A DNA stretch of 64,000 bases from contig CM075995.1 of assembly GCA_038087875.1 (NCBI GenBank), positions 7,132,001 through 7,196,000 on the forward strand. Reading direction: 5' to 3'. The notes beneath the pieces were generated by a model, which saw nothing but the letters and a program-made list of their open reading frames with translations, searched no databases and was not told the origin of the DNA. Numbering within the stretch: position 1 is the stretch's first letter; every line of letters begins with the position of its first letter. Origin of the DNA: Malacoraja senta. Lineage: Eukaryota. The position numbers were made by a program, and so were the translations under genes. Positions 1-64,000 of this stretch are shown here, one piece after another.

Positions 1-114
1 ATGTTGGTCAGTGTGGGCAAGTTGGGCTGAAGGGCCTGTTTTCCAGGCTGTGTGACTCCATGTCTCGTGCAACATTGGTCTCTGCATTTATTCCGCGTCC
101 AATTCTTTGCCACC

Positions 115-530
115 ATCGGCTGTGGAGGCCACGTCCGTGGATATTTTTAAGGCAGAGATAGATAAGATTCTTGATGAGTACGGGTGTCAGAGGTTATGGG
201 GAGAAGGCAGGAGAATGGGGTTTAGTTTAGAGATACAGCGCGGAAACAGGCCCTTCGGCCCACCGGGTCCGCACCGACCAGCGATCCCTGCAAATTAACA
301 CTATCCTACACCCACTGGGCAAAATGTTTACATTTAACAAGTCAATTAGTCTACAAACCTGTACATCTCTGGAGTGTGGGAGGAAACCGAAGATCTCGGG
401 AAAAAACCCACGCAGGTCACGGGGAGAACGTACAAACGGTTTAGGAGGGAGAGATAGATCAGCCATGATTGGATGGCGGAGCAGACTTGATGGGCTGAAT
501 GGCCTAATTCTGCTCCTATCACTTGTGATC
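115..530 (+). mobile_element. CR1/HER1 LINE 3' end fragment, interrupted by a V-SINE at ~221-437
   Basis: AVEATSVDIFKAEID..GYGEKAGEW C-terminus; the 3' UTR (gatgggctgaatggcctaattctgctcc) resumes after the SINE. Confidence 0.8.
221..437 (-). mobile_element. HE1-like V-SINE, 5'-truncated
   Basis: V-domain gttctccccgtgacctgcgtggg...ggtttcctcccacactcca and (ctaaa)n tail on the minus strand. Confidence 0.85.
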
Positions 531-640
531 TCCACTCCCGCAGTTTCGTTTATTATTTTTTAGTTTCGGGATACAGAGCGGAAACAGGCCCTTCGGCCCA
601 CCGGGACCATGCCGACCAGCGATCCCCGCACATTATAATC

Positions 641-1588
641 ATTTTATTTTATTTATTCTTTTACTGGCGCCTTTCTAAAGCCCAAGGACACCTTACAATG
701 CATAGAATCACAAAAAAATACAAAACACATAATCGGAGTAAATTAAATATAAAAACACCACAGTACACAAATCAAGGACAGAATTCAATTTCAAGAGCAC
801 CAAAAGAAAATAAGAAACACAATTTGAGGAGAGAGCAGCGGCGACCAATTCGCGCCAGCGTCCACTCTCCCCTCCGACCGCCATCTTGTACACGGACTAA
901 CAGGCACAGCACACAAAAATCATCCCCCCACAATGACCACCACTGTGGGGGAAGGCACAATGTCCAGTCCCCAACCCAGTTCTCCCCAGAGTCAGGCCCA
1001 TCGAGGCCACCACAGTTGCCTCTACGGAGGCCCGATGTTCCTGGCCGTCGGGAGAGTCCTCGCAGCGGCTGGAACGGCCGGTTTCCCAGCGGAGTCGATG
1101 GCACCTGAAGCCGACAGGGCCGCGCCGATTTGGAGCCACGAGACTCCCGATGTTGGAGTCGGCGCCGCGGCTGGTCGTTCCGCAGCCCCGCAGCCCGGAG
1201 GTGTTGATGTCGCCGGTCAACGCATACCGGAGCTCCACCGCGTCGATCCAGCGCGGCGACCCAGGCAAGGCACCGCCCGCTCCGCTCCACGATAGCGCTC
1301 CAGCGCTGTGCCACCACCGAAGCTGAAGGTGCTGGGCGGTCCGCGTCAGGAAAACGGCGCTCCATGCCCGCTGGTAGGCCACGAGGACGGGTCGACGAGG
1401 CAGCCTGGAGAAAAAGCTGCCTCACCGACCAGGTAGGGACCTAGAAATAGTTTCCCCCTTACCCCCCCCCCACATTAAAAGTCAAAATCCCCCAAACAAA
1501 CAAAGAAATAAAAAACACTAAAACTAAAGAAAGAGTGAATTTGACGGACGGCTGCTGTTTAGCAGCCGTTCCTCCAAGATGGCGGCTC
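641..1588 (-). mobile_element. CpG-rich non-coding retroposon with an L2-type 3' tail
   Basis: Minus-strand tail tgtaaggtgtccttgggctttagaaaggcgcc..aataaataaaa; GC-rich body; shared hairpin at 921-956. Confidence 0.55.
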
Positions 1589-1589
1589 C

Positions 1590-1823
1590 ACATTAACACC
1601 ATCCTACGCCCACTGGGGCTAAATTTTACATTTACACCAAGCCAATTAGCCTTCAAACCCGTACGTCTTTGGAGTGTGGGAGGAGGCCGAAGATCTCAGA
1701 GAAAACCCACGCAGGTCACGGGGAGAACGTACAAACTCCGTACAGACAGCACCCGTGGTCAGGATCGAACCCGTGTCTCTGGCGCTGTAAGGCAGTAACG
1801 CTACCGCTGCGCCACCGTGCCAC
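1590..1823 (-). mobile_element. HE1-like V-SINE
   Basis: A box tggcgcagcgg, B box ggttcgatcc and V-domain on the minus strand. Confidence 0.85.
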
Positions 1824-1869
1824 CCGGTTCACATTTCGATCACTCCAAAGACATACAGGTTTGTACGTT

Positions 1870-2080
1870 ATCTGTGGAATTCTCTGCCTGGCGGAGGCAG
1901 GTTCTCTGGATGCTTTCAAGAGAGAGCTAGATAGGGCTCTTAAAAATAGCGGAGTCAGGGGATATGGGGAGAAGGCAGGAACGGGGTACTGATCGGGGAT
2001 GATCAGCCATGATCACATTGAATGACGGTGCTGGCTCGAAGGGCCAAATGGCCTACTCCTACACCTATTGTCTATTGTCT
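1870..2080 (+). mobile_element. CR1/HER1 LINE 3' end
   Basis: EAGSLDAFKRELDRALKNSGVRGYGEKAGTGY* followed by 3' UTR and (tattgtc)n tail. Confidence 0.85.
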
Positions 2081-2087
2081 AAATTAA

Positions 2088-2724
2088 CTGCCCTCTGACT
2101 AAAGAAGTTCCTCCTCACCTCCTTTCTAAAAGAGCGCCCTTTAATTCTGAGGTCATGACCTCTGGTCCTAGACTCTCCCACCAGTGGAAACATCCTCTCC
2201 ACATCCACTCTATCTATGCCTTTCATTATTCTGTAAGTTTCAATGAGGTCCCCCCCCCTCAACCATCTAAACTCCAGCGAGTACAGGCCCAGTGCCGTCA
2301 AATGCTCATCATATGTGAACCTACTCATTCCTGGGATCATTCTCGTAAACCTCTGGACCCTCTCCAGAGCCAGCACATCCTTCCTCAGATATGGGGCCCA
2401 AAATTGCTCACAATATTCCAAATGTGGCCTGACCAGCGCCTTATAGAGCCTCAACGTTACATCCCTGTTTTTGTATACAAGCCCTCTGGAAATAAATGCC
2501 AGCATTAAGTTTGCTTTCTTTACTGCCCATTCGACTTGCAGATTATCTTTTTGGGAGACCTGCACCAGCATTCCCAAGTCCCTTTGCATCTCCGATTTCT
2601 GGATTCTCTCCCCATTTAGAAAATAGTCTACAGCCTTTATTCCTACGACCAAAATGCATGACTCCGCACATTGCTGCACTGTATTCCATCTGCCACTTCT
2701 CTGCCCACTCTCCCAACCTGTCCA
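2088..2724 (-). pseudogene. CR1/HER1 ORF2 fragment (RT C-terminal region)
   Basis: RDLG..V...AVKKANLMLAFISRG..LYKALVRPHLEYCEQFWAP..LERVQR..RTRGH. Confidence 0.9.
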
Positions 2725-2729
2725 TGCCA

Positions 2730-3027
2730 CGGCGGCACAGCGGTAAAGTCACTGCCTCACAGCGCCGGAGACCCAGGTTCGATCCTGACCACGGGTGCTG
2801 CCTGTACGGAGTTTGTTCGTTCTCCCCGTGACCTGCGTGGGTTTTCTCCGAGATCTTCGGTTTCCTCCCACACTCCAAAGACGTACAGGTTTGTAGGTTA
2901 ATTGGCTTGGTAAATGTAAAAAATGTCACTAGTATGTGTTGGATGGTGTTTGTGAGCGGGGACTGCTGGTCGGCGCAGACCCGGTGGGCCGAAGGGCCTG
3001 TTTCCATGCTGAATCGCTATATTAAAG
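2730..3027 (+). mobile_element. HE1-like V-SINE
   Basis: tRNA-like head with B box ggttcgatcc, V-domain, tail gggccgaagggcctgtttcc shared with CR1 3' ends. Confidence 0.85.
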
Positions 3028-3504
3028 TCCTTCTGCAGAGTCCCTGCTTTCTCTACACAACCTGCCCTTCCACCTATTTTTGTATCAGCGCCAGGTATTC
3101 ACATCCCTGTTATGTGATCCCACGCTGGATGGGCTGATGCCAATGCAACCAGTGCAGGTCAGGTCGCCTTGACACCATCAATGCTCTCTGCTGCTGGCCT
3201 CATGCTTGGCGTCCACAGGGGAGGTTGACGGCATTAGGTCGCTTGTTAATTCCCTTGAGCAGACACTTTAGACTTTAGAGACACAGGGTGGAAACAGGCC
3301 CTTCTTCCCACCCAGTCGGTGCCGACCGGCGATCACTCCGTACGCTAGCACTATCCAACACACGAGGGTTAAGTCTGCGTTGACCAGCGAATACCCCGTA
3401 CACTAGCACTATCCTACACACGGATACCAAAGCAAATTAACCTACAAACCTGCACGTCTTTGGAGTGTGGGAGGAAACCGGAGCACCCGCAGAAATCCTC
3501 AGGG

Positions 3505-3895
3505 AATGGAATTTAGAGTATTGTGTTCAGTTCCAGGCGCCATGTTATAGAAAAGATGGTGTCAAGTTGGACAGGGTACAGAGAAGATTTACAAGGATGT
3601 TGCCAGGGCTAGAGGGCCTGAGCTACAGGGAGAGGTTGAGCAGGCTGGGTCTCTATTCCTTGGAGCGCAGGAGGATGAGGGGTGATCTTATAGAGGTGTA
3701 TAAAATCATGAGAGGAATAGATCGGGTGGATGCACAGAGTCTCTTGCCCAGAGCAGGTGAATCGGGGACATGGGGACGTAGGTTCAAGGTGATGGGGAAA
3801 GAGGAATCTGAGGGGTAACTTTTTCACACAAAGGGTGGTGGGTGTATGGAACAAAGCTGCCAGAGGAGGTAGCTGAGGCTGGGACTATCCCAGCG
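3505..3895 (+). pseudogene. CR1 ORF2 C-terminal fragment
   Basis: LEYCVQF.APCYRKD..LDRVQRRFTRMLPGLEGLSYRERL..LERRRMRGDLIEVYKI. Confidence 0.9.
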
Positions 3896-4113
3896 TTAAT
3901 TGGCTTGGTGCGATTGTAAATTGTCCCCAGTGTGTGTAGGATAGTGTTAGTGTGCGGGGATCGCTGGTCAGTGCAGGACTCGGTGGGCCGAAGGGCCTGT
4001 TTCCGCGCTATATCTCTAAACTAAAACTACACACATTGTGAGTGTGCTGCTCTGCTGCCTTTGTGTCTCGTGTGCACCTTCCCTTTGCCATCGGGGAAAA
4101 GCAGAGATAAGAG

Positions 4114-4166
4114 CTATGGAGACACTCTGGCATCGGCCCGCTGTCCGTTTGGTCGCTTGGGCGACC
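4114..4166 (-). CDS. Speculative terminal coding exon, (G)SPKRPNGQRADARVSP*
   Basis: Unique island with ctgac branch-like site and tctttggttacatcag acceptor; frame not established and no homology recognised. Confidence 0.2.
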
Positions 4167-4282
4167 CTGATGTAACCAAAGATATTAGTCAGTGAATATT
4201 GATAATATTAAAGTACGATGAGGGTTTGACCGCACTGGGCCTGTACTCGCTGTGGTTTAGAAGAATGTCCATAGTTCATGCT

Positions 4283-4575
4283 TTAGTTCAGAGATATAGC
4301 GCGGAAACAGGCCCTTCGGCCCACCGGGTCCGCGCCGACCAGCGATCCCCGCGCATTAACACTATCCTACACCCACCAGGGATAATTTTGACTTTTACAC
4401 CAAGCCAATTAACCTACATACCTGTACGTCTTTGGAGTGTGGGAGGAAACCCATGCAGGTCACGGGGAGAACGTACAAACTCCGTACAGACAAGCACCCG
4501 CAGTCGGGATCGAACCCGGGTCTCCGGCGCTGCATTCGCTGCAAGGCAGCAACTCTGCCGCTGCGTCACCGTGAC
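4283..4575 (-). mobile_element. HE1-like V-SINE
   Basis: A/B boxes, V-domain and tail on the minus strand. Confidence 0.85.
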
Positions 4576-4811
4576 CACCTTATAGGAACAGAATTAGGCC
4601 ATTTGGCCCATCAAGTCTACTCCACCATTGAATCATGTCTGATCTATCTATCTCTCGCAACCCCATTTTCCTGCCTTCTTCCCATAACTCCTGACACCTG
4701 CACTTATCAAGAATTTGTCAATCTGCACCGTAAACATATCTTTTGACTTGACCCCACAATTTTCTGTGGCAAAGAATCCTACAGATTCACCACCCTCCAC
4801 CCACAGTTGTG

Positions 4812-5860
4812 GGGAGGACCTCATTGAAACTTACAAACAGTGAAAGACCTGGATAGAGTGGATGTGGAGAGGATGTTTCCACTAGTGGGAGAGTCTAGGA
4901 CCAGAGGCCATAGCCTCAGAATTAAAGGACATTCCTTTAGGAAGGAGATGAAGAGGAATCAGAGGGTGGTGAATCTGAGGAATTCATTGCCACGGAAGGC
5001 TGTGGAGGCCAAGTCAATGGGTGTTTTTAATGTGGATATTGACAAATTCTTGATTAGTACGGGTTATGGGGAGAAGGCAGGAGAATGGGGTTGAGGGAAA
5101 TATATTGGCCATGATTGAATGGTGGGGTAGACATGATGGGCCGAATGGCCTAATTCTACTCCTATTCCTTATGACCTTATGAAAAAACAGGTACAACAGG
5201 CAGTGAAGAAAGCTAATGGCATGTTGGCCTTCATAACCAGTGGATTTGAGTATTGGAGTAGAGAGGTCCTTCTGCAGTTGTACAGGGCCCTGATGATTCC
5301 ACATCTGGAGTATTGCGTACAGTTTTGGTCTCCTAATTTGAGGAAGGACATCCTTGCTATTGAGGCAGTGCTGTGTAGGTTCACGAGGTTAATCCCCTGG
5401 ATGGCGGGACTGTCATATGAGGAAAGATTGGAAAGACTGGGCTTGTGTTCACTGGAATTTAGAAGGATGAGGGGATATCTTATAGAAACATATAAAATTA
5501 TAAATGGGCTGGACAAGCTAGATGCATAAAAAATGTTCCCAATGTTGGGCGAGTCCAGAACCAGGGGCCACAGTCTAAGAATAAAGGGGAGGTCATTTAA
5601 AACTGCGATGAGAAAAACATTTTCACCCAGAGAGTTGTGAATTTGTGGAATTCTCTGCCACTGAAGGCCGTGGAGGCCAATTCACTGGATGAATTTAAAA
5701 GAGAGTTAGACAGAGCTCCAGGGGCTAGTGGAATCAAGGGATATGGGGAGAAGACAGGCACGGGATACTGATTGTGGATGATCAGCCATGATCACAATGA
5801 ATGGCGGTGCTGGCTCGAAGGGCCAAATGGCCTCCTCCTGCACCTATTTTCTATGTTTCT
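4812..5860 (+). pseudogene. Two adjacent CR1/HER1 3' fragments (~4812-5175 and ~5186-5860)
   Basis: ERMFPLVGESRTRGHSL and QQAVKKANGMLAFI..PHLEYCVQFWSP motifs, each with a CR1 3' UTR. Confidence 0.9.
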
Positions 5861-6060
5861 ATCAATGTTTCTGAGGCAGGAAATTGGGGTTGAGCGGGAA
5901 AGATAGATCGGCCATGATTGAATGGCATGGACCCGATGGGCTGAATGGCTTCATTCTGCTCCTATAACATACACTATTGTGGATGAAAGGCAATGGAAAT
6001 AAATGAGTCAATTTGTTAAAATGTTTCATAGTACAATCCTTTAGGTTTTGATTTCATAAT

Positions 6061-6825
6061 TTATCTCAATGGGGTTAGGTTAGGTAAGGGGGAGGTGCAG
6101 CGAGACCTGGGCGTCCTTGTACAACCAGTCACTGAAAGTTGGCGTGCAGGTACAGCAGGCAGTGAAGAAAGCTAATGGAATGTTGGCCTTCATAACAAGA
6201 GGATTTCAGTATAGGAGTAAAGAGGTTCTTCTGCAGTTGTACAGGGCTCTGGTGAGACCACATCTGGAGTATTGTGTACAGTTTTGGTCTCCTAATTTGA
6301 GGAAGGACATCCTTGTGATTGAGGCAGTGCAGCGTAGGTTCACGAGATTGATCCCTGGGATGGCGGGACTGTCGTATGAGGAAAGATTGAAAAGACTAGG
6401 CTTGTATTCACTGGAGTTTAGAAGGATGAGGGGATATCTTATAGAAACATATAAAATTATAAAAGGACTGGACAAACTAGATGCAGGAAAAATGTTCCCA
6501 ATGTTGGGCGAGTCCAGAACCAGGGGCCACAGTCTTAGAATAAAGGGGAGGTCATTTAAGACTGTGAGAAAAAACATTTTTCACCCAGAGAGTTGTGAAT
6601 TTATGGAATTTATGGAATTCCCTGCCACATAGGGCAGTGGAGGCCAAATCACTGGATGGATTTAAGAGAGAGTTAGATAGAGGGGGCTAGTGGAATCAAG
6701 GGATATGGGGAGAAGGCAGGCACGGGTTATTGATAGGGAACGATCAGCCATGATCTCAATGAATGGTGGTGCTGGCTCGAAGGGCCGAATTTCCTGCACC
6801 TATTTTCAATGTTTCTATGTTTCTA
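6061..6825 (+). pseudogene. CR1/HER1 ORF2 3' fragment with UTR
   Basis: ORF 6117-6632 QQAVKKANGMLAFITRG..LVRPHLEYCVQFWSP..; (ctatgttt)n tail. Confidence 0.92.
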
Positions 6826-6949
6826 ATCAAACATAGGACAACACAACACAAGAGCAGTTCCTAGTGCGTAAGATAGAACTGGGTGTAAGTGTGATTTGTG
6901 GTCGGCGTGGACTCGTTGACTGAAGGGCCTGCTTCCCTGCTATATCTCC

Positions 6950-7355
6950 TTTAGTAGGCCCCCCTCGGTCATGACTGGCCATGGGTGATGCATCCTGGTC
7001 GGATGCAAGCCTGGGCGATGTCATGTGGAGGACAGGCTGTTGCCCATGCAGCACGTCCCCCCCCTCTCCACGTCGCTGATCGATCCAAAGGAACAGCAGG
7101 GCCGTTACAGTTTGGCACCAGCGCCGTCGCAGGAGCTGCCGGAGCGAGGTTGTAGACAACGACGAACTGCCTTAGGGGCTCCGACTCCGGATTTACTTGA
7201 GGTTTACTCCAGGAGCCTTTTCCATGACTGGATATGACCACAAGGCAGTGGAGGATTTAAATCAAAGTTTTCCCTTTCCTAGATGGACTGCCTTCCCAGG
7301 CTGACGAGCCCCATCTGCCCGAGACTCGTGGGGGCGGGAGTGTCTACCTTCCCCT
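6950..7355 (-). mobile_element. RTE-related non-autonomous element
   Basis: RTE 5'UTR-like block ggcagtccatctaggaaagggaaaactttgatttaaatcc; 3' end tggccagtcatgaccgaggggggccta resembles the 3' end of 29512-29930. Confidence 0.5.
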
Positions 7356-7825
7356 GCAGTTCTCCAAAATAGAGTCTAAACGTAACTAAACTAAACGACT
7401 TGTGCTGCCACCTTCAGTGAGCTTCGATAATAAAATACATGTTCATTCAGTTCTGTTATTCATTAGCTAAGGATTATTAATACACATAATGCGTCACGTT
7501 TATAGAGTCATACAGCGTGGAAACAAGCCCTTTGGCCTTCTGCAGTTGTACAGGGCCCTAGTGAGACCACACCTGCAGTATTGTGTGCAGTTTTCGTCCC
7601 CTAAATTGAGGAAGGACATTCTTGCTATTGAGGGAGTGCAGCGTAGGTTTACAAGGTTAATTCCCGGGATGGCGGGACTGTCATATGCTGAGAGAATGGA
7701 GCAGCTGGACTTGTAAACTCTGGAGTTTAGAAGGATGAGAGGGCATCTCATTGAAACAAGTCAAGTCAAGTGAGTTTATTGTCATGTGTCCCTGATAGGA
7801 CAATGAAATTCTTGCTTTGCTTCAT

Positions 7826-8637
7826 AGATACATAGAAAATAGGTGCAGGAATAGGCCATTCGGCCCTTCGAGCCTGCACCGCCATTCAATATGATCATGG
7901 CTGATCATCCAACTCAGTATCCTGTACCTGCCTTCTCTCCATACCCCCTGATCCCTTTAGCCACAAGGGCCACATCTAACTCCCTCTTAAATATAGCCAA
8001 TCAACTGGCCTCAACTACCCTCTGTGGCAGAGAGTTCCAGAGATTCACCACTCTCTGTGTGAAAAAGTTTTTTCTCATCTCGGTCTTAAAGGATTTCCCC
8101 CTTATCCTTAAGCTGTGACCACTTGTCCTGGACTTCCCCAACATCGGGAACAATCTTCCTGCATCTAGCCTGTCCAACCCCATAAGAATGTTGTATGTTT
8201 CTATAAGATTCCCTCTCAATCTCCTAAATTCTAGCGAGTATAAGCTGAGTCTATCCAGTCTTTCTTCATATGAAAGTCCTGACATCCCAGGAATCAGTCT
8301 GGTGAACCTTCTCTGCACTCCCTCTATGGCTATAATGTCCTTCCTCAGATTTGGAGACCAAAACTGTACGCAATACTCCAGGTGTGGTCTCACCAAGACC
8401 CTGTACAACTGCAGTAGAACCTCCCTGCTCCTATACTCAAATCCTTTTGCTATGAAAGCTAACATACCATTCGCTTTCTTCACTGCCTGCTGCACCTGCA
8501 TGCCTACTTTCAATGACTGGTGTACCATGACACCCAGGTCTCGCTGCATCTCCCCTTTTCCTAATCGGCCACCATTTAGATAATAGTCTGCTTTCCTGTT
8601 TTTGCCACCAAAGTGGATAACCTCACATTTATCCACA
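7826..8637 (-). pseudogene. Young CR1/HER1 ORF2 3' part, running into an assembly gap
   Basis: VDKCEVIHFG..RDLGVMVHQSLK..RPHLEYCVQFWSP..RVVNLWNSLP, nearly intact. Confidence 0.93.
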
Positions 8638-8837
8638 NNNNNNNNNNNNNNNNNNNNNNNNNNNNNNNNNNNNNNNNNNNNNNNNNNNNNNNNNNNNNNN
8701 NNNNNNNNNNNNNNNNNNNNNNNNNNNNNNNNNNNNNNNNNNNNNNNNNNNNNNNNNNNNNNNNNNNNNNNNNNNNNNNNNNNNNNNNNNNNNNNNNNNN
8801 NNNNNNNNNNNNNNNNNNNNNNNNNNNNNNNNNNNNN
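8638..8837. other. Assembly gap (200 N)
   Basis: Run of N. Confidence 1.
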
Positions 8838-8933
8838 GTTGGAACCTGTACCGAGCTGTACTGATAACAAATTCCACCAGCCTGGCTGTGTGGTCATTAA
8901 AATATACAATACAATACAATACAATACAACAAC

Positions 8934-8998
8934 CTGTGTCTGCAACGGCTCCTCTGCCAGTGACGTCTTCGCCTGCTTCTGCTTCGTCTCCGGGAACG
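8934..8998 (-). CDS. Speculative 65-nt internal exon, open in all three frames
   Basis: GC-rich unique island between ttgtatttgactggaccag acceptor and a weak CAG|gttgtt donor. Confidence 0.22.
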
Positions 8999-9109
8999 CT
9001 GGTCCAGTCAAATACAAAATACTATGAGTATAGAATGTTAGGAGGTCCAGTTGGGATGTATAGGACATTGGTGAGACCACAGAGTATTGTGTACAGTTCT
9101 GGGCAACAA

Positions 9110-9622
9110 GTCATAGGGTGATAGTGTGGAAACAGGCCCTTCAGCCCAACTCACCCACACCGGCCAATATGTCCCAGCTACACTTGTCCCACTGGCCTGC
9201 GCTTCGTCCATATCCCTCCAAACCTGTCGTATCAATGTACCTGTCTAATTGTTTCTTAAACAATGGGATAGTCCCGGCTTCAACTACCTCCTCTGGCAGC
9301 TTGTTCCATACACCCACCACCCTTTGTGTGAAATAGTTACCTATTTCTTTCCCCTTCACCTTGAACCTATGTCCTCTGGTCCTCGATTCTCCGACTCTGG
9401 GCAAGAGACTCTGTGCATCTTCCCGATCTATTCCTCTCATGATTTTGTACACCTCTATAAGATCTCCCCTCATCCTCCTGCGCTCCATGGAATAGAGACC
9501 CAGCCTACTCAACCTCTCCCTGTAGCTCACACCCTCTAGTCCTGGCAACATCCTCGTAAATCCTTTCTGAGCCCTTTCAAGCTTGACAATATCTTTCCTA
9601 TAACACGGTGCCCAGAACTGAA
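9110..9622 (-). pseudogene. CR1 ORF2 3' fragment with UTR
   Basis: VQFWAPCYRKDIVKLER..GLEGVSYRERL..RVVGVWNKLPEEVVEA. Confidence 0.9.
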
Positions 9623-9624
9623 CT

Positions 9625-9955
9625 CCAGTCGTGGAGCCTGCGGACTCACCATCGCGGAGCCGGCCGACTTCGGATGGTGGAGAGCTGCGGTGGCGGAGGC
9701 TTCGACCGCCGGCTGCGGGAGCTTCAATCGCCCCGGTGGATGGTTCGATTCCCCTGACCGCGGGAGAACAAAGAGAAAGAAGATTGGGGACTTTATTGCC
9801 TTCCATCACAGTGAGGAATGTGGGGAATCCACTGTGGTGGATGTTTATGTTAACTTTTATGTAGATGTGTGTCTTGTTGCTTTTTATTAGTATGGCCGTA
9901 TGATAATTCGTATATCACTGAACCTTAATTGGTACATGTGACAATAAAAGACCTA
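9625..9955 (+). mobile_element. CpG-rich non-coding retroposon, 3' part, Rex1-type tail
   Basis: ggagcctgcggactcaccatcgcggag shared with the 23.6-24.3 kb and 61.3-62.1 kb copies; tail ggtacatgtgacaataaa. Confidence 0.65.
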
Positions 9956-10054
9956 TTCCAAAATCGCTGAGACAAATGATTTGGATATTCTAAAACCCAC
10001 AGTTATAAAGGAAATATCTCCTTAATACAGTATGTTGCTTCTCCATTTGTAAAG

Positions 10055-10350
10055 GCTGCATGGTGGCGCAGCAGTAGAGTTGCTGCCTTACAGCACTTGC
10101 AGCGCTGGAGACCCGGGTTCGATCCTGACTACGGGTGCTGTCTGTACGTAGTTTATACGTTCTCCCCGCGACCTGCTTGGGTTTCCTCCGAGATCTTCAG
10201 TTTCCTCCCACACTCCAAAGGTTTGTAGGTTAATTGGATTGGTATAAATGTCAAAATTGTCCCTGCTGTAGGACAGTGTTGATGTGCAGGAATCACTGGA
10301 CTCGGTGGGCCGAAAGCCTGTTTCCGTGCTGTATCTCTTAACTCTAAACT
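10055..10350 (+). mobile_element. HE1-like V-SINE
   Basis: A box, B box gggttcgatcc, V-domain, tail. Confidence 0.85.
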
Positions 10351-10360
10351 ATAATACTAA

Positions 10361-10691
10361 TGGCCCTGAACCACTGTACGAGTTCATTCAAGAGCTCTCC
10401 CGAGTTTAAAAAAAAAATCAAACTCGTGGTAAGCACGGAAAATGAACGTAGCGGGTACGTCGGAACTCGGGGACGTCTCTTAGCGGCTCGTAACGCTAAG
10501 GGCAGGCACTCGGGACGACTTGCTAACGGCAGGTAAGCTCGGGAATACTCGTGAAGATTTTTCAACACATTGAAAAATGTCCACGAGAGCCCCGAGTACC
10601 GACGAGCGGCCATTACCGTGAATCTCTGAGTTCGAATCAGGGCAAACTCGGGAGAACTCTTGGAATGAACTCGTACCGTGGGACAGGGCCA
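10361..10691. mobile_element. PIF/Harbinger-type MITE
   Basis: Long TIRs TGGCCCTGaaCCACtGTACGAGTTCATTC / GAATGAACTCGTACcGTGGGACAGGGCCA; flanked by TAA/TTA. Confidence 0.75.
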
Positions 10692-11485
10692 TTAGACTTA
10701 GTTCCTCCCACACTGTTGAGTGCATTGGGCAGCAAGCTTTTGCCATTCTGTTCAGTGCAACGTGCAACGTCTTCCACCCTCGTTAGGCTTGCGTCCCGGG
10801 CTTCCAAATCCTTCTGGAATGTTCTTTCTCCTCCATGTGAGTTTTGGCCGGCCTCTTTTCCTTCTTCCGTCATGTCATTGCGATCTTAGGTGCACGTTCT
10901 GGTGACATTCTGAGTACATGTCCTGCAGATTTCATCCTGCGTCCCTCCATGTCCTGGCTGAGAGGCTTTGTTGCAGTTTCCCGGTAGATCTCCTGGTTTG
11001 TGACGTGGTCACTGTAGCTAGTCTTCAGGAGCTTCCTCAAGCAGCGTTGTTGGAATGCATCCAATTTCTCTTTCATCTTCACATTGATTTTCCACGTCTC
11101 ACTGGCATAGAGGGCTGCAGGGAGGACTACGGACTGGAAGAGCCTGACTTTTAGCATCTTGGATATCCCGCCACTAGACCATATTGGCTGCATTGGTCTG
11201 AAGACTGATGCAGCTTTACCAATGCGGGAGTTGATGTCGACCTCTACATCTCCATCTGCTGTGAACACGCTTCCAAGATAGGTCAATCTTGTGGCATTTT
11301 CCATAGGTTCCCCATTGATTATCAGTTGGTCTGTTGGCTGCTGGTCTCCAGTCTGCATGGTCTTAGTCTTCTGGCAGCTGATCTTTAATCCAACCTTTGA
11401 TGCATTCTCCTCTAGAGGGGTTGTCATACCTCTTGAAGGGCGTGTCTCGACTCTGCTAGTAGTGCAATGTCATCGGCACAGTCTA

Positions 11486-14400
11486 TAGGTATGTTACAAT
11501 ACTTACCTTCAGCGGCGCTGCAATTCTGCCACTGGCCGTGTGCGCGATTTTGGCGCCTTTGAGGGGGGGGGGGGCGGGATTAAAACGCGGGTTTCTCCTA
11601 CCTTGTCCTGGATTATATTTCGTTGGAGTGCAAGCTTTTGCTGAAGAATCGTTCCGACGGGCGTTCTGTGTATTTTTTTTTTTTAATCGCCCGACAAGTT
11701 CAGCGCTGGAGTTATTTTAAAATCAGCTTCTAAAGCCGTCAACGCCAACAACGGGGACGGATTTCACGCACGGGACAGGTAAAGGAAAGCCGTTTATTTT
11801 ATGTATAAATGTTGATTGATTATACCTTTAATAATCCTTTGCAGGAAATTACAATGCCACGACAGCTTCAAGACAGACATAACACCACAAATAGCTTCCA
11901 TACTTAACAAGTTAAAATACAAGTTAAAATACAAGTTAAAATACAATTAATTTAAAAAAAGTGCAGTTATTTATGCGCATTATATAACCTTATCGTAGCT
12001 GGTAAACAGGACTTCCTATGTCTCTCCGTTTTGCACATTGGTGCAATCAGTCTCTGACTGAAGATGCTGCTCTTGATCACCTTCAGGGCATGGAGTGGGT
12101 GAGTGGGGTTGGTCATTATAGAACCCAGTTTATTCAGAGTTCTGGCCTCTGCCACCTGCTGGACCATTCGTTGCTCAGCCCCGACCACTGAGCCGGCCTT
12201 CCTGATCAGTTTGTCCAGTCTGTTTTTGTCCGCTATGCGGGCGCCATCTCCCCAACAGGCCACCGCAAAAAACAGAGCACTGGCCACCACTGAATGGTAG
12301 ACACTGCACAGTAGGGGTTGGCAGATGTTAAATGCCCTCAGCCTCCTTAAAAAATACAGTCGGCTTTGTCCCTTCCTGTACACCGCCTCCATATGACACT
12401 TCCAGTCCAGCTCACTGTCAAGCTGCACACCAAGGTACCTGTGGTTAGCGACCACCTCCACCTCAGTGCCCTTAATGGTGATTGGTGTTGCTTGAGTCCT
12501 CCTCCTCCCCCTCCTGAAGTCCACAACTATCTCCTTGGTTTTTGTGGTGTTAAGATGGAGGTTATTGAGTGCACTCCACTCCACAAAGTTACTTATTATG
12601 TCTCTATACTCCTCCTCATTGCCCCCTTTAATGAGGCCGACAACAGCTGTGTCATCCGAACATTTCTGCAAAAAGCAGCTGTTGGTGTTATATCGGAGAT
12701 CCGCTGTGTAGATGGTAAACAGGAATGGAGCCAGCACAGTTCCTTGTGGAGCCCCTGTGCTGCTCAAGATGGTGCTTGAGACATTGCTCTGTAGGCGCAC
12801 GTACTGTGGTCTGAGGGAAAGGTAATCCAAACACCACAGTACCAGTGATGGATCCACTTTCATCTTCTCCATCTTCTCCCCTAGCAGTCGGGGCTGAATT
12901 GTGTTGAAGGCGCTTGAAAAGTCAAAAAGCCGTAATCCTTACAGATGCATCAGTAGTGTCCAAATGTGTGTACACCCTCTGCAGCATGTAAATGAGGGCA
13001 TCATCGACACTGATGTTAGGCTGATATGCAAACTGTAAAGGATCCATTTGATTTGACACACTAGTCCTGATGCAGGAAAGGACAAGTCTCTCAAATGTCT
13101 TCATAATATGTGAAATGAGCGCTACTGGTCTGTAGTCATTGTGGTGAGTGGGATGGGTCTTCTTTGGACAGGTACCAGGCAAGATGTTTTCCACAGCCTT
13201 GAACTTCTGTAGACGCAAGCTCAGGTTGAACAGGTGTGTTTAGAATACCACACAGCTCTGAAGAGCAGGTCTTCAGTAGCCTTGGGCTGGTGTCATCAGG
13301 CCCCACTGCTTTCCTGGCTTCAGTCTGTCCAGCATCATCTTGACCTGAGCAGTATGAAGAGTCATAGGTGGGGCTGCTGTGAGTGGGAGGTGGAAAGAGG
13401 GGACTCCGTACAGGTGACATCTCAGGAGTGATGGGGATGATGGAGAGAGGGAGAGAGGTGGAGAGGAAGCAGCAATGGTCAGACAGACCAGGTGGTGGGG
13501 GGCTGGGGTGGTGTGGGGCAGTCAAATCTGTTGAAAAATCTGTTGAGATCATCAGCCAGACTCTGTTCACCATCAGGCAGTGTACCACCCTTCTGCTTCA
13601 TGCCCCGTGATCTTTCGCATTCCAGCCCATACCTGCTTCACCCCATCTTGCTGTAGCTGTCGTTCTAATTTGAGCCTATAGTCTTTCCTCCCCTCCTTAA
13701 TCCTCACCTTCAGTTCCTTTTGAAGTTCTTTGATTTTATTCCTGTCGCCCTCCCTGAAAGCCTTTTTCTTCTCATTTAGTACTGCTCCTTAAGATGCCTT
13801 TAATTCACATTTTAAATTGCGAAACGGTGATTTTTTCCCCCGAACGAACCGGCAGTATTTTTCATGCCGATACGGGTTTAAATTCACCGCACCGCAACGT
13901 TCCAAATGATCGCGTTCCAGAAAACCACACGCGCAAGATGATTTAAATGGCCATTAATTTACAGGTATTAAACATTAAATTCCTTCCATTTGGCCAATAA
14001 ATCCATGACAATGAGATTTAAAAATCATGTTATATGTGAATTCTTGTGTGAATGTTATTTGGACACTTAGGCTATTTAAAAATGTTAATCTATACTTAAG
14101 AAATTGATACATGTTTAGATCTAGTAATTGAATTTTGTAATTTGCTACAATTAGGTAACTAACTAATTATATGCTTTTATTTCTTGTCATCTAAGTAAGA
14201 TTGTTTCATATTTGTTTCAGAATGCTTCAATCTATAATAACTGAACATTTCTTCAGTTCTCTTAATTTTAAGAAAGTTATGGGCTTTTGACTGTCGATCA
14301 CAGCTTTTGTGTTAAGTCAATGGAAAAGCAATAGGGAACAAGATGCTAATTTCCGAGTAAGAAAATGGGCATAACTTTTTTAATACTGAAGATTTGAAAG

Positions 14401-14497
14401 TGAATTAGGTGTCAAATTAAACGTCTTTTTATGCTTTATCTGATGGGATAAATTACAGACTTGATTTTTAAAATCTCAACATTTTGTAACATTGCTA
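11486..14497 (+). mobile_element. Non-autonomous DNA transposon (hAT-like, 7-bp TSD) carrying a nested Rex1 LINE
   Basis: Termini TAGGTATGTTACAA / TTGTAACATTGCTA; TSD cagtcta; homologous to 39066-40101 and 59833-60873. Confidence 0.85.
11811..13782 (-). pseudogene. Rex1/Babar LINE, 5'-truncated, frameshifted RT
   Basis: NDYRPVAL.SHIMKTFERLVL..QFAYQ..GAPQGTVLAPFLF..SDDT..RLYFLRRLR..HPLH; (aatc)n tail. Confidence 0.9.
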
Positions 14498-14601
14498 CAG
14501 TCTAGGCCTGTGAGGCGTCTTCCTGTTCTCCACGGTTTTCCAAAGTCAGGTCTGTTCATTGTCTTCCGCATGACATAGTCAATCGTGACAATAAACAGCC
14601 A

Positions 14602-15441
14602 AGGGCCTGTCCCACTTTCACGACCTAATTCACGACCTCTGCCGAGTTTGCCCTTGACTCATACTCGCAGCATGGTCGTCACGAGGTCGTAGGAGGTCGT
14701 AGGTAGGTCGTAGCAGGCCGTGATGCTAGTCGTAGGTACTCGTGGCAATCAAGTTCCTACTTCCTGAGAAGATTACGGAGGTCGGTTTGGTCAAGGAGGA
14801 CTCTCTCTAACTTCTACAGGTGCACAGTAGAGAGCATGCTGACCGGTTGCATCGTGGCTTGGTTCGGCAACTTGAGCGCCCTGGAGAGGAAAAGACTGCA
14901 AAAAGTGATAAACACTGCCCAGTCCATCATCGGCTCTGACCTCCCTTCCATCGAGGGGATCTATCGCAGTCGCTGCTCAAAAAGGCTGGCAGTATCATCA
15001 AGGACCCACACCATCCTGGCCACACACTCATCTCCCCGCTACCTTCAGGTAGAAGGTACAGGAGCCTGAAGACTGCAACGTCCAGGTTCAGGAATAGCTG
15101 CTTCCCCACAGCCATCAGCTATTAAACTTGCTCGGACAAAACTCTGAACATTAATAGCCCATTATCTGTTTATTTGCACTTTATTCAGTTTATTTATTCA
15201 TGTGTGTATATATTTATATAATGGTATATGGACACACTGATAGTTCCGTAGTCAATGCCGACTATGTTCTGTTGTGCTGAAGCAAAGCAAGAATTTCATT
15301 GTCCTATCAGGGACACATGACAATAAACTCTCTTGAATCTCTTGAATCTCTTGAAGTATGTCGGGGCGTTTTCTAGCATGATGAAAAAATTGTCCACGAG
15401 TAAAAAGGTCGTGAATTAGGTCGTGAAAGTGGACAGGCCCT
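14602..15441. mobile_element. PIF/Harbinger-type MITE with a nested Rex1 fragment
   Basis: TIRs AGGGCCTGTCCCACTTTCACGACCTAATTCACGACC / GGTCGTGAATTAGGTCGTGAAAGTGGACAGGCCCT. Confidence 0.8.
14752..15354 (+). pseudogene. Rex1/Babar LINE 3' fragment
   Basis: YFLRRLR..FYRCTVESMLTGCIVAWFGN..RKRLQKVINTAQSIIG; tail gacacatgacaataaa(ctcttgaat)n. Confidence 0.85.
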
Positions 15442-15819
15442 TAAGGGGGGTGGATGGCAACCCTGTCTTACCCCTGTGACAATGTCAAAGAATTCTGTGT
15501 TTCCCTGAATCAACCGACGCAGCAACTGGATCCCTCGTAAAGGTGCTTGAAGATGTTGACGAAAGCCTCTGGGATGCCGTACACTTTTAAGAATTCGCCA
15601 CAGGGTGTCTCTATGTACACTATCGAATGCCAGGCATAGCTCTACAACATTTCGTAACACTAAGATCTGTTCGCTGCAGGTTCTTCCCATGCGGTGTCCT
15701 GCTTGTTCATCACGGAGCTTCATATCCAGAGCTGCTGTAAGACGATGTAGCAGTACAGAACAAAGCACTTTTCCTGGGACTGAGAGCAACGTGATCCCTC
15801 TCCAGTTGCCACAGTCAGT

Positions 15820-17061
15820 AATGAATGAATGAATAAGTTTATTGGCCAAGTATTCACATACAAGGAATTTGCCTTGGTGCTCCGCCCGCAAGTGGCAACA
15901 TGACATACAGTGACAGTTAGGAACGACACATAAAACATTAAACATTACTAATAAAAAACATTATTGATTAAACATGTGAATTAAATAAAATACCAGAGCA
16001 AAAGGAGGTTACAGATTTTTGGTTATTGATTAGAGCTACTACTCGTGGAAAAAAAGCTGATTTTATATCTGGCTGTGGCAGCTTTGACAATCCGGAGTCG
16101 CCTTCCAGGGGCAAGTGATTCAAATAGTTTGTGGCCAGGGTGAGAGGGGTCAGAGATGATCTTGCCCGCTCGCTTCCTGGCCCTTGCAGTGTACAGTTCA
16201 TCAATGGAGGGAAGGTTGCAGCCAATAACCTTCTCAGCTGATCGGACAATTCGCTGCAGCCTCCGGATGTCGTGCTTGGTGGCTGAGCCATAGAAACATA
16301 GAAACATAGAAAATAGGTGCAGGAGGAGGCCATTTGGCCCTTTGAGCCAGCACCGCCATTCATTGTGATCATGGCTGATCGTCCCCAATCAATAACTCGT
16401 GCCTGCCTTCTCCCCATATCCCTTGATTCCACTAGCCCCCTAGAGCTCCATCTAACTCTCTCTTAAATCCATCCAGTGACTTGGCCTGCACTGCCCTCTA
16501 TGGCAGGGAATTCCACAAATTCACAACTCTCTGGGTGAAAAAGGGTTTTTCTCACCCCAGTCTTAAATGGCTTCCCCTTTATTCTAAGATTGTGGCCCCT
16601 GGTTCTGGAGACTGGAGCCAAACCAGACCATGATGGAGAAGGTGAGGACAGATTCTACGATGGCCGTATAGAATTGGACCATTATTGCCTGTGGCAGATT
16701 GTGCTTCCTCAGCTGCCGCAGGAAGTACATCCTCTGTTGTGCCTTTTTGACTGTGGAGTCGATGGTGGCCCCCCACTTAAGGTTCTTGGAGATGATGGTT
16801 CCCAGGAACTTAAAAGACTCCACAGATGTGACTGTGGTGTTGTTGATGGTGAGTGGGGTGAGGGGAGGGGGAGCTCTCCTAAAGTCCACTATCAATTCCA
16901 CTGTCTTAAGAGCATTGAGCTCCAGGTTGTTGCGATGGCACCAGGACGCCAGCTGTGTCACTTCCTGTCTGTAGGCAGATTCCTCCCCATCCTGGATCAG
17001 TCCGATCAGGGTTGTGTGATCCGCAAACTTGAGAAGCTTGACAGAGGTGTCTGTGGAGGTG
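15820..17061 (-). pseudogene. Rex1/Babar LINE 3' part, interrupted by CR1 at ~16290-16611
   Basis: SVKLLKFADHTT..LNALKTVELIVDFRR..FKFLGT..AQQRMYFLRQL..; (attc)n tail. Confidence 0.9.
16290..16611 (-). mobile_element. CR1/HER1 3' fragment nested in Rex1
   Basis: SRTRGH.LRIK..RVVNLWNSLP; (tttctatg)n tail; the Rex1 sequence ggctgagcca|aaccag resumes after it. Confidence 0.88.
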
Positions 17062-17529
17062 CAGAACCCCTTTATTTGGCAATTTCACTATCACTCCTTT
17101 CCTCCAATCTTCTGGTACACGTTTTTCTTCCCAGCATGCTGTTACATAGCTTCGTGAGTTTCCCCCTCAACGATTCCCCTCCGCTCTTTAGTAGTTCTGC
17201 TGGAATCTGGAAACTCGAATAAAACACGGAATGAATGTTTTGGAGATACGAAAGCACATCGTTTTAAAGGAGATACGAGAAACTGCAGATGCGGGAATCT
17301 TAAACAAAGCACGCCGTTCTGGAGTAACTCAATGGGTCAGTCAGCGTCTGTGAAGGGAATGGACAGGCGATGTTTCGGGTCGGGACCCTTCCTCACACCC
17401 ATTGTAGTAGGGGAAAGAAAGCTGGAAAAGAGATGAGGGTAGGACAAAGCCAGGCAAAGTGATAGCTGGAAGATAGACACAAAATGCCGGAGTAACTCAG
17501 CGGGTCAGGCAGCATCTCTGGACAGAAGG

Positions 17530-17850
17530 AATAGACAATAGACAATAGGTGCAGTAGTAGGCCATTCGGCCCTTCGAACAAGCACCAATGTGATCATGGC
17601 TGATCATCCACAATCAGTACCCCGTTCCTGCCTTCTCCCCATATCCCCTGACTCCGCTATTTTTAAGAGCCCTATCTAGCTCCCTCTTGAAAGCATCCAG
17701 AGAACCCGCCTCCACCGCCCTCTGAGGCGGAGAATTCCACAGACTCACCACTCTCTGTGAGAAAAAGTGTTTCTTCGTCTCCGTTCTAAATGGCTTACCC
17801 CTTATTCTTAAACTGTGGCCCCTGGTTCTGGACTCCCCCCCAACATCAGG
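17530..17850 (-). mobile_element. CR1/HER1 3' fragment inside a Penelope terminal-repeat copy
   Basis: ESRTRGHSLRIRGKPFRTE..GYGEKAGTGY. Confidence 0.85.
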
Positions 17851-18602
17851 AACATCGGGAATAGGTGACGTTTCGGGTCGAGACCCTTCTTCAGTGAGAG
17901 TCAGGGGAGAGGGAAACGAGAGATCTAGATGGTACTTAGGACAAATGAATGGATGATATGCCACAAAAGACGTTTTCAAGAGAGATTTAAATTTGGCTCT
18001 CAGGGCTAATGGAATCAGTGGATATGGGGAGAAGGCTGGAACAGGGGGAACTGATTGTGGATGATCAGCCATGATCATATTGAATGGCGGTGCTGGCTCG
18101 AAGGGCCGAGTGGCCTACTCCTGCACCTTTTGTCTATTGTATCTATGTTTCACTGATATGCAGAAAGCAACGACAACCAAGGAAATGTGGAGCCCACAAT
18201 GGTCCAGTGTTGACTGTGGGATAGTGGAACTGAACAGGACGACAGTGAAACTAGTACGATGAAGCGGAGGATGGTGGTGAGGGGGGTTTAACTGGCGGAT
18301 GGGTGGACAAAGGCTAGAGATGAGAAGGAGGCAAAAGGGTCTCAGATAAGGAGAGAAGTGTAGTCAAGTCCGAGGGAGGGCTGTGGGTGGAAGGAGACAG
18401 AGAAGGGGCAAGAGGAAAAGAGAGGTGCAGCATTGGGGGAGAATGTGTGCGCACTGGGATAAAGAGGGAATAGAGGGACGGCACGGTGGCGCAGCGGTAG
18501 AGTCGCTGCCTTACAGCGTCAGAGACCCGGGTTCCATCCCGACCACAGGTGCTGTCTATACGGAGTTTGTACGTTCTCCCCGTGACCGTCCCCGCGGCCA
18601 CT

Positions 18603-19447
18603 AGGGGCGCCGCCGCATTGATGGCAGCCTCTGCCTACAGTCTGTCTGTTTTTCTGTCTTTTAAAAATTTTTAGTCAGTTTTAAAAGTTTGTTTTGGAGA
18701 TTTCTTTAGCTTTTCTATGTGGGGGAGGGGGGGAGGGTAAAGGGGAAACCGTTTCTCAGTCACTTCCTGGCGAGGACGCGACTATTCTCCGAGTCGCGTC
18801 CTTGCCCCCCCTCCTCGCGGCCTACCACCTGGATTGGAGCGGCCTTTCCTGCCGGGGACCCGGACCAGAGCTTCAGCAGCAGCGGAGCAGCGCTGGATTC
18901 ATCGCGGAGCGGGCGATGCCTTACCTGGATCGCCGTTGAAGCTCCGGAGTGTTGGGCATGCTGCTTCAACATCGCGGAGCTGTGGTTCGTAGAGCTCCCA
19001 GCGCGGGCGGCGCTGACTTCAACATCGCGGAGTCCTGGGGCCCTTTGCCGAGGGCCGCCAGCGTGGAATTTCCACCCAGCGCGGCCTGCGGACTTCGGGA
19101 GCCGCGGACTCCGGTAGGAGGTGGCCGATTCGGATGTCCAAGCCGCTGAGGATGTCCTCCAGTCCCGACGTCGGACTTCCATCACCCCGGCGAGCGGGCC
19201 TGAACATCGGGCCGCCCGTAACGGCGACAGCGAGGGGTTCGGGAGCCCCCCGGACCACGGGAGGACAACAGAGGAGGATGACTGAATTTTGGAACCTTCC
19301 CTCACAGTGGGAAACTTTGATCCTGCTGTGTGGGGATGCCTGTATTAAAGACTATCGTGTTCTGTGCTCTTTATTACTGTATGGTGACCACACATTTCAC
19401 TGTACCAACTGGTACATGTGACAAATAAAGGTTTCTTGAAATCTTGA
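18603..19447 (+). mobile_element. CpG-rich non-coding retroposon, apparently full length, Rex1-type tail
   Basis: GC-rich body without RT similarity; hairpin at 19294-19338; tail ttcactgtaccaactggtacatgtgacaaataaa..(tcttgaaa)n. Confidence 0.6.
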
Positions 19448-19469
19448 CCCCGTGGGTTTACTCACAGTT

Positions 19470-19875
19470 AGACAATAGACAATAGGTGCAGGAGTAGGCC
19501 ATTCGGCCCTTCGAGCCAGCACCGCCATTCAATGTGATCATGGCTGATCATCCCCAATCAGTACCCCGTTCCTGCCTTCTCCCCATATCCCCTGACTCTG
19601 CTATCTTTAAGAGCCCTATCTAGCTCTCTCTTGAAAGTATCCAGAGAACCGGCCTCCACCGCCCTCTGAGGCAGAGAATTCCACAGACTCACAACCCTCT
19701 GTGTGAAAAAGTTTTTTCCTCATCTCCGTTCTAAATGGCTTACCCCTTATTCTTAAACTGTGGGCCCTGGTTCTGGACTCCCCCAACATCGGAAACATGT
19801 TTCCTGCCTCTAGCGTGTCCAAACCCTTAATAATCTTATATGTTTCAATAAGATATCCTCTCATCCTCCTAAAAC
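19470..19875 (-). mobile_element. CR1/HER1 3' fragment (duplicated at ~21060-21465)
   Basis: FRRMRGYLIETYKIIKGLDTLEAGNMFPMLGESRTRAHSL. Confidence 0.88.
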
Positions 19876-20313
19876 CTTCAGTTTCCTCCCGCAAAGACGT
19901 ACAGGTTCGGAGGTTAATTGGCTGGGTGAAATTGTAAATTGTCCCTCGCGTTGGTGGTCGTGCATTCGTCTGTGGGTTACAGGAAAAACATCAATCCTAT
20001 CATTCTGGTAAACCATCTCTGGAACCCTCTCCAACGCCAGCACATCCTTCCTCGGATATGGGGCCCAAAACTGCTCACATCTCCTAATGGTTGTATAGAC
20101 TTTACAGTATCTCCCGATTACTCATTGTTCCCGGAATTGACGGATGTTCCAAGTTTCCAACATTTTTATTTAATCTGTCCCAAGAGAGTACTATATTGTC
20201 AGCAAGTGTAGATGGTTGTACCATGTTGCTGAGTTGCAATCTGGAGTCCTGAGCTATGAGTAATTAATTACCGCAAGCTGAGTATACAGTATTCTTCAAC
20301 CAATATCAATCAT

Positions 20314-20612
20314 GGGCGGCACGGTGGCGCAGCGGTAGGGATTACTGCCTTACAGCGCCACAGACATGGGTTCGATCCTGACTGCGGGCTCTGTGTGTAT
20401 GGAGTTTGTACGTTCTCCCCCGTGACCTGCGTGGGTTTTCGCCGGGGGGCTCCGGTTTCCTCCCAAACTCCAAAGACCGACAGGTTTGTATGTTAATTGG
20501 CTTTGGTATCAAAATCGTAACTTGTCCCTAGCGTGTAGGATAGTGGTGGTATTTATGGGGTGATCGTCGGTTGGCGCGGACTCGGTAGGCCGAAGGGCCT
20601 GTTTCTGCTCTG
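20314..20612 (+). mobile_element. HE1-like V-SINE, full length
   Basis: gggcggcacggtggcgcagcgg head, B box, V-domain, tail. Confidence 0.88.
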
Positions 20613-20656
20613 CATCCCCAAAGCAAGGAAAGGAAACCGCATTTGCTGTTTTTCCG

Positions 20657-21560
20657 CCCAGCGCGGCCTGCGGACTTCGGGAGCCGCGGACTCAGGTAGG
20701 AGGTGGCCGATTCGGATGTCCAAGCCGCTGAGGATGTCCTCCAATCCCGACGTCGGACTTCCATCACCCCGGCGAGCGGGACTGAACATCGGGCCGCCCG
20801 TAACGGCGACGGCGAGGGGTTCGGGAGCCCCCCCCGACCACGGGAGGACAACAGAGGAGGATGACTGAATTTTGGAACCTTCCCTCACAGTGGGAAACTT
20901 TGATCCTGCTGTGTGGGGATGTCTGTGTTAAAGACTATCGTGTTCTGTGCTCTTTATTACTCGTATGGCTGTATGGTGACCACACATTTCACTGTACCAA
21001 TTGGTACATGTGACAATAAATGTATCTTGAAATCTTGACCCCATGGGTTTTCTCACAGTTAGACAATAGACAATAGGTGCAGGAGTAGGCCATTCGGCCC
21101 TTCGAGCCAGCACCGCCATTCAATGTGATCATGGCTGATCATCCCCAATCAGTACCCCGTTCCTGCCTTCTCCCCATATCCACTGACTCCGCTATCTTCA
21201 AGAGCCCTATCTAGCTCTCTCTTGAAAGTATCCAGAGAACCGGCCTCCACCGCCCTCTGAGGCAGAGAATTCCACAGATTCACAACTCTCTGTGTGAAAA
21301 AGTGTTTCCTCATCTCTGTTCTAAATGGCTTACCCCTTATTCTTAAACTGTGGGCCCTGGTTCTGGACTCCCCCAACATCGGAAACATGTTTCCTGCCTC
21401 TAGCGTGTCCAAACCCTTAATAATCTTATATGTTTCAATAAGATATCCTCTCATCCTCCTAAAACCTTCAGTTTCCTCCCGCAAAGACGTACAGGTCCCG
21501 AAGGGCCCGTTTCCGCTCTGCATCCTCAAAGCAAGGAAAGGAAACCGCATTTGCTGTTTT
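20657..21560 (+). repeat. Second copy of a local tandem duplication of ~19075-20652, with an internal deletion
   Basis: 20657-21496 matches 19075-19905 across several TE junctions; 21499-21560 matches 20590-20652. Confidence 0.9.
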
Positions 21561-22172
21561 TAATTGCAGTTCTCCATAAGACTGGTCATTTTAGTCGAGA
21601 ACCAAAATGGCAGCTTGGCAGGATGAAGTCTGTCTGAAGAAGGGTCTCGACACGGACGTCATCCATTCCTTCTCTCCAGAGATGCTGCCTGGCCCGCTGA
21701 GTTACTCCAGCTTTTTTGTGTCTATCTTCATGTAGAAAGGAAGTACAGATAATAATAATAAAAATAAATAATAATACACTTTATTGTCATTGTAAATACA
21801 TAGAGACATAGAAAATAGGTGGCCATTCGGCCCTTCGATCCAGCACCGCCTTTCATTGTGATCATTGGCTGATCGTCCCCTATCAATAACCCGTGCCTGC
21901 CTTCTCCCCATATCCCTTGACTCCACTAGCCCCTAGAGCTCTATCTAACTCTCTCTTAAATCCATCCAGTGACTTGGCCTCCACTGCCCTCTGTGGCAGG
22001 GAATTCCACAAATTCGCAACTCTCTGGGTGAAAAAGTTTTTTCTCACCTCAGTCTTAAATGGCTTCCCCTTTATTCTAAGACTGTGGCCCCTGGTTCTGG
22101 ACTCGCCCAACATTGGGAACATTTTTCCTGCATCTAGCTTGTCCAGTCCTTTTATAATTTTATATCTTTCTA

Positions 22173-22317
22173 TCTTCTTCTTCTTCTTGCGTGTGGCGTG
22201 CCCAGCCTAAAGTTGTAGGACAACTTGTTCCATTTGATCTTATTTGATTGTGCACGCCGGGTTGATTACATTCGTCGAAACAGGGCGGACCAGGTGAAGG
22301 TTGCAATCTCCCACCCC
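22173..22317 (-). mobile_element. ~145-nt non-tRNA SINE-like retroposon with (GAA)n tail, possibly Ingi/Vingi-related
   Basis: TSD atat(c/g)tttcta (22162-22172 / 22318-22328); second copy at 34760-35128. Confidence 0.85.
22264..22317 (-). ncRNA. Predicted minimal HDV/CPEB3-like ribozyme
   Basis: P1 GGGGUGG/CCGCCCU with G1-U wobble, P2 GAUUGCA/UGUAAUC, P3 ACC/GGU, L3 UUCACCU, then GU-UUCG-A and J4/2 CGAA; G1 is the first base of the element. Confidence 0.75.
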
Positions 22318-22497
22318 ATATGTTTCTATAAGATCCCCCCTCGTGTGTATTCAGTGCAGAGTTCAGTGTGGTGATGGCCTTGGGGTAGAAACTGTTTGTT
22401 CATCTTGTGGTGTGTGATTTGATGGACATGTAACGCTTTCCTGAGGGCAGATGGGCAAACAAATGATGTGAGGGATGAGATGAGTCCTTTAGGATCT

Positions 22498-23660
22498 GTA
22501 GGTAGACAAAAAATGCTGGAGAAACTCAGTGGGTGAGGCAGCATCTATGGAGCGAAGGAATTGGTGACGTTTGGGTCGAGACCCTTCTTCAGACTGATGT
22601 CGGGGGGGGGGGGAGGTGGGAAAAAGAAAGGAAGAGGCGGAGACAGTGGGCTGCGGGAGAGCTGGGAAGGGGAGGGGAAGGAGGGAGAAAGCAAGGACTA
22701 CCTGAAATTGGAGAAGTCAATGTTCATACCGCTGGGGTGTAGACTACCCAAGTGAAATATGAGGTGCTGCTCTTCCAATTTGCGGTGGGACTCACTCTGG
22801 CCATGGAGGAGGCCCAGGACAGAAAGGTTGGATTCGGAATGGAAGGGGGTGTTGAAGTGCTGAGCCACCGGGAGATCAGGTTGGTTATTGCGAACTGAGC
22901 GGAGGTGTTGGGCGAAGCGATCGCCGAGCCTGCGTTTGTTCTCACCGATGTAGAGCAGTTGACACCTAGAGCAGCGGATGCAATAGATGAGGTTGGAGGA
23001 GGTGCAAGTGAACCCTTGGATGGAGTCGAGGGGGGTAAAGCGACCAGTGTAGCATTTCCTCCGGTTGCAAGGGAAAGTACCAGGGGAGGGGGTGGTTTGG
23101 GTGGGAAGGGAAGAATTGACCAAGGGGTTACGGAGGGAACGGTCTCTGCTGAATGCCGAAAGGGGAGGAGATGGGAAGATGTGGCCAGTGGTGGGATCCC
23201 GCTGGAGGTGTCGAAAATGTCGGAGGATTATCTGTTGTATGTGACGGCTGGTGGGGTGGAAGGTGAGGACAAGGTAGGCTCTATCCTTGTTACGAGTGGG
23301 GGGATGGGGAGTGAGAGCGGAGCTCCGGAATATCGAGGAGACCCTGGTGAGAGCCTCATCTATAGTCAAAGAGAGGAACCCCCATTCCTTAAAGAATGAG
23401 GACATCTCCGATGCCCTGGTTTGGAACACCTCATCCTGGGTGCAGATGTGGCGTAGACGGAGGAAATGGGAGTAGAGGATGGAGTCCTTACAGGAAGCAG
23501 GGTGGGAAGAAGTGCAGTCCATATAGCCATGGGAGTCAGTGGGTTTATAGTAGATGTCAGTCAGTAGTCTGTTACCTGCGATGGAGATAGTGAGGTCTAG
23601 AATCGGTTGGGAGATGTCGGAAATGGTCCAGGTGAATTTGAGTGCCGGATGGAAGTTTGG
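22498..23660 (-). mobile_element. Penelope-like element, 5'-truncated: RT thumb plus GIY-YIG endonuclease (ORF ~22698-23660) and terminal repeat
   Basis: HPALKFT..LDL..TDIYYKPT..SSHP..RLRHIC; CTSSNLIYCIRCSRCQLLYIGE.KRRL..RF.QH..PVAQHF..GMN. Confidence 0.95.
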
Positions 23661-24272
23661 AATAGAATAGAATGCCATTTATTGTCATTCAAACATACAA
23701 GATTCAAACAAAATTTCGTTCCTGCAGTCATAACAGCAAAAAAATAAACCAAAACACACAATTAACACAACTCCTCACAAACATCCATCACAGTGAATCT
23801 CCAAACACCTCCTCACTGTGACAGAAGGCAAACGTCTTATCTCTTCCCTGTTCCCTCAGTGCCCATTCCTCACCCGCAGTCAAGCAGCCAAACTGCTGCA
23901 TCGAGCTGATCGAGGCTCCTGATGTTAGATGTTAGAGCCCCCCTCCCCCCCCCCCCCCGCACCGGGCGATGTAAGGCCCCGCTCCGGGTCGATCGAAACC
24001 CCTTGATTCCGGGCGGGCGAAGTTGCCATTGCGGGAGCTCCGAAAAGCGGTCTCCCACCAGGGACCCGCGAGCTCCCGATGTTACCGTCCACAGGGCCTG
24101 CGGCCGGAGCCTCCGATGCTCCGAAGTCGGGTCGCAGCCGCTCACCACCACAGCTCTCCGCCCTCCGAAGTCGGCCAGCTCCGCGATGGTGAGTCCGCAG
24201 GCTCCGCGACTGGAGCCACCAGGTGGATTCTGGTTGGAGGCCGCCGGCTCCACGATGTTAGGGCCCCAACGA
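23661..24272 (-). mobile_element. CpG-rich non-coding retroposon (family of 61282-62108)
   Basis: Shared body and hairpin 23782-23829; tail gaatgacaataaatggc(attct)n. Confidence 0.65.
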
Positions 24273-25095
24273 CAGGGACAGGGTCGCGGGAGATGTTGCA
24301 TAAGTTGAGCAGATCCAGGAATACATCGGATTTAGCTCTGTAAGAACGTTCCACGAGCCGCTTAGCACTTTTGACAGCTCGTTCAGCCAGCCCATTAGAC
24401 TGTGGATATTCAGGGCTGCTGGTGATGCGGTGAAAATTCCAGTGTCCAGCAAACTCCTTGAATTGTTGGCTGGTGAATTGACTGCCGTTGTCAGTTAGCA
24501 GTCTGCCCTGAGATCCGTGGACTGAAAAGTGGCGAGATAACTTTGAAATCACTCCGCTGGAAGTGGGGCTGCTAAGAAAATCAATGTCAAACCATCCTGA
24601 ATAAGAATCAACAAGCAGCAGGCACTGTTTGCCGTGCCACATCAAATAAATCAGCTGCGACTGTCGACCACGGGAGCGCAGGTACAGGATGTGACAGAAG
24701 TGGTTGATTTTGTTGGTGAGGTGCCAAACTGTTGCACGCTGCACAGGATGCTACATTCTCGGTGATGTATTCGGCCATGCCGGGCCAGTAAAACATGCTT
24801 CTTGCCCGTAAGACAGTAGCTTCAGCGCCTGGGTGCCCTGCATGAACAGCGTTAAAATACTGGTGGTGCAGCGAAGCAGGAACCACAGCCTTGTGTCCTT
24901 TTGAAAGAATGCCATCCGGCTGCACTAGCTCATCACGGACAGCAAAGAAAGGCCGGACTGGCAGCGGAACGTTGTAGTGTTTGTCTGGCCAGCCGCGCTT
25001 AATGACGGAGGTAAGCGACCGTTTGGTAATGTCAGCAGCTGTGTGGGCAACCACGTCGTCCATATAGGACGAGGGGATAAAGGACACAGTCATTG

Positions 25096-26015
25096 TCCTC
25101 CACAGACACCTCTGTCAAGCTTCTCAAGTTTGCGGACGACACAACCCTGATTGGACTGATCCAGGACGGGGAGGAATCTGCCTACAGACAGGAAGTGTCC
25201 CAGCTGGCGTCCTGGTGCCATCGCAACAACCTGGAGCTCAATGCTCTTAAGACAGTGGAATTGATTGTAGACTTTAGGAGAGCTCCCCCTCCCCTCACCC
25301 CACTCACCATCAACAACACCAGTCACATCTGTGGAGTCTTTTAAGTTCCTGGGAACCATCATCTCCAAGGACCTTAAGTGGGGGGCTACCATCGACTCCA
25401 CAGTCAAAAAGGCACAACAGAGGATGTACTTCCTACGGCAACTGAGGAAGCACAATCTGCCACAGGCAATGATGGTCCAATTCTACACGGCCATCGTAGA
25501 GTCTGTCCTCACCTTCTCCATCATGGTCTGGTTTGGCTCAGCCACCAAGCACGACACCTGGAGGTTGCAGCGAACTGTCCGATCAGCAGAGAAGGTTATT
25601 GGCTGCAACCTTCCCTCCATTGATGAACTGTACACTGCAAGGGCCAGGAAGCGAGCGGGCAAGATCATCTCTGACCCCTCTCACCCTGGCCACAAACTCT
25701 TTGAATCACTTCCCTCTGGAAGGTGACTCCGGACTGTCAAAGCTGCCGCAGCCAGACATAAAAACAGTTTTTATCCACGAGTAGCTGCTCTACTCAACAG
25801 CCAAAAATCTGCAGCCTCCCTTTGATCAGGTATTTTGTTGGTTCACATGCTTGATCAATGGTGTTTTATCATTAATGTTTTATTATTATTAATGTGTAGT
25901 GTTTTCTGAGTCATTCGTAGCTGTCACTGTATGTCATGTTGTTACTTGTGGGCGGAGCACCAAGGCAAATTCCTTGTATGTGAATACTTGGCCAATAAAC
26001 TTACTTACTTACTTA
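25096..26015 (+). pseudogene. Rex1/Babar LINE 3' part nested in Gypsy pol
   Basis: STDTSVKLLKFADDTTLIGLI..AQQRMYFLRQL..HPGH; (actt)n tail; same family as 15820-17061. Confidence 0.92.
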
Positions 26016-26389
26016 CAATAAAATTGTCATCCGGCGAGGGCGGATCCTCGCAGGTCTTCCGGGGTGCCCGCGAAAGAGTGTCAGCCAGGTGCATATCCTT
26101 ACCGCGTTTGTGGATCAGAACAATGTCATATTTTTGAAGTCGCAGCAACATCCGCTGTAGGCGCGCTGGAGAGGCGTGGATTTGGTTTGTTGAAAATGCT
26201 GATCAGAGGTTGGTGGTCAGTTTCAATTGTGACTGTGTGACCAAAAATGAAATAGTGGAATTTCTTGCAGGCAAAAACAACCGCTAGCAGCTCTTTCTCA
26301 ATTTGGGCATATCGTTGTTCTGTGTCAGTCATGGTGCGCGAGGCATACGCAACAGGCTTATTGCCGTCCAAGTGGAGGCGCGGGTTCGG

Positions 26390-26407
26390 AACCCACTTCT
26401 GACACCA
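26390..26407 (-). promoter_or_regulatory. Primer-binding site complementary to the tRNA-Leu 3' end
   Basis: TGGTGTCAGAAGTGGG immediately after the LTR end ...CAACA. Confidence 0.85.
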
Positions 26408-26586
26408 TGTTGTGTTTCGGCTGTTGTAAATAACTGGCCTTACACCATGATAAAGGTCCAAAGACGTTATTAACAACATAGCAAATATGACTTCATACTT
26501 GCACGTCTCTCTAATTCTAAGGGAACCAGGCATGGAGGGTTACTGTAAAGCTAGTGGGCGTAACTACAAAAGCATGACTCATAACA
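26408..26586 (-). repeat. Gypsy 5' LTR (~179 bp)
   Basis: TGTTATG...CACAACA inverted termini, abutting the PBS. Confidence 0.75.
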
Positions 26587-26599
26587 TGAGTGACACTGA

Positions 26600-26793
26600 T
26601 CTACACTAACCAATTAACCTACAAACCTGTACATCTTTGGAGTGTGGGAGGAAACCGAAGATCTCGGCGAAAACCCACGCAGGTCATGGGGAGAACATAC
26701 AAACTCCATACAGACATCACCGGTAGTCGGGGTCGAACCCGGGTCTCTGGTGCTATTGGGCAGCAATTCTACCGCTGCGCCACTGTGCCGCCC
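26600..26793 (-). mobile_element. HE1-like V-SINE 5' part
   Basis: A/B boxes and V-domain. Confidence 0.85.
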
Positions 26794-26974
26794 TTGGCAA
26801 GTGTGACAGTGAATGGGATCGTTTATCAGCATTAGTATTATTTTTATAAAAAGGCTGTCAGTGAACATGTGCAGTAAATATTGGAATGCGCGCCTTCAGA
26901 GTTTCCTGCATTAAATGAGAAATAAATCCCAACACTGAATTATCAATCCATGTGGAGGCAGCAGAGAGCAACAC

Positions 26975-27272
26975 TTGGGTTGACACACTGGTCAACCTGA
27001 GGAGCACCTTCAGCAACAGACTGGTTCCACCAAGATGCAGCACAGAACGCCACAGGAGATCCTTCTTCCCTGTGGCTATCAAACTGTACAACTCCTCCCC
27101 CTTCTGTCGTGGGGTAGACTGACTCCCCTCCCCCCCCCCCCCCCCAAATCTTTGCACGTCCCCAATCCCTTCCACTCATCACTTTACTTTCCTGTTTAAA
27201 TGTATCTTGTGTTTTATGACTGTTGGCAGATCAACTTTCCACTTGGAATAAATAAAGTTCTATCGTATTGTA
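26975..27272 (+). mobile_element. Rex1-type LINE extreme 3' fragment
   Basis: RSTFSNRLVPPRCSTERHRRSFFPVAIKLYN; aataaa tail. Confidence 0.8.
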
Positions 27273-27301
27273 GCCACTGTGCACAAGAAGAACGACATTC
27301 T

Positions 27302-27520
27302 GATAGGCACAAAATGCTGGAGTAACTCAGCGGGACAGGCAGCGTCTCTGGGGAGAAGGAATGGGTGAAGTTTCGGGTCGAGTCCGCTGATCGGAAGAAG
27401 GGTCCCGACCCGAAACGTCACCCATTTCCTTCTCTCCAGAGACGCTGCCTGTCCCGCCGGGTTGCTCCAGCATTTTGTGCCTATCTTCGGTTTGGTTCAG
27501 CATCTGCAGTTCCTTCCTGC
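27302..27520. repeat. Fold-back (inverted) pair of Penelope terminal repeats
   Basis: gataggcacaaaatgctggag...ctccagcattttgtgcctatc arms. Confidence 0.85.
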
Positions 27521-27539
27521 GCCAGAACAACATCTTGAG

Positions 27540-27948
27540 TGACAATAGACAATAGACAATAGGTGCAGGAGTAGGCCATTCGCCCCTTCGGCCATTCAAT
27601 GTGATCATGGCTGACCATCCCCAATCAGTACCCCGTTCCTGCCTTCTCCCCATATCCCCTGACTCCGCTATTTTTAAGAGCCCTATCTAGCTCTCTCTTG
27701 AAAGCATCCAGAGAACCGGCCTCAACCGCCCTCTGAGGCAGAGAATTCCACAGACTCACCACTCTCTGTGAGAAAAAGTGTTTCCTCGTCTCCGTTCTAA
27801 ATGGCTTCCTCCTTATTCTTAAACTGTGGCCCCTGGTTCTGGACTCCCCCAACATCGGGAACATGTTTCCTGCCCCTAGCGTGTCCAAACCCTTAACAAT
27901 CTTATATGTTTCAATGAGAATACCTCCCATCCTTCTAAACTCCAGAGT
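27540..27948 (-). mobile_element. CR1/HER1 3' fragment
   Basis: TLEFRRM..LIETYKIVKGLDTL..GYGEKAGTGY. Confidence 0.88.
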
Positions 27949-28861
27949 GCTTTCAGAATGATGCGTGAGCCATTGGGGAGAAACATCGTGGTAGACAGCA
28001 ATGGAAACATCTTTCTCAGCATTAATGTTTCGGAAGATTAATGTCACCTTCGCCTAGCTAACAATGATCTTTTCTACAGTCTCCTTGATCCTCATCCCCT
28101 TTGTTGTCTTGTTTTCACACCTTGCCCTTCCATATCTCTCCGTCTCCATCTCCCCTGACTCTCAGTCTGAAGAAGGGCCTCGACCCGACACGTCACCCAT
28201 TCCTTCTCTCCAGAGATGCTGCCTGTCCCACTGAGTTACTCCGGCATTTTGTGTCCGCTAGCTCAGCATTAACTGAGGTGTAGGTTTTGGATTCTTATTG
28301 CCACGTGTACCGAGGTACAGTGTCATAGTCATAGAGTGATACAGTGTGGACACAGGCCCTTCGGCCCATCTTGCCCACACCGGCCAACATGTCCCAACTA
28401 CACTAGTCCCACCTGCCCGCGTTTGGCCCATATCCCTCCAAACCTGTCCTATCCATGTACCTTAAATGTTGGGATGGTCCCTGCCTCAACTACCTCCTCT
28501 GGAAGCTTGCTCCATACACCCACCCCCCCCTTTGTGTGAAAAAGTTACCCCTCAGATTCCTATTAAGTGAGAAAGTGAGAAAGCTTTGATTTGCGTCCTA
28601 TCCAAACTGATAAGGTATATACAGTACATTAATGCAACCGGCTCAAACTCAAGTACAATAGTTAGAGCAAAGGGGAAGATTCAGAGTGCAGAATATAGTT
28701 CTCAGCATTGTAGTGGAAAATCTTGTGCAATACATAAGGTGCTGGAAGAAATCACCAAGTCAGGCAGCATCTGCGGAGGGAAATAGTTTAATTGAGAGAT
28801 ACAGCACGGAAACAGGCCCATCGGCCCAATTCGCATATCAACACTACCCTGCACACCCTAA

Positions 28862-29383
28862 AGGGGCTGTCCCACTTGGGCGACCTAATTGGCGAGTTTA
28901 GAAGAGTTTAGGAGAGTTTGAAAAAATGTCATGTTGAAGACCTCCTTCGACTATGTTGAAGACCTCCTTCAACTATGTTGAAGACTAGCTACGACTAACT
29001 TCGGGAAAATTGGACACCGAATAGTGGGGAGTGAAGACGACCTCCTTCGACCTCCCTTCGACTATGATGAAGTCTATCTACGACTGCCCTGGATTACCTA
29101 CGACTAACATGCCGACCTACTACGACCTACTACGACTAAACCTACGAGTAAAAAAAGTATCGATTTTTACCATGGCGACCTTTTTTTACTCGCGGGCATT
29201 TTTCAGCATGTTGAAAAATACGCCGCGACCTAGCTGAGGCCTCGAGTACGCGGGGACCACTCTCGAGCATGAAGGAGAGTTACGAAGACCTCCTACAACC
29301 TCGTGTCGACCATGCTGCGAGTATGAGTCGAGGGCAAACTCGCCAGAACTCGCGGATTAGGTCGCCCAAATGGGACAGCTCCT
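28862..29383. mobile_element. PIF/Harbinger-type MITE with (cgacta/cgacct)n interior
   Basis: TIRs AGGGGCTGTCCCACTTGGGCGACCTAAT / ATTAGGTCGCCCAAATGGGACAGCTCCT; TAA TSD on both sides. Confidence 0.88.
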
Positions 29384-29511
29384 TAACACCCTTTGACACT
29401 GCCCTGCACCCTGAAGAAGGGTCTCTACCCGAAACGTCACCCATTTCCTCTCTCCAGAGTTGCTGCCTGTCCCGCTGAGTTACTCCAGAATTTTGTGTCA
29501 ATTTGCTTTAT

Positions 29512-29930
29512 TCTCCGTGGATCGTCACCTTGTCGTGGTGGAGAAGCTTGTCGTGGTGGAGAAGATCTTGAGAGCGATGCCGTCTGGAGCTATGCTCCTG
29601 GTAGGGCCACCCATGGCGGTAAAGTCGAGGGGGAGGTCCCTGACAAAGAGCAATCCAACCAAGACCTCAACGGTGGAACAGGCGGAGGACGATGATGGCT
29701 GACTTTAGTGGAGCGTCACAACGGCTGGGAAGGCGGATGAAGGCTGCAGCAGAAAAGGGTCTCCGGTCGTCTTGGACTCCATGCCACTGGATCCTGACCC
29801 GGATCTGTCAAGGACCCCAGTGGGGTGGCTGTCTGTGCACCAGTCTCCCCACGTTAAACAAAGTCATGCACAGGCGTCCCCCAACCCTGGTGACACGCAA
29901 TGGTCAGCCACGACCGAAGGGGGCCTAAGA
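29512..29930 (+). mobile_element. RTE-derived non-autonomous element (Bov-A/Sauria-like 5' region)
   Basis: caccttgtcgtggtggag..agggccaccca..ctgacaaa motifs typical of RTE 5' UTRs. Confidence 0.65.
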
Positions 29931-30039
29931 AGCAGAAACGTTATTATCACATCTATCCAGCTATATAATAGAATTCTGTTGCTATTTGCTTTAATTATTG
30001 ATAACATCTAAGCAGCTCCTTCGAGCAAACACAGCTCAC

Positions 30040-30080
30040 ATATGGTGATATCTTAGTGAAGCAATATATCCTATACATGG
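30040..30080 (-). CDS. Speculative 41-nt exon
   Basis: ctctatacagtctgtttag acceptor and CATAT|gtgagc donor in a unique island. Confidence 0.22.
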
Positions 30081-30473
30081 CTAAACAGACTGTATAGAGT
30101 TGGATTCCGTGTGATTAAATCTGCTAATGATTCATTTTGCTCCGTGATTCTGAATGTGCTCTGTTTGTGCAGTCCCACACGTTGAAAGATATTCCGTTGC
30201 TTTTTGGATAATGACTACTATTCCTCTGTTCTTTGATGCATTGATGCGTTGACCAGGGAGCTCAAACAAGCTTTGTTTAGCTTAGAGATACTGCATGGGA
30301 AACAGGTCATTCAGCCCGCCGAGTCCACGCCGACCATCGATCGCCCACCCGTTCGCGCTAGTTCCACGTCAACCCACTTTCCACGTCCACTCCCGAACGC
30401 ATCAGGGACATTTTTTACACTGGCCAATTAACCCACAAACCCGCACGTCTGTGAGATGTGGGAGGAAACCGGA

Positions 30474-30890
30474 GGGCGGCACGGTGGCGCAGCGGTAGAG
30501 TTGCTCCCGCACAGTGCCAGAGGCCCCGGTTTGATCCTGACCACGGGTGCTGTCTGTGCGGAGTTTGCACGTTCTCCCCGTGACCTGCGTGGGTTTTGTC
30601 CAGGTGCTCCGGTTTCCTCCCGCACTCCAAAGACGTGTGGGTTTGTAGGTCATTTGGCTTCGGTAAAGACTGTAAAAAAAAATATTTTAATTTTATTAGA
30701 AGCAATTGTACAAGGATAAAACGTTCGGCATCTACAATTATACCATTATTGTACAGCTTCATTTTTAACCTTAGGATAAAGATTGTAAATTGTCCCTGGT
30801 GTGTGTGGAGGATAGTGTTAGTGCGCGGGGATGGCTGGTCGTCACGGACTCGGTGGGCCGAAGGGCCTGTTTCCGCGCTGTATCTCTAAA
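30474..30890 (+). mobile_element. HE1-like V-SINE with an AT-rich internal insert
   Basis: Complete head and V-domain; insert ~30680-30776 between taaaga(c/t)tgtaaa direct repeats. Confidence 0.85.
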
Positions 30891-31004
30891 CACCCGGAGG
30901 AAACCCATGTGATCATAGGGAGAAGGTGCAATCACCACCCATTCAGTAGCCGAGGTCAGGATCGAACCCGGGTCTCTGACGCTGAGAGGCTGCGCCACTG
31001 GCCG

Positions 31005-31290
31005 CACTTCACACCCACCATCCTCATCTCTGGGCGAAGGGGCGTGGGTAGAGCAGAGGATGTCCTGGTTGGGTTTGCTCCTGGGCCTGGCCAAGCTGGC
31101 CATCCGCGAGTCACGGCGCCAGGCGGAAGGGAGGGCTCTGTCCGAGCCGGCTGCCTGCCCCTTTTCCGGGGTCACGTCCGCGCCCGGGTGTCCCTCGTAA
31201 AGGAACATGCGGTGCCCACGGGCACCATGGAGGGGTTCCGGGAGCGCTGGGCACTGCGGGGGTGTCGAATGCATCCGGGAACAGGATATT
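31005..31290 (+). pseudogene. Tx1/L1-clade ORF2 C-terminal fragment
   Basis: HFTPTILI.G..LLGLAKLAIRESR..LFRGHVRARVSL..FRERWA (frameshifted). Confidence 0.75.
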
Positions 31291-32367
31291 GTGGTATGGA
31301 ACCTTGTTATGGTGTTTCTCACATGTACCGAGGTACAGTGAAATTGAAGATAGACACAAAATGCTGGAATAACGCAGCGGGTGAGGCAGCATCTACGGAG
31401 CGAAGGAATAGGTGACGTTTCGGGTGGAGACCCTTCTTCAGTCGCCTATTCCATCGCTCCGTAGATGCTGCCTCACCCGCTGAGTTACTCCAGCATTTTT
31501 GTCTACCTTCGATTTTTCCAGCATCTGCAGTTCTTTCTTAAACATAGAAAGGGAAAAGTCACCCATTCCTTCTCCAGAGACACTGCCTGTCCCGCTGAGT
31601 TACTCCAGCATTTTGTGTCTATCTTCGGTTTAAACCAGCATCTGCAGTTCCTTCCTACACAGAAATTCATTTTTTTGTGTACACAGTTCGGTACAAGTAT
31701 CACTATATACAGGAGCACTTAGACACATCTTAGATAAGCATCTCAGATCCAGTACAAGTGTACAGCAGCGGTACACTCAGACAGTAGAGAGTCGCCAGTT
31801 TGGCACCATTTTCAAGTCCCAGTTTTTTGTAAGTGCAGGGATCTTGGCCTGACCGTGAAGGCCCTTTGTCATGGCGACGTGGCAGGGTCGGCCTGGCCAA
31901 GCGTGGCTGCGGTGTCCTCTGCCGCTGCTCCACCGCTGTAAGCTACGTCCGGGCCAGGCGCTTGGCCTCTTGGAGGGGCGCCCAGTCCAGCCGAGCTCCA
32001 AACGATAGTTAGTGTAGGAAGAAACTGCAGATGCTGGTTTAAAGCGAAGGATCTGTCTCGACTCCTTCTCTCCAGAGATGCTGCCTGTCCTGCTGAGCTA
32101 CTCCAGCTTTTTGTGAATAACTTCTCAAAAAATTATTATTTAATACTTAGTATTTAGAATATTTGGTAATTTTTGTATTTGGTGGTGGGTTTGTTGGTAT
32201 TGTTTTGTTAATATATTATTGTTGCAAATAATTGAATTAATTTATTTTTGGTTAAAAAAACCTGTTCTGCACATTTGATAACCAATTCAGGATTCAAGGG
32301 AAGCTAACATCCTGATCACAGATTATCAACAGCAGTTTGGTAGATCATTACTTGTAGACTGATTTAC

Positions 32368-32757
32368 ATAGAAACATAGAAAATAGGTGCAGGAGTAGGC
32401 CATTCAGCCCTTCGAGCCAGCACCGCCATTCGATATGATCATGGCTGATCATCCAAAATCAGTACCCCGTTCCTGCCTTCTCCCTATATCCCTTGATTCC
32501 ATTAGCCCTAAGAGCTAAATCTAACTCTCTCTTGAAAACATCCAGTGAATTGGCCTCCACTGCCTTCTGTGGCAGAGAATTCCACAGATTCACAACTCTC
32601 TGGGTGAAAAGGTTTTTCCTCATCTCAGTCCTCAATGTCCTACCCCTTATTCTTAAACTGTGTGATCCCTGGTTCTGGACTCCCCCAACATCGGGAATAT
32701 TTTTCCTGCATCTAGCCTGTCCAATCCCTTAAGAATTTTATATGTTTCCATAAGATT
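32368..32757 (-). mobile_element. CR1/HER1 3' fragment
   Basis: CR1 C-terminal coding relic and (tttctatg)n tail. Confidence 0.85.
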
Positions 32758-32907
32758 TAGTATCACAAGTGTAACCAACTTGGCAAATGTGAATGGGATC
32801 ATTTATCATTTAAGGTAGACAAAAATGCTGGAGAAACACAGCGGGTGAGGCAGCATCTATGGTGCGAAGGAAATAGGCAACGTATCGGGTCGAAACCCTT
32901 TTATCAT

Positions 32908-33230
32908 TTAGTTTAGTTTAGTTTATTTTAGAGACACAATGTGGAAACGGGCCCTTCACCCCACCGAGTCCGCACCAACCAGCGATCACCCCGTCCACAT
33001 GCGCCACCCTGCACACATGAGGGACAATTGACAATTTTTACTGAAGCCAATTAACCCAAAAACCCGCACGACTTTGGAGCGTGGGACGAAACCGGAGCAC
33101 CCGGAGAAAACCCACGCGGTCACGTGGAGAACGCGCAAACTCCGTACAGACAAGCACCCATAGTCAGGATCGAACCTGGGTCTCTGGCGCTGTGAGGCAG
33201 CAGCTCTACCGCTACGTCACCGTGGCACCC
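32908..33230 (-). mobile_element. HE1-like V-SINE, full length
   Basis: Head, B box ggttcgatcc, V-domain, (ctaaa)n tail. Confidence 0.88.
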
Positions 33231-33267
33231 TCTTCTTCGCCAGCTGAGTAGTGGTGCTTCAAAGTAC

Positions 33268-33315
33268 CTTGAATAGCGCCAATGTACCGATCGGCACTAT
33301 GTTTGAACCAACACC
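33268..33315 (-). CDS. Speculative 48-nt symmetric exon
   Basis: ttcttgttaatcacag acceptor and CAAG|gtactt donor; unique island of ~100 bp between repeats. Confidence 0.25.
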
Positions 33316-33763
33316 CTGTGATTAACAAGAATGTCTGAAGAAGGGTCCCGACCCGAAACTTCCCGAAACTTCACCTGTCCGTCTTCTCAGGAATGCCACT
33401 TGACCTGCTGAATCACATCACTTTGTGTCCTTTTGTGTATTAACCGGCATTTACAGTTCCTTGTATTCTGAAAGAAAACGCCTTGTCCCAATTTTGTCCC
33501 AATAACCAGGAATGCCCATAAAAGAAAAATAATGTAAACTAACCAAAAAATGACCTGCAACGTCACCTATTTCCATCGCTCCATAGACGCTGCCTCACCC
33601 GCTGAGTTTCTCCAGCATTTTTGTCTACCTTCGATTTTTCCAGCATCTGCAGTTCTTTCTTAAAGAAAACCTCATGAGAGAAATACCAAGATTAGGGGGA
33701 TTGAGATGCAGAGTACTTAGGTTTAAGGTGAGGGGGGGGTGGGGGGAGATTTAATAGGAAGAT

Positions 33764-34322
33764 CATGTCATGTGATAGGAGCAGAATTAGGTCATTCGAC
33801 CCATCAAGTCTACTCTGCCATACAATCACAGCTGATCTATCTCTCCCTGCTAACCCTATTCTTCTGTCTTCTCCCCATAACCTCTGACACCCGCACTAAT
33901 CAAGAATCTATCCATCTCTGCCTTAAATATATCCACTGACTTGGCCTCCACAGCCTTCTGTGGCAAAGAATTCCACAGACTCACCACCCTCTGACTAAAG
34001 AAATTCCTCCTCATCTCCTTCCGAAAAGAACGTTCTTTAATTTTGAGGCTGTGCCCTCTGGTCCTAGACTCTCCCACTCGGGGAAACATCCTCTCCACAT
34101 CCACTCTATCCAAACCTTTCACTATTCTGTACGTTTCAATGAGGCCCCCCCCCCCCCCCCCCCTCATTCTTCTAAACTCCAGCCAGTACAGGCCCAGTGC
34201 CGACAAACGCTCATCGTATGTTAACCTGCTCATTCCTGGGATCATTCTCGTAAACCTCCTCTGGACCCTCTCCAGAGACGGCACATCCTTCCTCAGATAC
34301 GGGGCCCAAAATGGCTCACAGT
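33764..34322 (-). pseudogene. CR1/HER1 ORF2 3' fragment
   Basis: FWAPYLRKDV..LERVQRRFTRMIPG..RVVSLWNSLPQKAVEA. Confidence 0.9.
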
Positions 34323-34759
34323 ATGTGGTCCCGACATGCGGCCTCGTGTATATCGGCGAGACCAAGCGTAGATTCGGCGACCATTACTTCTAAACTCCAG
34401 CGAGTACACGCCCAGTGCCGACAAATGCTCATCATATGTTGACCTACTCATTCCTCCATACAGACAGCACCCATAGTCAGGATCGAATCTGGGTCTCTGG
34501 CGCTGTGAGGCATCAGCTCTACCGCTGCGCCACCATGCCGCCCAGATCCAAAATCATTTTCCCGAGTTCAGCATTTTTAGGACTTTGTGTTCCTCTGCTG
34601 GAGATTTTAAAAAGTGACAGATTGGTACAGAGTCTTTGAAACGATAATGGTTCAATGTTTCATTGATACCTTATTGTCACGTGTACCTAGGTACGGTAAA
34701 ATTCCTGTCTTGCATAAAGTTCTCACAGTAGATAAGCACAATCATACTCGAGTACACGT

Positions 34760-35013
34760 GGGGTGGGAGATTGCAACCTTCACGTGGGGTGGGAGATTGC
34801 AACCTTCACGTGGGGTGGGAGATTGCAACCTTCACGTGGGGTGGGAGATTGCAACCTTCACGTGGGGTGGGAGATTGCAACCTTCACGTGGGGTGGGAGA
34901 TTGCAACCTTCACGTGGGGTGGGAGATTGCAACCTTCACGTGGGGTGGGAGATTGCAACCTTCACGTGGGGTGGGAGATTGCAACCTTCACGTGGGGTGG
35001 GAGATTGCAACCT
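34760..35013 (+). repeat. Perfect 26-bp minisatellite (GGGGTGGGAGATTGCAACCTTCACGT), 9 full units plus a partial tenth
   Basis: Direct reading; no spacers. Confidence 0.97.
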
Positions 35014-35128
35014 CTGTTTCGACGAATGCAATCAACCCGGCGTGCACAATCAAATAAGATCAAATAGAACAAGTTGTCCTACAACTTTAGGCTGTGCACG
35101 CCATACGCAAGAAGAAGAAGAAGAAGAA
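34760..35128 (+). mobile_element. Second copy of the 145-nt ribozyme-headed retroposon, 5' end expanded into a tandem array
   Basis: 3' part ctgtttcgacgaatgcaatc..gccatacgca(aga)n matches 22173-22283; approximate TSD tacacgt/tacaagt. Confidence 0.88.
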
Positions 35129-35545
35129 TACAAGTGTGGAGGAAGAGAAGATTACACTGAGGTCTGAAGAAGGGTCTCGACTCGAAACGTCACCCGTTCC
35201 TTCTACCCAGAGATGCTCCAACACTTTGTGTCTATTACTTTGAGGCAATAGTTTAGTTCTATCCTACACACTAGGGCTAGTTTTACCAATTCACCTGTGC
35301 ATCATAGAGTGATACAGTGTGGAAACAGTCCATTCGGCCCAACTTGCCCACACCGGTCAACATGTCCCAGCTACACTAGCCCCTCCTGCCTGCGTTTGGT
35401 CCATATCCCTCCAAACCTGTCCTATCCAAGAACCTGGCTAACTGTTTCTTAAATGTTGGAATAATCCTAGCCTCAACTACCTCCTCTGGCAGCTTGTTCC
35501 ATACACCCACCACCCTTTGTGTGAAAAGGTTACTCCTCAGATTTT

Positions 35546-38449
35546 TCAAGTCAAGTCAATTTTATTTCTATAGCACATTTAAAAACAACTCTCGTTGACC
35601 AAAGTGCTTCACATCAGTGCAGGTACTAACGTGCAACATACAGTGGTACATAGATCTAACAATACAAACATAAATACATACATACAGCGCTCCCTCAAAG
35701 GTCGTCAAGAAACGCTCGTGAGTAGAAATAAGTTTTAAGTCTCGACTTAAAAGAGTTGATGGAGGGGGCAGTTCTAATGGGAAGGGGGATGCTGTTCCAT
35801 AGTCTAGGAGCTGCAACCGCAAAGGCGCGGTCGCCCCTGAGCTTATGCCTAGACCGCGGGATGGTCAGTAACCCCAAGTCGGCCGATCTGAGGGACCTGG
35901 AGGTTGTATGGTGGGAAAGCAGACTTTTGATGTAGGTGGGGGAAAGCCCGTTAAGGGCTTTGTAAACATAAAGGAGGAGCTTGAAATTGATTCTGAACCG
36001 CATTGGGAGCCAGTGGAGAGAGGCCAGAATCGGAGTGATGTGGTCCCTTTTTCTGATGCCCGTCAGGAGTCTCGCTGTGCGTTTTGAATCAATTGCAGGC
36101 GGGACAGGGAAGATTGGTTGATGCCAGTGTAAAGGGAGTTGCAGTAATCAAGCGGGAGGAGATAAATGCGGGGATGATCTTTTCGAGGTCATCAAACTGG
36201 AGGAATGGTTTGATTTTAGCTATCGTGCTAAGCTGAAAGAAGCTAGCTTTTACCACAGCATTGACTTGTTTGTCAAACTTCAATGCGGAGTCAAATATCA
36301 CGTCAAGGTTTTTGACGTGAGGTTTGAGTAAGGGGATAAGGCTTCTAAGGCTGCCTGCTATCATTTTGATGGAGTCCGAGGGGCCGAGTAGGATGACCTC
36401 AGACTTACTCTCGTTTAGTTGGAGGAAGTTCTGGGCCATCCAACACTTTATATCCTCGAGGCAGTGCATAAGGCTGAGTAGATTAGATCGGTTGTTGGGC
36501 TTCAGGGGGAGATAGAGCTGTGTATCGTCTGCGTAGCAGTGGAAGAAATGCCGTGCCTTTGAATGACTTGGCCTAAGGGAGCATATACAGGGAGAATAGA
36601 ATGGGGCCTAGGATGGAGCCTTGTGGAACCCCGCAGCAAAGGCTCGCTGGGGAAGAGAGAGTTGCTTATGTTTGTAGAGAAACTCCTATCTTTGAGGTAG
36701 GAGACGAACCAGCTCAGGGCAGTGCCATCAATACCAACCCCGTACCGGAGACGGTCAATTCGGATAATGTGTCCACTGTATCAAATGCTGCAGTGAGGTC
36801 GAGAAGAGCAGGATTGCACAGTCGCTGGAGTCAATGGCGAGAAGCAGGTCGTTATGTACCTTCAACAAGGCAGACTCTGTGCTGTGGTGGGCCCTGAAAC
36901 CTGATTGGAAACTTTCCAGGATGGTATTTTGGTGTAGGTAAGGCATTAGTTGATTTAAAATTACCTTTTCAAGGACTTTTGAAAGGAAAGGCAGTTTGGA
37001 AATAGGTCTGTAGTTGCTAGGCAAGGTGGGGTCTAGGTTAGGTTTTTTCAGGAGGGGCTGGACCACCGCGTGCTTGAAGCAGGTAGGAACAGCGCCAGTG
37101 GCCAGAGAACTGTTGATGATAGCGAGGATGCTGGACCGGCTATTGCAATGACATCCTTCAGAAGGGCAGTGGGGACAACGTCGAGGGGCAGGTAGCAGGT
37201 TTCATGGTGGTGACCAGCTTTACAAGGGAGGTAGAGTAACGGGTTGGAAACAGTCTAATCTAGAAGAACAGACTAATGAGACAGCTAGGTCACGGATGGG
37301 AGGGGAAATATTCGTTCTGATGTTCTTACCTTTGCTGGTGAAAAATGTAGTAAATTCTTCGCACTTAGCAGGGGACCCAGCAAGCTGGTACTGGGGGCAG
37401 GACTATGACAGAGGTATGGTACTAAATAGGACCTTGGAGTTATGGGCGTTTTTGGAAAAAGGTCGGAAAAGTATTAGTGTTCTCGCAGACTTTACTGCTT
37501 CCTGGTATTTGAGAAGATTGTTTCTCAGAAGATGAAAGGAAATTTGAAGCTTATCAGATTTATACTTCCGTTCTGATTTTCTGCATTCTCTTCTTAGGGT
37601 CTGGTGGTGTCATTGAGCCAGGGCCAGCCTTTAGGCTTAGGCTTTTTCATTTAAGAGGAGCAACAGAATCCAGGATAGAAGAACAAGTGGTATTGAATAA
37701 AGACCATCTCGTCGGTGCTGAGATGGAGCGGAGACGCCTCGATGGTGCAGATGCCGGGAGCCGCAGAGAACTTACTGGCCGTCGAAGAGTTTACGTAGCG
37801 GGAGTAGCGAGCAGGGAGATGGGATTTGAGGGAGAGAAAGGCAGAGATGCATCGAATAGAATTGCACTATGATCAGACAGACAGGCATCAATAAATTTCT
37901 GTAGACCAGACGATAGCACCAGGTCGAGTGTATGGCCAAGCTTGTGTGTGGTTCCAGTGGTAAGTAGAGTCAGATTGAAGGACTCAACCAGGTTCATAAA
38001 TTCACTCACAAGAGGCTTAGTGGGACAGCAGACATGAATGTTAAAGTCACCAAGAATCAGGACTCGGTCAAATTCGGGCAACAAGCTAGCGATAAGATCA
38101 GCAAATTGTGTGATAAAGCCCTTATGCGTTTTGGTGGCAATACACAAGAACAATTAAAAGTGGACAGATTAGACCAACTATAATTAGTTGATGTTCAAAA
38201 CTGGAGAAATGATCATCGTTCAGAAGGTGGCAGTTGAAATGTTTCTTAAACACAGTGGCCCCACCGCAACCGGAGAGCCTGGGCCAGCTGAAAAAGTTAC
38301 AGGTATCAGGGCAGAGTTCCACCAGTGGAACAAGCTCACCAGATTAAGCCAGGTTTCTGTGACCAGTAGGAAGTCCAATCCCACGTGCGGTGAAGAAGTC
38401 GTTGAGGATGAAGGTTTTGTTCAGCACGGATCTCGCGTTGATCAGGGCT
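35546..38449 (-). pseudogene. L2-clade LINE, near-complete ORF2 (APE endonuclease plus RT), many frameshifts, nested in a CR1 fragment
   Basis: [89 protein letters not shown]. Confidence 0.95.
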
Positions 38450-39065
38450 CTTAATTAAATCTTTTCCCCTTCACCTTGAACCTATGTCCTCTGGTCCTCG
38501 ATTCACTTACTCTGGGCAAGAGACTCTGTGCATCTAGCCGATCTATTCCCCTCATGATTTTATACACCTCTATATAATCACCCGTCATCCTTCTGCTCCC
38601 AGCCTGCTCAACCTCTCCAATAGCTCAGATCTCTAGTCCTGGCAACATCCTCGTAAATCTTCTCTGCACCCTTTCCAACTTGACAACATCTTTCCTATAA
38701 TGTGGTGCCCAGAACTGAACACAATTCTCTAAATGCGGTCTCACGACATCTTGTACAACTGCAACATGGCCTCCCAACTTCTATACTCAATACTGTACCA
38801 AAAGCCTTTTGACCACCTTATCCACCTGCGACTCGACCTTCAAGGAACCATGCACCTGCACTCCTAGATCCCTCTGCTCTACAACACTACCCAGAGGCCC
38901 ACCGAGTCCGCGTTGACCAGCAATCACCCCGTACACTAGCACCATCCTACACTGGGGATAATTTACATAGCTAATTAACCTACAAAACTGTACGTCTTTG
39001 GAATGTGGGAGGAAACCGGAGCACCAGGTGAAAACCCACGCAGGTCACGGGGAGAACTTACAAAG

Positions 39066-40101
39066 TAGGTATGTTACAAAACTTACCTTCAGTCGCGCTG
39101 TAATTCTGCCACTGGCCGTGTGCGCGATTTTGGCGCCTTTAAGGGGGGGGCGGGGTTAAAACGCGGTTTCTCCTCCCTTGTCCTGGAAATATTTTGTTGG
39201 AGTACAAACCTTCGCTGACAAAATCGTTCCTACCGCCGTTTTGTGAATTTTTTTTTAAAATTAATGTCAGCGCTAGAGTAATTTTAAAAGCAGCTCCTGA
39301 AGCGTCAACGCCAATAACGGGGACGGATTTCACACAATGGACAGGTAAACGAAAGTGCTTTCTTTAAATGTATAAAAGTGCTTCTTAAGAAGCCTTTTAA
39401 TTCACATTTTGTCATGCGACACGGTGATTTTATTCCCCGAATTAACGGGCAGTATTTTTCATGCCAATACGGGGTTAAATTCACCGCAAATGAACGTTCC
39501 AAAAGATCGCGTTCCAGAAATTCTCACTCGCAAGATGAATTAAATCCCCATTAATTTACAGGTATTAAACATTCAATTCCTTCCATTTGGCCTGTAAATT
39601 CATGAAAATTAGATTTAAAAATTATGTTATATTGTGAATTATTGTGTGAATGTTATTTGGACACTTAGGCTATTTAAAAATGTTAATCTATTCTTAAGAA
39701 ATTGATAGATGTTTAGATCTAGTAATTGAATTTTGTAATTAGCTACAATTAGGTAACCTAACTAATTATATGCTTTACTTTCATGTCTTCGAAGTAGAGA
39801 TTGTTCCATATTTGTTTCAGAATGCTTCAATCTATAATACCTGAACATTTCTTTCAGTTACCATAATTTTTAAGAAAGTTATGGCTTTTAACTGTCCTCG
39901 ATCACAGCTTTTGTGTTAAGTCAATGGAAAAGCAATAGGGAACTAGATGCTAATTTCTGAGTATGATAATGGCCATAACTTTTTTAATACTGAAGATATG
40001 AAAGTGAATTAAGTGTCAAATTAAACTTCTTTTTATGCTTTATCTGATGGGATAAATTGCAGACTTTATTTTTTAAATCTCAAAATTTTGTAACATTGCT
40101 A
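39066..40101 (+). mobile_element. Non-autonomous DNA transposon (hAT-like, 7-bp TSD), inserted in a V-SINE
   Basis: TAGGTATGTTACAA...TTGTAACATTGCTA; TSD tacaaag. Confidence 0.9.
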
Positions 40102-40508
40102 TACAAAGCACCCATCGTCAGGATCGAACCTGGGTCTCTGGCGCTGTGAGACAGCAGCTCTACCGCTGTGCCGATGTGCCCCCCCCTACTGAATACTCTG
40201 ACTGATGGAGGCCAATGTGTCGAGAGACCTTTTAAACCCCCTATCCACCAGGTGAGGCCACTTTCAAGGAAGTCAGTGGAGGTGGGACGTGTGTAGATGG
40301 GGCATGATGGTCGGCACGGGCGAGTTGGGCCGCAGGGCCTGTTCCCACGCTGTGTGGCTCTCGGACTCTCTGTTCTATGTGTACTGTACCAGTTAAAGGA
40401 ACAGCATTAGTGCTGATAATTACATCCCAACAGGGTGGTTATATCATAGCGCGAATGGCCAGCACCAGCCCACCACGTACCCACTGCCAGTTCTCCTGTG
40501 GATCTTAC

Positions 40509-40780
40509 CCTGCCGATCAGAGCCATCGAGCTGAGCCGACTTCACAACCCTCTAAGCGTGAGATCTGATCAAAGGGCATCATGGCCACGAGGGGATTAAG
40601 CCAGTCTGGAGATTAATTAGCCACACAGCGGGTGAAGGGCAGCCTGATGTAAATGCACACTGTCCTTTCAGGCAGCTCCCACGGCCACATGAGGCGCCTC
40701 GAGGCAATGCAGCCGCGCGCTAACCTCTTTATGCTTGGCCTGGCCTGGCCGGAGTGCACGTGACATTGAGATTTACACTT
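40509..40780 (-). promoter_or_regulatory. Unique island: candidate promoter/first exon or enhancer
   Basis: AGG|gtaaga donor at 40508; TAATCC (40593-98), TAATCT/CTAATTA (40610-20), GATCAAAGG (40567-75), CACGTGAC (40757-64). Confidence 0.4.
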
Positions 40781-40857
40781 GAGGGATGCGGTGCGGAAAC
40801 GGGCCCTTCGGCCCACCGAGTCCGTGCCGACCAGCCATCATCCCGCACACCAGCACT

Positions 40858-41296
40858 GAGAGAATGGAGCAGCTGGGCTTGTACACTCTGGAGTTTAGAA
40901 GGATGAGAAGGCATCTCATTGAAACATATAAGATTGTTCAGGGTTTGGACACGCTAGCGGCAGGAAACATGTTCCCGATGTTGGGGGAGTCCAGAACCAG
41001 GGGCCACAGTTTAAGAATAAGGAGCAAGCCATTTAGAACGGAGACGAGGAAACACCTTTTCTCACAGAGAGTGGTGAGTCTGTGGAATTCTCTGCCTCAG
41101 AGGGCGGTGGAGGCAGGTTCTCTGGATGCTTTCAAGAGAGGAGCTAGATAATGCTCTTAAAAAAAGTGGAGTCAGGGGATATGGGGAGAAGGTAGGAAAC
41201 GGGGTACTGATTGGGGATGATCAGCCATGATCACATTGAATGGCGGTGCTGGCTGGAAGGGCCGAATGGCCTACTCCTGCACCTATTGTCTATTGT
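40858..41296 (+). mobile_element. CR1/HER1 3' fragment
   Basis: ERMEQLGLYTLEFRRMR..RVVSLWNSLPQRAVEA. Confidence 0.88.
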
Positions 41297-41639
41297 CGAT
41301 CCTACACACACTGGGGACAATTTGCAATGTTTACTGAAGCCAATCGACCTACAAAACCTGCACATCTTTGGAGTGCGGGAGGGAAACCGGAGCACCGGGA
41401 GAAAACCCACGCAGGTCCCGGGGAGAATGTGCAAACACTGTGCAGACAGTACCCGTAGTCAGGATATCCAGGCCCTTCAGAGATGCTGCCTGACCCGCTG
41501 AGTTACTCCGACACTTTGTGCTCCATGCTGGATTCCAGCGTCAGCAGTTCATTGTGTCCTCCACCATGTTAGTAGCAATTTTTTATTCCAGGAGAGGCTT
41601 TTGTTGCCTCTACCCACGTCCTCCAAGGTCCTCTAGGTG

Positions 41640-41930
41640 TAGGGTTGCCAACGTTCTCACTCCCAAATAAGGGACAAAAGGTCAAAATACGGGACAAATT
41701 CCCCGACGGCAATTCGTTGACCGACTAGGCCGTGGCTGGGTGAATGATGAGTTGCTGGACTGCACACAAAGCCCAGCCGGCAGGCCCAGCTGAGGAGTTT
41801 TGGGCCCGGGCTGCGCGGCGTCGTGCGCAAAATCCGGCGCCCCATCCAACTCATGAACGATGATCGGCCATGAGAAGGAGGGGTGGTGGTGGTGTCGGCG
41901 GTAAGCGAAGGTCGAAGGTCGGACAGCAAA
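41640..41930 (+). mobile_element. hAT (Blackjack-like) non-autonomous fragment
   Basis: TAGGGTTGCCAAC terminus with gggaca subterminal repeats; other end not found. Confidence 0.5.
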
Positions 41931-41969
41931 ATTATTCACTTTGAAATAGATCTTCACCTACGAATCAGA

Positions 41970-42500
41970 CACAGAGTGCTGGAGTAACTCAGCGGGTCGG
42001 GCAGCATCTCTGGAGAACATGGATAGGTGACGTTTCACAGAATGCTGGAGTAACTCAGCGGGTCGGGCAGCATCTGTGGAGAACATGGATAGGTGACGTT
42101 TCACAGAGTGCTGGAGTAACTCAGCGGGTCAGGCAGCATCTGTGGAGAACATGGATAGGTGACGTTTCACAGAGTGCTGGAGTAACTCAGCGGGTCAGGC
42201 AGCATCTCTGGAGAACATGGAGAGGTGACCTTTTCACAGAGTGCTGGAGTAACTCAGCGGGTCAGGCAGCATCTGTGGAGAACATGGATAGGTGACGTTT
42301 CACAGAGTGCTGGAGTAACTCAGCGGGTCAGGCAGCATCTCTGGAGAACATGGAGAGGTGACCTTTTCACAGAGTGCTGGAGTAACTCAGCGGGTCAGGC
42401 AGCATCTCTGGAGAACATGGATAGGTGACGTTTCACAAAGTGCTGGAGTAACTCAGCGGGTTAGGCAGCAACTCTGGAGAACATGGATAGCTGACGTTTC
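41970..42500 (-). repeat. 66/67-bp minisatellite (8 units) derived from the Penelope terminal repeat
   Basis: Unit acagagtgctggagtaactcagcgggtcaggcagcatctctggagaacatggataggtgacgtttc. Confidence 0.95.
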
Positions 42501-42813
42501 TACTATTCTACTATTCCTTATGACCTCCAGAGATGCTGCCTGTCCCGCTGAGTTACTCCAGCATTTTGTGTGTGTCTTCGGTTTTAACCAGCATCTGCAG
42601 TTCCTTCCTCCGCAGAAAATCCATCCATTTTTTTTTGTAAATTTATGATATCTGATACAATACCCTATTAATTTAGGAATCTTGGATGTTATTCTAATCG
42701 CTAATAGGGTGTATAATCGAGGCCCCAACACAGATCACTTTGGGGTAGTGTTTCACAAAGAGTTTGTTGTATCTGGAATGAGCTGCCAGAGGTGGTGGAA
42801 GCAAGAAGAGTTA

Positions 42814-42993
42814 AAGGCCTGTCCCACTTGGTGATTTTTTTGCGGCGTGATACGGCGTGATGACACGCGGCGTTTTTTCAAGTGTCGTAACTTTTTTTGT
42901 CGCCGCTGGATTTTGAAATGTTCAAAAATCTTTTGCGACACTGATATGATGCCCGGCAGTCGCCGAAAAAAAGCGCCAAGTCGGACAGGCCCT
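42814..42993. mobile_element. PIF/Harbinger-type MITE (short)
   Basis: AGGCCTGTCCCACTTGG / CCAAGTCGGACAGGCCCT with TWA flanks. Confidence 0.8.
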
Positions 42994-43271
42994 TAACATT
43001 TTTAAGAGGCATGGACAGGACACAGGCACATGCACAGTTAATGCAGACAAGTGGGATTAACAGTTTAGTTTAGCTTAGTTTTAGTTTCAGAGATACAGCG
43101 CGGAAACAGTCCCTTCGGCCCACCGAGCCCGCGCCGACCAGCGATCACCCTGTACACTAGCACTATCCTACACGTTGAGGACAATTTACAATCTTTTTAC
43201 CGAAGCCATTAACTTACAAACCTGTACGTCTTTGGAGTGTGGAGGAAACCGGAGATCCTGGAGAAAATCCA

Positions 43272-43650
43272 CTGCCGGTTCGTATGGGGCCAAAATCACA
43301 TTATCGCCAAAGAAATTTTGATTAAAGTCATTCTAAGAAGCAAGTTTATATGTAAAATAAACGACTTACATTTTGTTTTGTTCCCTACGTGAGATTGTAG
43401 GCGTTGACGGCGTTAGAAGTAGCTTTTTATTTTACTCCTGGGATTAAATTGTTCCGCGATTTAAAAAAAAAAATTCCGAGAACGGAAGTCGGAACGATTT
43501 TTCTGCAGCAGCTTAACAGCCTGAGGAAATTCGACTCCGACAGGCAGGAGAAAACAGCATTTTAATCCCCCCACCAAAGGCGCCAAAGTCGCGCACACGG
43601 CCAGTGGCAGAATTGCAGCACCGCTGAAGGTAAGTATTGTAACATTGCTA
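43272..43650 (-). mobile_element. Truncated relative of the 7-bp-TSD transposon (duplicated at ~51424-51693)
   Basis: ggcgccaaagtcgcgcacacggccagtggcagaattg..gaaggtaagtattgtaacattgcta. Confidence 0.75.
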
Positions 43651-43652
43651 GG

Positions 43653-43897
43653 TAGGGTTGCCAACTGTCCCGTATTAGCCGGGACATCCCGTATTTCGGG
43701 CTAAATTGGTTTGTCCCGTACGGGACCGCCCTTGTCCCATATTTGACCGCTACTGCTCTGGTCGAGGGGACTGTCGGGTCGGAGCGCCGGGTCCGGCCCC
43801 GCCTCACCCGTCCCGACGTGGTGCAGCCATGGAGTGCAAGCAGCAGCAGCAGCAGCGTCTCGCCCGTAGCCCCGTCGGTCGGCAGCCCGGCCAGCTT
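43653..43897 (+). mobile_element. hAT Blackjack-like fragment (duplicated at ~51696-51940)
   Basis: TAGGGTTGCCAACTGTCCCGTATTAGCCGGGACA terminus with tgtccc repeats. Confidence 0.6.
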
Positions 43898-46066
43898 AGT
43901 TTTCTGATGTAGATAGAAAATGCTGGAGAAACTCAGCGGGTGAGGCAGTATCGATGGAGAAAAGTAGGCGATGTTTCAGGTCGAGACCCTTCTTCAGACT
44001 GATGTTGGGGGGGGGGGAGACCCAGGTTCGATCCTGACTACGGGTGCTGTCTGTACGGAGTTTGTACCTTCTCCCCGTGACCTGCGTGGGTTTTCTCCGA
44101 GATCTTCGGCTTCCTCCCACATTCCAAAGACCTACCAGGTTTGTAGGTTAATTGGCTTGGTAAATGTAAACATTATCCCCAGTGGGTGTAGGACAGTGTT
44201 AGTGTGCGGGGATCGCTGGTCGGCCCGGACACGGTGGGCCGAAGGGCCTGTTTCTGCGCTGTATCTCTAATCTAAACTAAACTAATCTGCCTGTACATGA
44301 TCCTTATCCTTTTTTTTTCAAAAGGAGGAACCTTTAAGATACCTCAGTAGTGGTTACACGGTCAATGAAATGATAGATAAGTTTAATGTCAGCAATTCCT
44401 TCACTACGATCATCGTCCAGTTAGTAAATCTGATTGAGTGAGAAATCATGTGAAATTAATTAAATGGGAGGCGCCCTTGTCCCATATTTGACCGCTACTG
44501 CTCGGGGTCGAGGGGACTGTCGGGTCGGTAGAATTGGTGCGTGACAGCGCCGGGGACCCGGGTTCGATCCTGACCCCGGGTGCTGTCTGTACGGAGTTTG
44601 TACGTTCTCCCCGTGACCAGGTGGGTGCTCCAGTTTCCTCCCACATTGCAAAGACATGTAGGTTTGAAGGTCAATTAGCTTCTGTAAACTTATCCTTAAA
44701 TGTGTAGGATAGAGTGGGTGTACGGGGTGACCACTAGTCGGCGCGGACTGGGCGGGACGAAGGGCCTGTTTCCGCACTGCATCTACAAACTAAACCAAAC
44801 TCGTTCCAAACCCGCCCATATTAAATGAGTGTTGCAGCTAGTTAATATAATGCCATTAATGTAGATTGTCGAGTGCGGTTTAGTTTATTGTCACGTGTAC
44901 CGAGGTACAGTGAAAAGCTTTTGTCGCGCGCAAACAAGTCAGCGGAAAGACAATGCACGATTACAACCGAGCCATTCACAGTGTATAGATACATGCTACG
45001 GGAATTACGTTTAATGCAAGATCAAGCCAGCAAAGTCCGATCAAAGATAGTCCGAGGGGCTCCAAGGTGGTAGGTAGTAGTTCAGTAGAGAGAGGTTTAG
45101 TTTAGTTTAGTTTATACAGGGCGGAAACAGGCCCTTTGGCCCACCGCGTCCGCAGCCGACCAGCGATCCCCGCACACTAACACTATCTGACACACACCAG
45201 GGACCATTTTTACATTTACCAAGCCAATTAATCTACAAAAGCTGTACTTCTTTGGAGTGTGGGAGGAAACGGAAGATCTCGGAGCAAACCCACGCAGGTC
45301 ACGGGGAGAACGTACAAACTCCGTGCAGACAGCGCCCGTAGTCAGGATCGAACACGGGTCTCCGGCGCTGCACTCGTTGTAAAGCAAGCAACTCTACCAC
45401 TGCGCCACCGTGACCACCAGGTTCAGGAAGCTTTAAAGATAGTGGAGCCATGGGATATGGGGAGAAGGCAGGAACGGCGTACTGATTGGGGATGATCAGC
45501 CCATGATCACATTGAATGGCTGTGCTGGCTCGAAGGGCCGAATGGCCTACTCCTGCACCTATTGTCTATTGAAGCAATAAAATATTTTCAGAAATTTGAA
45601 ACAAGTGAGGTAAAAATGTCAGAGTATGACTTAATTGTTTTTTCTTTCCTGATGCTTAAAATGGAGTTGTATTTTTGAAGTGCCAAGCCAAATATTAGCT
45701 ACAGTGGAAGAATGATTCCATCTCATTCAGAATGCATGGTGTTTCGGGCACCACATAAATAAGGCAGACAGAAGCTTCATTGTAGGGGGGGGGGAACGCT
45801 CCTGACGTTTTCCGTCGGATGGCTGGTGGGTTAATTGGGCACAGTAAATAGTCTCTGATGAGCAACTGGGTAGTGGCGGCATCAGGAAATAGTTGTGTGT
45901 GTGTGGGAAGGAACTGCAGATGCTGGTTTACACTGAAGATAGACACAAAATGCTGGAGTAACTCAGGCGGCATCTCTGGAGAGATGGAAGGGGGTGACGT
46001 TTTCGGGTCGAGGCTTACTTCAGAGCTGAAACGTTACCCACTCCTCCTCTCTCTCTCTCTCTCCTC

Positions 46067-46101
<35 letters not shown>

Positions 46102-47245
46102 GAGAGAGAGAGAGAGAGAGAGCGAGATGCTGCCTGCCCAAGTTGAATTACTCCAGCATATTGTGTCTTTGGTGTAAACCGGCATCTGCAGTTCCTGTCT
46201 GAAGAAGGGTCTTGACTCGAAACGTTACCCATTCCTTCTCTCCAGAGACGCTGCCCGTCCCGCTGAGTTACTCCACGCGCACAGTTTAGAGGGAACATTG
46301 CCCGTGACCCCGGTGGGTTTTCCTCGGGTGCTCCAGTTTCCTCCCACACTCCAAAGACGTACATGCTTGGAGGCTAATTGAGTCTGAAAAAGGGCCTCGA
46401 CCCAAAACGTAACCCAATCCTTCTCTCCAGAGAGGCTGCCTGTCCGCTGAGTTACTCCAGCATTTTGTGTCTATCTTCGGTGGAAACCAGTGTCTGCAGT
46501 TCCTTCCCACACATATAAAGGTCTGTTGGCTGGCGTGGATCTCTGCTGGCGTTAGATGTCAGTGCTACTCCAGCAGGAGCTGAGCAGGAGACAGCAGACA
46601 GAGGCACCGCACCCTCCATCAACTAACGTGGCGATCTGCAAAACACTTTGACCTCACATTCTGTAGAGTTGCTGCCTCACAGCGCCAGAGACCCGGGATC
46701 GATCCTGACTCAAAGTTCCCTCTGATTTGTAGTCGTTCGAGTGCGCAGAAATCTTGTATTGTGCAGTTTTTTTAATGCTGTTACAAATGTGTGTGCGCGC
46801 TGAATTCTTATGCAAATAAAAACCTGAAATTGTTTCACGATATTTTTGCCATAGCCTCTCTCTCATGACTAATAAAACGGTATTGCCATGTTTTAATATA
46901 ATACAAATATTGTATTGGTAGAAATATGAATGCATTTATGAAGTTATGTATTCAGTTAAGATTTTAACCTGTCCTTGCATTGTTAAGATTTTATCTTATA
47001 CCTCATCACCCTCTCTCCCCCCATCTCTCTCTCTCTCTCTCCCTTCCTCTCTCCCCCTCCCTCTCTCCCTCTACCCCCTCTCTCTCTCTCCCTTCCTCTC
47101 CCCCCCCCCTCCCTCTCCTCTCCCTCCTCTCTCTCTGTTTCTTTATTTCTTTCATACCCTTCCTTTCCCCCCCCCCCCCCCCCCCAGGGACTAGTTCCCT
47201 CAGTCATTAGTGTTAAAGAAGGAACTGCAGATGCTGGAAAATCGA

Positions 47246-47434
47246 AGGTACACTAAAATGCTGGCAGAAACTCAGCGGGTGCAGCAGCATCTATGGAGCG
47301 AGGAAATAGGCAACGTTTCGGGCCGAAACCCTTCCTCAGTCTGAGGAAGGGTTTCGGCCCGAAAACGTTACCTATTTCCTTCACTCCATAGATGCTGCTG
47401 CACCCGCTGAGTTTCTCCAGCATTTTAGTGTACC
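47246..47434. repeat. Near-perfect ~190-bp palindrome of Penelope terminal repeats (duplicated at ~55280-55468)
   Basis: aggtacactaaaatgctgg..cttcctcag t ctgaggaag..ccagcattttagtgtacct. Confidence 0.92.
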
Positions 47435-48507
47435 TCCCTCAGTCATTACCTGTCCATGTGCGGGTCGGGGCTGCTCAATCTGTCCAGCACCTCATTGACA
47501 TCACGGGGTGAGTGTTCTGCTCCCCCCTTCCTCCCCCTCCCCTGTCAGGATTACACTCTAACTCCCCCCCCCCACTACTCACTCTCTCTCCCCCTCCCTC
47601 TCTCCCCTCTCTCTCTCCCCTCTCACAGTGAGAGGATCGGTTGCTGCGCCCGTGGACCTGATGCGGCCGCGAAAGGGTCCAATTGATGATTTCCCTGCCT
47701 CCCCCTGAGTTACTCCAGCTGGTTATCAGTGTTTGTGTCTATCTTCAGGTACATGGATAGGACAGGTTTGGAGGGATATGGGCCAAATGCAGGCAGGTGG
47801 GACTAGTGTGGATGGGACATGTTGGCCAAGTTAGGCCAAAGGGCCTATTTCCACATTGTATTCACTCTAACTTGTAGTAATTACATTGACGTCTGTTTGC
47901 CAATCATAACAATTCAGAAGATACATCAGGAAGTGACTCTTCCCTGTATCACTTCCATCTTAACAGCATCGTTCCCATAGCAGAGTGACCAAAAGCTGTC
48001 CGAACTATGGCCTCACCAGCTCCACCTACAGCTGTAACATGACCTCCCAACTTTAATATCCTGATTGCTGAAGGCCAATGTGCCAAAAGCCTTCTTGACC
48101 ACCTTATCCACCTTAACTCCCCCAACATCCGGAACATTTTTCCTGCATCTAGCCCTCTCTAATCCCTCAAGAATCTTACAGAAACATATAAAATTCCTAA
48201 GGGATTGGACAGACTAGATGCAAGAAAAATGTTCCCGATGTTGGGGGAGTCCAGAACCAGGGCTCACAGTTTAAGAAAAAGTGGTAGGCCATTTAGGACT
48301 GAGATGAGGAAAAACATTTTCACCCAGAGAGTTGTGAATCTGTGGAATTCACACATAGGGTGGCGGGTGTCTGGAACAAGCTGCCAGAGGAGGTAGTTGA
48401 GGCTGGGATTATCCCATTGTTTAAGAAACGGTTAGACAGGTACATGGGTACACAAAAATGCCGGAGAAACTCAGCGGGTGCAGCAGCATTTATGGAGCGA
48501 AGGAAAT

Positions 48508-48543
48508 AGGCAACGTTTCGGGCCGAAACCCTTCTTCAGACCT
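48508..48543 (-). ncRNA. Predicted minimal type I hammerhead ribozyme, representative of many copies
   Basis: AGGU CUGAAGA A GGGU-UUCG-GCCC GAAA CG UU GCCU. Confidence 0.7.
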
Positions 48544-48854
48544 GGGGAGATAGACAGGTACATGGATTGGACAAGTTTGGAGGGATATGGACCAAGCGCA
48601 GACAGGTGGGACTAGTGTAGCTGGGACATGTTGACCGGTGTGGGGCAAGTTGTGCCGAAGGGCCTGTTTCCACACTGTATCACTCTATGATTCTAGAGTT
48701 AGATTTAGCTCTTGGGGCTAATGAATCAAGGGATATGGGGAGAAAGCAGGAACGGGGTACTGATTTTGGTTGATCACCCATGATCATATTGAATGGCGGT
48801 GCTGGCTCGAAGGGCCGAATGGCCTGCTTACTCCTGCACCTATTTTCCACGTTT

Positions 48855-49300
48855 CGGCGATGAACGCTTGCTGCATGCGCCTTTAAGAGAAGTGGCGCGC
48901 AGAGTGCATGCTCTTCCTTTGCTCAGCTGCTTGATGTGAAATCTAGCGGATCGCGTCTTTGAAGGACGTACTAGAAGAGAGAGAGAGAGAGGCTTTATAT
49001 ACTGAAGCAGAGAGAGTCGGAAAGACCTGCAAACCCTCTAGATCGGCGGTGGCGGTGCCGGTGCCGCGTGTTCGGGTCAGTCTTTGGATTTTTTTCTTCC
49101 TCAGTCAGTCAGTCAGTCAGTCCGTCCGGGCGGGCGGCGGGGGCGGGCGGGTCTATGCTTTGTTTTCAGGCATCCTGTGAGTGTGAGTTGTGCGCTCCTG
49201 GCGATTGTAATATCCCGGGTTAGGTTGCCACCTTCGCAGCGACGGGAGGTTGTGCGTGGCCGCGTGTCTCGGCGTTCCAACATGAATGAATGGATGATGT
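48855..49300 (+). promoter_or_regulatory. CpG-rich promoter with a candidate non-coding first exon ~48913-49075 (duplicated at ~56880-57290)
   Basis: NRF1-like TGCATGCGC 48872-80, TTTAAGA ~31 bp before pyrimidine tract CTCTTCCTTT, donor-like CGG|gtcagt at 49076, GC boxes. Confidence 0.55.
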
Positions 49301-51223
49301 CTCCGTGTTCCAATATGGAACGTCCGGGGAGCTTGGCTGGATGGCAGGGCGATGTCTCGGCGTTCCAATATGGAATGTCCCGGGTCAGGGTATCGCCGCC
49401 GCCGCCGCCGCTGGGATGGAACGTCCGTGTAGCAATGTGGCGGTGTCTACTGTCTCGGCGTTCCAGTGTGGAATGTCTAGGGGGTTTGATTTGGAACGTT
49501 ATGTAGCAACGTGGCGATGATGTGTGTCGGTGTTACAATGTGTCGGTGTTTACATGTTCCCCCGGGTACCGGTGCAAATCCGGGCCTGCTTTATCACACA
49601 CACACACATATGCAACCACCCCCGTTATATACAAGATCCCTTCATTTAAGAAGTCTGAAGAAGGGTCCCGACCCGAAACGTCACCCATTCCTTCTCTCCA
49701 GAGATGCTTGCTGCCAGACCCGCTGAGTTACTCCCAGCTTTTTTGTGTCTATCTTCCCTTCATTTAAAACGCGGCTCTCTTCTCATTCATTGTGCCTCTC
49801 CGTTCCACCCGGAATAGGATTAAAATAACATCTGCGCACGTGTTTTTTTAAAATCTCATTACTTAAAGTAAAGGGCTATTGGAATATAGTGTACATTCTC
49901 CCTCACTTGAGTTTATTCCAGGCTCGCGTTGCATTTGGAAAGTAAATGGAAAGTCTTATTTCCAATGCTGGGCAGCAGAGTAGAAGTCCAAGTCAGGTCA
50001 AGTCAGGTCACATTTATTTACATAGCACATTTAAAAAACAACTCTCGTTGGCCAAAGTGCTTTACATTTGTTATAAGAATAGCACAAAACAAAACAAACG
50101 ACCTACATATATACATGTAGCCCTCACTCAGAGGACTTCAGGAAAGGCGTCCACGCACCGTTTCTCTTGCATTAGGGTCCATCCGCTGAGTTCGACGTGC
50201 GCGTCCCCTTTTTCACTTCCATATTCGACGCGAAAGGGCGGCGTGTATGTTTCGCAGCGCGTTGCTGATCCTCAGAAGGGTTTATCTTTTCGCACAGAAA
50301 CAGCGCCTCGTCCATGCAACGCCGCTGAGTGAGTGAGTGTTCGGGGAAACGCGGATGGTCTTTTTTTTTAAATATTTTACAGTGGAAACAAACGGACCCT
50401 CTCGAGAGAAGAGGAGGGAATTTAACAAGCAACCGGAGGTAATCCAGGCGACGTTTAAAAACCGATCGCCTTCTTTTTTTTAATTTGCTTCGCAGGCTTG
50501 TCCACAAGATCGAACAAAAAAAAAATGCAGAGGAGATTAGTTGATAGACAGACACAAACGGCTGGAGTGACTCAGCGGGACAGGCAGCATCTCTGGAGAG
50601 AAAGAACGGGCGAAGTTTCGGTCGAGACCCTTCTTCAGACTTTAGTGGGCCGAAGAAGGGTCTCGACCCGAAAACGTCTTCTATTCCTTCTCTCCAGAGA
50701 TGCTGCCTGACCCGTTGAGTTACTCCAGCGTTTTGTATCTATCTTTTGTGTAAACCAGCATCTGCAGTTCCTTCTTACAGATACGAGCTGAAATCCTTGC
50801 CCTCTATTCATCTTACATAAGTGATAGGAGCAGAATTAGGCCATTCGGCCCATCAAGTCTACTCCACCATTCAATCATGGCTGATCTATCTCTCCGTCCT
50901 AACCCCATTCTCCTGCCTTCTCCCCATAACCCCTGACCCCCGACCCCTGACATGGTAGAAAACAGGAAACCAATATCATATGAGTTTGGAATTGTTCCAG
51001 TGTTATAGTTTAAAGTATTGTGGTGATTTCAGTCTTTTTATTGTGAAATATTTAGATATACGATGGAAGATCTAAAAAGATAAATTGGGGGCAGTGTGGG
51101 ATTGCGGGCCGTAAAACAATCAAGGATCATTTTGTAAATGCATTTGTTTGTGTGATTACTAAAATGCTCTGTTTCCCACAACATCGTGAGCAAAATGTCT
51201 TTTCAGGTGAAAAGCGGTTGTCT

Positions 51224-51423
51224 NNNNNNNNNNNNNNNNNNNNNNNNNNNNNNNNNNNNNNNNNNNNNNNNNNNNNNNNNNNNNNNNNNNNNNNNNNNNN
51301 NNNNNNNNNNNNNNNNNNNNNNNNNNNNNNNNNNNNNNNNNNNNNNNNNNNNNNNNNNNNNNNNNNNNNNNNNNNNNNNNNNNNNNNNNNNNNNNNNNNN
51401 NNNNNNNNNNNNNNNNNNNNNNN
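51224..51423. other. Assembly gap (200 N)
   Basis: Run of N. Confidence 1.
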
Positions 51424-54083
51424 GTTCCCTACGTGAGATTGTAGGCGTTGACGGCGTTAGAAGTAGCTTTTTATTTTACTCCTGGGATTAAATTGTTCCG
51501 CGATTTAAAAAAAAAAATTCCGAGAACGGAAGTCGGAACGATTTTTCTGCAGCAGCTTAACAGCCTGAGGAAATTCGACTCCGACAGGCAGGAGAAAACA
51601 GCATTTTAATCCCCCACCAAAGGCGCCAAAGTCGCGCACACGGCCAGTGGCAGAATTGCAGCACCGCTGAAGGTAAGTATTGTAACATTGCTAGGTAGGG
51701 TTGCCAACTGTCCCGTATTAGCCGGGACATCCCGTATTTCGGGCTAAATTGGTTTGTCCCGTACGGGACCGCCCTTGTCCCATATTTGACCGCTACTGCT
51801 CTGGTCGAGGGGACTGTCGGGTCGGAGCGCCGGGTCCGGCCCCGCCTCACCCGTCCCGACGTGGTGCAGCCCATGGAGTGCAGCAGCAGCAGCAGCAGCG
51901 TCTCGCCCGTAGCCCCGTCGGTCGGCAGCCCGGCCAGCTTAGTTTTCTGATGTAGATAGAAAATGCTGGAGAAACTCAGCGGGTGAGGCAGTATCGATGG
52001 AGAAAAGTAGGCGATGTTTCAGGTCGAGACCCTTCTTCAGACTGATGTTGGGGGGGGGGGGAGACCCAGGTTCGATCCTGACTACGGGTGCTGTCTGTAC
52101 GGAGTTTGTACCTTCTCCCCGTGACCTGCGTGGGTTTTCTCCGAGATCTTCGGCTTCCTCCCACATTCCAAAGACCTACAGGTTTGTAGGTTAATTGGCT
52201 TGGTAAATGTAAACATTATCCCCAGTGGGTGTAGGACAGTGTTAGTGTGCGGGGATCGCTGGTCGGCCCGGACACGGTGGGCCGAAGGGCCTGTTTCTGC
52301 GCTGTATCTCTAATCTAAACTAAACTAATCTGCCTGTACATGATCCTTATCCTTTTTTTTTCAAAAGGAGGAACCTTTAAGATACCTCAGTAGTGGTTAC
52401 ACGGTCAATGAAATGATAGATAAGTTTAATGTCAGCAATTCCTTCACTACGATCATCGTCCAGTTAGTAAATCTGATTGAGTGAGAAATCATGTGAAATT
52501 AATTAAATGGGAGGCGCCCTTGTCCCATATTTGACCGCTACTGCTCGGGTCGAGGGGACTGTCGGGTCGGTAGAATTGGTGCGTGACAGCGCCGGGGACC
52601 CGGGTTCGATCCTGACCCCGGGTGCTGTCTGTACGGAGTTTGTACGTTCTCCCCGTGACCAGGTGGGTGCTCCAGTTTCCTCCCACATTGCAAAGACATG
52701 TAGGTTTGAAGGTCAATTAGCTTCTGTAAACTTATCCTTAAATGTGTAGGATAGAGTGGGTGTACGGGGTGACCACTAGTCGGCGCGGACTGGGCGGGAC
52801 GAAGGGCCTGTTTCCGCACTGCATCTACAAACTAAACCAAACTCGTTCCAAACCCGCCCATATTAAATGAGTGTTGCAGCTAGTTAATATAATGCCATTA
52901 ATGTAGATTGTCGAGTGCGGTTTAGTTTATTGTCACGTGTACCGAGGTACAGTGAAAAGCTTTTGTCGCGCGCAAACAAGTCAGCGGAAAGACAATGCAC
53001 GATTACAACCGAGCCATTCACAGTGTATAGATACATGCTACGGGAATTACGTTTAATGCAAGATCAAGCCAGCAAAGTCCGATCAAAGATAGTCCGAGGG
53101 GCTCCAAGGTGGTAGGTAGTAGTTCAGTAGAGAGAGGTTTAGTTTAGTTTAGTTTATACAGGGCGGAAACAGGCCCTTTGGCCCACCGCGTCCGCGCCGA
53201 CCAGCGATCCCCGCACACTAACACTATCTGACACACACCAGGGACCATTTTTACATTTACCAAGCAATTAATCTACAAAAGCTGTACTTCTTTGGAGTGT
53301 GGGAGGAAACGGAAGATCTCGGAGCAAACCCACGCAGGTCACGGGGAGAACGTACAAACTCCGTGCAGACAGCGCCCGTAGTCAGGATCGAACACGGGTC
53401 TCCGGCGCTGCACTCGTTGTAAAGCAGCAACTCTACCACTGCGCCACCGTGACCACCAGGTTCAGGAAGCTTTAAAGATAGTGGAGCCATGGGATATGGG
53501 GAGAAGGCAGGAACGGCGTACTGATTGGGGATGATCAGCCATGATCACATTGAATGGCTGTGCTGGCTCGAAGGGCCGAATGGCCTACTCCTGCACCTAT
53601 TGTCTATTGAAGCAATAAAATATTTTCAGAAATTTGAAACAAGTGAGGTAAAAATGTCAGAGTATGACTTAATTGTTTTTCTTTCCTGATGCTTAAAATG
53701 GAGTTGTATTTTTGAAGTGCCAAGCCAAATATTAGCTACAGTGGAAGAATGATTCCATCTCATTCAGAATGCAATGGTGTTTCGGGCACCACATAAATAA
53801 GGCAGACAGAAGCTTCATTGTAGGGGGGGGGGAACGCTCCTGACGTTTTCCGTCGGATGGCTGGTGGGTTAATTGGGCCACAGTAAATAGTCTCTGATGA
53901 GCAACTGGGTAGTGGCGGCATCAGGAAATAGTTGTGTGTGTGTGGGAAGGAACTGCAGATGCTGGTTTACACTGAAGATAGACACAAAATGCTGGAGTAA
54001 CTCAGGCGGCATCTCTGGAGAGATGGAAGGGGGTGACGTTTTCGGGTCGAGGCCTTACTTCAGAGCTGAAACGTTACCCACTC

Positions 54084-54133
<50 letters not shown>

Positions 54134-57100
54134 GAGAGAGAGAGAGAGAGAGAGCGAGATGCTGCCTGCCCAAGTTGAATTACTCCAGCATATTGTGTCT
54201 TTGGTGTAAACCGGCATCTGCAGTTCCTGTCTGAAGAAGGGTCTTGACTCGAAACGTTACCCATTCCTTCTCTCCAGAGACGCTGCCCGTCCCGCTGAGT
54301 TACTCCACGCGCACAGTTTAGAGGGAACATTGCCCGTGACCCGCGTGGGTTTTCTCCGGGTGCTCCAGTTTCCTCCCACACTCCAAAGACGTACATGCTT
54401 GGAGGCTAATTGAGTCTGAAAAAGGGCCTCGACCCAAAACGTAACCCAATCCTTCTCTCCAGAGAGGCTGCCTGTCCCGCTGAGTTACTCCAGCATTTTG
54501 TGTCTATCTTCGGTGGAAACCAGTGTCTGCAGTTCCTTCCCACACATATAAAGGTCTGTTGGCTGGCGTGGATCTCTGCTGGCGTTAGATGTCAGTGCTA
54601 CTCCAGCAGGAGCTGAGCAGGAGACAGCAGACAGAGGCACCGCACCCTCCATCAACTAACGTGGCGATCTGCAAAACACTTTGACCTCACATTCTGGTAG
54701 AGTTGCTGCCTCACAGCGCCAGAGACCCGGGATCGATCCTGACCAAAGTTCCCTCTGATTTGTAGTCGTTCGAGTGCGCAGAAATCTTGTATTGTGCAGT
54801 TTTTTAATGCTGTTACAAATGTGTGTGCGCGCTGAATTCTTATGCAAATAAAAACCTGAAATTGTTTCACGATATTTTTGCCATAGCCTCTCTCTCATGA
54901 CTAATAAAACGGTATTGCCATGTTTTAATATAATACAAATATTGTATTGGTAGAAATATGAATGCAATTTATGAAGTTATGTATTCAGTTAAGATTTTAA
55001 CCTGTCCTTGCATTGTTAAGATTTTATCTTATACCTCATCACCCTCTCTCCCCCCATCTCTCTCTCTCTCTCTCCCTTCCTCTCTCCCCCCTCCCTCTCT
55101 CCCTCTACCCCCTCTCTCTCTCTCCCTTCCTCTCCCCCCCCTCCCTCCCTCTCCCCTCCTCTCTCTCTGTTTCTTTATTTCTTTCATACCCTTCCTTTCC
55201 CCCCCCCCCCCCCCCCCCCAGGGACTAGTTCCCTCAGTCATTAGTGTTAAAGAAGGAACTGCAGATGCTGGAAAATCGAAGGTACACTAAAATGCTGGAG
55301 AAACTCAGCGGGTGCAGCAGCATCTATGGAGCGAAGGAAATAGGCAACGTTTCGGGCCGAAACCCTTCCTCAGTCTGAGGAAGGGTTTCGGCCCGAAACG
55401 TTACCTATTTCCTTCACTCCATAGATGCTGCTGCACCCGCTGAGTTTCTCCAGCATTTTAGTGTACCTCCCTCAGTCATTACCTGTCCATGTGCGGGTCG
55501 GGGCTGCTCAATCTGTCCAGCACCTCATTGACATCACGGGGTGAGTGTTCCTGCTCCCCCCTTCCTCCCCCTCCCCTGTCAGGATTACACTCTAACTCCC
55601 CCCCCCCCACTACTCACTCTCTCTCCCCCTCCCTCTCTCCCCTCTCTCTCTCCCCTCTCACAGTGAGAGGATCGGTTGCTGCGCCCGTGGACCTGATGCG
55701 GCCCGCGAAAGGGTCCAATTGATGATTTCCCTGCCTGTCCCGCTGAGTTACTCCAGCTGTTTGTGTCTATCTTCAGGTACATGGATAGGACAGGTTTGGA
55801 GGGATATGGGCCAAATGCAGGCAGGTGGGACTAGTGTGGATGGGACATGTTGGCCAAGTTAGGCCAAAGGGCCTATTTCCACATTGTATCACTCTAACTT
55901 GTAGTAATTACATTGACGTCTGTTTGCCAATCATAACAATTCAGAAGATACATCAGGAAGTGACTCTTCCCTGTATCACTTCCATCTTAACAGCATCGTT
56001 CCCATAGCAGAGTGACCAAAGCTGTCCGAACTATGGCCTCACCAGCTCCACCTACAGCTGTAACATGACCTCCCAACTTTAATATCCTGATTGCTGAAGG
56101 CCAATGTGCCAAAAGCCTTCTTGACCACCTTATCCACCTTAACTCCCCCAACATCCGGAACATTTTTCCTGCATCTAGCCCTCTCTAATCCCTCAAGAAT
56201 CTTACAGAAACATATAAAATTCCTAAGGGATTGGACAGACTAGATGCAAGAAAAATGTTCCCGATGTTGGGGGAGTCCAGAACCAGGGCTCACAGTTTAA
56301 GAAAAAGTGGTAGGCCATTTAGGACTGAGATGAGGAAAAACATTTTCACCCAGAGAGTTGTGAATCTGTGGAATTCACACATAGGGTGGCGGGTGTCTGG
56401 AACAAGCTGCCAGAGGAGGTAGTTGAGGCTGGGATTATCCCATTGTTTAAGAAACGGTTAGACAGGTACATGGGTACACAAAAATGCCGGAGAAACTCAG
56501 CGGGTGCAGCAGCATTTATGGAGCGAAGGAAATAGGCAACGTTTCGGGCCGAAACCCTTCTTCAGACCTGGGGAGATAGACAGGTACATGGATTGGACAA
56601 GTTTGGAGGGATATGGACCAAGCGCAGACAGGTGGGACTAGTGTAGCTGGGACATGTTGACCGGTGTGGGCAAGTTGTGCCGAAGGGCCTGTTTCCACAC
56701 TGTATCACTCTATGATTCTAGAGTTAGATTTAGCTCTTGGGGCTAATGGAATCAAGGGATATGGGGAGAAAGCAGGAACGGGGTACTGATTTTGGTTGAT
56801 CACCCATGATCATATTGAATGGCGGTGCTGGCTCGAAGGGCCGAATGGCCTGCTTACTCCTGCACCTATTTTCCACGTTTCGGCGATGAACGCTTGCTGC
56901 ATGCGCCTTTAAGAGAAGTGGCGCGCAGAGTGCATGCTCTTCCTTTGCTCAGCTGCTTGATGTGAAATCTAGCGGATCGCGTCTTTGAAGGACGTACTAG
57001 GAAGAGAGAGAGAGAGAGGCTTTATATACTGAAGCAGAGAGAGTCGGAAAGACCTGCAAACCTCTAGATCGGCGGTGGCGGTGCCGGTGCCGCGTGTTCG

Positions 57101-58756
57101 GGTCAGTCTTTGGATTTTTTTCTTCCTCAGTCAGTCAGTCAGTCAGTCCGTCCGGGCGGGCGGCGGGGGCGGGCGGGTCTATGCTTTGTTTTCAGGCATC
57201 CTGTGAGTGTGAGTTGTGCGCTCCTGGCGATTGTAATATCCCGGGTTAGGTTGCCACCTTCGCAGCGACGGGAGGTTGTGCGTGCCGCGTGTCTCGGCGT
57301 TCCAACATGAATGAATGGATGATGTCTCCGTGTTCCAATATGGAACGTCCCGGGGGAGCTTGGCTGGATGGCAGGGCGATGTCTCGGCGTTCCAATATGG
57401 AATGTCCCGGGTCAGGGTATCGCCGCCGCCGCCGCCGCTGGGATGGAACGTCCGTGTAGCAATGTGGCGGTGTCTACTGTCTCGGCGTTCCAGTGTGGAA
57501 TGTCTAGGGGGTTTGATTTGGAACGTTATGTAGCAACGTGGCGATGATGTGTGTCGGTGTTACAATGTGTCGGTGTTTACATGTTCCCCCGGGTACCGGT
57601 GCAAATCCGGGCCTGCTTTATCACACACACACACATATGCAACCACCCCCGTTATATACAAGATCCCTTCATTTAAGAAGTCTGAAGAAGGGTCCCGACC
57701 CGAAACGTCACCCATTCCTTCTCTCCAGAGATGCTTGCTGCCAGACCCGCTGAGTTACTCCCAGCTTTTTTGTGTCTATCTTCCCTTCATTTAAAACGCG
57801 GCTCTCTTCTCATTCATTGTGCCTCTCCGTTCCACCCGGAATAGGATTAAAATAACATCTGCGCACGTGTTTTTTTAAAATCTCATTACTTAAAGTAAAG
57901 GGCTATTGGAATATAGTGTACATTCTCCCTCACTTGAGTTTATTCCAGGCTCGCGTTGCATTTGGAAAGTAAATGGAAAGTCTTATTTCCAATGCTGGGC
58001 AGCAGAGTAGAAGTCCAAGTCAGGTCAAGTCAGGTCACATTTATTTACATAGCACATTTAAAAAACAACTCTCGTTGGCCAAAGTGCTTTACATTTGTTA
58101 TAAGAATAGCACAAAACAAAACAAACGACCTACATATATACATGTAGCCCTCACTCAGAGGACTTCAGGAAAGGCGTCCACGCACCGTTTCTCTTGCATT
58201 AGGGTCCATCCGCTGAGTTCGACGTGCGCGTCCCCTTTTTCACTTCCATATTCGACGCGAAAGGGCGGCGTGTATGTTTCGCAGCGCGTTGCTGATCCTC
58301 AGAAGGGTTTATCTTTTCGCACAGAAACAGCGCCTCGTCCATGCAACGCCGCTGAGTGAGTGAGTGTTCGGGGAAACGCGGATGGTCTTTTTTTTTAAAT
58401 ATTTTACAGTGGAAACAAACGGACCCTCTCGAGAGAAGAGGAGGGAATTTAACAAGCAACCGGAGGTAATCCAGGCGACGTTTAAAAACCGATCGCCTTC
58501 TTTTTTTTAATTTGCTTCGCAGGCTTGTCCACAAGATCGAACAAAAAAAAAATGCAGAGGAGATTAGTTGATAGACAGACACAAACGGCTGGAGTGACTC
58601 AGCGGGACAGGCAGCATCTCTGGAGAGAAAGAACGGGCGAAGTTTCGGGTCGAGACCCTTCTTCAGACTTTAGTGGGCCGAAGAAGGGTCTCGACCCGAA
58701 ACGTCTTCTATTCCTTCTCTCCAGAGATGCTGCCTGACCCGTTGAGTTACTCCAGC
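51424..58756 (+). repeat. Copy 2 of the ~7.35-kb duplication
   Basis: Starts exactly at the gap edge with gttccctacgtgagattg, as at 43380. Confidence 0.95.
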
Positions 58757-58984
58757 ATTTTGTGTCTATCTTCGATGTAAACTTGCATCGGTAGTTCCTT
58801 CCTACACTGTACTGTTTGCTCTATGTTCTGTTAATTTCATGACCTTATTTGAGTTGACCGCTCCCGCTTCTTGAAATTCTTTGCCCGCCTTTTTCGCTTT
58901 GGTTTTCGAGAGTGACGAATATCAAACCACATTGATGATGTAGACTTCCTAGTTCCACACGTGTTAAGATGTTAACACGTGGAG

Positions 58985-59581
58985 TGCGATACAGCGTGGA
59001 AACAGGCCCTTCGGCCCAACCTGCCCACACTGACCAGCATGCCCCATCTACACTAGTCCCACCTGTCTGCGTTTGGCCCATATCCATCCAAACCTGTGCT
59101 ATCCATGTACCTGTCTAACTGTTTCTTAAGCGCTATGATAGTCCCAACCTCAACTACCTCCTCCGACAGCTCGTTCCATACACCCACCACCCTTTGTGTG
59201 AAAAAGATATCCCTCAAGATCCTATTAAATCACCCCCCCCCCCCCCCACATCACCTTATACCTATATCCACTGGTACTCGATTCCCCTACTCAGGACAAG
59301 AGACTCTGTGCGTCTACCCAATCTATTCCACTCATGATTTTATACACCTCTATAAGATCACCCCTCATCCTCCTGCAAGGAATAGTGCTAGCCTACTCAA
59401 CCTCTCCCTATAGCTCACACCCTCTAGACCTGGCAACATCCTCGTAAATCTTCTTTGTACCCTTTCCAGTTTGAGAACATCTTTCCGAAAACACGGTGCC
59501 CAGAACTGAACACAATACTTTAAATACGGCCTCGCCAACGCCTTATACAACTGCGACATGACCTCCCGACTTCTATACTCA
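58985..59581 (-). pseudogene. CR1 ORF2 3' fragment
   Basis: QLYKALARPYLKYCVQFWAP..LERVQRRFTRMLPGLEG. Confidence 0.88.
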
Positions 59582-59662
59582 AACTCCCTCCCCTATACAC
59601 TGTTGGGACTGCCTTCACCAGAAGGATGAGTAATGAATGCTGGTTTTGCTGACAGCACCCAG

Positions 59663-61277
59663 ATAGACAATAGACAATAGGTGCAGGAGTAGGCCATTCG
59701 GCCCTTCGAGCCAGCATCGCCATTCAATGTGATCATGGCTGATCATCCACAATCTATACCCCGTTCCTGCCTTCTCCCCATATCACCTGACTCCGCTATC
59801 TTTAAGAGCTCTATCTAACTCACTCTTGAAAGTAGCAATGTTACAAAATTTTGAGATTTTAAAAATAAAGTCTGCAATTTATCCCATCAGATAAAGCATA
59901 AAAAGAAGTTTAATTTGACACCCAATTCACTTTCATATCTTCAGTATTAAAGAAGTTATGGCCATTTTCATACTCGGAAATTAGCATCTTGTTCCCTATT
60001 GCTTTTCCATTGTCTTAACACAAAAGCTGTGATCGAGGACAGTTAAAAGCCCATAACTTTCTTAAAAGTTAAGATAACTGAAAGAAATTTTCAGTTATTA
60101 TAGATTGAAGCATTCTGAAACAAACATGAAACAATCTTACTTAGAAGACATGAAAGTAAAGCATATAATTATTTAGTTACCTAATTGTAGCTAATTACAA
60201 AATTCAATTACTAGATCTAAACATCTATCAATTTCTTAAGAATAGATTAACATTTTTAAATAGCCTAAGTGTCCAAATAACATTCACACAATAATTCACA
60301 ATATAACATAATTTTTAAATCTAATTTTCATGAATTTACAGGCCAAATGGCAGGAATTGAATGTTTAATACCTGTAAATTAATGGGCATTTAAATCATCT
60401 TGTGAGTGAGGATTTCAGGAACGCGATCTTTTGGAACGTTGATTTGCGGTGAATTTAACCCCGTATTGGCATGAAAAATACTGCCGTTAATTCGGGGAAT
60501 AAAATCACCGTGTCGCATGAAAAAATGTGAATTAAAGGCTTCTTAAGAAGCATTTTTATACATTTAAAGAAACCACTTTCGTTTACCTGTCCCGTGTGTG
60601 AAATCCGTCCCCGTTATCGGCGTTGACGCTTCAGGAGCTGATTTTAAAATTACTCCAGCGCTGACATTGACGATTTAATAAAAATAAAAAATACACAAAT
60701 CGCCACTAGGAACGATTCTTCAGCCAACGCTTGTACTCCAACAAAATATTAACCAGGACAAGGGGGGAGAAACCCGTGTTTTAACCCCGCCCCCCCTTAA
60801 AGGCGCCAAAGTCGCGCACACGGCCAGTGGCAGAATTACAGCGCGACTGAAGGTAAGTTTTGTAACATACCTATTGAAAGCATCCAGAGAATCGGCCTCC
60901 AAAGCTGAGGCAGAGAATTCCACAGATTCACAACTCTCTGGGTGAAAAAGGTTTTCCTCATCTCCGTTCTAAATGACTTACCCCTTATTCTTAAACTGTG
61001 GCCCCCTGGTTCTGGACTCCCCCAACATCCGGAACATGTTTCCTGCCTCTAGCGTGTCCAAAACCCTGAATAATCTTATATGTTTCAATAAGATTCCCTC
61101 TCATCCTTCTAAATTCCAGTGTATACAAGCCCAGTCGTTCTATTCTATCATATGACAGTCCCGCCATCCCGGGAATTAACCTCGTGAACCTACGCCGCAC
61201 TCCCTCAATAGCAAGAATGTTCTTCCTCAAATTGGGAGACAAAAACTGCACACAATACTCCAGGTGTGGTCTCACTA
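59663..61277 (-). mobile_element. CR1/HER1 3' fragment split by the 59833-60873 transposon
   Basis: LVRPHLEYCVQF..; DAFK|SELDRALK rejoined across the TSD. Confidence 0.88.
59833..60873 (-). mobile_element. Non-autonomous DNA transposon (hAT-like, 7-bp TSD)
   Basis: TAGCAATGTTACAA...TTGTAACATACCTA; TSD ttgaaag. Confidence 0.9.
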
Positions 61278-61281
61278 GGTA

Positions 61282-62108
61282 GGTGGCGCGACCCACGTCG
61301 CAGCGGCCTCTGCAGTCCGTCTGTCTTTTTTTATTTTTTTGTCTCGTTTGAGAGTAGTGTGTAGTGTTTTTTTAACTGGGTATGTGTGGGGGGTGGGTGG
61401 GGAAACTTTTAAAATCTTTTCCCTGTATGGAGGACCAGACCTTTCTCTGTCGGGTCTCCGTTGTCGTTGGGGCCTAGCACCGTGTAGCGGCCTCCAACCG
61501 GAACGACCTGGGGCTCCAGTCGCGGAGCCTGCGGACTACTCACCATCGTGGAGCTGGCCGAGTTCGGAGCGGGAGGAGCTGTGGTGGCGCGCGGCTGCGA
61601 CCCGACCCCGGAGATTCGGAGGCTCCAGCCGCAGGTCTGGTGGACGGTGACATAGGGAGCTCGCGGGTCCCTGGTGGGAGACCGCTTTTTGGGGCTCCCG
61701 CAACGGCAGCTACTCCCGCCCGAGTTGCGGGGTTGAAGATGGCCTGGAGCGGGGTCTTACATTGCCCGGCACGGCTTTAATGGCCGCGGGACTTGCTAGC
61801 GCCCGCCGGGGGCTCCAACATCAAGACCCGGAGCGCGGCCTTGCATCGCCCGGCGCGGCCTGAATGGCCGCGGGACTTACTTACCATCGCCCGCCGGGGG
61901 CTTTGACTTTGACATCAGGAGGAGAATGGGGAGTGCAGGGGAGAGATAAGACTTTGCCTTCCATCACAGTGAGGAGGAGATTCACTGTGATGGATGTTTG
62001 TGTAAATTGTGTTGTGTCTTGGTTCTTTTCTTGTTGTATGACTGCAGAAACAGAATTTCGTTTGAACTTCATTTGAGGTCCAAATGATAATAAACGGTAT
62101 TGTATTGT
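61282..62108 (+). mobile_element. CpG-rich non-coding retroposon, apparently full length, inserted in CR1
   Basis: Host CR1 ctcactagg|..|actagggccttgtac; hairpin 61956-61996; tail aatgataataaacgg(tattg)n. Confidence 0.7.
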
Positions 62109-63370
62109 ACTAGGGCCTTGTACAACTGCAGAAGGACCTCTTTGCTACAATACTCAACTCCTCTTGTTATGAAGGCCAACATGCCATTCGCTTTCTTCAC
62201 TGCCTGCTGTACCTGCATGCTTACTTTCAGTGACTGATGAACAAGGACCCCCAGATCCCGTTGTTCCTCCACTTTTCCCAACGAGAGATTATAGTAATGT
62301 TACTATCAAAGTAATGTTACTTTGAATCCCTTCATCTAAATCATTGACTGATGAATTAATTAATAGATGCCTAAAATTAATCAATTTATAGAACATAGAA
62401 CAATGCAGAATGTGGAAACAAGGAACTGCAGATTAGTTTAGTTTATTGTCACGTGTACCGAGGTACAGTGAAAAGCTTTTGTTGCGTGCTATCCTGTCAG
62501 CGGAAATACAATACTGATTACAATCGAGCCGTCCACCGTGTACAGATACATGATGAGGGAATGACGTTTACTGCAAGGCAAAGCCAGCAAAGTCCGATCA
62601 AGGATAGTCCGTGGGTCACCAATGTGGTAGATAGTAGTTCAGGACCGCTCTCTGGTTGCGGTAGGATGGTTCAGTTGCCTGATAACAGCTGGGAAGAAAC
62701 TGGTTGTGCTTTGTAATTTAAAAAAAGTTACAAAGTGCTGGAGTAACTCGGTGGGTCAGGCACCGGTTGCAGCCTGAAGAAAGGTCCCGATCCAAAACGT
62801 CATCTATCCATGTTCTCCAAGGATGTTGCCTGACCCGCAGTGTGACTCCAGCGCCTGTGCCTTTTATCTTTTCATCGGTCAGTACAGCACAGGAACAGGC
62901 CCTTCGGCCCACAATCTCCATGCAGACATTATGCCAAGGTAATTTAATCTCCTCTGCCTGCAAGTGATCCATATCCCTCCATTCCCTGCATATCCATGTG
63001 CCTATCCAAACGCCTCTTAAACGACACTATTGTATCTGCCATCACCACCACCCCTGGCAGTGTTCCAGGCACTCACCACCCTCTGTGTAAAAAAAAAAAT
63101 GCCCCACATATCTCTTTTAAATATTGCCACTCTCACCTAAAGTTATATCCTTTAGCCTTTGTCATTTCCATCCAAAGGTTCTGATTCTCTACCCTATCTA
63201 TACCTCTCATAATCTTCGATACTTCTTTCTCTCAGGTCTTCGCTTCAGCGTCCAATGCTCCAGATGAAACAATCCAAGTTTATTCGACCTCTTCTTGTAG
63301 CTTAAAAATCTCTAATCCAGGCCTCATCCAGTTTCCCTCCCCTCCCCCCCCCCCCCCCCCGACTCTCAGT

Positions 63371-63398
63371 CTGAAGAAGGGTCTCGACCCGAAACGTC
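63371..63398 (+). ncRNA. Hammerhead core in a Penelope terminal repeat
   Basis: CUGAAGA A GGGU-CUCG-ACCC GAAA CG UC; stem I only 2 bp. Confidence 0.55.
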
Positions 63399-63507
63399 AC
63401 CCATTCTTTCTCTCCAGAGATGCTGCCTGTCCCGCTGAGTTACTCCAGCTTTTTGTGACTAAATTAAATGAAAATCCATAACACCGTCTGTTCATTCTCT
63501 CCAGAAA

Positions 63508-63793
63508 GGTGGCACGGTGGCGCAGCGGTAGACTTGCTGCTTTACAGAGCCTGAGACCCGGGTTCGATCCCGACTACGGGCGCTGTCTGTACGGAGTTTG
63601 TACGCTCTCCCCGTGACCTGCGAGGGATTTCTTCGGGAGTTTTGGTTTTACTCCCACACTCCAAAGACGTGCAGGTTTATTTGGCTAATATGTTCGGTGT
63701 AAGTGTAAGTTGTCCCGAGTGTGTGTAGGATAGCGTGTGTGTGTCGACACGGACTCGATGGGCAGAAGGGCCTGTTTCCGTACCGTATCTCTA
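63508..63793 (+). mobile_element. HE1-like V-SINE
   Basis: A box tggcgcagcgg, B box gggttcgatccc, V-domain. Confidence 0.88.
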
Positions 63794-64000
63794 GCTTTTT
63801 GTGTCTATCTGTTTCTCTTCTCCACAGATGCTGCCTGACCCGCTGAGTTACTCCAGCATTTTGTGTCTATCATGTTGGTAAATCACCGGTTTAGTTTAGA
63901 GATACAGCGCGGAAACTGGCCCTTCGGCCCACCGAGTCCGCACCGACCAGCGATCCCCGCACTGTCCTGCACACACTAGGGACAATTTACAATTTTGCTA

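Follow-up and report, generated by a model that had tools for sequence, protein, structure and literature searches.

The window, by which is meant the whole 64,000-nucleotide stretch of Malacoraja senta DNA analysed here, carries on its minus strand a 145-nt element that raises two questions: whether a short non-coding retroposon of a vertebrate can be headed by a self-cleaving HDV-like ribozyme, and which LINE might move it. The element, named SINE-A, is a real and abundant non-autonomous retroposon with a predicted ribozyme at its head, and the LINEs that most likely mobilise it are of the Vingi type. The coordinates of its parts, and those of two related features, are given in Table 1.

Table 1. 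Positions of the SINE-A copy and its parts, of the second copy in the window and of a related LINE head (window coordinates unless a locus is named)
Feature	Position	Strand	Remarks
Whole element, family SINE-A	22173..22317	minus	145 nt
Predicted minimal HDV-like ribozyme, nt 1-54	22264..22317	minus	predicted cleavage 5' of G1 (22317)
P1 5' strand	22311..22317	minus	partner 22282-22288; G1-U36 wobble
P2 5' strand	22302..22308	minus	partner 22264-22270
P3-L3-P3	22289..22301	minus	position 25 (22293) is C here, G in 26/30 family copies
G37-U38 (opposite C22 and U21 in P1.1) with 5-nt P4 remnant	22275..22281	minus	
J4/2 CGAA	22271..22274	minus	predicted catalytic cytosine: C44 (22274)
Body	22190..22263	minus	~10-bp outer stem around 7-bp hairpin; 3' end CG directly before tail
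C(AAG)n / (GAA)n microsatellite tail	22173..22189	minus	
Target-site duplication, 5' copy, 11 bp	22318..22328	minus	adjoins G1
Target-site duplication, 3' copy	22162..22172	minus	one mismatch; within CR1 3' fragment
Second copy	34760..35128	plus	10 head words repeated in tandem every 26 nt; body and tail intact; P3 3' and P1 3' strands lost
Vingi-like family A LINE ribozyme head	L181:692-775	plus	RF00622; ~30 nt before ORF

Re-reading of the minus strand returned the same letters, coordinates and helices that the initial annotation had given for this element. In its head P1 has 7 bp, of which the first is the G1-U36 wobble and the fifth a U-G; J1/2 is 2 nt long, P2 has 7 bp, P3 3 bp and L3 7 nt, after which come G37-U38, a 5-nt linker where P4 would be, and J4/2 CGAA. 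On both strands of the 64-kb window a compact HDV descriptor has a single match, which is this element, and a looser descriptor scores 0 in 397 of 400 random pieces of the window, with two pieces that equal the score of the element and probably overlap it. The 11-bp target-site duplication (TSD) that had been claimed is present at both flanks, although its two copies differ by one mismatch. The host DNA of the insertion is a CR1 3' fragment and the empty site can be read from two further CR1 copies in the window, each of which carries the TSD word once; the surrounding frames are mostly repeat-derived, and no host gene was identified from them.

A G-to-C change in L3 had been suspected of impairing this copy, and it does indeed hit G25, which in the HDV and CPEB3 ribozymes forms with U20 the wobble by which the catalytic Mg2+ is positioned (PMC4836649). 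The wobble is thus lost, and to judge from its letters the copy in the window has probably been slowed or killed by G25C.

What is true of one damaged copy is better judged from its family, which consists of non-coding retroposons of about 140 nt that have no ORF and end in a (GAA)n tail, and which has the dispersed copies, the TSDs and the 3' microsatellite of a non-autonomous non-LTR retroposon. In the 1.94 Gb of genome searched, a 27-nt word from the tail is matched exactly 2,212 times and a word from the head 2,719 times, and the reversed control words are matched 0 times. Capture-recapture over the first 88 Mb of C1, where 26 of 81 tail matches are paired with one of 100 head matches, puts the family at about 8,500 copies, which is probably a rough and low estimate. 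The first 30 tail-word matches, picked blind to their 5' ends, bear out the expectation that the family starts at G1, as 27 of them begin within 2 bases of it (19 at position 1, seven at position 2 and one at position 3); one further copy begins at position 6 and two are truncated. Automated searching gave plausible TSDs of 7-15 bp in 26 of these 30 copies, with three calls spurious and one empty, and the mean divergence of the sample is 4.4%. Four runs from three organisms also have SINE-A, with identical edges, among their contigs and reads, and in runs X13, X14, X1 and X3 there are loose ends at its G1/G2 edge. As a separate observation, the base 5' of G1 is T in about 17 of the 30 top-scoring copies (flanks of L001-L030), hinting at a preference of target or junction.

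Tight 5' ends are typical of Pol III SINEs as well, and they might be taken, together with the faintly B-box-like nt 37-47, to mean that SINE-A is an ordinary Pol III SINE whose ribozyme-like fold is incidental. This is very improbable, as the best A-box and B-box matches of SINE-A each have 3 mismatches of 11 and are absent from SINE-B, a second short family described below, and the fold is unique in the window and homologous to the heads of LINEs. The earlier reading that there is no tRNA head also held, ARAGORN giving 0 genes in five loci, and no head derived from a small RNA (tRNA, 7SL, 5S or U snRNA) with A and B boxes was found in SINE-A.

One of the checks that had been proposed for the ribozyme, a search with Infernal against the Rfam HDV and CPEB3 models, missed the element, with no match in the window at E<=5, and the Rfam scan of the window gave only sub-threshold hairpin matches, none of them at the element. 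Against RF02682 a near-consensus SINE-A copy reaches 14.4 bits (E 2.1), and against RF00622 it gives no match, let alone one at the cut-off of 35 bits. It is instead descent from LINE heads, and covariation across 14 heads, that uphold the HDV/CPEB3-like character of the head. The nested double-pseudoknot order of HDV-like ribozymes is present, with P1 (6-7 bp), P2, P3 (3 bp) and a P1.1 that consists of one C-G pair and a U-U, as it does in CPEB3, and the family has the predicted catalytic C first in J4/2 and U20 and G25 in L3, the window copy being without G25.

The 14 heads aligned are two of SINE-A, one of SINE-B and 11 from LINE families, the rows being hand-picked as the best-folding copy of each family with the poorly fitting head of L270 left out, and the core is gapless in most rows. 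Across these 14 heads 89.5% of the paired cells are indeed paired, against 65.2% on shuffling (0 of 500 shuffles as high) and 38-50% on sliding, and at 16 of the 19 pairs, P1.1 among them, the hand-picked heads have compensatory change on both sides. Within the young SINE-A family itself compensatory changes were neither expected nor seen. A relaxed descriptor is passed by 13 of 23 heads tried. It is apparent that U20, G25, C22-G37, the predicted catalytic C and the A of J4/2 are constant across the two short families and most LINE heads, with stem sequences that vary freely, and the G1-U36, U20, C22-G37 and G25 of SINE-A agree with the numbering of CPEB3.

Returning to the 30 SINE-A copies, all 18 pairs and seven core bases are intact in 10 of them, with C44 kept in 28, U20 in 27 and G25 in 26, and the common subfamily variants, at positions 8 and 59, both lie in unpaired linkers. 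Outside CpG the head has diverged by 2.0% and the body by 2.9%, a comparison that reveals no clear selection on the head after insertion.

The second short family, SINE-B, was revealed by the RF00622 search; it is about 170 nt long with TSDs and a GAA tail (L221, L223, L227-L230 and L284-L313), and a 25-nt word of it has 886 exact matches. Its head is present in 24 of 30 copies by regular expression and in 27 of 30 by eye, and is without P4 like that of SINE-A, with different stems. P1 is 6 bp in 18 of the 21 copies scored, a length known among HDV-like ribozymes (PMC4908430). The body fold of SINE-A, an outer stem with an inner hairpin, is also the layout of the SINE-B body, but homology between the two bodies is weak, with 8 of 1,000 shuffles scoring as high and part of the signal coming from the tail, so only a common layout is claimed. 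The last bases of SINE-B are those of a Vingi-like LINE family, family B.

A LINE partner of Vingi/Ingi type had been guessed from the tail of the element, and the guess fits the LINEs that are present in the genome in their RT motif, 3' ends, heads and tree. A search with PF14529 for the partner returned Nimb-like, CR1 and L2/Crack-like elements instead, whilst a search with a Vingi/Ingi-type RT motif gave 349 matches in roughly ten families. We take these to be related to Vingi from the motif and from a published description, and as the RT tree was drawn without reference Vingi or Ingi proteins they are called Vingi-like; fourteen of their RTs fall on one side of a branch (100/99), apart from Nimb and CR1/L2. 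In that description Vingi encodes APE and RT in a single ORF, is without RNase H and has short UTRs (PMC13708176), and L247 has just this organisation, its single ORF of 986 aa containing APE and RT with no RNase H match and its UTRs being short. An ESM Atlas search gave only generic RT names. Full-length Vingi-like copies are 3.1-3.3 kb long and start with an HDV-like fold, three of four have TSDs of about 9-11 bp, and of their 3' UTRs, which are about 10-40 nt long, most end in CG and a microsatellite that is usually (GAA)n, as SINE-A does.

The closest of the 11 LINE heads to that of SINE-A is found in family D, which agrees with it in 22 of the 26 columns of the core and in 34 of all 51 columns, and the two also have in common the P3/L3 core and about 13 nt of tail, in which the last six bases before the microsatellite contain one difference. 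As in a SIDE, therefore, the 5' end of SINE-A is homologous to the 5' end of a LINE. Family D has a long P4 and different P1 and P2 sequences, and so is a relative of SINE-A and not its parent; in the RT tree it groups with family E (89/87, not starred), and the P3 and tail type are common to both. No LINE sharing both termini of SINE-A was found in the sample covered (about 60 loci from the 100 of 349 RT-motif matches listed, 40 of 150 APE matches and 103 loci screened). A pattern made of the tail with foreign sequence upstream gave 55 matches, which by their matched letters are SINE-A copies with indels or truncations, and in 30 loci no Vingi-like coding sequence adjoins such matches; the 13 matches to a pattern of the same head with a long P4 are all variants of the short element.

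Many Vingi-like insertions are twin-primed (L205, L208, L212, L218, L219, L222, L224 and L226), in that a head of about 100 nt is inverted relative to the 3' part, and TSDs lie outside the insertion in L208 and L219. At the internal junction of L205, L208 and L222 the inverted head stops precisely at G1, suggesting that G1 is the first base of the LINE RNA itself; in several further twin-primed insertions it stops a few bases short of G1. Two smaller observations concern other Vingi-like families. Positions 8-18 of the SINE-A head recur as an identical 11-nt word in the 3' UTR of family B (L113 and L247), which may be chance, and a family E copy with a 403-aa frame (L266 and L267) is found on dozens of small contigs with one and the same flank upstream of it, as if it had been amplified inside a larger repeat.

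The genome also contains young Nimb-like LINE families (L061-L103 and L110), with zinc knuckles in ORF1, an ORF2 of which many 1,277-aa frames are intact, and a (GAA)n end. That these and not the Vingi-like LINEs mobilise SINE-A is improbable: their many intact frames would suit such a role, as would the CAAGAAGAAG in which their copies end after a stem-loop, but their 3' ends are without CG before the tail and have no similarity to SINE-A beyond the microsatellite, and the head of SINE-A is of the Vingi-like type.

With a Vingi-like LINE as the preferred partner, the head of SINE-A would be the 5' ribozyme of such a LINE trimmed to a P4-less minimum. A SINE-A copy, we infer, would reach RNA either as part of a longer Pol II transcript or from an initiation point immediately upstream of it, and the HDV-like ribozyme may then cut 5' of G1, as the fold and covariation suggest, to give an RNA with a precise 5' end. 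A Vingi-like APE-RT protein might recognise the CG and (GAA)n of the 3' end, with the RNA inserted through target-primed reverse transcription. As the cut would lie upstream of the ribozyme, full-length copies would each keep their own processing signal. The products that such a cycle would leave are plain to see in the genome, being mostly full-length copies from G1/G2 with TSDs of about 12 bp, in which the head and body then decay at similar rates, and the lack of G1 in seven of the 30 copies counts against this explanation.

Transcripts that contain SINE-A are found in X14, a polyA RNA-seq run of a related organism. Of its 816 SINE-A reads 243 (128 and 115) continue beyond the G1/G2 edge into upstream flanks that vary, and in this one raw run molecule starts do not pile up at G1 or at any other place. 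The reads may come from copies of either strand and from intact or damaged ones, so those that cross the edge are regarded as read-through and not as an absence of cleavage; two thirds of SINE-A copies are damaged. The same reads running through G1 could be held to favour a head that is mainly an internal promoter, like Pr77 of L1Tc and NARTc, or a protective or protein-binding 5' fold, in either case derived from a Vingi ribozyme and with weak or no cleavage. Pr77, the head of L1Tc, is both promoter and ribozyme (PMC3185411, PMC8256844), so the label 'promoter-less' that SINE-A had been given may not hold, and the fold of the R2 ribozyme is described as giving cap-like protection of the 5' end (PMC13708176). 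The loss of P4 and the J1/2 of only 2 nt point the same way, the latter counting against cleavage in that very short spacers impaired another HDV-like ribozyme (PMC4908430), although J1/2 is also 2 nt in several LINE heads. A role mainly as promoter or fold is nonetheless unlikely, since a DNA promoter needs no paired stems with swapped sequence, and it is the catalytic core that is constant across the short families and most LINE heads whilst the stems change freely; such a role can in any case coexist with cleavage.

Ribozyme-headed non-autonomous elements are not new. NARTc, RIME and SIDER of the L1Tc/ingi clade, and the R2 SIDEs, are short, non-coding and trans-mobilised elements with a LINE-derived 5' ribozyme at +1, all of which SINE-A appears to resemble, its activity being predicted. 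The heads of NARTc and SIDER cleave in vitro (PMC3185411, PMC4035085, PMC6765202) and HDV-like ribozymes in some SINEs are mentioned in reviews (PMC6765202, PMC7761336, PMC8256844), so that the kind is already known. SINE-A differs from NARTc, RIME, SIDER and the R2 SIDEs in its vertebrate host, its Vingi type, about half their length and the loss of P4, and also in that its parent LINE with near-identical ends was not found in the partial sample covered. Internal deletions of Vingi-1_EE, along with SINE2-1_ACar and SINE2-1_AMi, are like SINE-A short and non-coding with Vingi 5' sequence, but the latter two have a tRNA head upstream and SINE-A does not (PMC5786205).

The loss of P4 has its closest counterpart in the minimal HDV-like or theta ribozymes (drz-Mtgn, gut phages), which are also P4-less with the catalytic C first in J4/2; nearly 99% of them are in Caudoviricetes, where they process tRNA, and the sections of that report consulted give no eukaryotic matches (PMC10879173). 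The P3-L3-P3 core pattern has 48 matches in viral contigs and the full fold is found in none of the 48, so it is likely from these sequences that the ribozymes of SINE-A and of phages were trimmed independently.

The accessible text of the literature searched, with Repbase and Dfam outside its scope, contains no description of the SINE-A family, of a Vingi ribozyme or of a Vingi origin of CPEB3, and as far as these searches reach the vertebrate Vingi-type case is new, as is the presence in a eukaryotic mobile element of a predicted ribozyme without P4. The predicted ribozyme of SINE-A would extend the ribozyme-headed non-autonomous retroposons from trypanosomes and the R2 SIDEs of flies to a vertebrate genome, where they reach high copy number, would give a eukaryotic context to P4-less HDV-like ribozymes that have so far been almost confined to phages (PMC10879173) and would add Vingi to the LINE clades with a 5' ribozyme. 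Vingi-1 is itself under development as a gene-writing tool, for which the donor RNAs carry Vingi UTRs (PMC13708176).

A further link is to the mammalian CPEB3 ribozyme (RF00622), which has in common with SINE-A the L3 sequence, a single-pair P1.1 with U-U, G1-U36, J4/2 CGAA and the numbering through 38, but which is single-copy and intronic, with a full P4 and different P1, P2 and P3 sequences. The RF00622 search gave 51 matches, with 39 of the 59 scored candidates (LINE heads and some SINE-B copies) over the cut-off. The head of the Vingi-like family A LINE scores 59.7 bits (E 5e-16) and up to 64.2 bits in other copies, the range being 44-64 bits in L181, L201-L204, L206-L208, L210, L211, L217, L219 and L220, and some copies of this family have open frames of 926-1,014 aa. 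Another Vingi-like head, in the decayed copies L212, L214, L216, L222 and L225 (around 1501-1579), scores 39-51 bits, and by eye 54 of 67 positions in L212 and 52 of 61 in L216 (81-85%) are those of the Rfam CPEB3 consensus, with the P4 stem included. In L212 and L222 it is inversion junctions that connect the head with a Vingi-like RT, rather than a full-length copy in which the two are collinear. As the sequence of P4 differs widely among the remaining LINE heads, the P4 common to L212, L216 and CPEB3 favours descent over convergence, and the head of these five decayed copies is a candidate relative of the source of the CPEB3 ribozyme.

There are traces of Vingi in the human genome (PMC5753468), and the accessible parts of the literature on CPEB3 evolution do not address the source of the ribozyme (PMC8233481, PMC10919898, PMC9901934), with the words 'origin' and 'transpos' absent from the available text of the paper on its ancestral resurrection (PMC8233481). 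On balance it seems somewhat probable that a CPEB3-type ribozyme is the usual start of vertebrate Vingi LINEs, that these give rise to promoter-less mini-retroposons consisting of hardly more than a minimal 54-nt ribozyme and a recognition stem, and that the CPEB3 ribozyme arose by exaptation from the 5' end of an ancient Vingi insertion. If true, one genome would hold thousands of potentially active ribozymes, as about a third of the roughly 8,500 copies look intact, and with a Vingi origin as the hypothesis the source of the mammalian CPEB3 ribozyme becomes directly testable.

Two further features of the window may be recorded. Between about 43500 and 59000 there is an 8-kb tandem duplication, in which features recur at +8,026 (e.g. 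48128 and 56154) and near which there are N gaps; it may be either real or an assembly artefact. The other is the second copy of SINE-A, for which the initial annotation had given L3 UUCACGU and a perfect P2 3' strand. The family L3 and the P2 3' strand are present as it said, but this copy cannot fold as a ribozyme, since none of its ten head words, which are spaced 26 nt apart and followed by a deletion, has an intact P3 3' and P1 3' strand after it; the compact descriptor has no match there. From 34760 to 35012 the 26-nt head unit has been expanded in tandem, probably by slippage between the flank/G1 and L3/P3 junctions, which have about 7 nt in common, and short head duplications that resemble this expansion are found in L211 and L279.
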